NCBI RefSeq assembly: GCF_001194135.2
Contig: NC_069003.1
Location: 32,809,543 to 32,873,542, forward strand
Reading direction: 5' to 3'
From: Octopus bimaculoides
Taxonomy: Eukaryota
DNA: 64,000 bases
Shown here: piece by piece, positions 1-64,000 of the stretch
Layout: every line of letters begins with the position of its first letter
Position numbering within the stretch: the stretch's first letter is position 1
Position numbers and translations under genes: made by a program
Notes under the pieces: generated by a model
The model's database searches: none
What the model was told of the DNA's origin: nothing
What the model saw: the letters and a program-made list of their open reading frames with translations, nothing else

Positions 1-2285
1 AATGTGTGACAGTGTGAGGTTGATAATGCCCTATTTAGGGCATTGTCAGAGGCAACAGATGTGAACTTGATGACAACAATGACAATGAGAGGTTTTTAAT
101 GTTTAGAGGAATCAAGATACTTTGTATGCTTATTATAACAACTGTGTTCTATAGATTTCAATATTGATATAGTTTGAGTTCACAAATGGTGTATACATAT
201 TCACACGTTTATATATGTGTGTGTGTGAATGTGGTTACATATATAGTGTTTCTGTGCATATATAAAATTAAGAAGATTTAGAGAACTGCTTTCATAAGCT
301 GATTTTTTTTCTCATCTTCATCAAACCTCCCTTAATCTCTTAAATTCTTTTTTTTTTTTTTTTTTACTCCCAATAATACAAAGCAGTTTAATTGTTGCTC
401 TTATTATACACATATAATTATATATACACTTTTACTAATTGGGCTGTGGCCATGCTGCACACCCATTGCTGTTGCATCTGTTTCAACAGCCTTCCTTCTG
501 TGGTTAGTTTTTTGGTGACTGAGGAAATTTGGTACAGCTTTACTCGTTTGCATACATACATACATTTACTTGTTTGCATACATACATTTTATGTACAAAA
601 TCTATAGTTGTTTCCTCCACTCATTTATGTTGAAAATTTTTCAAAGTGTCAACAATTTTAGATCAAATGAACCTGCCTTCTCAACTCCTCCTCTCTAATC
701 CTTAAAGAACTAATGAACCACACTCACAGTCAATGTTTCAACCCACTCTTACACACACACACACACACACACATCAAAGAACGTACACATCTTCTTACTG
801 AAAGATAAATCAGTTGTTGCCAATAGAAGTTAGCAGTTGCTTAGACTTCCACCGCCAATCTTGAATCCTAGCTTTTATGCTATCATTAGCACTATCTCCA
901 AAACTATGCATGTTACCTAGGTAACAGAACGTCTACCACTTCAATCCAACTATCTCACCAGTTTATGATGTTCAGTTCATACTGTTAACTAGCCTCAGTG
1001 CACCTAAATGTCTGGCTTCCCCACTACCTGCCATCATGCTGTTAGACATCTCACTGTGTTGTTAGTGCATCTCTATCTTTTTAGTTTTATTTTATCCCTG
1101 TAAATATTGCAAAGCCTCATCTTTGATGTGACTTTCTGATGTCAGCTAGTTACAGCCTTGTTTGTTGTGAAAATAGATTCTTTTCATTTTCCCCTTTGCT
1201 TGTTTTAGTCATTGGACTGTGGCCATGCTGGGGTACTGTTTTAATGGAACAAGTCGACTTTAGTACTTCCTTTTTTTTTCCTTCTTAAGCCTGTTGTTGG
1301 TCAGTGGTTCAGCAAAAGTACCAGGCCTAAGAAGGAAAAAAAAGGAAGTACTAAAGTCAACTTGCAGTTGAGGTTTTGTGACTGCCTTATCTAAAGCCTC
1401 TAGAAGTGGCTTCCTCTTGAGCCAGTAAGGCATAAGTTACAGTAGAAAAGGGGAGGTAACCAATATGGCAAGACTTGACAAGGATATTTTATTTTAATTT
1501 AATTTAATTTAGCTATATAATGAAAGATAGAGATCTCCACCTTTTATTATGTAGCTAAATTAAATTAAAATTAAATGTCCTTGCCAAATTGTTTGCTTCT
1601 CCTTTTCTACTTTAACCTGTGTGTGTTATGTATAGATACAACTGGGTTCATTTTCAGTTTCTGTCTACCAAATCCACTCACAAGTCTTTGGTCAGCACTG
1701 ACCTGTAGAAGGGACTTGTGCAAGGTACTTCACAGTACAATGGAACCTTGGCCATGAAGTTGGGAAGTAAACCTTTCAGTTAACAGCCATGCTTGCTGTG
1801 TGTCTATGTATATATATATGTGCACATATATAAGTACGTATATATGTGTGTGTGTGTGTGGTACGTGTGTGTATATGTCGATATGTACATGTCAACATAT
1901 GCAGTAAAGATATGTTTATTCTTACCAGATATTTCCCTCATAAATATCACACCAGGCTTATGAAAATCATCTTCAGTTTGTACAACATTGTACCCACCTA
2001 CATAAATATACTGTAGCATATTTTTAACCGAGCTTTCTCCTGCACCAGTACAGCTATGCCACTTTTCACTTCCTTTTGATACCTGATACACTAGTTAATA
2101 CTCGTTATTTCACCTTTATAGCAGTTAGTGATACTATAATAGTCATGAATGGGTAATAGCTTCCTGCATAATCTCACCAGCTACACATGATACAAAAGCC
2201 CATTTTGATGCTTTTATCATTACAGCAGCAATCCCTTAAGCCCCTGCTCTGCTATTCCTCTCTTCTTATACCCCATATATATATA

Positions 2286-2337
<52 letters not shown>

Positions 2338-3260
2338 TATACATGCACACAGATGCTGTATTGCCTCTCCAACTGTCGCCTTATTGCTTTTTGACACTAT
2401 TACAAATTTACTGTAGTGCTCAAAGTTATATGGGTGTTAATAATTGCTATGAACGCATTAAAAAAGATTTTAGTTGTGTCAAAAAGCACCAACCTAGACT
2501 TAGAATTACGTACGACAGCACGAAACAGCAGTTTAATTGTTGTTATCTCTCTCTCCCCTCCTCTCTCACTCTCTATCTATCTCCCTCTATTTCTCTTTAT
2601 ATAATATATTATATATAGTGTCTATAATATATGTATTATATGTTTTCTATATTATATTATATTATCATATTTAGAGTATATAATAAATATATATATATAT
2701 ATATATTATATACTCTAAATATGATATATAATATAAAATATGATATACATATATAAATATGTATATATGTATAAATAAGTATATATAAGTAAACACATAT
2801 ATTTGTACCCAAATTGCTTAATTTAACATAGTTCACTTTTATTTTTATAGTAACTATTTTTATAATTTGAGCTACCTAATAGTTTCATAGTTTCATGTTA
2901 ATCTAGAATACATAATTATTCAAATCTAATAATCCAGAAGAGAAAGTTCCTATTTGTAAGAATTATTTGATTATTTTCTCTAATATTCTATAGTCTTCTA
3001 TAATGGTTTTTGTAAAAAAATTGGTGACAATATACGTTTTGTGTCATGGTACAAAAAAAAAAATGAGTAATACAATTTCACAAGAATAAAATTTAGTATC
3101 TAGTAGTTTAGCATTTTAGCAATGGCATTAAATATTATTATATGTTCAGTGAATTTACATAAGAAAAACTAATTTTAATATTATGGGTTTTAGTATTTAT
3201 GTGAGGTTTATGATATTTAATATTTATATTAAAATTTGCAGTGATTTATTATTTTTGTAG

Positions 3261-3363
3261 TAACACTTGCTTTACAAGATGGTATTTGGTGGCGCTGAAA
3301 ATAAATGCGAAGCTTCTTATAAAGAACAATACTGTGACACTGATAACAAGAATTCTCTGGATA
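3261..3363 (+). other. Candidate upstream exon of the elongase (possible in-frame N-terminal extension)
   Basis: ttatttttgtag| acceptor and |gtatgt donor; ATG at 3279 would read in frame into the ATG at 13666 if spliced to 13664. Confidence 0.3.
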
Positions 3364-3529
3364 GTATGTCTTTTACCTTATATTTACCTGAACTTAGTGA
3401 GACACTTAAGCATTTAGTAATGTATTGTCAAAATTTGATCAACTGCTGCTTCGCAATGAGTAAATTTAGTAGAACTGAAGATGTTAGTATTCCTGCCTTT
3501 TGAGTGGAATACAAGTGCATGCGTGCACA

Positions 3530-4240
3530 CACACACACACACACACAGTGATTGCTCCATCTTCACAGATGTTTGCCATCTCTCTGCGTTTCCTTGTTGT
3601 CAGTGACATTTCTGACTTTCCATCCATGAACCCCCAGATCACTGTTCAGTCCTGCTGCTGAACAGCAAGGTTTGAAACATAGGGGACAGGTGGCAGTTCT
3701 AACTTCCACTGAATTCATTGGGCCCACTTTGAGGGATATGATCTTCATGTACTGGCATATAGCTTTTCAGACCTGAAATTGACTTACACACCTGGAATCA
3801 CATGGTCTAGGAGGGAGGATGCTGTATACAGTTGCTATTTCATGGGACATATGTACATATGTGTACACACACACACACACATAATGATTGCTCCTTCTTC
3901 ACAGATGATTGCTGTCTTTGTGTTCCCTTGTTGTCAAAGACATTTCTGACTTTTCACCCATGGCCTCTCAGCGGGACTTATTCGGTCCTGTTACAGATTT
4001 GCATGGTTTGAAGCAGAGGTGACAGACGGAAGTTGTCACTTACTGTGCACTTCCAGCTCGTTAGGCCAACACACATGCTGCCACTCTTCCATTGCCGTAG
4101 GACTTTCAATAGATGGAATGAAAAATGGGGTCACCACAAAGAGACATCCGTACATTGTTGGATTTATGGTGATATGCACCTGTACAACACAGATACCCCT
4201 CACTGAGTCTCCATGATTAGTACCTAGTGACAAGCTGAAG
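3530..4240 (-). mobile_element. Two tandem RTE-like LINE 3' ends
   Basis: Diverged direct repeat (3530-3690 vs 3870-4030); minus strand encodes CPLCFKPCCSAAGLNS and CHLCFKPCKSVTG zinc-finger-like C-termini followed by (TG)n tails. Confidence 0.45.
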
Positions 4241-6119
4241 CAAGATGGCCAGCAATCACATGCACACATACACAATCACATACATTCATACATACATACA
4301 TACGTACATTCAAATACACACATTACATGCACACACATATATGCGCGCACACACTCACACACACACATTTTCTATTAATATTTCAACCACAAACGTGCAA
4401 GCTTTCTTTCACTATTAGTAAATAATTCAGAGCTTCTATGTATGATCCATTAATGGTGAAATAAAACATGCAAGCTTATATAACCTAATAATAAAGATAC
4501 TGCACTCTATTATTTCTTGTATTTAGTATATAAAACAATAACTGTTGTAGCTTCTTTTTCTTAGTGTCCTTAATGGGTCACTTGGTTCTCTTTGTAGAAT
4601 GAGTGTATCATGAATGGCTCAGTTAGGGAAGGGCCATTTCTCTGCCTGTATTATGCTCTACATATTGTATTAATGGTGAAGTGGATAATTGCAGGGTGAG
4701 AATGTCGAGCTAATAGACATTATATTTAAGAGATGTAAGACTTGTCAGTTTGCTTCATGGTCCCAGCAGACAAAAAATGGAAAAGGTGTTACTCCAGAGG
4801 ATGGCGAGGGATATGCACTGGAACGGAACAGTCACTCCAACTCATGGGGCTTACACTTTCAGATAGCCATCTCTGCTTTGATAGCAATGAGCTGAGATGT
4901 CGTCTGGGGGGGGGGGGCGTTGATGAAGACCAGAGGCCTCCACTGCTACAAGCTTGACAACTGTTAATTCAGAACTTAAAGCAGGACGTAATGCCACTAA
5001 GCATTTTGTCCATCATGCTAACGATTCTGCCAGCTCACTGTTTTATTTCAACAGAGATTTGGTAACAAAATGGGTCAAGGGACAGCTATTTCTGTTAAGA
5101 CTGGCAGTTGCATAGAAGCCTCCCTTAAACAAGATTCGTATTACAGATATTTTTAGTCTCCAGGTCACCAAAATCTACAATCAGATGTGTTCCAATCCTA
5201 AGCATTGCATTTTTTTCTCTCAAATTCTTTGGTTTATGACAAAACAACAACTATCACAACTCAAAGTGACCTGCAGAATCACTGTCCCAGTTTTACTAAC
5301 AGAGTGAACTACATTTGTTATAAGTGGATCGAAGACTGGTAAATAGTAAAGAAAATATCACATTTCTCTGATCAAACCTATCTATTGATACAACAGCTTA
5401 TCCATTGCCTAGCTGTCTTCCTGATTATCTGTTTAACCTATTAACCTAATCTAATATTATCCAATCTAACCCAACCCAAAATAATACAAAGCAGTTTGTA
5501 TGTGTGGTGTGTGTGTGTGTGTGTGTGTGTGTGTGCATGCATGGCATACTATATAAATGGTGTTTGGACGTGTGTACATTTTTTTTTTTCATTTTTTTTA
5601 CTTGTTTCAATCATTGACTGTGGCCATGCTGGGGTTTCTGCCTTGAAGGGTTTAGTTGAACAAATCAACCCCAGGGCTTCTTTTTAAGTCTGCTCCTTAT
5701 TCTGTCAGTCCTTTTCACAACACCACTCAGTTGGAGAGACATAAACAAACCTAGACTGGTTGTCAAGTAGTGGTGGGGTATAAACACAAGGACTTCCACA
5801 TGCATATACATACACACAAGTGTGTTCTGTCATTGATTACACTCTGGATTCTCTTGACAAGAAAACATATATCCACTTGTTGTTGTTTAACTCTCTTGGT
5901 CAAACCTGACCGAGCAGATCTATATTTAAAAGCTTTCCAGCACTGGTAATCCAGTCTCTTGCAGCCATAGTTCAGCTTAGATTGTATTCATCGTCATCAT
6001 CAAATGTCCATTTTCAAGTTTTTTTTGTTTTCGTTTTTTCTATCTTTGGCTGTGAATATTGTCCTGAAAAATTTGACATGTATGCCAGAGGGTACAGTAT
6101 TGAAAATTTGCCACTAAAA

Positions 6120-6430
6120 GTGTATGAGGAACCCATTTTCCCTCCTTTGAAACCTATCTTAGCTTCTTGAAATGATTATGGACAGTCATAATCTTAACAT
6201 TGAATTCAATGGAAAGTTCTCTTATGGTTACAGTATGATTCCTCACAAGTGTTACCTTTAACCTTTTGTTGTCCAATTTGGAAGGATGACCTGATATAAG
6301 GTTCCTCAAGCATATTAAAATTGCCATGTCTGAATTTTTCAATCCACCTTTCCAAAGTTCTTCCGTTCAATACATCTTGATCATTATAAAACTTTATAAA
6401 TATCCTTGCCTGCTTCAATTGCATTAGAAC
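6120..6430 (-). pseudogene. Decayed mariner transposase N-terminal fragment
   Basis: Frameshifted RTLERWIEKFRHG, SGHPSKLD...TIRELS and HNHFKKLR*VSKEGKWVPH (the mariner WVPHEL motif). Confidence 0.65.
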
Positions 6431-9400
6431 CTCAATGAAACTTGTAAATCAACCATGTGCAACCTGCAGTCTGCAAGACTTTCTGAATGGCATGCCTGAT
6501 GAAAAATTACCTTGAAATTTTTCAGTAGCAGAGCACACCTGATGGTGATGAGTTATGCCTCGTGCAGCCTGCTTCTTGAAAAAGGTTACCCGTGTCTGTT
6601 GTAAAGTATATCACAAATATGCACTTTGCTTTGATTCCGTGATAAGTTCTTTACATAGAAAATTAATGGACTAAAATGTGGTTGTTGCTCTGCAGGAACT
6701 CATGAAATGATCATGAATCACTGAATGCCACTAGTATTTACAGCCTAGAACAACAACAAAAAAAAAAATCTGTTTCAACATGTTCATTCTTGTAAATCAG
6801 ACAGAACTTTCTATATGGCCTGATATATGCATTTAACCTCCCTGGGTGGCACAGACTCAAGAACACCTTGAATAATTTCACCTGTTCATTTCTAGTTTTT
6901 ACACAGAGAGAGAGAGAGAATGTGTGTGTGGGTGACAGCAAATTGTGAAAAATGTAATGGGCAGCCAGCACTGATTTTTTTTACTAATTTGCATGTTAGT
7001 ACATTCATTGGCAATGCATATACACAGGACTGCTTTGGTCAGTCAGTCCCTGAAATGCACGATTTCACAAGAAACATACTAACTTTGTTCACATTCAATT
7101 TGAAGGAAGTGAGCCATGCTCTAGTATAAGGGAGATAATTCTAACCCCTTCCTCCATCATTCATTTTTGTTTTGTAACAGAATCATTTGTAGATTCGGCT
7201 TTTAACTCAAACAAATGGCAACAGTATATTATATGAACTAGCATGGTTGTGTGATAAGATGTTTGGTTTCAGTCCCTCTATATGATATCTTGGGTAAGTG
7301 TCTTCTACTATAACCTTGGGCCAACCAAAAACTTATGAGTGTATTTGGTAGATGGAAACAAAATAAATCTGTTGTGTGTGTGTGTGTGTGTGTTACCATC
7401 TCCTTGCCTTGATGTTGCATGATTGTTGTAAGCGAGTTTCACTGTCGTGCAAGTGGTGTCTTTCATTCCCAATCTTCCATGAAAACATGTCTGGTTATGA
7501 AGAAATATTACCTTACTTGGAAACAGGTGAGGGTTGGCAACGGGAAGAGCATTCAGCTATAGAAAATTTGTCACAACAAAATTCCACCCAGCCCATGCTA
7601 ATCATGGAAAAGTAGACATTAAAATGATGGTGATGATGATTAAGAGTTAATTAACTGAGGTAGAGAGGTATGGCATCATATTTGTGGATAAGTTGTCAAA
7701 TTACAAGTGTATGTTTAATAAATACAAGTATATATTTGATACGTTTAAGCGTGCTATGCAAATTGACGCTGAGGTCAAAGCAGAGGGTTAAATATATGTG
7801 TTTATTAAATATTCAATGTAAATATATTTACAGCTTTATGCATTTAAGATATATGATTCCTATTAAAACATTAGCAGCTTAATCCAATTTATGAAAATAT
7901 GTTGAGAACATGAAATTGTTAAACATGTTTCATGCACATATAAAGTATCAAGACATGGAAGGCCTTAGTTGACAGGAAATGGGAAGCATGTTTGAAATTG
8001 AGTAGTTTTTCTCTTATTATTATCAGAAGCCAAAGCAAAACAGTGAGCTGGCAGAATCTTTAGCATACTAGAAAAATTGCTTGGTGGCATTTCTTTTGGT
8101 TCTGAGTTCAAATTCTGAGGTCAACTTTGCTTGTCTTTTTTTTTTTATTTTTTTTTTTTATAATCAATTTTTGACAGGTGATACTACTTTGGGTCACTAT
8201 TGTAACAATAGTGGCTAAAAGATGGTTGCACACTCCTTGAAGCCCTGGACCTTCTGAACCAGGAACCCACTATTTGATGCGATTTAAAGTCAGACTGAGG
8301 ACTAACGGGTACAGATACTCCGGTCTTATTAAACAGATGACAAGGCATTGTGTTATACACCCCACCACATACACACGCATGCCCATGCACACAGTGAGCT
8401 TCAGGACAGTTTCCCTCTTTCAGAGTGTATTTCTCTTGGATGTGTCAATATATTTGCCATTTCTGACACGCACATAAGATAGGTTTCTACTTATTTTCTC
8501 TCTTCTAGATTTCACTAAAAATACTTTGTTTATCCCAAGACAATGGTAAAAGACACTTTCTCAAAGTGCTGTGGAATGGAACCCAGAATCATGTGGCTGT
8601 GAAGTAAACCTCTTTATCACACAGTCATAATCTGTGCCCTTTCTGTCTATAAGATTATCTTTTATAACTCAGATTGCTTCATCAAAGGCAATGCTTATTC
8701 ATTCACATTGTTTTGAATTAATCATGCATTGCCTGTAGCTTTGAGGTTTCGATGATGTAATTGTTTATTTCTAGAATGACATTACAGGGTAGGTGTAAGA
8801 GGCCTGATCTGGCTGATTTGAACATAATACTGGTTGCCGGATATGGCCAGTTTAAATGCTAAAGGATAAGGAAAAAAAAAAACAACTACTACTGGTAAAC
8901 TTTATCCATGGAAGTAGTTGCTATGAAGGTATTGTAAACCTTTCTTGTATAAAGTAGTCGCCTTTCTTTCCTGGTATCTATTAATATCTGTCTACCAATC
9001 AACTGTCTTCATAGAAGTAGAAATTATGTTGTAAATTGATTTAGGCAGAAATCAATATATTGATTAGAATCTAATTGCATAACTTTTCTCATGACTGGAA
9101 GACTTATTTGAAGACTGGATTTTTTTTCTGGAGAATTAAAAAATGAGGTCTTTTAAAAAATTAAAATTTTGCTAGCCAGCAGCGCTTTTTAGAAATAACA
9201 GCTAAATCTCCTTCAAATTATACTTTATTGTCCTTAGTAAAAGTAAGTACTGTTGCATGCCCTAGAACTCACAGAGTTAGATATCAGGTTTCCATGGTGT
9301 ATAGCTGACCAAGAGCACATTTCAACCTGGATGGGATTCCTGTCCATTGCAGGGTTGCTCGTTTACAGCTGCATGGACTGGAGCAACATAAAAATGAAAT

Positions 9401-10160
9401 GTTTTGCTCAAGAACATCATGCACCATCCAATCATGGAAAATGAAATCATGGTCTTGTGATCGTGGGTTAAACGACCTGACCACTTGGCCACGCACCTTC
9501 AAATTTTTTTTGGGGGGGGGGGGACAAAAAACAAAAACGAGGAAAGGACACTTTGGATAACATAGTTGTAAATATACTAAATGACTGGAAAGACACAGAT
9601 AATATAGTCCTAGGTACCTATACTATACTCCACAATTCTACAAAAATGCCACTATTTGGTCACAGTATGCTAGAAATAGCAGTCAAATCTCCCTTGAACC
9701 ATACCTCATCTAGATAGTATAGTCCTAAGTACTGCTTACAAAAACTACTATGCACCTCAAGTCAACACAGATGCCAACAGGTGATCGCCCAACATGCTAG
9801 AAATAGCTCCAAATCTCCCTCAAACTACTCCTCCATCGTCTTGAAAACGAGAAAAGGTACATTAGTTAATGTAATCCTAAAATTTAAAAAAAAATGAGGT
9901 TAGAAGGAGAAACCTGAGAGGACTAATGTCACATGAGACAACACAGTATAAGATATAGGATCCAATAAAGAAACCTGCCTCTCAGGCACGGGGAGTTTTT
10001 TTTTTTTTTTTTAACCAGAGGCAGATTTCAAGTGTATATGAAGATTTGAACCTGTTGGGTGTATCTGTGCTGAGTAAAACACTGAATTTCTAATTTCGAT
10101 AGGGATTCAAGTTATATAAAATTACTGTTTTGAACTTAACCTCTTCGGTACCAATCTGCC

Positions 10161-10539
10161 TGCCGGGAGGCGCAATGGCCCAGTGGTTAGGGCACCGGAC
10201 TCGCGGTTTCAATTCCCAGACCGGGTGTTGTGAGTGTTTATTGAGCGAAAACACCTAAAAAAGCTCCACGAGGCTCCGGCAGGGGATGGTGGCGAACCCT
10301 GCTGTACTCTTCCACAACTTTCTCTCACTCTTACTTCCTGTTTCTGTTGTGCCTGTAATTCAAAGGGGTCAGTCAACCTTGTCACACTGTGTCACGCTGA
10401 ATATCCCCGAGAACTACGTTAAGGGTACACGTGTCTGTGGAGTGCTCAGCCACTTGCACGTTAATTTCACGAGCAGGCTGTTCCGTTGATCGGATCAACT
10501 GGAACCCTCGACGTCGTAAGCGACGGAGTGCCAACAACA
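10161..10539 (+). mobile_element. Young CpG-rich tRNA-headed SINE with 11-bp TSD
   Basis: Head gggaggcgcaatggcccagtggttagg, (CAA)n tail; ACCAATCTGCC at 10150-60 and 10540-50. Confidence 0.8.
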
Positions 10540-11274
10540 ACCAATCTGCCCGAGACTGGAGAATTTTGTGTTGGTTTATGTTCCAAGTATAAGCTTAATG
10601 CATGTTGATAGACATTTCAGGTAAGTGGGTTAGTGGATTGGCGTAATTTAAGGGATTTTGGCTGTTATTTCTAACAGACCAAGCAACTACATGCAAGAAG
10701 AATGAGGACTCTCTTTAGTACGGTGAATGAAATATAGGTGCATATGAACCTGTCGGGGTACATCTGTACTGAAAAAAATGAATGTTTTATTTTATACATT
10801 CATAGATATGCAGCTTGTATTAACCTTTTCTATGCATATTTCTGTTGAAATATGCTGCCTTTCAGTTGATTTTGAAAATAATGGAAAGTTTATTAAGCCA
10901 ATGTTTGGAACATAAATTAACATAAGATTTTGGTGAGAGAATTTAATTTACATCACTTTGAAATAGGAATTTTGTATCTGAGAACCAGATGTAGCCTGGG
11001 GGCATGTTGCTATCAAAAGGGTTGAATTACTGTTTTGGTCTGAAGGCTCAAGCAATATTTTTTTTTTCTTTTGAGATTTTTGATTCTTTGTCATTGGGTT
11101 TTAAGTTTCAAATCTGAATGTAGGTAGTAAAATCTCTCCCAAGAGCAAGGTGTTCCCCACCCCATGATATAGAACAGCGGTTCTCGTCCGGGGTCCATAT
11201 AAGATTTAGTTGCTAAAATTTATGTGCAATAAGTTGGTTAAACTTCCACAATACACAAAAATTCTTTAACAAGA

Positions 11275-11672
11275 AGGAGTGGCTCTGTGGTAAGTAACTT
11301 GCTTACCAACCACATGGTTCTGGGTTCAGTCCCACTGTGTGACACCTTGGGCAAGTGTCTTCTGCTATAGCCTCGGGCCGACCAAAGCCTTGTGAGTGGA
11401 TTTGGTAGACAGACACTGAAAGAAGCCCGTCGTTTATATGTATATATATATATATGTATGTGTTTGTGTGTCTGTGTTTGTCCCCCCCAACATCGCTCGA
11501 CAACCGATGCTGGTGTGTTTACGTCCCTGTAACTTAGCGGTTCGGCAAAAGAGACTGATAGAATAAGTACTAAGCTTCCAAAGAATAAGTCCTGGGGTCG
11601 ATTTGCTCGACTAAAGGCGGTGCTCCAGCATGGCCACAGTCAAATGACTGAAACAAGTAAAAGAGTAAAGAG
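11275..11672 (+). mobile_element. Abundant tRNA-headed SINE, family A, near full length (others at about 16480-16805, 24970-25303, 35160-35520, 40850-41060, 52630-52850, 53720-54195)
   Basis: Head ggagtggctctgtggtaag...gggttcagtccc, microsatellite spacer and tail gactgaaacaagtaaaagag; well over 10 copies in both orientations. Confidence 0.85.
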
Positions 11673-13665
11673 TGAATTTTTTATAAATACAATTTCTAAT
11701 AATATTCAATTATGGAAACCAAATGAGATTTTTAAAACATGAATGGCTCTGATGAGTCAAAAGTAAAACAGGAGTCAAAGGGGTCTTTAGGTAAAAAAAA
11801 TGGTTGAGAAACAGATATAAGTTTGCTCATTGGCTCAACTAAACATAGTTCAACATGGTTGTTATCAACTCTACCCAAAGCCATTTCAGGTACAACACTG
11901 ACTTTCTGGATGCTGATGGTTCAGAACCTCTTATAATCCATTCTAATCTATGAGCAGGAACTGCAAATTTCCACAGCTGTCTGACTAGTTTACTCGGAAG
12001 CCCTGTTTCACTCTACTTTGCACAGTACAATATTAATAAACTTGTATCACATACTAATGTATCACTTGTACTAATGAAATTACCCTTATTTACAGCTACC
12101 ACACAATGTCAAGACACACTCACACACGCTGGGATTGTTTTTCAGCTTTCTACCAAATCCTGCAACAAGGCTTTGGTGTGCCCAGGGCTATAGTAGAAGA
12201 CACTTGCCCAAGATGCCACACAGTGGGACTCCGCCTGGAACTATGTGGTTGTGAAGCAAGCTTCTTACCACACAGCCACATCTATACCTATAGTACATTA
12301 TTCAATATATCCTTCCTTCTTTATAAATATATATATTTTTTGTTATTTGGCTGCTATTTCTAGTATGCCTTACATTCATGTTGACAATCCTTCATTTGAA
12401 TTTATAGTTTTCAGATATAATGCTAATGTGTCTGTTTCATGTAGACTGGACAAGCAACTTCAAAGTTACAAAAACAAAAACAACCCAAAAACAATCCATA
12501 CATGCAGGACTGGTGATATTTCACAGCTATTGACTATCAGTCTTGCTTTATTCTATTTCCCTCTCTTTTCTAAACATTTTTTTGTTTTTGTTTTGTTGCT
12601 CATGTAATTTTTTGTGAACTGTCTGTCCTATATATATATATATATATTATATTCTTTTATTTTTGTACCAGTTTTTGTCTGTGAACTGTGGCCATACTGG
12701 GACATAGTTGATTGCATCAATTCTCCATTATATATCATATTGATCGTGTAAGAATGAAAGGCAAAGTTGGCCCGGGCAACAGTTGACTCTTTTAGCATTT
12801 AGCCAGCCCAAATATTCTACCTGTTTTGTGTTCAGACTGGCCAGATCCAGCCTCTCACATGTGCCCTACAATGTCATTCTAAAAATAAATAACAGTTAAC
12901 CTACAAGAAATTGCAGCAAAATCCCCTCAGACAACACTGTATTGTCTAAAAAAAAAAAAAAAGCATATTGGACAATGTAGTAGTTCACATACAAACATAT
13001 ACAAAAGATGAGGTGGTCCTGGCTGGAATGTCTTTCATAAAATTAGGGCTCAGCTGAGAATAAAATGAACAGTCAATCAAGTTGCTTTTCCTTTTGTTGT
13101 TTTTATTTCATCTGGCATTTATTTTGTCAATCCATGCTAGATTAAACCCCAAGTCAACCTAAGCAATATTTAAAACCCACAACTCATAGTTATAAATCAT
13201 TATAACTGAAAACGGCTCTTTTTCTTTCTTTCTCTTCTCAACAGCTCCAATATTACATAATTTCCAAAATAATTAATTGGTTTTAATTTCTATTTTCGTA
13301 TATATTTTTCTGATAGAGTTGGTTATTCTTTAATAGCCACAAGATAAATGGATTAATCCTGAAAAATACATATTAAAATTTTTAAAAACCCTTTTGTCAC
13401 CATATTCCTTATGAAATTCACTGTTTATATGTTTCAATTAATTTTCAAAATGATTAAGAATTTGTAACTTAAATAAAAGGTTCTGTCACATAAAATTATA
13501 ATGGAAGGTTTTATTTTAAATTTGAACATTTCAAAATGAGGGATATCTCAGGCTGTTTGTTATCAAAAAGTGTTAAATTTCCTCTCAGTGAACAACCTAT
13601 TTCCATATTTGGATTGTTATTATGTAGTGTGCTAATGTATATTTGTCTTCCTTTATGTTTCAGAA

Positions 13666-13726
13666 ATGGCGGATGTTGTGCAGGCTCTATTACAGAAAAT
13701 TGATTATACTTCTGATACAACTGCAG
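13666..13726 (+). CDS. elovl2/5: Elongase coding exon 1 (MADVVQALLQKIDYTSDTTA, phase-1 end)
   Basis: Acceptor ctttatgtttcag at 13663, then AA and ATG at 13666; donor G|gtaagt at 13727. 61 nt supplies the G of the GAT codon that starts the next exon. The acceptor implies a further upstream exon. Confidence 0.88.
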
Positions 13727-14880
13727 GTAAGTTAATGAGCCAAGAGTTATAAAAGTTTGATTTCTTTCAGGTGGGAGGTGGGGAAGGAAAAAGAAAGAAA
13801 AAAAAAAGGAAAATGTGAAGAAATCTAGGATGTGTTGATTATTCATTCAAATGATTGAAGTAAAGAAGCAGTGTAACAATATATAAGCAAAAATATTTGT
13901 AAACACATCAAAATATGAATAGCCACTACTGTATTTTTGATACAGTACATAGTGTAAATATTTAGTGCAAACAGTCAAACATCAAAACCACATGGTTGCA
14001 AAACAAGCCTCTTAATTACACAGCCATGCATCTCTATGTCTCTCTTATATATCTCCTTTCTCTCTCTTTTCCTTCTCCTCTTCCCCCTCTCTCTCATACA
14101 CTTATTTTAGTTTTGATCTATATTCAATCTCCATCTACTCGTTATCTCATTGTAATCTACTTGTTGCTTTTTTCCCTTGTGGGCCTCTTGCAATTTGTCA
14201 GTAAATTTTAAGAGATGACTTTCATCCATAAAACAAAGAGCTGCTGTATAGCCCCAGATCCGTTCTGATCAAGCAGACCTATGAACAAAGGTAATGCAGC
14301 TGCAACTGTGCTATCTATTTGTATATTAAGGATGGCCATTGTCAAGATGTGAATGTGTGTCTGTGTTGTCTCCTTGTCGTGACATTTGCACGCTGGATGT
14401 AATAAGCAAAATCAGCTACATGCTCAGGGATTCATTTGTTTAGAATCTTCTGTGGAAATGTGTTGAGCCTTTTAGTTGTTCATTGTTTGAAGGTTTAGGG
14501 GAAATATTCTATAAATGAGAGCTGTCAATAGGAAAGCCTGACGACTTAACGAGGTCAACATCAGCAACATTAAAATAAAGATTGCACATCAATAGCAACA
14601 ATAACATCATCAATACCGAGATTAATCCCTTCGCATTTAAACTGGCCAAAATATTCTACCTGTTTTATGTTCAAACAGGCTAGCTCCGGCCCCTCACACC
14701 TACCCTACAATATCATTCTAAAAGTTAACAGTTAGGTCGTCATCACCACCACCACTACCATTGTTGTTATTGTCATCATCGTCACCACCACCACAAGTTT
14801 TGTCTGTTCCATGCAAGCATGGAAAAGTGAACACGAAGATGATAATGATGATGGTGGTGTGTGTGTGTACACATACACAC

Positions 14881-15547
14881 CAGGTCTGATCAAAAAGTGT
14901 CAGGACTGTTGCTATGGTAATGGAGCTGAAGTATTCAGAGTGAAGCCACTTGGTACAGATTGAACACTGTTGTGTATGTGCACTAAGTTTAATGTTCTTG
15001 CTTTCATTATTTATAGCATTGCTTGGAAATTAAAGTACACAGAGTGAAACTGCTTGGCACAGACTGACCTTGAATTCTGTCTCACATGCACACTAAGTTA
15101 TACCATTCTCATTCACTTCTGTTGTTTATAGCAGTGCTTGAAAGTAGAGTGTGTAGAGTGTGGTCGTTTCAAAACGAAAATTGGGTTTCAGCTGTACAGA
15201 ATCTTGATTGTGTCGCGGTTGATTAAAACTTTTTGAAAATGGTCCCGACGGACAATGAACCATGGGTCTATGGCTAAGATCCTGAAATCATGACTCGGTC
15301 TTTGCAATAGAAAACCCCCAACAAGATTTCAAGATGTTGGAGAAACCTAAGAGAATGTGATGAGGCAGTTGCTAGCTATCCCCAAAAAAGGAGTTCCAGG
15401 AATGTTTCCATCGCTGGAAATGACAGTGGATAAAATGTGTTGCTTTGGAAAGGAACTCCTTTGAAGGAGATTAAATGCCAAATTGATATGTATTGTAGGT
15501 TTTTTATATATAGCACTAGTTTCAATACTTTTTGAACAGATCTTGTA
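14881..15547 (+). mobile_element. Internally deleted mariner element
   Basis: Degenerate TIRs (aggtctgatcaaaaagt / actttttgaacagatct); TDNEPWVYG*DPE (TGDETW-like, about 15248) and C-terminal AIPKKEFQECF..WK..W.KCV...FEGD* ending at 15474. Confidence 0.7.
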
Positions 15548-17654
15548 TATGCATGTGTGTGTGTGTGTGTGTATATGAAAGGCCAGATCTGGTTGGTTTG
15601 AACATAAGACAGGTAGGATACTTGCTCTGTACTTCGCCAGTTTAACCCCTTTGTTACCATATTTCTGTTGAGATGCTCTGTCCAGCTACATGGTCAAAGA
15701 AATTCCTCTTTCTAAATAAACTGGTGTCACTGAGCAACTTATATTCTCTGACAACACCATGTGACCTGCCTTGGCCAATAGCAGCCTAACTTCCAATAGA
15801 GATTTTGGACTTCCTGTATCTCTTCACTCAATAATCTACAACCTGAAAGAGATGAGTTTCAGTTGGAGGCCTGCGAAATGGTTTGCAGCATGGAATCAAA
15901 TCAAATTTAAAGAATTTAGTAAAATAACTTAGTTATCTTTCAGCTAGTGTTAGGAACATAAATTGTGACTAAGGTTTGGTGGAAGATTTTAATTCAGAAC
16001 TTTTGAAAACTAGACATTTGTACTACAGAGCCAGAGTCGGTTTCAGCCGGGTTGGTATCAAAAAGGTTAAAGGCTAAAGATTCAGCCATGACTGAGCGGA
16101 TATATTATCAAAGACAGTCTAGTCATGATTGTCCTAGTTTTTGTTTTTCAAGCACTGTGAGTCTAGGACAATGATTTTAAACCTGCCTCCAGCTCTCTTT
16201 TAATTTCCTTAATAATCCTGTTATTATAGTGTCACTTATAAGTATACATGTATTTTAGTTTTGGTAAGCTGTTTTTGTAACCTCACAGTGCAGTAGTGCA
16301 AGGAAAACGTTTTTGTTTTGTTTTTTTCTTTTGTCAAAATCCATCACATTTTTACTATTTTGTTGGAAAATTTGCAGCATGTCCTGTTCACATGCTTGTC
16401 ATAAATTTTATTTAACTGACCCTGGACGACATCATCCAATGTATCTTTCCATCTTTGCTTTCATCTTCTACTTGTTTTACTCATTGGACTATGGCCAAGA
16501 TGGAGCACTTCATTGAAGGATAGTCAAGCAAACCGGCCTCAGTATTTATTATTTTCTTAAAGCCTGGTACTTGTTTACATCTCTGTAAATTAGTTATGGG
16601 GATGTAAACAAACCATCACCAGTTGTACAGCAGTAGTGGAGGAAAAAAATCATAAACACACAGATACACTTAATGGACTTCCTTCAACCTTCATCCACCC
16701 ATAAGACTTTTGGTTGTAGAAGATACTTGCCCAAGGTGTTGTGCAGTGGGATTGAACCAAAGACAACATAGTTAGGAAGCAAGCTTCTCAAACCACACAG
16801 CCATGCCTTAAATTACAGGATTTAATTTGAGTGAAGTTTTGCTGCTACTTCTATCAGATCAACAGAGACAACATAGAAGTTCCTCTTATTAGCTTATAGC
16901 TGTTGTGGTTCTGATGGCAATAATGCTGACTAGCAACAGTTGTGGCGCTGGAGTGAACCTACATAAGCAATAATTTATTAGTTTGCTATTTGGTTTCCAG
17001 ATTTATTAGTTTGAGCTGTGATAGCACTTTCAAGCAACCACACTCAGATAAATATATCTGGGCCAAATCTGGAAGCAAAGTAAAGCTTAAAAGTTTTCCT
17101 CTTACAACTCAAACAGAATCCAAGCAGAAGATAAGAACCAGCTTATTGAAATAAGGTGTAATACTGCCATTATAAATATACCTAATATATCTTTTCTTTC
17201 AGCTATATTTCTTAAAATAGCCATTTAATCCCTTGCAGCCAGCTAATGATGAAGCTAATAATTCCCCCAATAGACCATTAATAGGTCATTCTAATTGGAA
17301 TCCTAAAATAAAAATTATCTTACAAATCTTTTGCATAGATGTTTAAGTCTTCCTCATTGATGCTAATTTTAGGTGAAAGCAGGGAAAGCATTCTAATGGA
17401 TGTGTTTTGTACGATATATAATAATACTTTGAATTCATCTTAATGTTATTAACTGATGTTATCTTTTTGCTGAGAATCAATCAAATATTATTGACTTATT
17501 TTATAATACATTGTTTACCTTGCATTGTTTTCGATATCTTCTTATGTTATCTTGCACTAAAGTGAAGATTATAAACAACTAAAGTTGAACTTTTTTTTCT
17601 CTTTTTCTCTCATGAAATTTTGTTTTGTTTTGTTTTTCCTTTTTTTATATCCAG

Positions 17655-17845
17655 ATCCAAGGACAAAAGACTGGTTCTTCTTAGAAAGCAGTCCCTTGAA
17701 AGTATGGATTCTAACAGCAATGTACATTCTCTTTGTTATTTATGGACCAAAATATATGAAAAATCGAAAACCTTTTGATATACGTATTTTCATGGTTCTG
17801 TATAATCTTGCAATGGTTGTACTCTCTATCTATATGTTTGTTGAA
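17655..17845 (+). CDS. elovl2/5: Elongase coding exon 2 (DPRTKDWFFLESSP...GPKYMKNRKPFDIR...YNLAMVVLSIYMFVE)
   Basis: ccag| acceptor and GAA|gtgagt donor; ELO-family DPR, GPKYM.NRKP and YN motifs. Confidence 0.96.
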
Positions 17846-19307
17846 GTGAGTATTATTACTATTATTATTATTATTATTATTGAACTATTGTATTCATTGA
17901 ATATTTCAGCATGCTGAGTTTGATTTTTTTGTTGTTGTTATTTTCTTTCTTTTCAATTAAGCCATCATTTTCAAAGCCGATGCTATTTAAAATATCCATA
18001 AATGGTGTTGAACTGCTAACGAGAGCGCTTTCTTAAAAGGAAAATCCTCTTATCTACAAAAACAGTGGCAGAGCATTGGGTGCAGCTGCGGCTGTGTGGT
18101 TAAGTTCACTTTGCAATCACATGGTCCCAGGTTCAATCTCACCATATAGCAATGACACCTTGGTAGAGTGTCTTTTACCATAGTTTTGTGAAGAGCCAAG
18201 TGTTGTGAGGAGAATTTGGTATATGGGAACTGTACTGAAGCCCATTGGTTGAGCTGGATAAGTTCTAGAATGGTAATCAAAAATCTACCAAGAATCTGGT
18301 TCACTGCCAATACATGGAGCTTTTGTATGTTCAGCAGAGTCCACTCTGCTGTGAATATTCAAACTAGGTCCCTAGTCTTGAGCATACAGTGATAAATTAT
18401 TTCCTACTTTTCTGCTGTAGCGATCCATGAGTCATAATTTCTGCCCCCTTTTTCCCCCCCACGTCAAACTCTCAGAAGCTTTACAAAAAGGTCATAGGTT
18501 GCTGACCTTCAGTTTCTAAGCCATTAAAAGAAAGGGAAAAAATAATTGCTACAGATCCTCTCTAACAATTTATTCCACAAACTTTAGCATTATCTGTTAG
18601 TTATCTTTTTATTTTTTTTATTTTATTTCTTTCACTCATTGGACTGTGGCCATGCTGGTGCACCACCTTGAAGGGTTCAGTCGAACAAACTGATTCCCTG
18701 TACTGTTTTTTTTTAAACCTGGTACCTTATCAGTCTCTTTTGTGGAACCACTAAGTTACAGAGACATAAACATACCAATACTAGTTGTCAAGTGCTGGTG
18801 GGATACCTGCACACATACACACACACATATATACATAGTCATGTGTGTATATACTAGCAGAGATACCCGACGTTGCTTGGGATTAAAATGGCATAGTTTG
18901 TATATATATTACAGTTATGTTGGAATAGGTAATACGGGAAAGTGCAACATTGACGACAAAACCTTTGTGGAGTAAATGATGGGCTAATTCAACTAAGTTC
19001 CGTGACTGCAGGTAATTAGTACTAATACTATAAAATATGAATGCTATCCTTTAAGGGATAGCATGATTCTGGGTTCAGTCCCACTGTATGGCACCTTGGG
19101 CAAGTGTCTTCTGCTATAGCCCTGGGCTACCCAAAGCCTTGTGAGTGCATTTGGTAGACAGAAATCGAAAGAAGCCCATCTTGTGTGTGTGTGTGTGGTT
19201 GTGTGTTTACAATTATACTTTTTTTTTTTATTATTTCATGTAATCCATTTTTGTAAGCATTTTTTCCAGTTATATTTTTAGTGTTTCATATTTGTAAGAT
19301 GTTATGA

Positions 19308-20023
19308 NNNNNNNNNNNNNNNNNNNNNNNNNNNNNNNNNNNNNNNNNNNNNNNNNNNNNNNNNNNNNNNNNNNNNNNNNNNNNNNNNNNNNNNNNNNNN
19401 NNNNNNNNNNNNNNNNNNNNNNNNNNNNNNNNNNNNNNNNNNNNNNNNNNNNNNNNNNNNNNNNNNNNNNNNNNNNNNNNNNNNNNNNNNNNNNNNNNNN
19501 NNNNNNNNNNNNNNNNNNNNNNNNNNNNNNNNNNNNNNNNNNNNNNNNNNNNNNNNNNNNNNNNNNNNNNNNNNNNNNNNNNNNNNNNNNNNNNNNNNNN
19601 NNNNNNNNNNNNNNNNNNNNNNNNNNNNNNNNNNNNNNNNNNNNNNNNNNNNNNNNNNNNNNNNNNNNNNNNNNNNNNNNNNNNNNNNNNNNNNNNNNNN
19701 NNNNNNNNNNNNNNNNNNNNNNNNNNNNNNNNNNNNNNNNNNNNNNNNNNNNNNNNNNNNNNNNNNNNNNNNNNNNNNNNNNNNNNNNNNNNNNNNNNNN
19801 NNNNNNNNNNNNNNNNNNNNNNNNNNNNNNNNNNNNNNNNNNNNNNNNNNNNNNNNNNNNNNNNNNNNNNNNNNNNNNNNNNNNNNNNNNNNNNNNNNNN
19901 NNNNNNNNNNNNNNNNNNNNNNNNNNNNNNNNNNNNNNNNNNNNNNNNNNNNNNNNNNNNNNNNNNNNNNNNNNNNNNNNNNNNNNNNNNNNNNNNNNNN
20001 NNNNNNNNNNNNNNNNNNNNNNN
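19308..20023. other. Assembly gap (others: 31918-32251, 33392-33498, 37824-38339, 42130-42283, 47501-48107, 54724-54747, 61863-62208)
   Basis: Runs of N. Confidence 1.
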
Positions 20024-21164
20024 CTAAAAGATGGCATTCGTATTTACTAGAATGCAAGTCTCATGAATATAAATCAGAACACTTTCAAACAGGTTAGTTC
20101 AGCTACCGTGGGGGGGGGGGCGTTTTGAAGGAAAGATAATTTTTAAAATCTTTTACTTGTTTCCCCTGTATCCATGGTGGGGCATTTCCTTGAAGGGTTT
20201 AGCCAAACAAATCAACTCCAGTACTTAATTTTTTTTAAAGCCTGGTACATATGCTATTGGTTTCTTTTTGCCAAACTGCTAAGTCATGTAGATGTACACA
20301 AACCTTAGTGAAAGGATGAAAAGTAAACTTGTCCTCAGCTGAATTTGAACTCAGAATGTAAAGGCATGAAATGCTGCTTTGCATTTTGCCTGGTGTGATA
20401 ATGACTCTGCCAGCTCACTGACTTAGCAGTAGTAATGGTTTCAAATTTTGGCTCAAAGAGTCGTAAGTCAGCTACATCGACCCCCAGTGTTTAATTGCTA
20501 CTTATATTATTGACCCAGAAAAGATGAAAGGCAAAATCAACCTTGGTGGAAATTTGAACTCGGAACGTAAGGACAGACAGTATGCCACTAAGGAGTGTGC
20601 TAATGAGTTTGCCTGCTCGTTGCCTTTGACTTAATGGTAGTAATAATAATAATAATACCTGCCAACATTGTTTTCTACCATTGGAATTAATTATTAATTA
20701 CTCTTGTTGTATCTGACGACTGATACAACTGAAGCAAGCTGGTTGTTTTTAAATAGGCATTTAGCAAACCGTTTGTTTTTCAGAAAATATCATTCTTGAA
20801 TCAATCTATATGTTAATGAAACTTGTGGAAGGAATGGTAATGGCTGCAGGAGACGTTTATGATGATGTTGGTGTTGCTTAGTTCCAGTTCAACCATATTT
20901 GAGCAGACTTACTGATCAACCATGTTGTTGCCATAATCATCCCATCTTTTTTCATACAGTGTATCTCTCATCTACAGCTACATAACTCTATTGATGTTTT
21001 CTGCTGCTTCTTTTTTTTTTTAAATAATTGTGTTTTGAGGGAGATTAGATCTGGCTGTTATTTCTTCCAGGTCAGGCAGCTATCTACAAACTTCTATAAT
21101 GGCTCAACTGTTATCAGTTTGGGCTAAATTTGACAGTTTGCATGAAGGGGGGGGGGGACACAAT

Positions 21165-21290
21165 GTCCCCAACTTCAACCATGACCTCAAGACACCTCCA
21201 GAACCTGTCACATATCTTCATCACCATGTCCCTGGAGAGATCTTTGAACACCTCTTTATATAAGCTTGTGTTTATCATAATTTTTTGTGC
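21165..21290 (-). pseudogene. Tc1/mariner-superfamily (maT/DD37D-like) transposase C-terminal remnant
   Basis: KEVFKDLSRDMVMKICDRFWRCLEVMVEVG in the ORF track resembles the terminal helix motif of these transposases. Confidence 0.45.
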
Positions 21291-21890
21291 ATTTGCCCTT
21301 TTTACCACAACCAACCAACAATGCTGCAAAGTATAGTAGTAACCAAACCACCACTATACTTGGAGCAGACAAGATGATGGTAATCGGTGTGGAGCTCTGA
21401 ACTGATTAGTAGCAGCAGTACATACAAGATCAGCATCATCGTCATCATCATCACCATTTAGTTTCTGCTTTCCATGCTGGCATGGGTTGGACAGTTTGAC
21501 TGAAACTGGTAAGCTGGAGAGCTGCACCAGGTTCCAATCTCATTTGGCATAGTTTCTACAGCTTGATGCCCTTCCTAATGCCAGTCACTCCAAGAGTGTA
21601 ATGGGTGATTTTTATGTACCAGTGCATGACATTGGTCTCAGCCACAAATACGATTTCACTTGACTTGATATACATGCATACAGACAGACAGATAGATAGA
21701 CAAGTGGCTTATTCACAATTTACGACTGAAAGGCAGAATTATGGATGTCACTAAAGTGACTGAGGGTACTAGTTAGCACCAGCATTGCTAGAAATAAGAG
21801 TCAAAGCAACTATTAGCCACAATAAAGCACTTATCTTATGACTGACAGAGGAGGCAACCTCCCTACTGCTTCCGGGGCATAGCCATAACA

Positions 21891-21975
21891 TGCACTTTAT
21901 ACACCAGAGGATGTAGTATGACTTTATATATTCACAACCCTAAACTGGAAGAGTTAAAAATAAACACACACACCA

Positions 21976-22022
<47 letters not shown>

Positions 22023-22077
22023 CAGTTTAGGCTTGTGAATATTTAGTCATACTACATCCTCTGGTGTATAAAGTGCA
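21891..22077. repeat. Inverted repeat (about 55-bp arms) enclosing a (TA)n tract
   Basis: 21891-21947 vs 22023-22077; the outer 33 bp are perfect. Confidence 0.9.
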
Positions 22078-22659
22078 GGTTGATAAAAATGAACAACGAA
22101 ATTTGCTTTGAAATGACCCTTTTATTGGCTCTGATTGTTAGTCTCATAAGTTTTGAATTAAACATGTCAGCAAGCGCTCACTATTGTCATTTTAATAAAG
22201 ACTTGCACAATGTTATACGCCTTTATTCGTAGATGAGGTCTTTTGTAAATGGAATCCTTTCATGTCTCATTCAGGTGAGATTATGCAAATCTTTACGCTG
22301 CATAACCCCACCTGAATTCCAACAATGGAGAATGAAAAGTCAGGTAAAAAGGTTGCTGATAAATAATTAATGTCATTTAATATGGTTTTATGTTGCAGTA
22401 GGTAAGTGATAGTATGGTTAGGTTCAAAAGGGCTGCTCAGTGGTTCGCTGCACTTTTTTGCAGGTGAAAATAAAAAATGAGTTTCTCTACCTTGATGCCA
22501 AAGATTTTCTTTTTTTGTTTTTGAAGGATGTGAAAGTTTCAAGCATTCTCATTAATGTTTGTATGTGTGTCACTGATTTTATATATATATATATATATAT
22601 AATTGTCACTAAATGTGACTAGGGTGTTAGGAAACGCCTACATTGCTAGAGATAATAGC

Positions 22660-22825
22660 TAAAGCACTCTAATGTTGTAGTTAATGGACATGAGTGAAGA
22701 CCTATGCATTAACAGGGAGCATAATTGTCCGAAAAATCTCAATCAGCAATTTTTGGACAATTATGGTCCCTGTTAGTGTATATGTTTTCATTCGTGTGCA
22801 TTAACTACAGCATTAGAGTGCTTTA
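22660..22825. repeat. Imperfect hairpin, about 78-bp arms, 11-nt loop
   Basis: 22660-22737 vs 22749-22825; 9 substitutions and 1 bulge. Confidence 0.9.
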
Positions 22826-23825
22826 ACATGTTTGTGGTGTATTGTTAATAAGGAGGCTTTTGATCTTATTGTTTTTGTAATACATAACTAGCATTGGCAT
22901 AGTTTACTTCCTTACCACATGGTTCTGGGTTCAGTCCCACTATTTGACACCTTGGGCACATGTCTTCTGCAATAGTCTTAGGCCTGCCAAAGCTTTTTGA
23001 GTGGATTTGGTAGATGGTTGCCCCAGTCCACTCAGCTGGCGAAAATCAGTAATCCTTTGACAGACCAGTGTCTCATCCAGGTGGGGAATTCATATGCCAT
23101 GGAAGCTGGGAAACCGACTCTTATGAGTCAGCGTGATTTGAGAAGGTAACCTTTACTTTACTTTCTAGTTCTATTGAGTCCTAGAGGAGGGTCTGCTTCA
23201 ACTACTTTGAGAACTTTGGATCAAGATCAGGCATGGGATCAACCTTTTACGAGAACTTGGCCACGTGAGATATGGCTCATCATCAGGTGGTCATTTTAGT
23301 AAATGTTGTGTTCCTTGTGAAATTAGGCACGCCATTTAGAAAGTCCCACGGGCTGCAGTTTGCCCATGACTGATGAAGATGTTGGATGTGTTAAAGTAGC
23401 CAGTTGCTCAAAGTGTGAAAGTGTTAAATGGCTAGTTGATAATGGTGTTTTAAGTTGTTAGATGCTGGAAGTATTAAATGGCTGTTGTTGGAAATGTTAT
23501 GTGGCCAGTTGCTTGAGACGAAGGGCTATAAAGCTGATAGATGAGATGAATTGCTAGACGCTGGAGGTGCAGAGATATTAAGTGGTGAGACTCAAGGTAG
23601 TGTGAAGTAACTAAATACTGGTGATAGCTAAATGGCTAGTTGCAGGATATATTTAAGTGGCTAGTTACTAGAAATAGTTTAATGGCCAGTTGTTGGGAAG
23701 TATGGAGATATTTAATCTGTTATGGCTGAAGATGCTAAGTGACTTGTTGTTGGAAATACTGACTGGTATATTTATATTCCACTAAATTGATTTGACTATT
23801 TTTTTTACACTCTATCTTCTTACAG

Positions 23826-23912
23826 ATTATCCTAAGTACACAAGCCCTTGGATACACTGTTATATGTGCACCATATACAAAATCTAATGCTCAAAATCCT
23901 AAAGAAATGAGA
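23826..23912 (+). CDS. elovl2/5: Elongase coding exon 3 (IILSTQALGYTVICAPYTKSNAQNPKEMR)
   Basis: ttacag| acceptor and AGA|gtaagt donor; 87 nt, phase 0/0; GY..C luminal loop typical of ELOVLs. Confidence 0.92.
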
Positions 23913-26382
23913 GTAAGTATTTTTTATTATCATTTTCAATCAATGACCTGTCAAGATGGTTTTTTAATTATACTGTTTGTTTAGGTTTGTTGTTGTTGTG
24001 GTGTCACCAACCTGATTGATTAGACAATGATCAAAAGCGTTTTTCAGTCACGGCCATTCTGTGTTGCTGGAATTCTTGCCATTCTTTCCAGATATGTTCC
24101 AGACGGAAACGAGTAAGGCATTTCAGAATCTGATTAATGTTTTTAGTCAGTGTCTGTCTGACTTGACAGACAGGAGGAAATAATTAATTATAGATCTAAT
24201 TACAAACTTGTTAGGCTAGAGTGTTCTAAGCGGACATAATTATAATGTTATATACAGAGTCTAAGGAGAAAAAAAAAACAATTGGTTGTCTGGGTTGGCA
24301 AAAACTATAGAATGATGTTCAAGAATTTGAATTCAATTTTGTATTGTGTGAGGTGAAAAGAGAACTATAACATTTCAGAGGTGACTTTTTGTCTGAGAGA
24401 AAAGAACTGTAATTCATATTTTTCAACAATAATTAAATAAAAGTATAGGTCTAATTACCAATCAGATAGGATAGAATGCTCTAAGAGAACATAATGTAGA
24501 TTTAACTACTGACTAAATGGGTTAGAGTGTTCTAAGAGTACACATTTAATTTTAGATTTAATTACTAGCTTGGTAGTAATTTGTCTGATTACTATTAACA
24601 AAGTCTCTTTCTTTAGAACCATGTTGTAAAGAGTGTGATCATCTTCTCCCCCCCCCCCTCATTTATTCAGAATACCTTTTATTGCTTGAAATGTTAGCTG
24701 TAGCCTTTTCCACTCTATCTGTTATGGATTGTGGTTCCTTGTAGAATTGAATCTCTTGTGCAAAATAATATTGGGAGTAACCGTCTCTTTCAGTTGGGTT
24801 TCATTTTTAATATGAAACATTCAATGTTTTAATAAGACCAGAATCTTAAATTGTCTGCAAAGTTGACTGATCCAAGCGGGGAAAAAAAGTTTTATATTCC
24901 TAAAACTAAGTACACTGCTTTATCTCATACTGAAAGTTTAAGGAACCTTTTTACCTTATATTTGGCTTAATCATTGGACTGCGACCATACTGGGACACCA
25001 CCTTGAAGGGTTTAGTTGAATAGGTCAATACCAGTACTTATTTTTTTTCATAGCTATCATACTTATTTTATCAGTCTCTTGCCAAACTGCTACATTATGG
25101 GTGTGTAAACAAACCAACATTGGTTATCAAGTGGTGGTGTGGGACAAAGACATGCACACACACACACACATCTACCAAATCCACTCACATGGCTTTGGTT
25201 AGCCCTGGGTTATAGTGGAAGACACTTGCCCAAGGTGCCATGCACTGGGACTGAACCCCAGACCTCATGATTGAGAAGCAAGCTTCTTACCCATACAGCC
25301 ACTATGTTATAATTATGTTTATTTGGAACTTAATCAAGTTTGTAATTAGATCATAATTAATGATCTCTTCTTAGAACGTTCTGTCACCTCTGACACTAAT
25401 TAAAAGATTGATGAGATTCTAAGATGCCTTTCTTATTCTCATTCACATATATCCAGAAAGTATGACAAATGTTCCAATCAATGGGATGGTCATGACTGAA
25501 ATGCTTTTGATCATGAGTCTGCTTGATCTGGGCGCCATTCTTACTTCATTATTACATAATTGGCTTTCTGCACTGGGTCAGTCATGACTGATCAGACTTA
25601 AAACCAAAGATGTTCCACCCATGAGCATCCCATCCGTCTTTCAAGGACAGTCGTGGGCTGACTGCAGCCCATGGGACTTTCTGAATGGCATGCCCAAATT
25701 CATGAAGGAAATGTCGTTCATTAAAATTACTTTGAGTATTTTCATTAGTGTGGTCCTTCTGACGATGAGCCATGTTTCATATGGCCTGTTTCTCTAAAAC
25801 TGTTGCCCACACCTGATCTAAGACTTCATTATCCAGTGTGCCCTTCAATTTTAATCATGCATTATCTTAGCTTCAAGATTTCAATGATGTAATTGTTTAT
25901 TTTCAGAATGAAATTGTAGGGTAGGTGTGAGGCCGAATCTAGCTAGTTTGACCATAAAACAAGGTAGAATATTTGGGTTTGATGTGTCCAGTTTAAACAC
26001 TAAAGGGTTAAAACATATAATACAGGTCCAGCTTTGCATATTGGACCTAAGATGATTTTTTTTTTTTTCTTTAAGACATTTTTTGGGAAAAGGTGCATCT
26101 TATACACTATCAAATATGGTGCTTATAAGTGGCCCAGTTTAATGTCATCATCACCACTACCAGAACCATTTAGTTTATGAGTGTCTTTAGCAGAGTCTAC
26201 ACTGTTCAGGCATTTGGACTAGGCTTCTGGTCTGAAGTTAACTCCCTCCTTGATCTTGGAAGTCCTGAATACAGTTTCTAGACCCTGAAAATAGTTTATA
26301 AGCTCTTCTTTTTTTAGCTTTAATAAAGCTATGAAAAATATGATAATGTGTAAAATATGCTTTTCTCTTGTCTGTTTTGTAG

Positions 26383-26554
26383 CTTGCTCGAGTTCTTTGG
26401 TGGTACTATTTCTCAAAAGCTATTGAATTAATGGATACAGTGTTAATGATATTAAGGAAAAAAAATGATCAAGTTACATTCCTGCATGTCTTCCATCATG
26501 CCACAATGCTGAATATTTGGTGGTGGGTTATGATGTTCATTCCTGGGGGTCAGA
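26383..26554 (+). CDS. elovl2/5: Elongase coding exon 4 with histidine box ([19 protein letters not shown]...[28 protein letters not shown])
   Basis: tttgtag| acceptor and A|gtaagt donor; KxxExxDT and HxxHH motifs. TMLNIWW resembles ELOVL2/5 rather than ELOVL4. Confidence 0.97.
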
Positions 26555-26589
26555 GTAAGTATTACCATTAATCATATTGTTTTAATAAT

Positions 26590-26817
26590 CATCTTTTGAC
26601 GTTAGACAACTCTGTCAAATGTAATGCTTATTTTTTTTTCACATTGTTTCAAATTAATCATGCATTATTATTCCATAGCTTTAGGATTTCAATGATGTGA
26701 TTGTTTTATTCTTAGAATAACATTGTAGGGTAGCTGAGAAAGGCTGGATCTGGTTGGTTTGAAAATAAAACAGGGAGTGTATTTTGGCCGGATATGGCCA
26801 GTTTAAATGCTAAAGGG
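26590..26817 (-). mobile_element. piggyBac-like MITE, family 2 (other copies near 8650-8870, 12790-12900, 14625-14735, 25820-26012, 55335-55400)
   Basis: Recurrent ...ggccagtttaaatgctaaaggg|ttaa end and shared internal sequence. Confidence 0.6.
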
Positions 26818-27024
26818 TTAATTATGGCTTAGTGGTTTGGGTAGTTTAGTTATTTAAACAAGTGAAAGATTCATTGTTACACTAAGGTTCCATTTATTTT
26901 ACGGTGTGTATCTAAACAAATATCTCCATTGCTTCACCAACATGTTGCTTTATGATAATAAAAATGTTGTATTCAAACGATACTTCATGTGTTCTAATTC
27001 TGTTTTATTTTCCTTTTATTTCAG

Positions 27025-27149
27025 CTTGGTTCGGTGCTTGTTTAAACTGTTTTATCCATGTTGTTATGTATACATACTATGGCCTGTCTGCTATACCATC
27101 ATTAAAAAAGAGGCTCTGGTGGAAAAAGTATATAACAAAAATGCAACTG
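27025..27149 (+). CDS. elovl2/5: Elongase coding exon 5 ([25 protein letters not shown]...[11 protein letters not shown])
   Basis: tttcag| acceptor and CTG|gtaaga donor; NxxxHxxMYxYY and WWKKYIT..Q motifs. Confidence 0.97.
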
Positions 27150-27212
27150 GTAAGACTATGTTGATGTTCTGTTTATTCATTTTTTTTTTTTTCTGATGAT
27201 GAGAAATGTTTC

Positions 27213-27326
27213 TAGCTCTTAACCACTACGCCCGTGGGCATATGGCATAGTGGTTAACAAGATGAGGACAAATATCTGTCAAATGTAAATAATGTACATA
27301 ATTCCTCATCTCTTAAATGTAGAACT
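27213..27326 (+). mobile_element. Internally deleted copy of the same Penelope-like terminal repeat, with an inverted head fragment
   Basis: gctcttaaccactacgcc (inverted head), then cgtgggcatatggcatagtggttaa joined directly to caagatgaggacaaatatc...agaact; the hammerhead segment is missing. Confidence 0.6.
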
Positions 27327-28719
27327 GCATCAGAGACTTTGTGTCATAGGACAAGGAGTGATCACAAACATGTTGGTAACGAAAGGCTTAACAAAACAAA
27401 TTAATTATACTGTTGTTCTAAGGCTCCCTAAAAAAAATTAATAAATCAGTGTGTTGATTTATATTATAGCATCAGTATTAGTAAGGTAGATCCAGTGAGG
27501 GCTGACTGTCTGACAAGTTTAGTCATTGGCTAAAATTTCCTTCCTAACTCAGCTCAAAGTTTGAAGTCTTGTACTGTCTCTGTATAAAGACTACTGCATG
27601 GACTTGAATGAAACTTGCTTAACACGATAGAATGATTGTTGGTGTTCATTGTGAGTGAATAGTTATTACCTATTGTAATGTCACTTCACTTGCACAAACT
27701 ATTGTATCTCCAGCTGCTTCAGATGCCAAGACATGAAAATTGCCAAAGTGTAGTACAACGGTTTTGCTATGGAATGGTGAAACTATTTTTTTTTTTTTTT
27801 CGTTTACTGAAAAAAAAGCAACGTTTTGGACTTACGACACTTTTGCATAATAACGATACATGTTATTGTACGTGTGTGTGTGTGTGTTCTCGCGCGCGCA
27901 TGTGTGTATTAGGTGACCAAAGAAAGTGTTATAATAATTATTGGTAATTAATTCTGAGTTGTGTCCCTTGACTCGTACGTCGTTTTTCCACTTTTTATGG
28001 AATCGATAAAATATATACCAAAGTATTTACTGATAGAAAAGGTTGAGTAATGTGTATTCAGTGATGTTCTTTGAGGGCAGAGCTCTTGCATGGCTGGAGG
28101 TAGTAAAAAAAAAAAAAGAATAACAGAATTTAAAATTCCTTAGTATATGTTTAAACCTCGAACGTCTTAATATTTACTACAGCTTTCGTATTCTTAATGT
28201 GCTGCAGCCCTTCTCAACAACAATTACTTAATAAAGGATTAGAGTAATTAAATTCGTATTGTCTGGCGTACAACGTCATGTAAGCATGTGGTGTAAACAT
28301 TCAAACGTTGTCACAATCTTTCCAATTCCTGCTGAATTTTACACAGAATATGTGGTCCTCCAAAGTCGTGTTGGTGTAGAAGTTAACCTACATTTTTGAA
28401 AGCAAATTTTTGTCTGAAAAATTCGACTTGTATATCAGAAAATACGGTAAACGAGTTGAACTATTCAGAGAATAAATAACGGATTTAAATAAATTCAGAC
28501 GTCGTCTGTACAATAAAAATTTTTGAAAAGGTAGTAAAGATTGTGTTGAAGGTAATCTTCAAGTTTAGGGGTAAAAAAAGTAAATAAAAATATTCAAGGG
28601 AAATAACTGAACGACTTACCATTATTATCCGTTTTCTTTTAGCTGTTTATAAAACAGCATGCGACGGAATTTTTTCTTATAAAAGTTTAAAATGTTTTTT
28701 TATTTTTCCAAAACGGAAA

Positions 28720-29292
28720 TGAAATGGTTTGTAGAAGTACCCGACGGAACGGAGTCAAAAACAACAGTCAGAAAAGAAACAATTGTGCATGGAGAGAACT
28801 TTGTCGATAGAAATGATAATGAAATTCAACAGATAAATTCCTAGGTCTGCATGCTGATCTCAATGAGATCGTGTTCATTAAAAATAGATATTTATTAATG
28901 AAATGTTCTACAGTTATGCTCCAGATGTTTGAATATATTACACTGTAGAAAATTTCATTAAAATATATCTATTTTCAATGAACACGACCTCGCCGAGTGA
29001 GGGTCAGCATGCAGTTCTAGAAATTCACCTCCTCAACATTATACACTTCAGAAATGGCAGCCAAAAAATAAACAAATGTTTTTTTCTTTTTGGGATTGAA
29101 TTCCGCCATTGAAATTCATATAGATAAGATGAGATTGAGAATTTCGTTTTCAGCAACAATAAGATGTTGTGCAGCCGGTCTTCCAAGATGCATTTTCGAT
29201 TTCTCATAAGAAACTGATATTCAATCACGTGTGTGATTTATATATAAACAGTTAACGTCAATCAAATCACGTGTGTGATTTATCTATAAACA
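28720..29292. pseudogene. Merlin/ISXO2-like transposase remnants on both strands
   Basis: Plus strand WFVEVPDG...VHGENFVD (28720-28840); minus strand SSYLYEFQWRNSIPK (about 29090-29130); 27-nt direct repeat at 29224 and 29266. Confidence 0.35.
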
Positions 29293-29549
29293 TAGTACGG
29301 AGAATACTGGTTACTTCCCTTGAATATTTTTATTTATTTGTTTTACCCCCTAAACTTGAAGATTACCATTGTTGAAATATTTAATGCAGGGTTAGTATGA
29401 AAAAAAAAAGTAGAAAAAATATACAATGAAGAAAACGATTTTGTTGGTTTTAAAATGCTTTTGTAATTTTTTCAGCAAGTATGGGAGAGAACTCGGGGTA
29501 TGGTTTAGCTAAGATTATAAATAAAAAATATATAAATGCACATTTTTAA

Positions 29550-29776
29550 AGCCTAGCCAGGCTCATGGGCCCGGTTTCAATGGCATATGCGTTCCCCAGC
29601 TGGACGGGATGCCAGTCCATCGCAGCGTTACTGATTTTTGCCAGCTTAGTTAATTGGAGAAACGTGAAATGAACTGTTTTGCTCAAGAACACAACACGTC
29701 GCCCGATCCAGGAATCGAAACCACAATCTTACGATCGTGATGCTGACACCCTAACCACTGAGCCACGCGCCTCCAC
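29550..29776 (-). mobile_element. tRNA-headed SINE, family C (others near 9250-9500 and 52285-52380)
   Basis: Minus strand gtggaggcgcgtggctcagtggttaggg...gtttcgattcctgg carries A/B boxes. Confidence 0.7.
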
Positions 29777-30028
29777 TTAACCAAGATTACAACTCAGAAA
29801 ATACGTTTTGCTGTAGTTGAAGTAACGAGGAGACACTACGTATAAACTAATGTACACTTTAAGGTATCATTTTATACTTAGTGATTCGTAGACTACTATT
29901 ATGCTCTGCTGAGGAAGTCTAATAAGACCAAAACCTGTCTGTTGTTATCTTCCATTCTTGCTGACCCCCCCCCCCTCTATTACTAATTAAATTGATATTC
30001 TAAATTTCATTTATTTTTTTCTTTCCAG

Positions 30029-30277
30029 ATCCAGTTCTGTATAACATTTGTTCACTCGGCAAATTCTATACGAGTGAATTGTGAATTCCCAAGCTGGGGA
30101 AAGTATCTACTCACATGTTACATGATTCTCATGATAATATTGTTCAGTAACTTCTACATCCAGGCTTACATCAAAGGCAGACGAAATCCTAATGTAGACA
30201 CAGCAAATAACTATGCGAAAAAGAAAAGCTCCCAAAATGGAAGCACCATTAATGGAACGGTGAAGAAAGCTCAATAG
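30029..30277 (+). CDS. elovl2/5: Elongase terminal exon (IQFCITF...LFSNFYIQAY...VKKAQ*)
   Basis: ctttccag| acceptor; LF.NFY motif; C-terminal KKxx ER-retrieval signal and TAG. Exon sum 885 nt = 294 aa plus stop. Confidence 0.96.
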   Translation: MQFCITFVHSANSIRVNCEFPSWGKYLLTCYMILMIILFSNFYIQAYIKGRRNPNVDTANNYAKKKSSQNGSTINGTVKKAQ

Positions 30278-30727
30278 CCAAATTCATAATATATTTGCTT
30301 TTTAATTAATTTTTAAAAATTCTTTTCTTGTTTCCAATTTATATTTATTTTTCTCTTGTTTTTTTTTTAATGTTTTTTGTTAACTTTATTCTTCAGGGTA
30401 TGAATCATTAAAAAAACAGTTAAACCAGCATGGCTTCAATTTTGAAAATATGATGATGATGATAATAATAATAATAATATAATAATAATAAGTATGTTCA
30501 CTGTTTTACTTAACTATACAAGAACCATTGGCTAATGAAACTCCCCACTTCCCTCTCAACTAATCTTCACCATTTGTTGGAATTGCCAATTAGAAACAGC
30601 TGTCATTTTTATAGAACTGGATGATATCTGAAAAAAAAAAAACAAGCAACAAAGAAATTTATCATTTTCATTTCAGGTTTTATAAAAAAGTATTATATAT
30701 CCTATAGAATTAAAATTTAGATCGTTG

Positions 30728-30733
30728 AATAAA
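30728..30733 (+). promoter_or_regulatory. Candidate polyadenylation signal for the elongase
   Basis: AATAAA about 450 nt after the stop in an AU-rich 3' region; another AATAAA at 31555-31560. Usage unverified. Confidence 0.3.
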
Positions 30734-31197
30734 TATATTTTATTGTATTTTCCTGTGTGCATATTTCATATTATATACATTTATATATATATAAGACCTG
30801 CTAGTTTGCTATTTCAATGCAACTGTCTGTTTCTGACACTAAAATTATGGAGAAAAACACTTAAAAAAATTAAAAAAACAAAACCCTCAAAAAAACTTGA
30901 AGTATGATTGAAACATCAAATTAAAATGTTTAACTGTTTCATATATTAAATGACATTTATATCTACACAATTTCCATTATGGCCTTACTTCACTTCCCCT
31001 ACCTCCCTCAAAACTCAGTCATACTCACACTCACACTCATGCTCAGCTATGTATGTATTATATCTATCTATGTGCAATTTATCTAATAAGTAACTCTTAC
31101 TCGGCTTGTACTGTTGAACTCTTGAGGAAGTCATCAGAGAGACTCTCTGTAGACTTCTTCCACAGCAATACAACAGCACTGGTCTTGCAAGGGTCAC

Positions 31198-31232
<35 letters not shown>

Positions 31233-31316
31233 GTGATGTATTGAGTAGCTTACTCTAATCATGCTTCTCTTCATTTCCAACAGAATCTAATTACAGCTAT
31301 CAATTATGTGTGTGCA

Positions 31317-31317
<1 letters not shown>

Positions 31318-31379
<62 letters not shown>
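31318..31379. repeat. (CA)n microsatellite; many other (CA/TG)n, (TA)n and (GA)n tracts, e.g. 2275-2345, 44339-44365, 56828-56859, 61527-61580
   Basis: Direct reading. Confidence 0.95.
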
Positions 31380-31382
<3 letters not shown>

Positions 31383-31871
31383 TATCGAACAGTGACAATG
31401 AGTGTTCAACACCACAGTGGTGGATAAACATTCTTTATTTTTTGGGATATCAAGGCTACCAATTGTTTCATGTAACAACGTTCCCATGTGGCAGGCTTGA
31501 TAATTGTTGAGATTTCACTCTACATGAAACCATTGGTAGCCTTGTTAACCCACAAATAAAGCGTGTGTGTTTTGGAACAAAAATGAAACAAGCAGATATT
31601 TCTATACGTGTCTCTATAGCATGTTTATTTAAAATATGAGTACAGTTGTATGTATAACTTAAAAGGTATCCTTATGTACAATTGTATTTTCACAAGATTC
31701 CATTTTTTCAGGTTATACTCTGCTGAATATTTCCTAAGTAAAACACTGGCAAATATTTCAGCGACTTATAAATAATTTCATGAGGGAAGCAAAGTTTTAT
31801 CGTAAAACTTAGCAAACAAAAGGAATTCAGTGTATTCTACATGGGCTGGAGATATTTAAGTGACCTGTATG

Positions 31872-31917
<46 letters not shown>

Positions 31918-32795
31918 NNNNNNNNNNNNNNNNNNNNNNNNNNNNNNNNNNNNNNNNNNNNNNNNNNNNNNNNNNNNNNNNNNNNNNNNNNNNNNNNNNN
32001 NNNNNNNNNNNNNNNNNNNNNNNNNNNNNNNNNNNNNNNNNNNNNNNNNNNNNNNNNNNNNNNNNNNNNNNNNNNNNNNNNNNNNNNNNNNNNNNNNNNN
32101 NNNNNNNNNNNNNNNNNNNNNNNNNNNNNNNNNNNNNNNNNNNNNNNNNNNNNNNNNNNNNNNNNNNNNNNNNNNNNNNNNNNNNNNNNNNNNNNNNNNN
32201 NNNNNNNNNNNNNNNNNNNNNNNNNNNNNNNNNNNNNNNNNNNNNNNNNNNATATATAAATATATATATATATATATGAAATAGTTCAACTAGTATTACA
32301 AAGAATGGAATATTATAAGCAAAGAGTACTCAATATGTAACTAACAATCCTTATATTATTGCTAAAATTGACTATTTTTCTATTACTTCAAGTTGCATCA
32401 ATGGTGTATCACTTAGCTAATATATCTAATGCACACACACACACTCACAGACCACGTTATGTTTATAGATGTACAAAATCAGTTTTTTCAGAATCAATGG
32501 CTCCAAGCCTTTTCAGATTCCTAATTTTTTTTTTCCAAATCAGGGGTGGTCACCTTGGACAGCACACTCTGGATTAAACAAATATTAGTTAAACGATTAA
32601 ATGAAAATACAGGCACCTATACATTAGTATAAATGATACAAGTTTATTAATATTGCACTGTGCAAGACACTGTGAAACAAGTCTGGTGGCTGCAGGAATT
32701 TAGGATTCCTGATTGTAAATTAGTACAAATTATAAGAGGTTCTGGATCAACAGTGTCTGAAAAGTTGCTATTGTACCTGTATACACATATGTACG

Positions 32796-33374
32796 CACAC
32801 AGACATGCAGGAAGTAAATAGACACCTATAATTTTCAAAATCTTTTATTTGATATTAATTGGTTGAAGGAGAGGTTTTCTTCTAGCTGCTCGGCCATAAT
32901 ACCTGAGCTCATGCAGATATGTAACACGCGTCCTTGGACTAACTTCTAGCTGTTTTGCAATGTCAGAAGTCTTTGAATGGGGTTCGTTTTCCACAATTCT
33001 ATTCAAACAACGAAGCTTCCTTTCCGAGGGCCCAGATCGGCTTGGACAAGAATCTGTTGATTCTTTTCCTTGGCTTTTGAATTGCACTATAATTCTATTA
33101 ACAGTAGCAACAGGAATTTGAAGATTTTCGGCAATTTTTCACTGGCTAAGACCATCCTCAGATTGCCCAACAATACGACCTCCTTGAAAATTTGACAGTT
33201 CTGAATTTTTTGTGCGTGGCATGGTTACTCTGCGCAAATATTTAATATAATGGCACCTGGAATGAAAAAGAACAATTACATTGTAAATTCTACACTGCTG
33301 AAAACATATTAAGACGCTTAGATTAAAAATTTTGAAAATTAAAGGTGTCTATTTACTTCCTGCATGTCTGTGTG
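32796..33374 (-). mobile_element. Tc1-like deletion derivative with 45-bp TIRs and an N-terminal transposase remnant
   Basis: TIRs at 32796-32840 and 33330-33374 (one mismatch); ATG at 33222 reads MPRTKNSELS...SQ*KIAENL...[10 protein letters not shown] then runs into the TIR. Confidence 0.85.
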
Positions 33375-33533
33375 TGTGTGTGTGTGTATATNNNNNNNNN
33401 NNNNNNNNNNNNNNNNNNNNNNNNNNNNNNNNNNNNNNNNNNNNNNNNNNNNNNNNNNNNNNNNNNNNNNNNNNNNNNNNNNNNNNNNNNNNNNNNNNTA
33501 TACATACACGTGTATGTGTATATTATACACGTA

Positions 33534-33755
33534 TACGATGGGGTGCTGAAGAGCTCCTGGCTTTGGGTAGAAGAAAATACAGGAGGATCAGTTAATTATG
33601 ATTTTATTCAACATATTCCCCTCTCAGATTCATGCACTTATTGCAGCGGTTTTTCAGTTTTTCTAAGCCCTGTAAAAGATCTCGGATGGTTAGGCCTCCA
33701 ACCAGGCCATTCGTGATACCCTTAAGACCAGGAACTTTTCAGCACCCCCCTCGTG
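33534..33755. mobile_element. Mariner-type MITE, about 220 bp
   Basis: Termini tacgatggggtgctgaagagctcctggc and gaccaggaacttttcagcacccccctcgtg are imperfect inverted repeats. Confidence 0.7.
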
Positions 33756-34178
33756 TGTGCAGTGGAGTATGTGAGTGAAATGTTTGTTCAACAGAAGTTT
33801 GTATTCCAGTGTTGTCTTTTATAATTAATCCATGATTGTCTTCAAACAAAGTCACGTCCTGCAAAGCAGAGAGCATCTTTAGGTCAGCTGACTTGCTGAA
33901 AATAGCAGTCAATCCTCTCTCGAATCAAAGTCTACCAAGATGGACATAATTTAGTCCTTGGTGTACAGAATGTTTGGGATGGTCATAGCTAAAATGGCTT
34001 TGGTCATATGTGTGTGTGCCTGTGTCTTGTTGAGAGTGACCTGGAGCTAAACAACTTCATCATCATCATCAATAACAAAGTCATAATTGTCACAATGTCT
34101 CCTGATATTAGTCGGGCTGATCTTGCAATCTTTCATTGGTACACAGCGTCAGCTTACAACAAAGTTTCAAGTAACTGA

Positions 34179-34210
<32 letters not shown>

Positions 34211-37200
34211 ATATATAATAATTATACACACATACCTATACTACATAAATATACTCTCACACACACACAGACATATATATATATCATCATCATCATCATC
34301 GTTTAACGTTCGCTTTCCATGCTAGCATGGGTTGGACGATTTGACTGAGGACTGGTGCAACCAGATGGCTACACCAGGCTCCAATCTAATTTGGCAGAGT
34401 TTCTACAGCTGGATGCCCTTCCTAACGCCATATGTATACACACATATACATATGTATTTATATATGTAATATACATGTATGTATACAGTTATACATATGC
34501 ACATATATTCATATGTATTTATATATATATATATGTATATACATACATATACATAACAGAAATCAGGTTTCTGTGAAAAGCTTTGCCATCTGTATTATGT
34601 TGTGAGGAAATATTCTGGTAAGTCTGGGCAGCAAGATGGCAGAATTGTTAGCATGCCTGACAAAATGCATCATGTTGTTTCTTCTGGCTTTAGATTCTGA
34701 GTTCAAATTCCACCAAGGTCAACTTTGCCTTTCTTCTTTCCAAGGTCAATGAAATAAGTACCAATTGTGCACTGGGGGCTAATGTTATTGACTGGCTCCC
34801 TTCCACAAAATTTCAGACCTTGTTCCTAGAGTAGAAAAAAGGATTATTCTAGTAAGCTAACTTTTCCTTCCAGTTGTTTTATCTGCAAACTTGATTCATT
34901 CATCATTCTGATTTTTTAAAGAAAAAAAATCTTTCAGTTCCCTTTTTCATCCCTCCAACAATCCAGGCTACCACATTATGTCTTGAAATCCATTCCATTT
35001 TCCCATGAAACAAAAGCACCTCTTTTTCAGCATTTAATTGGCTTTAACACTTGCAGTATCCTCATATTTAGACGATTGTATTTGACAAAATCCACAATGT
35101 CTACATCATTATCAAGAACAGATTCAAGCACTGGAAGTAGTGTTTACATACAAAATGCATCCTTCATCTTTCAATTGTTTTCAGTCATTGAACTGTGGCC
35201 AAGCTGGGGCACGGTCTTGAAGGGTTTTTACTCAAACAAATTAACCCCAAGCACTTTATTTAGGGCTGGTGCTTATTCTATTGTTCTCTTTCACCTAATC
35301 AACCAAGTTACAGGGATGTAAACAAACCAACACTGGTTGTTAAGTGGTAGGACAAACACAAACACGACAGCCCTCTTTCAGTTTCCGCCCATCAAATTCA
35401 TTCACAAGGCTTTGGTTAGCCCAAAGCTATAGTAGAAGACATTTATCTGAGGAACCATGCAGTGGAACTGAACCCAAAACCATGTGGTTGGGAAGCAAAC
35501 TTGTTACCAACAGCCACTCCTATGAACCATAATACAATACGTGTCTGCACATCAGAGATGACATTCAACACTCTGCAATCAGATCCACAACTCAGCATCA
35601 CAAAGGTTCCCTCGGTATTGTAGGTTTCAAGGAAGACCTTTTATGAATAAAACAAAAACTAGACATAACTTCATAGGCATGGGTGGTAAGAAGTTTGGTT
35701 GCTAACCACGTGATCCCAGGTTCAGTTCCACTGTGTGACACTTTGGACAAGTATCTTCTACTATACCCTAGGCCAGAAACTGAAAGAAGCCCAATGTGTT
35801 TGTTCCCTCGCCTATCTTTTTTTTTTTCTGTAAATTTGAACTATGTGTGTGAGTCAAAAAGTAATGCATTCCAATTGCTGGTGAGGGTTTTACATGGTTG
35901 AAGTGCAAATCCTACCTCAACCCCTTTTAGTCACTTTTAATGACATGCAGAGAAAATGTTGGGTCTATTATTTGGTATGGCAGTCCCCTGACAACATATA
36001 TAGCTGGGAAAGTTGGGGGATGAAAAAAGGTAAAGACCAAGGGTATATCGGAAAATATGCCCCTTAAGATAAAAAAAGATTGCTTTTTGACTCACCCTCG
36101 CATGTGTTTGCATCTGTGATTGTATTTGCTTGACAGCTGGTGTTGGTTTGTTTACGTCCCCATAAATTTCACAGTTCCACAAAAGAGAGATCAATAGAAT
36201 TAGTACCAAACTTAGAAAATATATATATATATATATATATATAGCACTAAGGCTGGTTTGTTTAAACCATTCAAGGTGGTGCCCCAGCATGGCCTCAGTC
36301 TAAATACTGAAACAACTAACAGAATCTTTTATGTACCTTCAGCCTTTTTGCCAGATATGTTTGGGAACAACAAAAGATATAAGAAAAAATGTTTCGAAGA
36401 CGCTAAGTTTGACCGTCTCAGGGCAGACGTAGTAGACAACTAGGGAAACAACTGAGTGAAATAGTACGATGTTCAGTGATTTTAAAGCTGACATCCAGCT
36501 AGCTTATTGTGTGTCAGGTGAACAAGATAAGTAAATTGCATTTAGTTGGTTATGATTACATCAGAGATCCAGTGATTTTACAAATCTTGCATACTCCTAG
36601 ACGTACCTGTACCCTGGTTTGAGAACCCCGTCACTTAAATAGATCTATGCATATTGGAGCATGTTTTTTCTGCAAGTGTGTGTGTATTAATGTTTGTACA
36701 CCCAACACACACACATATATGTATAGATATACACTCATATATATGCATACATATATATATGTGTGTGTTATTCATTTATATATATATATATACATACACA
36801 CATACATGTGTGTGTGTATATATATATAATTTTCAGTTATCTAAGATTGAAGTTTTACTCAGTAGATATTCTGAGTGTCTTGTTCCTATCCTTCACAGTG
36901 AATAATGGGAAATGTTTCAGTTTATATAATTTATGCATTGGTATTGCTATATGTATGTGTTTATGAGCATTACAGGTGTTATATTTATGCTTGAATGTAC
37001 AAATGGAAGAAAAAAAAAATGTGCTCAATACATTTGGTAGAGTATATTCATTCAAAGCTGTCAATTCACTGTGCTGCTACTCAGATTTTTTCTGTCAATG
37101 TGTAACTCTTCACACAACAAAAGAATTGTACACACAGACATATGTATTCATACATACATACATATATATATATATGTATACATACACACACATACACAAA

Positions 37201-38603
37201 CGTGCGTGTATGTATAAAAAAAATATACATGTACACATATATATACACGTGTATTTTATGTATATATATATATATGTGTATGTGTATGTATATATATATA
37301 TGTATATATATTGTAAAGAGCTTTTAATTAGTTCAGACTAAAAAAAATTATAATTAAATACAAAATATAGATATATTTTTCAACATAACTTCTATGATAT
37401 TAACAGACTCTGACTACCATTTTCTAACTGTTATACAGGTTCACAGCAAATAATAAAATACAATAAGTCTTATGTATGGAAAAGAACTCTTTTTTTTTTT
37501 TTCTTTTTTTTTTTTTTGGTTTTACTTACCATCAACACTGTTTCATTGATGCTTCTTCTCAAGTTTGTCTCTTTCCAACCAAACAAGGTTTTTTTTTTTC
37601 TTGCTTGTAAAAGAAGCTAAATAGTTTATTTGTTTAATTATCTAGGATGGAAAGAGAAATAGAAATCCTTGCTGTCAACACTATCTTTTGTCCATATTTC
37701 AAATTCAACTCTGATAACCAAACAGGTTTTCCGCTTGCAAAAGTGCTAATTTGTTCAGTTATCTCAGATGGGAAGGAAATAAAAGATTACACAATTCTAT
37801 TGTTAAAACAATCCATTTTTTCTNNNNNNNNNNNNNNNNNNNNNNNNNNNNNNNNNNNNNNNNNNNNNNNNNNNNNNNNNNNNNNNNNNNNNNNNNNNNN
37901 NNNNNNNNNNNNNNNNNNNNNNNNNNNNNNNNNNNNNNNNNNNNNNNNNNNNNNNNNNNNNNNNNNNNNNNNNNNNNNNNNNNNNNNNNNNNNNNNNNNN
38001 NNNNNNNNNNNNNNNNNNNNNNNNNNNNNNNNNNNNNNNNNNNNNNNNNNNNNNNNNNNNNNNNNNNNNNNNNNNNNNNNNNNNNNNNNNNNNNNNNNNN
38101 NNNNNNNNNNNNNNNNNNNNNNNNNNNNNNNNNNNNNNNNNNNNNNNNNNNNNNNNNNNNNNNNNNNNNNNNNNNNNNNNNNNNNNNNNNNNNNNNNNNN
38201 NNNNNNNNNNNNNNNNNNNNNNNNNNNNNNNNNNNNNNNNNNNNNNNNNNNNNNNNNNNNNNNNNNNNNNNNNNNNNNNNNNNNNNNNNNNNNNNNNNNN
38301 NNNNNNNNNNNNNNNNNNNNNNNNNNNNNNNNNNNNNNNGGTGCTAGTGCTTAAGGGGGCGGGCATAAGGAAAAAGGAGGCGTTGGGAGGAAGGCAGTGA
38401 ATTGGGGGGGATGCTGTGAATTTATTATAATATTGTATACAAATTATATAATATATTAAATATCAAATGATTCATAGTATATATAAATTAGTAAAATATA
38501 AAATATTTATTTATACATAAAAATAGGGGTGGGGGCGCTGAGGGTATTATGTAGCCATGGTGGGTGGTGCCCAAGAAGTTTGAAAACCTCTGGTCTATAT
38601 AAA

Positions 38604-38710
38604 CAATGTGATTGAAGATAGAGGGAATGGGTGAGTATATGCATATTTCAGGAGTTCTTATTCCTTCTTCAGAACCACATCCAATCCAATGGCCATCCAC
38701 AATCACATTG
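38604..38710 (-). ncRNA. Minimal type I hammerhead-like motif, weak proximal stem I
   Basis: Minus strand reads CTGAAGA AGGA ataagaac TCCT GAAA TATGCATA TA, with the palindrome ATATGCATAT as stem III; enclosed by an 11-bp inverted repeat (38604-14 / 38700-10). Confidence 0.5.
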
Positions 38711-39194
38711 CTTAAATAGCCACCAAATTTAGTGGTGTAACACAATTGAATAGACTAAATTTACACATGAAACACATTCCTGGCAACTGGTATGTACATA
38801 TTGATTGCTAGTAGGGACCTGTGTATATGTATACTTTGTGTATGCATGTGTATATTTGTGTGTGTGTATATATATGGGAAAATGTACGAAAAACAACAAC
38901 AACAGACGAGGACAGGTGGTGTAAACAACAAAAGGATGTATTAGGCATGCGGTCCATGGAAGCAAGGGCAGACATGCTTCCCTTATAAATTATAGCAATG
39001 AAATCAAAACTATATTACTTCATAAGATTGTTCTTCTAATGTTCCGTAAAATAAATATAAACCACATGACATCATAAGCTTAAGACTTTTATTGTCAGAA
39101 TTAGCATGAGATGACAAGCAGTGGCAGACAGCATCCTTTCTGGTGTAATATTTTAACATTTTTTCCAAGTGGTCCAGAATCACTCCAAGCTACA

Positions 39195-39646
39195 CTACAA
39201 GATGGGGTACCCCCATACTATCATAGCAATGTAAGAGACTACCTTGATAAGATTTTGCTAAACAAGTAGATTGGACAAAAGAGGTTCAGTGGAATGCCTT
39301 TTGCATTCAATGAATCTCACACCACTAGACTTTTTTTATGGGGATAGTTAAAAGATAAAGTTTATCATACAAAACCAGCAACAGTCGATAAATTGCAGTC
39401 AGCCATTGAATGGGAATGTGCACAGATACTGAATGAAATTTTTCTTGATGTTTGTAATTCTGCTATCTTGCATTATCAGCAATGCCGAGATCAGAATGGT
39501 CATCAGTTTGAAAAGAGGCATTCATGAGAAAATCAAATTCTGTCTAGAGAGTCTATTAAATTTTTAAAAATGAAATATATATTAATAAACACTTGATTTT
39601 ATAATCATTCAGTATGTGTGTAGATTTTTTTTGGGGACACCCTGTA
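39195..39646 (+). mobile_element. Tc3/DD37D-41D-like transposase C-terminal remnant with terminal repeat
   Basis: QDGVPPYY...NLTPLDFF..KDKVYHTKPATVDKLQSAIE...QNGHQFE with frameshifts; ends in gacaccctgta (reverse complement of TACAGGGTGTC). Confidence 0.75.
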
Positions 39647-40259
39647 CATGCATGCACACATAAATACATACATATGTTAGAAAGAAAAAATGAACAGGCA
39701 AAACATGTGGTATTACTTGAGAGCATGGAATCTAACATAATTTGTGGAGTTGTTAGAATAAATACAGGATTAAGAAGGTAGGCATAAAATCTCTTGCAGA
39801 TGTTTCACTGAGCAAAAATCTCCATATAAAAGCCAAGTATTCTATCTTCAGAGAGGAAGAATTAAGAAATATCCTTAATAAAGCATATTAGTAATTACCA
39901 GAAATATATCTATTAAATTACATCATTAGTTACAATTATATCTGTACTATACATATATATATGGGAGAATAGGGAATTCTGTCTGTCTGGGATCCCTGTA
40001 TCCCAGTCGATATTTGCTCTACATAGACATATTATACCTTTCGATACACAATGTATCAGTTTCAAGCTCTACCTGCTGCAAAATTGGGATTCTAAGCTGA
40101 TTAAGCTTGTAAGAGTCTTTTACAATCCATTATAGCTGATCTAGGGGAGATAACCCACCTTCACCAATGCCAGACCTTTTATTCTCTAGTGACCTTTTGA
40201 CCAATTGACCATATAACAACTTTCCCTGTCTGAGAGATGAAGAGTTGAATTTGTCTTTG

Positions 40260-40327
40260 TATAGAGTCTGATGAGCTGTTCACAAAGCTGTGGCTTTCAT
40301 GGATGTGAAACCGTTGGTCACTCTATG
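40260..40327 (+). ncRNA. Type I hammerhead ribozyme motif, catalytic core intact
   Basis: Stem I ATAGAGT/ACTCTAT; CTGATGA 40268-74; imperfect long stem II 40275-306; GAAA 40307-10; stem III ACC-GTT-GGT; GTC cleavage triplet ending at 40319. Confidence 0.75.
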
Positions 40328-40391
40328 ACCAGACTTTAACTTCAGTGATTATATGTATATATATATGTGTGTATGTATATATATATATATA

Positions 40392-40545
40392 TCATCATCA
40401 TCATCATCATCATCGTTTAACGTCCGCTTTCCATGCTAGCATGGGTTGGACGATTTGACTGAGGACTGGTGAAACCGGATGGCAACACCAGGCTCTATTC
40501 TAAATTTGGCAGAGTTTCTACAGCTGGATGCCCTTCCTAACGCCA
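40392..40545 (-). mobile_element. LINE-tail-derived repeat with (CAT)n end (twin at 34284-34430; related at about 21440-21660 and 51050-51180)
   Basis: catcatcgtttaacg...ctttccatgctagcatgggttggacg...ggatgcccttcctaacgcca. Confidence 0.7.
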
Positions 40546-40643
40546 TATATATATGGGAGAATTTATGAAAAAGCAACAGACGAAGACAGGTGGTGTAAAC
40601 AACAAATGGATGTATTAGCATAACACTCGGGAATAGAGAAAGT

Positions 40644-40679
40644 CTTTGACGTTTCGAGCCTACGCTCTTCAACTGAAAG
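40644..40679 (-). ncRNA. Minimal type I hammerhead-like motif with degenerate core
   Basis: Minus strand reads CTTT CAGTTGA A GAGC gtag GCTC GAAA CG TC AAAG. Stems I and II, GAAA, the ACGT palindrome and GTC are present; the core differs from CTGATGA at two positions. Confidence 0.55.
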
Positions 40680-43600
40680 GAACACAGAAAGAAACAAGGA
40701 GAAAAAGAAATAAATGTAGTGGTCAGCGGTGTATATATACATATATATGTGTGTGTGTGTGTATATATATATATACACACACACACACACATATGTATAT
40801 ACATATATGTGAGCATATGTATTTGTGGCTGTGTTTGTCACCCCGACCACTCACCCACTCACAGTTATTCAACCAGTGTTGATTTGTTTATGTCCCCATA
40901 ACTTAGCAGTTCAGCAAAAGAGATCTACAGAATAAATACCAGACCTTAAAAAAAAAAAAAACACTAAGTACTGGGATTGATTTATTCAACTAAAACTCAT
41001 CAAAGTGGGGCTCCAGCATGACCACAGTCCACTGACTGGAACAAGTAAACGATAAAAGATATATCCAGAAACTATTTCTTAATACTGTCAATCAATCCAC
41101 TTAAGTGATCTCCTTCAATCAGTTATTATATCATAAAACACGTTGAGGTCAGGTTGGCTTCATGTATTGATATTAGCTGGTAAGATAAATATTATGTCTA
41201 ATAGCATAACACTCAAATTAAATTAACCAATGCAGCAATACAAGTGTACTTTAACATTGTTGTTTTTTTTTTACTGTGAAGAGAAAACTTGTTAATACTG
41301 TATTTTATGGCAAGCAACTCAATGTAGTATATAATGTAAACATGCAGTGTAAATGTACAAACATCACTAGCTTTTCAAATCTTGCTGCATTTCATGTGGA
41401 ATTTTTGGCCCTCCAAAGTTTTCTTTGGTGTATAAGTAGACCTACCATTTTTTTTTTTTTTTTCTTGTTGTAAATTTTTGTTTGAAAATTTCAAATCTGT
41501 ATGTAAAAAATTTACAAAGTTAAAAGCAAATATTGTGGGCACCCCTCTTGAACTTGAATAAGTCAAAATAACGTGAACAAATAAGTATTATATTTGACAG
41601 ATTAATATGAACACTAAAGATGTTTTTAGGTGTTTTTTTTACTTATATGCACACATAACACAGCCTCACTTGGTTGGGACTACATGTATTACTTTGACAT
41701 TATCATTCCATAAAATTTATTTATGTGGAGAAAAATATTGAAAAATATCAATAGATGTGTGAGTGAGAAAGAAACGTGAAGGGAAGTTTTAGGATGTGCT
41801 AGAAACAACAGCCAGATCTCCCTTAAATCACACATTTTCCTCTGAAATTATTAACAATGTTTTTTAAAACTTAAACTATTTCTCTCATGGGTTTTAAGTA
41901 CGTAGAGGTAAAAAAAATGGCCAAAATCATTTCAAACTGGGGTGGTGAGTGGGTGGTGGGAGTGAAAAAAAACAATTTTCAAAATTTTTTCTTTTTTTTT
42001 TCATGAAAAGATGCCACCCATCATTCTGAAGACTTTGGTGGAAAGCATTAGAAAAAAATCCGTGTCAAAACGGAGAAATTCCAATTTATGTGGGTCGTCT
42101 GATCCGAAACTTCTCTCCTCGCTACCTTCNNNNNNNNNNNNNNNNNNNNNNNNNNNNNNNNNNNNNNNNNNNNNNNNNNNNNNNNNNNNNNNNNNNNNNN
42201 NNNNNNNNNNNNNNNNNNNNNNNNNNNNNNNNNNNNNNNNNNNNNNNNNNNNNNNNNNNNNNNNNNNNNNNNNNNNNNNNNNNTTCCAGAAAGTTATGAG
42301 GGAGAAAATGTCCGAGGATACCCCCACCTCCGGTTTTCCGGACCAAAAAAAGTGTTTTGTGGCATATTAGGAGGTCACTGTAATTCATTCAACGAAAAAA
42401 GAAAAAAAAAAAAAAAATCAATGATTCCGGGATAGGGAGGGATCCGGTTTCGCACCCACCCCTCTTTTCTGAACAAAATTAAGGGGTTTTCGGCACATTA
42501 AGAGGTCAGGGTACTTGATTCCACGCAAAAAAAAAAAAAAAAATCCGAGGTTTTTTTTTTTTCTTAGTGAAACGCGTGCGGGTGTATTTCCCAAAATTTA
42601 CCGTTGACTTTGCCTTCCATCCTTTCAGGGTCGGTAAAATAAGCCCCAGCTGCGCACTAGGGTCGACAGAATCGACTAAACTGCTTCCCTCAAAATTTCA
42701 GGCATTGTGTCTATAGAAAGAAAACAATATTACTGTATAAATTTGTGGATGTCGTTATTTAGCACTAAGTCAGCTCTGATCAAGTAGAACTATAATCAAT
42801 TATATTCCATTCGTGACCAACCTTATCCCTTTTCTTTTTTCTTTTGGTAAGGTGCAGGAGTTCTTGGTTGTGCCGTTTTGTGACATAGGCACATCGAGCA
42901 GTCGTCCAGGACCCCTATAGGTCTAGGGTCCTAATTCTAATCTGTGTACCCTGTGGCTTGCTAATAAATAAATACAATAGGACTCAGTGCCAGGGCCGTC
43001 ATTGCAGCATCATTGGCCCCGGGGGAAAATAAATGCAATGGAGCCCGATAATATTTATTTATTGACAGCAAGACACATTATACGAGTCTAGGACATTTAC
43101 CATCCCCCCAAGGACAATAACCCCCCACCAGGAAAATTACTCCTGAGGACAACAAATGATTATTTAAAACTTCTTAATATATTGGAGAAGGAGGGTCATT
43201 AATTGAGTGGGGGTGTAATTGTCCTATGAGGGAGGGGTAATTGTCCTGATACGTAGCATACCTAGATTAGAATTGGGCGCCTAGAGCTGCGGGACCCTGG
43301 GCAACTGCTCAGTGTGCCTATGCCTTAATTTTTCCGGGGGCCTATAATACTGTTTATACGACTCTGGTTCTAGGCTCAGTGCCAGTGCACTCAGGAGCAT
43401 GTTATCAAGTGAAACGTAGGCGGCGAGCTGGCAGAACTGTTAGCACGCCGGACAAAATGCCTAGCGGCATTTCGTTCTGAGTTCAATTTCCTCTGCGGTC
43501 GATTCTGCCTTTCTTCCTTTCAGGGTCAATAAAATAAGTAACACTAAAGTACTCGGCTCGTTGTAATCGATCTCCTTCTCCCCTCTCAAAAACTGCAGGC

Positions 43601-44399
43601 CCGCCGTCAAAATTTGAAATCATTAACCAATGAAACGATTGGGCGTGATTTGAAGGAAATTTGTTTATTCACAGTAAATTGAACAACTATGTTGAGGTTA
43701 TTTTGTCGGATCTTATACGAGTTCAGGGTGTGGCTTGGATGTTGTTCTGCTAACCCAGTCGAGTTAACTGCAACATAGTTATGTGCAGCAAGTCGAGCAG
43801 CGACGGGGCTCCCGCCCTCGATCAATCCAAAGGTAAGCAAATCTAAGACATTTTTTTTATATATAAAATTAATTAAACCGTGTTTGGATTTTGAAGCGAA
43901 ATCAATAACAAATATCAAGATTATTATTATGGTTGTGTGAATAATTTAAACAAAAAAAGTCCCAAATTAAATTTTAATTGCAAGTAGAATTAACCCTTCC
44001 CTGTGGATTATGTTTCGTAATGATTAATATTTCTCAATCATTAAGTATTATTTAAACATTTAAAATTGCTTGTTAATAATTCTATGAATGAGAGAAAATC
44101 ATATAAATGTCAGGATATATATATATATATATATACAAACAGCGATCATTGAGAATCGTTTACTTCATTTTTCTGTCATGTGGCTACAATACATGTGCAA
44201 CACCGTAATATTTGTTGTTGTGATGTAAGCAGTCTCTGCTTTCAATAATTAGATTTTCGAGATAATAAAAGTTAACGTGATATATTATACGATCTTGCGC
44301 TTGAAATATTGAATTCTCCTCGATAATATATATACGAAAGAGAGAGAGAGAGAGAGAGAGAGAGAAGAAAGAAAGATCCTCTGTATCCTAATCGCTTGT

Positions 44400-44522
44400 G
44401 ATTGTAACAATGTTTACGATTTCGATACTACAGACGTGAGAAAGTACGTGTTGTTCTGCTAATGCAATCAAGTTTACCGCTTTGCTTATTTCACTTAAAA
44501 GACACATATATATAATCGACAG
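44400..44522 (+). promoter_or_regulatory. Candidate non-coding first exon and promoter region of AADAT (start approximate)
   Basis: CAG|GTGAGT donor at 44522/44523 in a locally CpG-retaining zone just after a (GA)n tract. The ATG exon has an acceptor, so an upstream exon must exist. Confidence 0.4.
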
Positions 44523-44555
44523 GTGAGTGGAGAATTATTTTTAAATCGGTGTCTC

Positions 44556-44587
<32 letters not shown>

Positions 44588-47500
44588 GTATGTTTCATAC
44601 TTGTTAATGTGATGGATGTTAATTGCCTTCTTCGAGGCCGATGTCCTGTTTAACCTTTATTTTATTTTAACATCTGTTATCAAAACTCCGTAAGAGGGAC
44701 ATGTCGGATGGAAACAGGTTTCGTAAACATTTATACTGCGTTATCTTATGGATGATTGAGTATTTTACAAAAATTCTGTTATCTGTTTATCTAAATCTAT
44801 ACCTCTACTCGGCTTGAATATACTTCAAGGGGAGGATGAGTAGCGATCACGACCTTTGCAGCGTTTTTGATTCTGATGGTTGGTGGTGAGAAAGGGGCTA
44901 AAAAAAAAAATCTAAATCTGTTGATGTTTTGGTAACTAGGTATACAGTAAAACTGTATCCAGCATTAACGCGCGGCTGTCAAAGAGGGGTCCATCAGGGT
45001 TGAGCGAGTTGAACAGCTGGGGATTCCGGGATACAGTAAAACCCCAAATTCGGACAGACTATTATGCACGCATATATATATATATATTTTGTTGGGTGGG
45101 TGGGGTTATGCAGCCCTTATTTTGGTTATATTTATGAATATAACAAAACAAAAAGAAATATATATTTTTGGTTAAATTTAAATTCTTTTTATGAATTTCT
45201 TAATCAATTAAGTATAATATGAGTGCAAAGTTAATAATATTACATCACACACGGGATATATATATATATACAGTTTGCGTTTCCAAAATTTCTAATTCCT
45301 CACTCATGAAAGAATAAATTCACCATTAAGTGGTTTTTACAGTCGTTCTTCATTACGAAACACTTCCTAAATGTTATGCTCACTTAACGATTTTCTTTCC
45401 CCTCGTCTTTCTTTTTGCATGCCATTTCTTCAGCCTGTTTTCTTTCACGAAAAAAAAAAACAAGTCTTTCTTTATTTTCTTCAGTTAGTTTGAATTTTAG
45501 TAGACGAGGTCCCACGAGTTTAAAAAATGGAACACGAGTCAGTCTGAATTTTCGTTCACATTCTGCTGTTGCACCGGAATTGCACTTACAACTGTTTGCA
45601 ACTGCAGAAAATGTACGGAAACTATCTCCCTGTTTTGATGTATCTGACTTTAATAAAATATAGTCATATGAACCTTTTTATATTCAGAAGAGGGTCGGAT
45701 CTAACAGATCAAACTGCCTTTGGGACTAATAGCTACCTTCATATAGCTATATACTTAAACCCGTGCAAACACGAAAAGCTTCTGCCTATATAATTAACGT
45801 GCCAGTGACATACTTAACTGTGCACGGTATTCACAATATTAGTAATGCTTTTAGATCTTGCTAAATAGCACTTAATGTTCACATCTCAAGACATAATGGC
45901 CACAACAACTCGTACACAGCGTGCACACTTTCTAACGGTTCCCTTTTCACGTGTTCGGTTTGCTTTTTCATTTATTGTGTTCCACGTCACGATCTCAAGT
46001 ATTTTAAAAGGTTAATATGTCAACATCACAGCACAACCGCCCACAAATAGCGCGCAATTTTGATGTCTTCAGGGCACTTTATAATAAATTCTTTCTACTC
46101 TAGAGTAGACATAAGGCTTGAAATTTTGGTGAAGGGTACAAGTCGATTACATCGATCCCAATACGCAACAGGTGCATTCTTTTTTTTATTTTTTTTAAAA
46201 AAAACGATTTTGAAAGGCAGAGTCAACATCGGTGGAATTTGAACTTAAAATCTCAAAGCGGAGGAAATACCGTTGAGCATTTTATCCAACGCGGTAACGA
46301 TTCTGCCAACTCGCCATCTTACAACACTATGTAATAAAACAATATCATCTCTCAAAAACTATTCATATAAAGCTTGAAGAATTTTTAACTAGGTCCAAGG
46401 ACACAAATTTAGTGGTGGGTGTGATTAGGTTAACTTGACCCCAGTTCTTGACTAATATTTCTTCCAGTCCGGAAGGACAGACGGCAAAGCTGATTGCAAT
46501 GGAATTTGAACCCAAAACGTAAAGGGCCAAGCTTTTTGTCCAACCCTCTAATGCTTCTCCAAACCGAATGCCCTCATACAAAGTTAAAATGAATGACTTT
46601 GTTGCCCAAGTTCCAAGACATCATTTGTAGTATTATTTTGAAGCGATTCAAGGTGGCGAGCTGGTTGAATCGTTAGCATGCCGGACAAAGTGCTTTGTGT
46701 TATTTTGTCCGTCTTTATGTTCCGCGTTCAAATTCTGCCGAGGTTGATTTTGCCTTTCGTTTTGATAAAATAAGTACTAGTCTAGTGCTGGGGTGAATGT
46801 AACCGGCTAGCCCCCACTCCCCCTAATTTTCCTATACTAGAAAGACTTATTTTGAAACGATACGGCAGCATCTCCAAAGAAAATCGTTTCCAAGAAAATT
46901 GCGTAATAGATTCACACACACACACATATATAATAGGCCTATTCTGAAGGTTGACAAAATCTATTCATTAATTGATAAAGTTTAAATCCTGAGTTATCTT
47001 GACAGCTCATTTCAGTTGGGTTTAATATTATCATTTTTTGAGGAGACAATGGGTCATTAAACTTTCAAAACTGTTAATCACCACGTGAATGAATAAATAT
47101 TCACTTGGTGTATTGCGATTCCTGCAACACACTTCATATCTTCTCAATACGTTGCGTGTAATTTTTTTTTTTTTTTTTACAATCCAGTCTCTATATTCTC
47201 AGATTGTGTGTTTTAACCAATAGTGTATATTCTAATATTATATAACACTTTATATAGTCTCTATAACATTGTATTATCTAACGCGGATTCCTCAATTATC
47301 GGACCACGGATCATTTGGTATCGAACCGCACAAAAAGAGTAAATTTTAAGATTTAATTTTCTGTTTTATTCACTATCGCAGTATGTATTATATTTGTAAC
47401 AGACATGGGTTAATGCTTATTTTAACTCCCGGTCACAAAAACAAAAGAAAAAGTGTAATAGGTGTGAAACAAAAAGTGTATTAAACGAATATGAAAACAA

Positions 47501-49935
47501 NNNNNNNNNNNNNNNNNNNNNNNNNNNNNNNNNNNNNNNNNNNNNNNNNNNNNNNNNNNNNNNNNNNNNNNNNNNNNNNNNNNNNNNNNNNNNNNNNNNN
47601 NNNNNNNNNNNNNNNNNNNNNNNNNNNNNNNNNNNNNNNNNNNNNNNNNNNNNNNNNNNNNNNNNNNNNNNNNNNNNNNNNNNNNNNNNNNNNNNNNNNN
47701 NNNNNNNNNNNNNNNNNNNNNNNNNNNNNNNNNNNNNNNNNNNNNNNNNNNNNNNNNNNNNNNNNNNNNNNNNNNNNNNNNNNNNNNNNNNNNNNNNNNN
47801 NNNNNNNNNNNNNNNNNNNNNNNNNNNNNNNNNNNNNNNNNNNNNNNNNNNNNNNNNNNNNNNNNNNNNNNNNNNNNNNNNNNNNNNNNNNNNNNNNNNN
47901 NNNNNNNNNNNNNNNNNNNNNNNNNNNNNNNNNNNNNNNNNNNNNNNNNNNNNNNNNNNNNNNNNNNNNNNNNNNNNNNNNNNNNNNNNNNNNNNNNNNN
48001 NNNNNNNNNNNNNNNNNNNNNNNNNNNNNNNNNNNNNNNNNNNNNNNNNNNNNNNNNNNNNNNNNNNNNNNNNNNNNNNNNNNNNNNNNNNNNNNNNNNN
48101 NNNNNNNTATTTTCTAAAAATCTTTTTACTTGTTTCAGTTACTGGTTAAGGAGTTTCATATTTGGAAACAAAATTTTCAATTCCTGTTATTTATTGATTA
48201 AGTGACAAATTTTTCAATAGATTAAAAAAACATTTTTGCTTTCTTTTCTGTTGTTATTGTCTATGTTACTTAGCTTCAAGTCAGTCAGAAAATTAGTTTT
48301 CCAGTTAACAACATTACATACATTATATCATTAATACTAATTGTGTGGTATTTCATCAATGTTAACTCTAGAAGTTAACATTTACAGCTGGCACTGCAAG
48401 TTCAAAGCTCGCTTTTGAATTTGTTTGTCATTTTAATATGCATGGTTTTACCCAATGTAATTTTAACCAGCAATTATAATAAACCTGACTAAGCTCTCTT
48501 TTTTAATAAGTATCATAAAACTGAAGAAATGTCAACATGTATTGTCTACATGAGAGATATTTTCCCAGGAATTTTGTTGCTCTACATTAAGCCTGCATTT
48601 TGTATGAGTGTGTATTATACACAAATAGATAAATCTTGTCAAACTTCTTATGGCTGAAAGAGGAACCATTTTTAATGGCCCATCACCATTTGCAGGTGTC
48701 GCTTAAAAAGCACCCAGTCCACACTGTAAAGTGGTTGGCATTTGGAAGGGCATCCAGTTGTAAAAATCTTGCCAAAACTGACCTTGCCTGTCAGTTATCA
48801 TAATTTATCATAATTTTTATTTATTACTATGTCTAAAAGGCCAGCACAAGGGCAACTTTCTAGTGGAAATCCAGAAAGAAAACATTTAATGCTCAGCATA
48901 ATGAAGAAAGCAGAGTTAATTTACTTTTCTAAGTGGATTAATAAAGATCAAACATACTCTGCTTCAGAAAATGTATTATTTTGTGCCTGTATCTTTTAAA
49001 TAAAATTATGTTCTTTACTTTTCTTTGTTTATTTTTCATCCTATCTATTATATGTGGTACAATATTCTATATTTTAAGAGTTTTAAGTGCCTTAATAAAG
49101 ACCAAACAGACTCTGCTTTAGAAATGTATTGATTTGTGTATGTTATACAAGTTTGTTTTTCACTTTGCATTGTTTATTTTATATTTTCGGTATATATTTA
49201 GCCTGTGTCCAAAAATCCGGAAAATCCAGAAATCTGGACCACCTATGGTCCCAAGGTTGCCTATGCTGTAAATTTTGAAATAAAACAAAGTATTGGGCTG
49301 TAGCCTTTTCTCCTTTCAAATCTTTAACTAACCTAAAAGAGTAACAAGACGCACAAATCTGAGAACAATCGTTATATGTAGTCTTTAGAGAGAAGTGGAG
49401 AGTAAGGCTAACAGGGGCAGGTGTGGCTGTATAGCAAGAAGCTTTTCTTCTCAACCACATAGTTCTGTGTTTAGTTCCATTGTGTGGAACCTTGGGCAAG
49501 TGTTTTCTACTATAGCTCCATGCCAACCAAAGCGTTATGAGTTAATAGAAACTGATTTGGTTGATAGAAACTAAAAGAAGCCCATTATATATGTGTGTGT
49601 GTGTGTATAAATATAGATATATATGAATGTGTGTATTGTGTGTTGCTGTTGCCTTACCTTGCGTCACATGATAGTTGTAAACAAGTGTCACTATTATGCA
49701 AGTGATGTCTTTCATTTTCACTTCTCTGTGAAAAACATGTCTGGTCATGAAATATTACCTTACTTGGAAACAGGCGAGGGTTAACAACAGGAAGGACATC
49801 CAGCTGTAAAATTTTGCCCTCAACCATTTCCAGCTGACCCTTGTAGGCATCAAAAGTTGAATGCCAATACAGTGATCGCTATTGTAAAAATCACATTAAT
49901 TTGCAAGTATTTTGTATTATAATTGGATATGTTAG

Positions 49936-50090
49936 TTATTTACATTATTTACACCTGATGAAGGCTGGAGGGTATATCAGCCGAGATGTGTTAACAGCAA
50001 ACAAGATGAGGACAAATATCTGTCATATGTAAATAATGTACATAATTCCTCATCTCTTAAATATAGAACTGGATATGTTAGATTTCAAAT
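49936..50090 (+). mobile_element. Penelope-like terminal repeat fragment with decayed hammerhead and a short inverted tail copy
   Basis: ACAC CTGATGA A GGCTG gagggtatat CAGCC GAGA T GTGT; the downstream tail is shared with 53480-53540 and 27257-27326. It is preceded by ttatttacattatttaca, the reverse complement of the tail. Confidence 0.6.
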
Positions 50091-51179
50091 TATCTTAAAT
50101 ACATGCAAAGCAACGTGATTTTATGAGATCAACAACTAACAAAATACAGGTGGCAGCTTTACTCTCCATTTCTCTGTCATGCTTGGGAGGATAAGATTCA
50201 GTGACGTTCAACCTGACTTGCTTCATCGTTCACAAAGCCACTCCCTTCTTTTTAACTTCCATTGGTCAAACCAGAATATTGAATCACTCTTACACTGTTG
50301 TATATTATAACTTTAAATTGTGTTTTATTGAGAACTGAATGAAGAATGCATGAATAATTTATGTTAAACCAGTAAGCTTCTGCTGACAGAAACTTAACAA
50401 AGGATAGCTAATAATAAGGATCTTGAGCAGAAGATGTTAAACATATAAAAAGAACGTCTGCAAATTGAGAGTTAACTATATCCTCCACCCATGTGTTACA
50501 TTGATTCACCTCCCCCCACTACAGAACCAAACTGCCTCCCATTATGCACTATGCCTGCCTCTCCCTCTCATGCTTCTGCAGTCTAGCCCACACCCTCTCA
50601 TCTCTCTCTCTTTCTCTCTCTCAACACACTCACTTGTCCTCCTTCCTCTGTCAACTGTATCATTACTCTCCTGCTGCTCTCCCCTCCACCAAACTCCCTC
50701 CTGCACCTCTATCCTCCCAACTCATTACCCCTCAACCCCCACCGAACTTCTTTTACAGCTGCAGGCTGTCTCTCCATCCCTCTCATCTTCTGCTCCCCCC
50801 ACACAATTTTGCAATAACCTCACCCACCTACTCCAACTTACCTCGGTGTCTTGAGGGGCCACACATCTCCCATCTACCCCTTTGTAGCTTCAAATGATCG
50901 TTTTTTTTTTCTCTCCTCTACTAAATGTGAATAACCATGCAGCTCAGCTCTTCTGCAAGAACCTGCTCTCCCACCCTTCTCTCATACTCCAACCCCTCAC
51001 CTCCCTCGGCATTTGCGGTCTTGTGAACTGCATTGCAATCTCATCAGTGCTGGTGGCACAAAACGAAGCACACAATACACGCTGTAAAGTGTTTGGTGTA
51101 AGGAAGGGCATCCAGCTGTAGAAACCAAAGCAAAGCAATCAATGGAACATGGAGCAGTTCTTGGACCCATTGGATCCTG

Positions 51180-51301
51180 ATAAACTACTGCTACTACAGC
51201 CGCCACCACCACCACCACCACTGCTGCCGCCACTACTACTACTATTACTACTACTGCTGCTGCTGCTGCTACTACTACTACTACTACTACTGCTGCTGCT
51301 G

Positions 51302-51362
<61 letters not shown>
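51180..51362. repeat. Compound (CTA/CTG/CCA)n microsatellite
   Basis: Direct reading; it generates the poly-Leu ORF artefact. Confidence 0.95.
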
Positions 51363-52249
51363 AGTACCAGACTAATTATCTGGCAAGCTTGAGACCAGAA
51401 GTGTTCTTTATTTCTGGATTTTCTGGTTTTCTGGAGAGTCTAAACTTAGGAAATAAACTCTGAGAAGTAAAGAGCTAAATTGTAATTAACAAATTCAAAT
51501 TCAAACACAATTCTAAAGCAGAGTCTGTTTAATATTTATTAATCTACATTAACAAAATAATGAACAAAACTATTTTTAATAAAACCATATGCAAATTAAC
51601 CATATTCAAAAGCAGGGTCTGTTTACTCGATACAGAGTACAGTATATTGCACAGTATTTCCGGATTTCTGGAAATTCCGGATTTCTAGAAGCCGGGCAAG
51701 AGGTCCGGTCCTATATTAATATATCGTGTCTGCTAAATATCAGATTATTCCCCCCATTATCACAATTCCTATTTCCAATTCTGATTAATTGCGTGCCTGG
51801 TGCAGAAGTTTATTATGAGTTATCTCTCTTGGTTTATGCTAGTCGAAGCAATGCTTACTTCCCTTTGATACTGGTCCTGTCTCCAAGTTATACACGTCAT
51901 ATTAACACATTTCTTTCCCTATTTCTGGTGACATACTCTGCCTTGTTTCAATTAATTTTGGGGAAAAAAAAGAAAAATGAAGAATTTAGGAAGATAACTT
52001 ATTATTAAGCTGTTGTCAGGAACAAATTTATTAAAAATTTTGATGGAAGATTTATTATTGGAAAAAATGTAGTCCACCTTTAATTTCCTTGTATTCTAGT
52101 TTTTTTTTCTTTTTTTCTGGGTGATTGCTAGCAGAATTGGTATACAAGTGGGCAAAGTGGTTCTTGTTTGTATTTACTCAAGTGCCTTTACATTTTGAGT
52201 TCAAATCCCATCAAAGGCAGCTTTCCTTTTCATCCTTCTTGGATCACTA

Positions 52250-52283
<34 letters not shown>

Positions 52284-52481
52284 CTCAAGAACACAACACA
52301 CCACCCTGTCAAGGAAACGAGACCATGATCTTGCAATCCTGAATGTCGTTCCCTAACGAACAGTCCGTGCGCCCTCATGCATATTTGATAGTGTTTGTTA
52401 ATTGTATATGTTATCTGAATTTCTCTAACAACTGCTGAACATGAATATTATTCTTTTTCAGGGGATTCCAAAGCAGCAGCC

Positions 52482-52548
52482 ATGAATTACGTACGGTATT
52501 TTACTAAAATTAGTATGGCCAGGAAACCCTCAATTACAAGGTCACTAG
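52482..52548 (+). CDS. AADAT: AADAT coding exon 1 (MNYVRYFTKISMARKPSITRSL)
   Basis: Acceptor ttctttttcag at 52461, ATG at 52482, G|gtatgt donor; resembles the KAT II N-terminus MNY.RF...S.AR.PS..R with Arg20 retained. Confidence 0.92.
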
Positions 52549-52853
52549 GTATGTTATTGCACAACTAATTAAATGCTTGATTATTAAATTTCATTGTTGA
52601 AATTTTTATTATACATATATATATATATCTTCTTTTTTTCTTTTACTTGTTTCAGTCATTTGACTGCAGCCATACTGGAGCACCCCCTTTAATCGAACAA
52701 ATCAACCCCATGACTTATTCTTTGTAAGCCTAGTACTTATCGGACTCTTTTGCCGAACTGCTAAGTTACAAGGACATAATCACACCAACATTGGTTGTCA
52801 AGAGATGGTGGGGGGGGGGGGACAAACACAGAGACACACACAAATATATATAT

Positions 52854-53540
52854 AAGGAAGTTTTCAATAGGAATGCTGATTACTATACTATAGCCCTTAA
52901 AAAGGCCGGTTACAATAGGAAAATTGTATACCTAGATATTTCTAGCAATGATTTTACTGATAAATCGAAACTTATTAGTAATGATTATGGATTTGATTTG
53001 AAATGTCCCAAATCTAAATGGAAGGGTAAATATGGATCAGGAAATGGACATAACTACTTTGAGAGTAATCCTTTAATTCCAGTGACTAATGTTCGCAAAT
53101 ATAAATATAATTATTTGATAAAAGGTTATAATTCTAAGTTGGTCTATAAGGTGAATAATTTAGGTCATTCTAATTTAATTTTGGACAAGAGTAACATTAT
53201 ATGCTATGTTATTTCCTATGCCAGTCAATTAAAAAGTAACTTAGTTGAGGTGGTGTGTAAATTATTTTTAAAACATTTCAATAAAATAAGTAGATATTGT
53301 GAGATTTTGAATCCGAGATCCATTAAGGTTGCTTTTTTGGGTCTCTCAGAATTTATCTCAGATTATTTCTTCTATTAATGGGCATATGGCATGGTGGTTA
53401 AGGAACAAGAACCCAGGTTAGAAATTTCCCCAAGACTCCTGATGAAGGCTGGAGGGTATATGAGCTGAAGCATTGTGTTTACAACAAACAAGATGAGGAC
53501 AAATATCCATCAAATGTAAATAATGTAAATAATGTACATA
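52854..53540 (+). mobile_element. Penelope-like fragment: RT C-terminal remnant, tRNA-like head remnant and decayed hammerhead
   Basis: ORF segment EVFNRNADYYTIALKKAGY...LFLKHFNK...ILNPRSIKVAF resembles the Penelope-like RT thumb region (from recall). It is followed by tgggcatatggcatggtggttaag and CTGATGA at 53439. Confidence 0.55.
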
Positions 53541-53580
53541 ACGTAAATAATTCAACTTTAATATTCTTTTCATATTTCAG

Positions 53581-53680
53581 TTGGTATTTTACTGGAAAGT
53601 CCTCCCACAATGATATCAATGGCTACTGGAATGCCAAATGCCACTTTGTTTCCTGTAGAAGAAGCATCTTTTAAATTACA
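53581..53680 (+). CDS. AADAT: AADAT coding exon 2 (GILLESPPTMISMATGMPNATLFPVEEASFKL)
   Basis: tttcag| and |gtaagt; MIS.A.G.PN..FP motif; phases 1/2 consistent. Confidence 0.93.
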
Positions 53681-53907
53681 GTAAGTACATTGATATGTTT
53701 CTCTTCTTTTATCCTTTTAATGGTGCCAGTCATTGCACTGTGACCATGCTGGGGCATCACCTTCAAAGTTTTAGTTGCCTTACTTGAACAGCTGGTGTTA
53801 GTTTTGTTTCTATCCTTGTAACTTAGCAGTTTGGCAAAAGAGACTGATTAGAATAAATATTGGGATTAAAACAAACAAGTAGAAGGGATCAGTTTGTTCA
53901 ACTAAAC

Positions 53908-54134
53908 CAGTGGTTCTCAACCAGGGTCCGTATGGCCCCTCTGGGCCCATGTAAGATTTCTCTAATATTTTACATAGTTCAACCTCCACAAGTTAATGTG
54001 TGGAAATACAAAATAGGAATTTTGAAAGAAGTATCTATAAAACTAGTTTTTATGCATCGAATAGCTACAGAGGTCCACCAGAGTAAAATAGCAATCAAAG
54101 GGGTCTATAGATAAAAAATAGTTGAGAACCCCTG
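53908..54134. mobile_element. hAT-type MITE with 8-bp TSD, inserted into a SINE
   Basis: CAGTGGTTCTCAAC...GTTGAGAACCCCTG flanked by AACTAAAC at 53900-07 and 54135-42. Confidence 0.85.
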
Positions 54135-54453
54135 AACTAAACCCTTCAAAGCAGTGCCCCAGCATGGCTGCAGTCTACTGATTGAAACAAGTAAAGATAG
54201 AGGCCACAGATAATGCCAAAGTGTTCAGAACAATTGTTACAGTAGATCTTTTTGTTTCCTTTCTTTTCATAGCTTAGTCAGAAGTAGAATTTAATAAAGT
54301 AAGTTATTTATTATAAGTCATTATAAAGCTGGTGTTTGGAACATGAAATTGTAATAAGAAAGTTTTAATTGGAATCACTTTGAAATGAAGAATTTGTATC
54401 ATAGAATCAGGTGAGTTGGCTTCAAAAGGGTTAATGGTTATATTTATTTTCAG

Positions 54454-54522
54454 AAATGGCACCACTCTCACTATGTCCAATACTGAAATGCAAAGGGTAC
54501 AACAGTATTCAGAAACACAAGG
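54454..54522 (+). CDS. AADAT: AADAT coding exon 3 (NGTTLTMSNTEMQRVQQYSETQG)
   Basis: ttttcag| and GG|gtatgt; QYS...G motif; phases 2/2. Confidence 0.9.
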
Positions 54523-54608
54523 GTATGTTGATGTATTTGTTATAATTTATTTGTGTTGTCTCTGTCTTCTTTTTCATTATCACCACCACCACCACCACCA
54601 CCACTACT

Positions 54609-54612
<4 letters not shown>

Positions 54613-54641
<29 letters not shown>

Positions 54642-54723
54642 CTTCTTCTTCTTCTTCTTCTTCTTCTTCTTCTTCTTCTTCTTCTTCTCCTCCTTCTTCT
54701 TCTTCTTCTTCTTCTTCTTCTTC
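54613..54723. repeat. (TTC)n microsatellite running into an assembly gap
   Basis: Direct reading; preceded by (CAC)n. Confidence 0.95.
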
Positions 54724-54833
54724 NNNNNNNNNNNNNNNNNNNNNNNNAAATAATCAAATTATGACTAAAATTCCTTCACCAATGTTCTTTGTTTTCTAAG
54801 CATTTTTATTCTGTCATATTTCTGTGGTTCCAG

Positions 54834-54963
54834 CTTCCCAGAGTTAATTAAATGGTTAGGAGATCTACAGGAATACTCACATAATGTGTCTGCGCTGAAT
54901 CGGTCTGGTGACCAAAAAATTAAAATAGCTCTTACGAGCGGTAGTCAGGATGGCTTGTCAAAG
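54834..54963 (+). CDS. AADAT: AADAT coding exon 4 (FPELIKWLGDLQEYSHN...TSGSQDGLSK)
   Basis: ttccag| and AAG|gtaagt; PEL..WL..LQ and TSGSQ.GL.K motifs. Confidence 0.95.
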
Positions 54964-56115
54964 GTAAGTGCAATGCTAATTAATTTTGCAAGGGAAATTA
55001 GGTGACATCAATAAACGAATTAAATTTTGTCCAGATTTTTGATATAAGAATTTATCATTGTACATTAACAAACTTATTATCCGGCTTCCAAAAGTCCAGA
55101 ATTTCCAGAAATCCAGAAATACTGTGCGATATCATGAAATGTACGGCACTCTGTATTGAGTAAACAGACTCTGTTTTTGAAATTGGTTATTTTGCATATG
55201 GTGTAATAAAGACAGTTTTGTTCTTTGCTTTTTTAAGTGGATTGATAAAGATTAAACATACACTGTTTTAGAATTGTATTAATTTGTACCTGTATCTGTT
55301 AAATAAAATCATGTTCTTTACTATTCTTTGTTTAACTCTTTAGCATTTAAACCAATCATATCAGACCAAAATATTCTACCTGTTTTGCCTTCTGATGAGC
55401 CAGATCAGGGTCCAGTCAATTAGATATATCCCTAGTATGCAACTGGTACTTTATTTATCAACCCCAAAAGGATGAAAGGCAAAGCTGACCTCAGCAGAAT
55501 TTGAACTCAGAACATAAAGACAGATGAAATACTGCTAAGCATTTCGCCCGGCATGCTAACCTTTCTGCCAGCTCACCACCTTTCTACATGGGATTTCTAT
55601 GCTTCAACCAGAGTTACCTTGATTTCTGGCTATGACCCCCCCTCCATACTTTTGTATTTATCAAGGACTACATTATCTAAATGTGTCTTTTCTGTCTTTA
55701 ACCCTTTTCTTACCAAATTACTATCAAAATGTATAACCATTTTATTTTCAATTAATTTTCAAAAGACAAAAAACATAATGAAGAGTTTTGTAAAGTAACT
55801 TTGTTGTTATTAAGTACTTCTAAGATGTTTGGAGCATAAATTAACACGAAATTTTGATGGAAGGTTTTTCATTTAGAATACTTTAAAAGAGTAACTTTGT
55901 ATCATAAAACCAGGAGCAGTCTCAGGTGTTGTTATCAAAAAGGTTAAGATGTTTTCAGTGGGATTTGGAAGAAGAGATTTGGTTGCTATTTCTATCAATT
56001 CATGCAATTCTACTGAACAATGATTTTTGTTGGTAACAGTGATTATTTGTAAAGTTTAATTTCTGATAAAATAGAAATGTCTTTAAAATAACAGAATCTT
56101 GGTTCTAATTTGCAG

Positions 56116-56190
56116 TTGTTCGATGCTGTCGTGAACGAAAATGACTACATCTTGAGTGAGACACCTTGTTACTCTGGTCTTAATGCTGTG
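56116..56190 (+). CDS. AADAT: AADAT coding exon 5 (LFDAVVNENDYILSETPCYSGLNAV)
   Basis: ttgcag| and GTG|gtaaat; 75 nt, phase 0/0; P.YSG motif. Confidence 0.9.
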
Positions 56191-56821
56191 GTAAATGTTT
56201 ATCGTACTTAATAAGTAAAAGTGAATGTATGTGTGTATATGTTGAAGGCTAGAATTTTGCATCGAGGGAGCTGAAATTTGGCAGAAGGGTACATCATTTC
56301 AAGAAAGTGATAGGCCATATTTCTTATTATCTATCCATCCATCTTCTCTGTCCATAATTCCTAGGAGGGTTTTGGGGTTCGAGTCCTCAGGCAATTACTC
56401 CAAAAGGACCCACTAGAAGCAACTATCATTACACTTTTTGAATGAATTCAGGACTAACCAAGACTGTAGACATTATCCAACCGTCATGCTCTTCCTACAT
56501 CTCCTGCCTTTTGGCTTCACTTGAAGAATTTAAAAACATGTAGTCCAACCCATGTGAGCATGGAAAATGGATGCTAAATCATGCTAAATGGATGCTAAAT
56601 GGATGCTTCGGCATAGTTTCTACTACTGGTTGCCTTTCTTAACACTAAATACTTCGTAGTGTGTACTGGGTGCTTTTTATGTGGCACCAGCACTGGTGAG
56701 GTCACCAAGTACCCAAAACATAAGACCCTTCAACTGAGTTGGATATAGAATGGAGGGAGAAGAAACTATAACAGAAGGACAAGAGCAGGTGTCTTGCTGA
56801 ATATATGGCTTGCACACTTGG

Positions 56822-56862
<41 letters not shown>

Positions 56863-57293
56863 TGAAGCTCAGATATAAAATGAATATAAGATGGAATATG
56901 ATAGAAGGTGAAGAAATTATGAATGTGATGAATAGAAAATTCGTTATTGTGAATGATAATTAATTTAACATGTTAACCATCACATGTACCACTGGTGGTT
57001 CATCACAAACTTCACTCAACTGCCACTGGTAGCACATTTTCATAATTTGAGAAAATATTTTATTCTGTATCTTTGACATGGTTTTGAGTGCTAAATGTCA
57101 AAGTTTAATTCTGAAATATTGTAAAAATTATTTCAAAAATTACATTTCTTGTAATTAGTATGCAGTGTGACTGCAAGAATACATAGAGTCACCGGTAAAT
57201 TCCAGTAACATGCTATGGTGGTTAATGTGTTAATGTTTGCCTCTGTAAACTATGCCATCTCTAAAATTTCTGTTTATTTACTTCTTTATGAAG

Positions 57294-57569
57294 CTGAGGC
57301 CTCTTTATCCCAGAATGCTTGCTGTTAAGACAGACAAAGATGGAATAATTCCCAGTGAACTGTTGCGAGTTCTCTCCAAATGGTCTCCACTTGATGCCAA
57401 AGATCCAAACAGTGACATACCAAAAGTTATCTACATGGTACCAACTGGTTGCAACCCAACAGGTATCAATTATTCTTTGGAACGAAAGAAGCAAATCTAC
57501 GAAATTGCCAGAACTTACGACCTATTAATCGTAGAAGACGATGCTTATTACTACCTACAGTATTCTCAG
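57294..57569 (+). CDS. AADAT: AADAT coding exon 6 (LRPL...DKDGIIP...YMVPTGCNPTG...RKKQIYEIARTYDLLIVEDDAYYYLQYSQ)
   Basis: NPTG and EDDAYY class I aminotransferase motifs; aag| acceptor and CAG|gttaat donor; 92 codons. Confidence 0.95.
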
Positions 57570-57663
57570 GTTAATATATATGTTTTGTTGAAACTTCTAT
57601 TAAAATGAAGGCTGATGACAGTGACTTCGAAATTTTAGCTTCTATGTTATGTCTACTTTTTAG

Positions 57664-57746
57664 GATTATATTCCTAGTTTTCTTTCACTTGATGTCGACG
57701 GGAGAGTTGTCAGAGCAGACTCATTTTCAAAACTGATTTCTTCTGG
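57664..57746 (+). CDS. AADAT: AADAT coding exon 7 with the PLP-binding lysine (DYIPSFLSLDVDGRVVRADSFSKLISSG)
   Basis: tttag| and GG|gtaagt; DGRV.R.DSFSK motif, Lys262 in the joined protein. Confidence 0.97.
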
Positions 57747-57860
57747 GTAAGTTAAGTATAATTTATATTATTATTTTGGTAGATTAGATGTTTAAAAATA
57801 TTACAGTATTTTCTAGCATTCAGGCCAATATAGTATATAGCAGAAACATATAGTGTAAAC

Positions 57861-58191
57861 GAGGCTTGGCCAACTAGAATTACATTGTGGGCCACTTTAA
57901 TCACAGAACGTTTTTTGAGGGCTGCTTGTATACTGACAGAATTGAAAGCATTTTGCTTTCTCATGCTATTATTATAATAATAAATGAATGATCGTTGATT
58001 CAACATGAAATATTATCGTTGCATAAACAGTAGAATCTTTCGTTTTTACTTTTCATTACAATCTTTAATTTTTGATAAAATTTTTTAAATGTTTGTTTAA
58101 ATAAACCCATTTCAAAAAAGTATCAAGCGGGCCACAAAATAAAAGTCTGCCAGTCGCATGCAGCCCACAGGCCTCAGGTTGGCCAGCCCTG
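57861..58191. mobile_element. hAT-type MITE with 8-bp TSD
   Basis: gaggcttggccaact...ggttggccagccctg flanked by GTGTAAAC at 57853-60 and 58192-99. Confidence 0.8.
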
Positions 58192-58399
58192 GTGTAAACA
58201 TTAAAATATTGTCATTATCTTTCCAAATCCTGATGCATTACACATGGAATTTTTGGTCCTCAAGTTGTTTTGGTATATAAATCAACCTACCTGTTTTGAT
58301 TGTAAATTTTGATCTGAAATATTCAACCTGTGTGCTGGAAAATGTGGTATAAGTTATGTAATTATTAACCTCATCTTTTTGGATGATTTTTTTTTTTAA

Positions 58400-58621
58400 C
58401 CCTTTTGATACCAACCTGGCTGAAACCACCTCTGGCCCTGTAATATAAATGTCTTGTTTTCAAAAGTTCTGAATTAAAATCTTCCACCAAACCTTAGTCA
58501 CAATTTATGTTCCTAACACTAGCTCAATGATAACTAAGCTAGTTTACTAAATTATTTGTTATATTTAAAATTAATTAAAAGAAACACAGAGCATCTCAAC
58601 AGAAATATGGTAACAAAAGGG
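58400..58621. mobile_element. piggyBac-like MITE, family 1 (other copies near 10820-11020, 15640-16070, 54310-54432, 55790-55947)
   Basis: TTAA|CCCTTTTGATACCA...TGGTAACAAAAGGG|TTAG; 13 of 14 TIR positions match; internal sequence recurs in the window. Confidence 0.7.
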
Positions 58622-59769
58622 TTAGATATTTATATCTATACTGTGTTTTGTTCAAAAATGCAGCTGAAGAAAATCTAATGTAAATATAAATATTCAATAT
58701 GGATCTTCATTCTGTATGATGTTCCTTACAAGTTGGTGTTTCCTTCAGCACATAGTTTTGTTTAAATTGTTTTTTTTTAATTCAGATTTATCAGCTATTT
58801 ATTCAAATTGATCTTTCATACATTTTGGTCTGTCTTTCAATTTGACTTTTCATTCAAATTGGTCAATAATTCAAGTCTGTTTTTCACTCAGTTTTCTCTT
58901 CCATCCGTCTTGGTATTTATTTCACTTTTGTCTTTCATTCGCTTCTGTTTTTCATTCATTTTTCTTTCTTGTTCCTTTTCACCTTTCTTTCATTTATGTC
59001 TTTTCATTTTTATCTTTTAATAATTTTTGTTTTTGTTCCCTTTCATTTTTCCTTCAGTTTTTTCTTTCATTCATTTTTATCTTTCATTCATTCTTGTCTT
59101 TCATTCATTTTTATCTTTTATTCATTTTTGTTTTTCATTGAAGTTGGCAATGCATTCAGTTTGTTTCATTCTTAGTTTTTCATTCAGCTTGGCCTTTCAT
59201 TCAATTTAATCTTTGAATTGATTTCTTTTTTTCATCCCATCATTAAAGCTAGTCTTTCAGCCATAAAAGCTTTGTGCAAGTCAAGGAATCATTTCAATAA
59301 TTACTTACATTATTTGAATGAGTTATATTATTATTCTAGACTCTCTACTTCAACTTTGTACAAGTTATATTGTTAGCAAAACAACAATGGTTTTATACAA
59401 ACAATTGGGCAAAAAGCCACATATTTCCATTTTTGCACACATCGTACCAATATTTTAATAATTGATACATTATAGCCAATAGAACTATTATACCATGCAA
59501 GAACTGTGCTCTCTGATCTTATTGATTTTGAGAAACATCCAGCTACCCAGTCATCCATTTGCTCTGCCCACAATTCCTGGGTGGGTTGTTGAGGGTAGAG
59601 CCCTCAGTCATCTTCTCCATAGGGTTCTAACCATCATTACACTCCTTGGATGGATTCCCAAACATGACCAACTGAGACTATGGATATTTATGGATGTTAT
59701 CCAACCATCACTTGATCTACTCCTAAGTCTCCTGCCAGAGATCAAATAAAAAAAAACAGAATTACTGGT

Positions 59770-60210
59770 ACACTGGCAGAAACGTTAGCATGCTAGGCGA
59801 AATGCTTAATGGTATTTCGTCTATCTTTACATTCTGAGTTCAAATTCCACCAAGGTTGACTTTGCCTGTCATCCTTTCAGGGTGATAGATTAAGTACCAG
59901 TTGCGTACTTGTGTCGATCTAATCTTCTGGCCCCCCTCCCCCAAAATTTCGGGTCTTGTGCCTAGAGTAAAAAAGAATATTCATTAAGAAGGCAGCAGGC
60001 TGGCAGAATCATTAGCATGCTGGACAAAATGCTTAGCAGCATTTCTTCAGATTTTGCTTTCTGAGTTCAAATTCCAACAAAGTTGACTTTACCTTTCATT
60101 CCTTTGGGGTCAGTAAAATAAGTAAATAAGTACATTGAACACTGGGGTCATTGTAATCAACTTACCCTACCCTGTTAAAAATTGCTGGCTTTGTGCCAAA
60201 ATTAGAAAGA
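59770..60210 (+). mobile_element. Two tandem copies of SINE family B (others at about 34630-34840, 43415-43620, 46650-46850, 55430-55580 minus)
   Basis: ctggcagaa..gttagca..c.ggacaaaatgctta...ctgagttcaaattcc...gactttgcctttcatcc recurs throughout the window. Confidence 0.8.
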
Positions 60211-60241
60211 ATATTAATACTCATTATTTCATTATTTCTAG

Positions 60242-60338
60242 GCTGAGATGTGGCTTCATAACTGGACCGGCATATGTTATTGATCGAATATTGCTTCATC
60301 TGCAGACATCAACAGTTCACGTCAGTGGTTTATCACAG
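60242..60338 (+). CDS. AADAT: AADAT coding exon 8 (LRCGFITGPAYVIDRILLHLQTSTVHVSGLSQ)
   Basis: ttctag| and CAG|gtatgt; GLR.GF.TGP motif. Confidence 0.95.
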
Positions 60339-60902
60339 GTATGTTCCAGGGACCTTTATTGTTTTATTCTTGCACTTACTTCAGTCATCAGACTGTGGCC
60401 ATGCTAGAGCACTCACCTTGAAGTCAATGGTATTGGTCACAGAATTTATTTTCAAGCCTAGTGCTTAACCTAATCGTAAACATGCTCTCATCATTCTGGA
60501 TATATTCTTATGATCCCAGATACCAATAACATCTCCATTCTCTCTCACACGCTGTCTTGCAATTCTGAATGCTCCACACCTCTGATCTTCATATTGCAGG
60601 ACATGTGCAAATCTCTCCTTTTCTTCCCCCTCCTTAGCCAAGTATACCTGTCACCTAGTTGTCCTTCTAGATGCTATTTGATAATGCTGTCTACTTTGAC
60701 CTTCTAAGTTTTTCAAGCCTGCCTCTTAACCTTTATTCCTTCTATCAACCATGTTATTCCACCACAAATCACCTTCAGTTTGGCTGGGACTTTGTCCCAG
60801 TGATATGTAACCCCAAGCAGGTTATTTCATGAGAATTCTCAGTTGTTGTCTATGTTTAGATATTTTAAAATATGTTTAGATATATATATTTTTTTTTTGC
60901 AG

Positions 60903-61029
60903 TTTTTGATCTACAAGATTTTAACAGAATGGGGCTTGTCTGGCTTCAAGGAACATGCTAAAAAAGTGGCGGAATTTTATGAAAAGCGTAGAGATATAAC
61001 TATTGATGCTGCTGAAAAACATCTGAAAG
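60903..61029 (+). CDS. AADAT: AADAT coding exon 9 (FLIYKILTEWGLSGFKEHAKKVAEFYEKRRDITIDAAEKHLK)
   Basis: tttgcag| and G|gtaaag; EWG..GF..H and FY..RRD motifs. Confidence 0.94.
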
Positions 61030-61286
61030 GTAAAGGGCTTTTCTTGTATTCTTTCTGTTTTCTTGGGTAGGAAGACTTAACCTTTAGTAAGTTGGAATGT
61101 CTTCTGAGCTAGGCTAAAATGAAATATTCAACTCAGCAAGAATTTTTCTCAATGGCAAACAGCAGTGAATATGGCCTTTTTATAGCTCAACTATGACTCA
61201 GATATATTTCAACTAATCTAAATGTTTGTTTACTCACTACACTGCTTTCACGTGCCTACTACAATATAATTTTATCATTGATTTAG

Positions 61287-61492
61287 GTATCGCAGAATGG
61301 AATGTTCCTGCTGGAGGTATGTTCCTATGGCTGAAGTTAATTGGTATAGAAGACACTTATAGACTCATAATGGAAAAAGGGAGAGAGAATGACATTCTTT
61401 TTGTTCCAGGAAGTGCTTTCATGACTTCTAATGAGCCATGCCCCTATATCAGGGCAGCTTTTTCTCTCTGTGATACTCAAGATATATATTTG
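61287..61492 (+). CDS. AADAT: AADAT coding exon 10 (IAEWNVPAGGMFLWLKL...VPGSAF...PYIRAAFSLCDTQDIYL); final exon not found
   Basis: atttag| and TTG|gtaagt; AEW.VP.GGMFLW motif and the substrate-binding Arg in YIRAAFS. No stop codon, so one more exon is needed. Confidence 0.95.
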
Positions 61493-61524
61493 GTAAGTAA
61501 ATTATGACTAACATAAAAGTTTAC

Positions 61525-61568
<44 letters not shown>

Positions 61569-62448
61569 ACGTGTGTGTGTGTGATTGTGTGGTAAGAAGC
61601 TTGCTTCTGAACCACATTGTACTGGATTCAGTTTCATTGCATGGCACCTCGGGCAAGTGTCTTCCACTATAGTCTTGGGTTGAGCAAAGCCTTCTGAGTG
61701 AATTTATTAGACAAAAACTGTAAGAAGCCCATCGTGTATATATATGTATGTTTGTGTCTGTTTGTTCCCCACTAGATGTGAGACGCCAGATCTAATAGAA
61801 TATTTGAGCTGGATATGGTCAATTTAAATGCTAAAGTGCTAAGTCTTTTTCTTTTCTTTTTTNNNNNNNNNNNNNNNNNNNNNNNNNNNNNNNNNNNNNN
61901 NNNNNNNNNNNNNNNNNNNNNNNNNNNNNNNNNNNNNNNNNNNNNNNNNNNNNNNNNNNNNNNNNNNNNNNNNNNNNNNNNNNNNNNNNNNNNNNNNNNN
62001 NNNNNNNNNNNNNNNNNNNNNNNNNNNNNNNNNNNNNNNNNNNNNNNNNNNNNNNNNNNNNNNNNNNNNNNNNNNNNNNNNNNNNNNNNNNNNNNNNNNN
62101 NNNNNNNNNNNNNNNNNNNNNNNNNNNNNNNNNNNNNNNNNNNNNNNNNNNNNNNNNNNNNNNNNNNNNNNNNNNNNNNNNNNNNNNNNNNNNNNNNNNN
62201 NNNNNNNNTATATGTATCAAAAATATGTAGCTTTATTTAGTTCTTCATTTGGCAACTATGATCATTACTCTTAAAAACTTCTTTTCAACCATAAAAAAGT
62301 TTCTTGGTGTCATAAGTCCATTGCTAAAAAGTATTGTAACGAAATGGTGCCACTGCAACATACAGGAACTTATTGAAACTAATAGACCCCATATTGTATC
62401 TGTCAATTGCAAACCTTACAGCAGAAATAAAATATAAAATAAAATAAG

Positions 62449-62670
62449 ACAATTGCAGCATTGAAGGTGTTTATAAGCCATTTAAAAACACACAAAAACC
62501 GTTAGATTCACTTCAACATTTAAATTTAATTTATCGAAATATTCACGGAACAGGTTGTGGTTTCACAGCGATGAAAATATTTCGATAAATTAAATTTAAA
62601 TGTTGAAGTGAATCTAATGGTTTTTGTGTGTTTTTAAATAGCTTACAAACACCTTCGATGCTGCAATTGT
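62449..62670. repeat. Long inverted repeat, 95-bp arms, 32-nt spacer
   Basis: 62449-62543 vs 62576-62670, 4 mismatches. Confidence 0.95.
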
Positions 62671-63118
62671 TTTTGTTTCAGCACACGATCTCAGATCAGG
62701 CCACTTGCTATGCAAGTACATCTCCGTCAAATAAGAAGAAAAATAAATAAATAAGAAATTTTACAGATTGCATGTGTTGTAATTGTATTATACAACAGAA
62801 ATATCATTGCAACTGATAATCATTGAAAGCCAGCCCTCTGAGTCAGACAACAAACAGACTTTATGTTACTACATACTCTATAACTATTTAGAGCAGTGGC
62901 TTTCAACTGACAGGGGAGGTGGGGCATATGACCCTTGCGGGTGCATATAAGATTTTTTTTCTGTTAAAATTTATATGCAATAAATTACTTATACTTTTAC
63001 AATACGCTAAATGTCTTAATTTTTTTTGTATGCAGTTTCCATTAATATTTAATTATAAAAATCATTGTCATTATCATCATCATTTCATGTCTGCTTTCCA
63101 TGCTGGCATGAGTTGGAC

Positions 63119-63572
63119 TGCGCGTATTCCATCCCATGCAGCTGTGGTAGGTTGTACAAAGGCGAAACATGTCACCCCCTCGAAATAAGGGCAGACGAAC
63201 ATCGCAAAGCAGTGACAAGAGGAGATATTGATAAATCAGGTATAGCTGATCATGTATGGAAAAATGGAGACCATCTCCTCCTGTGGGATGAAGTTAAAAT
63301 AATAGACAGAGAACACCACTAGAAAATACGAAAACTAAAAGAAACAACACATATGCTAGGACGTAATAACTTCCTAAGCAGACTGAGTGCAGATATGAGT
63401 AGCATATGGGAACCGGTATGAAGGAAGGACAGGAAAATATTAGATTTATAAGCCCTAAAATTCAATCCGTAATTGCCCATGGGCATATGGTATAGTAGTT
63501 AAGAGCACGGGCTACTAACCCCAAGATTCCAAGTTCGATTCCAAACAGTGACCTGAATAATAATAATAATAT
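63119..63572 (+). mobile_element. Penelope-like GIY-YIG endonuclease pseudogene fragment followed by a tRNA-like head
   Basis: CAYSIPCSCGRLYKGETCHPLEIRADEHRK...KSGIADHVW...WDEVKIIDRE..*KIRKLKE, with a premature TAG at 63320. A-box-like TGGTATAGTAG (63488) and B-box-like AGTTCGATTCC (63532) follow, then (AAT)n. Confidence 0.7.
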
Positions 63573-63870
63573 ATTCTTTGTAAGCCTAGTACTTATTCTA
63601 TTGGTCTCTTTTGCTAAACCGCTAATCTACGGGGACGTGAACACACCAACGTCGGTTGTCAAGCGATGGTGGGGGACATACATAGACACACAAACATATA
63701 CATATATATATGATGGGCTTCTTTCAGTTTCCCTCTACCAAATCCACTCACAAGTCTTTGGTCAGCTCGAGGCTATAGTAGAAGACACTTCGCCAAGGTG
63801 CCACGCCATGGGACTGAACCCAGAACCATGTGATTGGTAAGCAAGCTACTTACCATACAGCCACTCCTGC
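63573..63870 (-). mobile_element. SINE family A copy
   Basis: Reverse-complement match to 11275-11600. Confidence 0.85.
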
Positions 63871-64000
63871 GCATATAGATTGCTTATTTTTAGGATATTA
63901 CAGGATAAGTGTGAGAGGCATTTTCAACACAAAATAGATAGAATATTTTTGGTTCTGATATGTCTGCTTTAAATGCTAAAAGATTAGTGATATTGCTTAG

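What the first reader, a model, noticed from the sequence alone, without database searches (positions are those of the whole stretch)
40260..40327. Hammerhead ribozyme with a complete catalytic core between the two genes
Seen: TATAGAGT-CTGATGA-[GC T GTTCAC AAAGC tgtg GCTTT C ATGGAT GT]-GAAA-CC-gtt-GG-TC-ACTCTATG. Stem I has 7 Watson-Crick pairs plus a U.G, and all invariant core bases (C3 U4 G5 A6 G8 A9, G12 A13 A14 A15.1, U16.1 C17) are present with a GUC triplet. Established: this is the type I HHR topology found in Penelope-like elements and retrozymes. Inference: it may still self-cleave after 40319, although stem II is imperfect (G.U at 10.1/11.1, bulges) and stem III is only 3 bp. It ends a roughly 370-bp stretch (39960-40330) that matches no other repeat in the window.
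Basis: partly seen in the sequence, partly recalled or inferred. Interest (0 to 1): 0.85.

Follow-up and report, generated by a model that had tools for sequence, protein, structure and literature searches.

The report
Hammerhead ribozyme relic in retroelement fragment
The sequence is a genuine hammerhead-ribozyme motif, but it sits at the tail of a short, dead-looking retrotransposon fragment of a kind already known to be common in invertebrate genomes, and this copy probably cuts itself poorly or not at all.

Summary
The motif is there exactly as described (40260-40327, + strand). It has an 8-bp helix I, CUGAUGA, a long imperfect helix II, GAAA, a 3-bp helix III, and GUC with C17 at 40319. 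It is unlikely to be chance: a relaxed hammerhead descriptor finds only this locus with the canonical core, against about 0.002 expected per shuffled window. Helix I continues outward to 40242-40342. The motif ends 26 nt before the 3' end of a 375-bp non-coding insertion (39971-40345). That insertion lies in a (TA)n tract and is flanked by a 19-nt target-site duplication. A second hammerhead-like motif at 31489-31548 has the same helix III, different but still paired helices I and II, and the known U3/A8 core variant. This architecture fits the dispersed type I hammerheads of 5'-truncated Penelope-like elements or their non-autonomous relatives. Three results argue against activity. No Rfam hammerhead model matches, even at about 8 bits. 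The hammerhead fold is about 10 kcal/mol less stable than a rod-like fold. The conserved G10.1-C11.1 pair is G.U here. There is also no partner copy for dimer cleavage. No relatives outside the window could be retrieved. Verdict: a real but ordinary new member of a known kind, and interest is low.

The parts
40260..40327 (+). Type I hammerhead motif. Helix I is 40260-40267/40320-40327, the core CUGAUGA is 40268-40274, helix II is 40275-40306, GAAA is 40307-40310, helix III with its loop is 40310-40318, and C17 is 40319 (predicted cleavage between 40319 and 40320).
40242..40342 (+). Extended ribozyme domain. Helix I continues outward as GUCU 40253-40256 with AGAC, then 8 more pairs (40242-40249 with about 40334-40342), separated by two internal loops. 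The domain reaches almost to the 3' end of the element.
   Evidence: MFE -32.5 kcal/mol, z = -3.05, 1 of 200 shuffles as stable.
39971..40345 (+). Non-coding mobile-element fragment of 375 bp that carries the hammerhead 26 nt from its 3' end. It has no other copy in the window.
   Evidence: no ORF, stops in all frames; not unusually structured, z = 0.0; empty-site reconstruction.
39952..39970 (.). Left copy of the target-site duplication, (AT)n plus GGGAGAAT.
   Evidence: 19/19 identical to 40544-40562. GGGAGAAT occurs only at these two places in the window.
40544..40562 (.). Right copy of the target-site duplication. It continues into a repeat that also occurs at 38851-38948.
   Evidence: the joined flanks align colinearly with the paralogue at 38.85-38.95 kb, and the junction falls right after GGGAGAAT.
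40346..40394 (.). (TA)n/(TG)n microsatellite abutting the 3' end of the element. It is the target tract.
40395..40543 (-). SINE copy (minus orientation, (GAT)n tail) lying between the element and the right TSD copy. It is read as a later, separate insertion into the (TA)n tract.
   Evidence: copies at 34273-34438 (93%), 21434-21583 (82%) and 63061-63118. The copy at 34.3 kb is also flanked by TA repeats.
31489..31548 (+). Second hammerhead-like motif (locus B): GGCAGGC-UUGAUAA-[UUGUUGAG auuuca CUCUACAU]-GAAA-CC-auu-GG-U-A-GCCUUGUU. It has the U3/A8 core variant and the same helix III as the finding.
31439..31556 (.). 36-nt inverted repeat (arms 31439-31474 and 31521-31556, 89% complementary) that encloses locus B and masks its 3' half.
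   Evidence: (z = -5.6).

Best explanation
The motif is the hammerhead ribozyme of a retrotransposon, most probably the pseudo-LTR/3'-terminal part of a 5'-truncated Penelope-like element (PLE) or of a short non-autonomous element mobilised by PLEs.

Shown:
- A 375-bp non-coding unit (39971-40345) inserted into a (TA)n tract and duplicated 19 nt of target.
- A type I hammerhead with a complete core and a long, interrupted helix I occupies the last ~100 nt of that unit.
- A later SINE insertion separates the unit from its right-hand target duplication.

Inferred from the family's published biology:
- In the active source element the ribozyme would cut the element's RNA 3' of C17. This leaves a 2',3'-cyclic phosphate and a 5'-OH and trims the transcript from read-through or tandem precursors.
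- With a 3-bp helix III, cleavage would probably need two neighbouring copies that pair through helix III as a double hammerhead.

Inferred for this copy:
- It is a solo relic. It has no partner copy and a weakened helix II base (G.U at 10.1/11.1).
- That G.U is consistent with CpG-to-TpG decay of an ancestral CGAAA.
- A more stable competing rod fold also exists.
- It therefore most likely cleaves very slowly or not at all, and it has no host function.
For: - The motif and coordinates are verified.
- It is the only canonical-core descriptor hit in the window, against 0.002 expected with helix I >=8 bp.
- Helix I extends to 20 bp over 40242-40342, z = -3.05.
- The 19/19 TSD and the colinear empty-site reconstruction against the paralogue at 38.85 kb show that 39971-40543 is an insertion.
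- The element has no ORF.
- The hammerhead ends 18 nt, and the cleavage site 26 nt, before the microsatellite.
- Literature: PLE hammerheads lie in pLTRs near the 3' end; PLEs insert preferentially into microsatellites including (TA)n and carry short 3' 'tails'; most genomic motifs are dispersed single copies from truncated PLEs (PMC8557442, PMC4209133, PMC11167929).
- Penelope elements are among the most abundant repeat families in coleoid cephalopod genomes (PMC8967140, PMC13282606). This applies only if the window is cephalopod, which I infer but did not verify.
- Locus B (31489-31548) shares the exact 12-mer GAAACCRUUGGU (about 0.015 exact matches expected by chance).
- B also shares a colinear upstream block, 27/32 identical (score 27 against a maximum of 25 in 500 shuffles and 24 in 646 genomic segments).
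- B scores 17.8 bits with the structure model but only 2.5 bits with the sequence-only model.
- B keeps 97.6% of pairs, with 7 pairs changed on both sides.
- B carries U3/A8 in place of C3/G8, a core covariation reported for Schistosoma PLE hammerheads (PMC4209133).
- B also ends about 30 nt before a microsatellite and lies in an inverted-repeat arrangement like those described for PLE insertions (PMC8557442).
Against: - No Rfam hammerhead family matches at any threshold tried.
- No RT or GIY-YIG coding remnant is attached, so PLE membership rests on architecture alone.
- No family consensus or copy number could be obtained. The protein database had no relatives even of the flanking host gene, and the metagenome scan gave only chance prokaryotic hits.
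[quoted passage not shown] Its helix I is also longer than the 4-5 bp described.
- The hammerhead fold is predicted to be about 10 kcal/mol less stable than the MFE rod.
- Locus B was picked by a structure model, so its pairing is partly selected for. Its 5' half also resembles a direct repeat of its own 3' tail (TGGCAGGCTTGATAA versus TGGTAGCCTTGTTAA), which offers a non-ribozyme origin for 'UUGAUAA'.
Confidence: 0.62

Rival explanations
1. The unit is a solo copy of a metazoan non-LTR retrozyme or a SINE-like hammerhead element (as in Schistosoma Sm-alpha or mussel and coral retrozymes). These are short non-coding retroelements whose RNA is cut by its own type I hammerhead, circularised and retrotransposed by another element's machinery.
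For: The 375-bp size lies within the 150-450 bp range of metazoan retrozyme monomers, and GC is below 45% (PMC7229834). There is no ORF. The hammerhead has a real helix III (A-U plus 2 bp with a small loop) and a long helix I, closer to invertebrate retrozyme hammerheads than to helix-III-less min-HHRs (PMC7229834, PMC7761336).
Against: The unit is not in tandem and has no second copy in 64 kb. Its RNA is not unusually self-paired (z = 0.0 on + and 0.13 on -), whereas retrozyme circRNAs are described as highly self-paired. Helices I and II do not have the canonical 6-bp/4-bp sizes, and no recognisable loop-loop motif is present. Rfam Hammerhead_1 gives no hit.
Confidence: 0.2
2. The motif is a chance look-alike: an AT-rich local hairpin that happens to contain CUGAUGA and GAAA...UC at the right spacing.
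For: No covariance-model support. The MFE is a simple rod rather than a three-way junction. Helix II is irregular. An AT-rich look-alike with the U3/A8 core at 55699-55775 (-) shows that relaxed descriptors do produce chance hits.
Against: The expectation of 0.002 per window applies before counting three further observations: the extra 12 bp of helix I, the position at the 3' end of a TSD-flanked insertion in a microsatellite, and locus B with an identical helix III and compensated helices. These observations are independent of the descriptor.
Confidence: 0.07
3. The motif is a host-exapted cis-acting ribozyme that processes a long 3' UTR or read-through transcript of the upstream ELO-family gene, by analogy with the Clec2 3' UTR and amniote intronic hammerheads.
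For: The hammerhead is on the same strand as the ELO gene, whose CDS ends near 30277. Locus B lies only 1.2 kb downstream of that stop codon, also on the + strand.
Against: The finding lies 10 kb past the stop codon, inside a recognisable insertion with an intact TSD, so it is young and not conserved. The ribozyme fold is disfavoured. No evidence of transcription or of orthologous conservation could be obtained.
Confidence: 0.04

Closest known systems
Hammerhead motifs of Penelope-like elements (PLE pLTR 'min-HHR' and variants with a small helix III; Cervera & de la Pena 2014, PMC4209133; Craig et al. 2021, PMC8557442)
   Same: Type I connectivity and a complete core. Helix II is longer than usual. 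Helix III is very short with a small loop, which predicts dimer-dependent and weak cleavage. The motif occurs as a dispersed single copy in non-coding DNA, near the 3' end of the inserted unit with a short tail. The insertion is in a microsatellite with a TSD. The sister locus B shows the U3/A8 core variant and an inverted-repeat arrangement.
   Different: No RT/GIY-YIG ORF or second pLTR is attached. [quoted passage not shown] Position 10.1/11.1 is G.U instead of the highly conserved G-C. Helix I is 8 bp (20 bp with interruptions) rather than 4-5 bp. Helix II is 32 nt with bulges. Loop 3 (GUU) is not palindromic.
Canonical type I hammerheads of metazoan non-LTR retrozymes and satellite or SINE-like repeats (newt satellite 2, Schistosoma Sm-alpha, coral, mussel and axolotl retrozymes; PMC7229834, PMC7761336)
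   Same: Type I connectivity, a GUC cleavage triplet and a helix III of A-U plus 2 bp with a small loop. The carrier is a non-coding unit of a few hundred bp with low GC.
   Different: The unit is not tandemly repeated, and its RNA is not highly self-paired. Helices I and II are not the canonical 6 and 4 bp, and no recognisable loop 1-loop 2 interaction is present. Rfam Hammerhead_1, which was built on such sequences, does not match.
Poseidon PLE of Anolis carolinensis (PAc) hammerhead (PMC11167929)
   Same: The hammerhead lies a few tens of nt upstream of the end of genomic insertions. An AUG inside or next to the core opens a reading frame through the ribozyme: here A6-U7-G8 at 40271 opens 22 codons up to a TAA at 40337.
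   Different: In PAc that frame is the start of the RT ORF, and insertions end 111-118 nt into it. Here the frame stops after 22 codons, and nothing links it to an RT.

Membership tests
Hammerhead ribozyme, type I | Conserved core: C3 U4 G5 A6 N7 G8 A9, G12 A13 A14, A15.1-U16.1, H17 | tested here: met
   CUGAUGA at 40268-40274, GAAA at 40307-40310, U16.1 at 40318, C17 at 40319.
Hammerhead ribozyme, type I | Three helices around the core, with the open ends in helix I | tested here: met
   Helix I is 8 bp (20 bp with two internal loops). Helix II is 12 bp with a bulge and an internal loop. Helix III is 3 bp with a GUU loop.
Hammerhead ribozyme, type I | G10.1-C11.1 pair closing helix II | tested here: not met
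   G40275 faces U40306 (G.U). U11.1-G12 is a TpG, so a CpG transition from CGAAA is a plausible origin (inference).
Hammerhead ribozyme, type I | Match to a curated covariance model (Rfam Hammerhead_1, _3, _II, HH9, HH10) | tested here: not met
   no hammerhead family listed at gathering or at E<=10, even on an 85-nt query where a 7.7-bit match to another family was listed.
Hammerhead ribozyme, type I | The hammerhead fold is at or near the minimum free energy | tested here: not met
   -11.1 kcal/mol against -21.7 for a rod; double hammerhead -30.1 against -43.4 for two rods. Nearest-neighbour models ignore the tertiary contacts of the core.
Hammerhead ribozyme, type I | Stems preserved by compensatory changes in relatives | tested here: inconclusive
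   Only one candidate relative (locus B). It shows 7 pairs changed on both sides and 97.6% of cells paired, but the alignment is fitted to the model and has two sequences.
Hammerhead ribozyme, type I | Site-specific self-cleavage 3' of position 17 | not testable with these tools
   Needs in vitro transcription or end-mapping of RNA.
Penelope-like element (PLE) pLTR / 5'-truncated copy | ORF with telomerase-like RT and GIY-YIG endonuclease | tested here: not met
   The insertion has no ORF, and the larger ORFs in the window give no RT or GIY-YIG Pfam hit. A 375-bp 5'-truncated copy would not be expected to retain one.
Penelope-like element (PLE) pLTR / 5'-truncated copy | Hammerhead in the terminal repeat close to the 3' end, followed by a short tail | tested here: met
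   the cleavage site lies 26 nt before the end of the element at 40345. Compare PMC8557442 and PMC11167929.
Penelope-like element (PLE) pLTR / 5'-truncated copy | Insertion into microsatellites with a variable TSD | tested here: met
   a 19-nt TSD made of (AT)n plus GGGAGAAT. Locus B abuts (CA)n/(GT)n.
Penelope-like element (PLE) pLTR / 5'-truncated copy | Tandem or inverted partial copies (pLTR structure) | tested here: inconclusive
   No tandem or inverted partner at the finding. Locus B lies in a 36-nt inverted repeat.
Penelope-like element (PLE) pLTR / 5'-truncated copy | Sequence homology to a curated PLE family of the same genome | not testable with these tools
   No eukaryotic genome or Repbase/Dfam library is available here. 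Searches gave nothing usable.
Metazoan non-LTR retrozyme | Head-to-tail tandem repeats of 150-450 bp, each with a hammerhead | tested here: not met
   no second copy of 39971-40345 in the window.
Metazoan non-LTR retrozyme | Monomer RNA highly self-paired (rod-like or branched circRNA) | tested here: not met
   MFE equals the shuffle mean (z = 0.0 and 0.13).

The most novel reading that the evidence does not exclude
The finding and locus B could belong to an undescribed cephalopod family of short hammerhead-bearing retroelements. In that family an upstream arm complementary to helix III and the cleavage site would act as a conformational mask of the ribozyme. That arm is UGACCAAUUG versus CCGUUGGUCA at the finding, and a 36-nt inverted repeat at B, with G-C at the finding against U-A at B opposite position 17. 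The catalytic C3-G8 pair would also covary to U3-A8 between family members. Copies lying downstream of the ELO gene on the same strand could cleave its read-through transcripts.
Probability: 0.08. Interest if true: 0.5.

Novelty: new member of a known kind. Interest (0 to 1): 0.25.

Why it matters
If confirmed genome-wide, the finding would add a cephalopod-type lineage to the list of animals whose Penelope-like or retrozyme-like elements carry type I hammerheads. It would also supply another natural example of the U3/A8 core covariation. That is useful for annotating repeats and for training ribozyme descriptors, because Rfam models miss this variant. It does not change what is known about ribozymes or about the neighbouring genes.

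Tried and rejected
- **Rfam cmscan.** Run on the whole window at gathering and at E<=10 on 271, 85 and 721 nt. It gave no hammerhead, tRNA or other credible family, only low-complexity microRNA-like matches on the (TA)n tract.
- **ARAGORN.** No tRNA-like head in the element or in the SINEs.
- **Species and orthologues.** The aminotransferase exon found no relatives in the protein database. The database therefore seems to lack this eukaryote, and the planned route to orthologous loci was dropped.
- **Metagenome scan.** The query CTGATGAGC-N20-40-GAAACCGTTGGTC gave four prokaryotic chance matches (one lies inside what looks by eye like a thiolase-type gene); none is related.
- **Literature search for the SINE sequence.** No paper found. 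The Lunse et al. 2017 paper on dimeric PLE hammerheads is not held, and no supplements are held for Cervera 2014.
- **Coding remnant upstream of the hammerhead.** Stops in all six frames.
- **Retrozyme-like self-pairing of the 375-nt unit.** Rejected.
- **Weak sequence-only hit at 18490-18528 (-)** to the 3' half of the hammerhead (E = 0.52). It has no core upstream and was rejected as chance.
- **AT-rich U3/A8 look-alike at 55699-55775 (-)** with an 11-bp helix I. It has a low-complexity context, no helix III and no similarity to the finding. The shuffle expectation of 0.005 probably understates chance, so it is treated as a probable chance hit.

Full report
**1. The observation**

UAUAGAGU / CUGAUGA / GCUGUUCACAAAGC-UGUG-GCUUUCAUGGAUGU / GAAA / CC-GUU-GG / U / C / ACUCUAUG

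- Helix I has seven Watson-Crick pairs and a distal U.G.
- Every invariant core base is present.
- The cleavage triplet is GUC, with C17 at 40319.
- Helix III is A15.1-U16.1 plus two C-G pairs around a GUU loop.
- Helix II is long and irregular: G.U, C-G, a bulged U, five pairs, a 1x2 internal loop, five pairs and a UGUG loop.

**2. Is it more than chance?**

I wrote a deliberately loose RNAmotif-style descriptor. It requires CUGANGA, a helix II region of 8-60 nt with at least two pairs at its base, GAAA, helix III of 0-4 extra pairs with a loop of 0-8 nt, U then not-G, and at least four contiguous helix I pairs.

- On both strands of the window it finds only this locus.
- In 3000 dinucleotide-preserving shuffles it finds 0.093 loci per window with helix I >=4 bp and 0.002 with helix I >=8 bp.
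- Helix I also continues beyond the motif. GUCU (40253-40256) pairs with AGAC, and eight more pairs join 40242-40249 to about 40334-40342, giving about 20 pairs interrupted by two internal loops.
- The 108-nt domain folds with z = -3.05.

A rate of 0.002 per 61 kb still means on the order of a hundred chance hits in a genome of a few Gb. The context below therefore matters as much as the motif statistics.

**3. Context**

The window is a draft eukaryotic assembly with eight N gaps and about 35% GC.

- ELO-family (fatty-acid elongase) exons lie at 17.6, 26.4, 26.9-27.2 and 30.0-30.27 kb on the + strand. They cover Pfam ELO positions 2-240 of 242, so the CDS ends near 30277.
- Class I/II aminotransferase exons lie at 57.25-57.6 kb and, identified by eye only (Pfam gave no hit for it), at 61.2-61.5 kb on the + strand.
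- The finding is therefore intergenic, 10 kb past the elongase stop codon.

From memory, the SINE with a (GAT)n tail and the microsatellite-rich sequence look like an octopus genome. I could not verify this, because the protein database returned nothing for the aminotransferase exon and a literature search for the SINE sequence found nothing.

**4. The carrier is an insertion**

- Self-BLAST shows that 39971-40345 has no other copy in the window.
- 40395-40543 is a SINE in minus orientation, with copies at 34273-34438 (93%), 21434-21583 (82%) and 63061-63118.
- A 19-nt direct repeat, (AT)n plus GGGAGAAT, occurs at 39952-39970 and 40544-40562. GGGAGAAT occurs nowhere else in the window.
- The right-hand copy runs on into a repeat that has a paralogue at 38851-38948.
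- When the left flank (up to 39970) is joined to the right flank (from 40563), the product aligns colinearly with that paralogue, and the junction falls exactly after GGGAGAAT.

So 39971-40543 was inserted into that older repeat with a target-site duplication. The SINE family also sits in TA tracts elsewhere. I therefore read it as a later insertion into the (TA)n part of the right-hand duplication. That leaves a 375-bp hammerhead-bearing unit, 39971-40345.

The unit has stops in all six frames. Its RNA is no more structured than shuffles (z = 0.0 and 0.13). The perfect 19/19 duplication argues that the insertion is fairly young. If the chance of seeing no change in 38 nt is set at 5% or more, divergence is below about 8% (my calculation). 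The irregular helix II is then probably largely a family trait rather than decay.

**5. A second, related motif**

I built a covariance model from the finding alone plus its hammerhead structure and ran it without filters. It gave one further hit below E = 1, at 31485-31551 on the + strand (17.8 bits, E about 0.016).

Read by eye it is GGCAGGC / UUGAUAA / UUGUUGAG-auuuca-CUCUACAU / GAAA / CC-auu-GG / U / A / GCCUUGUU.

- Helix III is the same as in the finding. The exact 12-mer GAAACCRUUGGU occurs only at these two places (about 0.015 exact matches expected by chance, my calculation).
- Helices I and II differ in sequence but still pair. The core carries U3 and A8 in place of C3 and G8. Cervera and de la Pena reported exactly that covariation for a Schistosoma PLE hammerhead family (PMC4209133).
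- A sequence-only model gives this locus just 2.5 bits, so about 15 bits come from structural fit.
- On the model-fitted two-sequence alignment, 97.6% of cells pair and seven pairs differ on both sides. Slid controls give 0-1.
- Upstream, a 32-nt block is shared colinearly: 40200-40230 with 31458-31490, 27/32 identical. The local alignment scores 27, against a maximum of 25 in 500 shuffles and 24 in 646 genomic segments.
- This locus also ends about 30 nt before a short (GT)n run and has a (CA)n tract on its other side. It lies inside a 36-nt, 89%-complementary inverted repeat.
- PLE insertions are described as often carrying an inverted 5'-truncated partner (PMC8557442).

Caveats:
- The locus was selected by a structure model.
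- There are only two sequences.
- Its 5' half also resembles a direct repeat of its own 3' tail.

An extended descriptor that accepts the U3/A8 core recovers the locus. Such cores are commoner by chance in this AT-rich sequence, with 0.056 expected at its helix I quality.

**6. What it is**

The literature distinguishes two settings for animal type I hammerheads.

- Canonical motifs occur in tandem repeats of 150-450 bp, the non-LTR retrozymes. Their RNAs are highly self-paired circles (PMC7229834, PMC7761336).
[quoted passage not shown] Thousands of dispersed single copies per genome are attributed to truncated PLEs (PMC4209133).

PLE hammerheads lie near the 3' end. PLEs favour microsatellite targets including (TA)n, and their insertions carry short tails that reflect internal initiation of reverse transcription (PMC8557442, PMC11167929).

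The finding fits the PLE pattern on several points. It is a single copy, non-coding and 5'-truncated in appearance. The hammerhead sits 26 nt from the 3' end, the target is a (TA)n tract, and a TSD is present. It fits the retrozyme pattern poorly: no tandem copies, no self-paired RNA and no canonical helix sizes.

It is not a textbook min-HHR either. It has no unpaired base between positions 9 and 10.1, it has G.U at 10.1/11.1, and its helix I is long. PLE membership cannot be shown without the RT/GIY-YIG-bearing relatives, which these tools cannot reach. I put about 0.6 on PLE or PLE-dependent origin, 0.2 on a retrozyme or SINE-like element, under 0.1 on chance, and a few per cent on host exaptation.

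**7. How it works, and whether this copy does**

Established for the family: the hammerhead cleaves 3' of position 17 by in-line attack and leaves a 2',3'-cyclic phosphate and a 5'-OH. Motifs with a very short helix III are poor monomers and cleave as double hammerheads when two copies are adjacent. Even then, PLE motifs are slow in vitro (PMC4209133, PMC6765202).

For this copy:
- The nearest-neighbour energy of the hammerhead fold is -11.1 kcal/mol. A rod that pairs the two core strands scores -21.7.
- The double hammerhead scores -30.1, against -43.4 for two rods.
- The helix II base is G.U then C-G then a bulge.
- No second copy lies within 64 kb.
- No Rfam hammerhead model scores it at all.

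These energy models ignore tertiary contacts in the core, and Rfam models are known to under-detect PLE-type variants. None of this therefore proves inactivity, but together it makes efficient self-cleavage unlikely (my estimate is about 10-15% for detectable monomer activity). U11.1-G12 is a TpG, the expected product of CpG decay from the canonical CGAAA. That is an inference a family consensus could test.

**8. Verdict**

This is a real hammerhead motif in an ordinary setting. It is a new member of a known kind, most likely an inactive relic, and interest is low (0.25). The one mildly interesting lead is that both loci pair the 3' half of the ribozyme with an upstream complementary arm and differ by a C3-G8 to U3-A8 swap. 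That lead needs genome-wide copies to evaluate.

Noticed in passing
window 31489-31548 (+), inverted-repeat arms 31439-31474 / 31521-31556: Second hammerhead-like motif with the U3/A8 core variant and the same helix III as the finding. It is enclosed in a 36-nt inverted repeat (hairpin z = -5.6), lies 1.2 kb downstream of the ELO stop codon on the same strand, and sits between (CA)n and a short (GT)n run.
   Followed up: partly
window 55699-55775 (-): AT-rich hammerhead look-alike (UUGAAAA core, 11-bp helix I, GAAA, U-A) in low-complexity sequence. It has no helix III and no similarity to the finding, so it is probably chance.
   Followed up: partly
window 40395-40543 (-), 34273-34438 (-), 21434-21583 (-), 63061-63118: A SINE family with a (GAT)n tail. 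The younger copies are flanked by TA microsatellite on both sides, and neither ARAGORN nor Rfam finds a tRNA-like head.
   Followed up: partly
window 38851-38948 and 40546-40640 (+): An unclassified repeat that begins (TA)n GGGARAAT and continues ...GACGARGACAGGTGGTGTAAACAACAAA... The copy at 40.5 kb is the target into which the hammerhead element inserted.
   Followed up: partly
window 40198-40207 versus 40311-40321: Upstream UGACCAAUUG is complementary (9 of 10) to CCGUUGGUCA, which covers the helix III 3' strand and the cleavage site. The region also holds three GACC repeats (GTGACC TTTT GACC AATT GACC). It may be an alternative pairing that masks the ribozyme, as the long inverted repeat does at 31.5 kb.
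   Followed up: no
window 40271-40339 (+): The AUG formed by A6-U7-G8 of the core opens a 22-codon frame (MSCSQSCGFHGCETVGHSMTRL*) through the ribozyme. In the Anolis Poseidon PLE the RT ORF starts within the hammerhead (PMC11167929), but here the frame stops before the end of the element.
   Followed up: no
window 17585-17917, 26383-26568, 26916-27161, 29996-30274 (+); 57252-57608, 61226-61507 (+): Exons of an ELO-family fatty-acid elongase (Pfam ELO positions 2-240 of 242) and of a class I/II aminotransferase that looks by eye like kynurenine/aminoadipate aminotransferase. The protein database returned no relative of the aminotransferase exon.
   Followed up: partly
window 18490-18528 (-): Weak sequence similarity (6.3 bits, E = 0.52) to the 3' half of the hammerhead (GAAACUGAAGGUCA...CUAUGACC), with no CUGAUGA upstream. 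Probably chance.
   Followed up: yes
window 51149-51463 (+): A long CTG/CTC-type simple repeat that reads as a poly-leucine and poly-proline ORF. It is low-complexity and not a gene.
   Followed up: no
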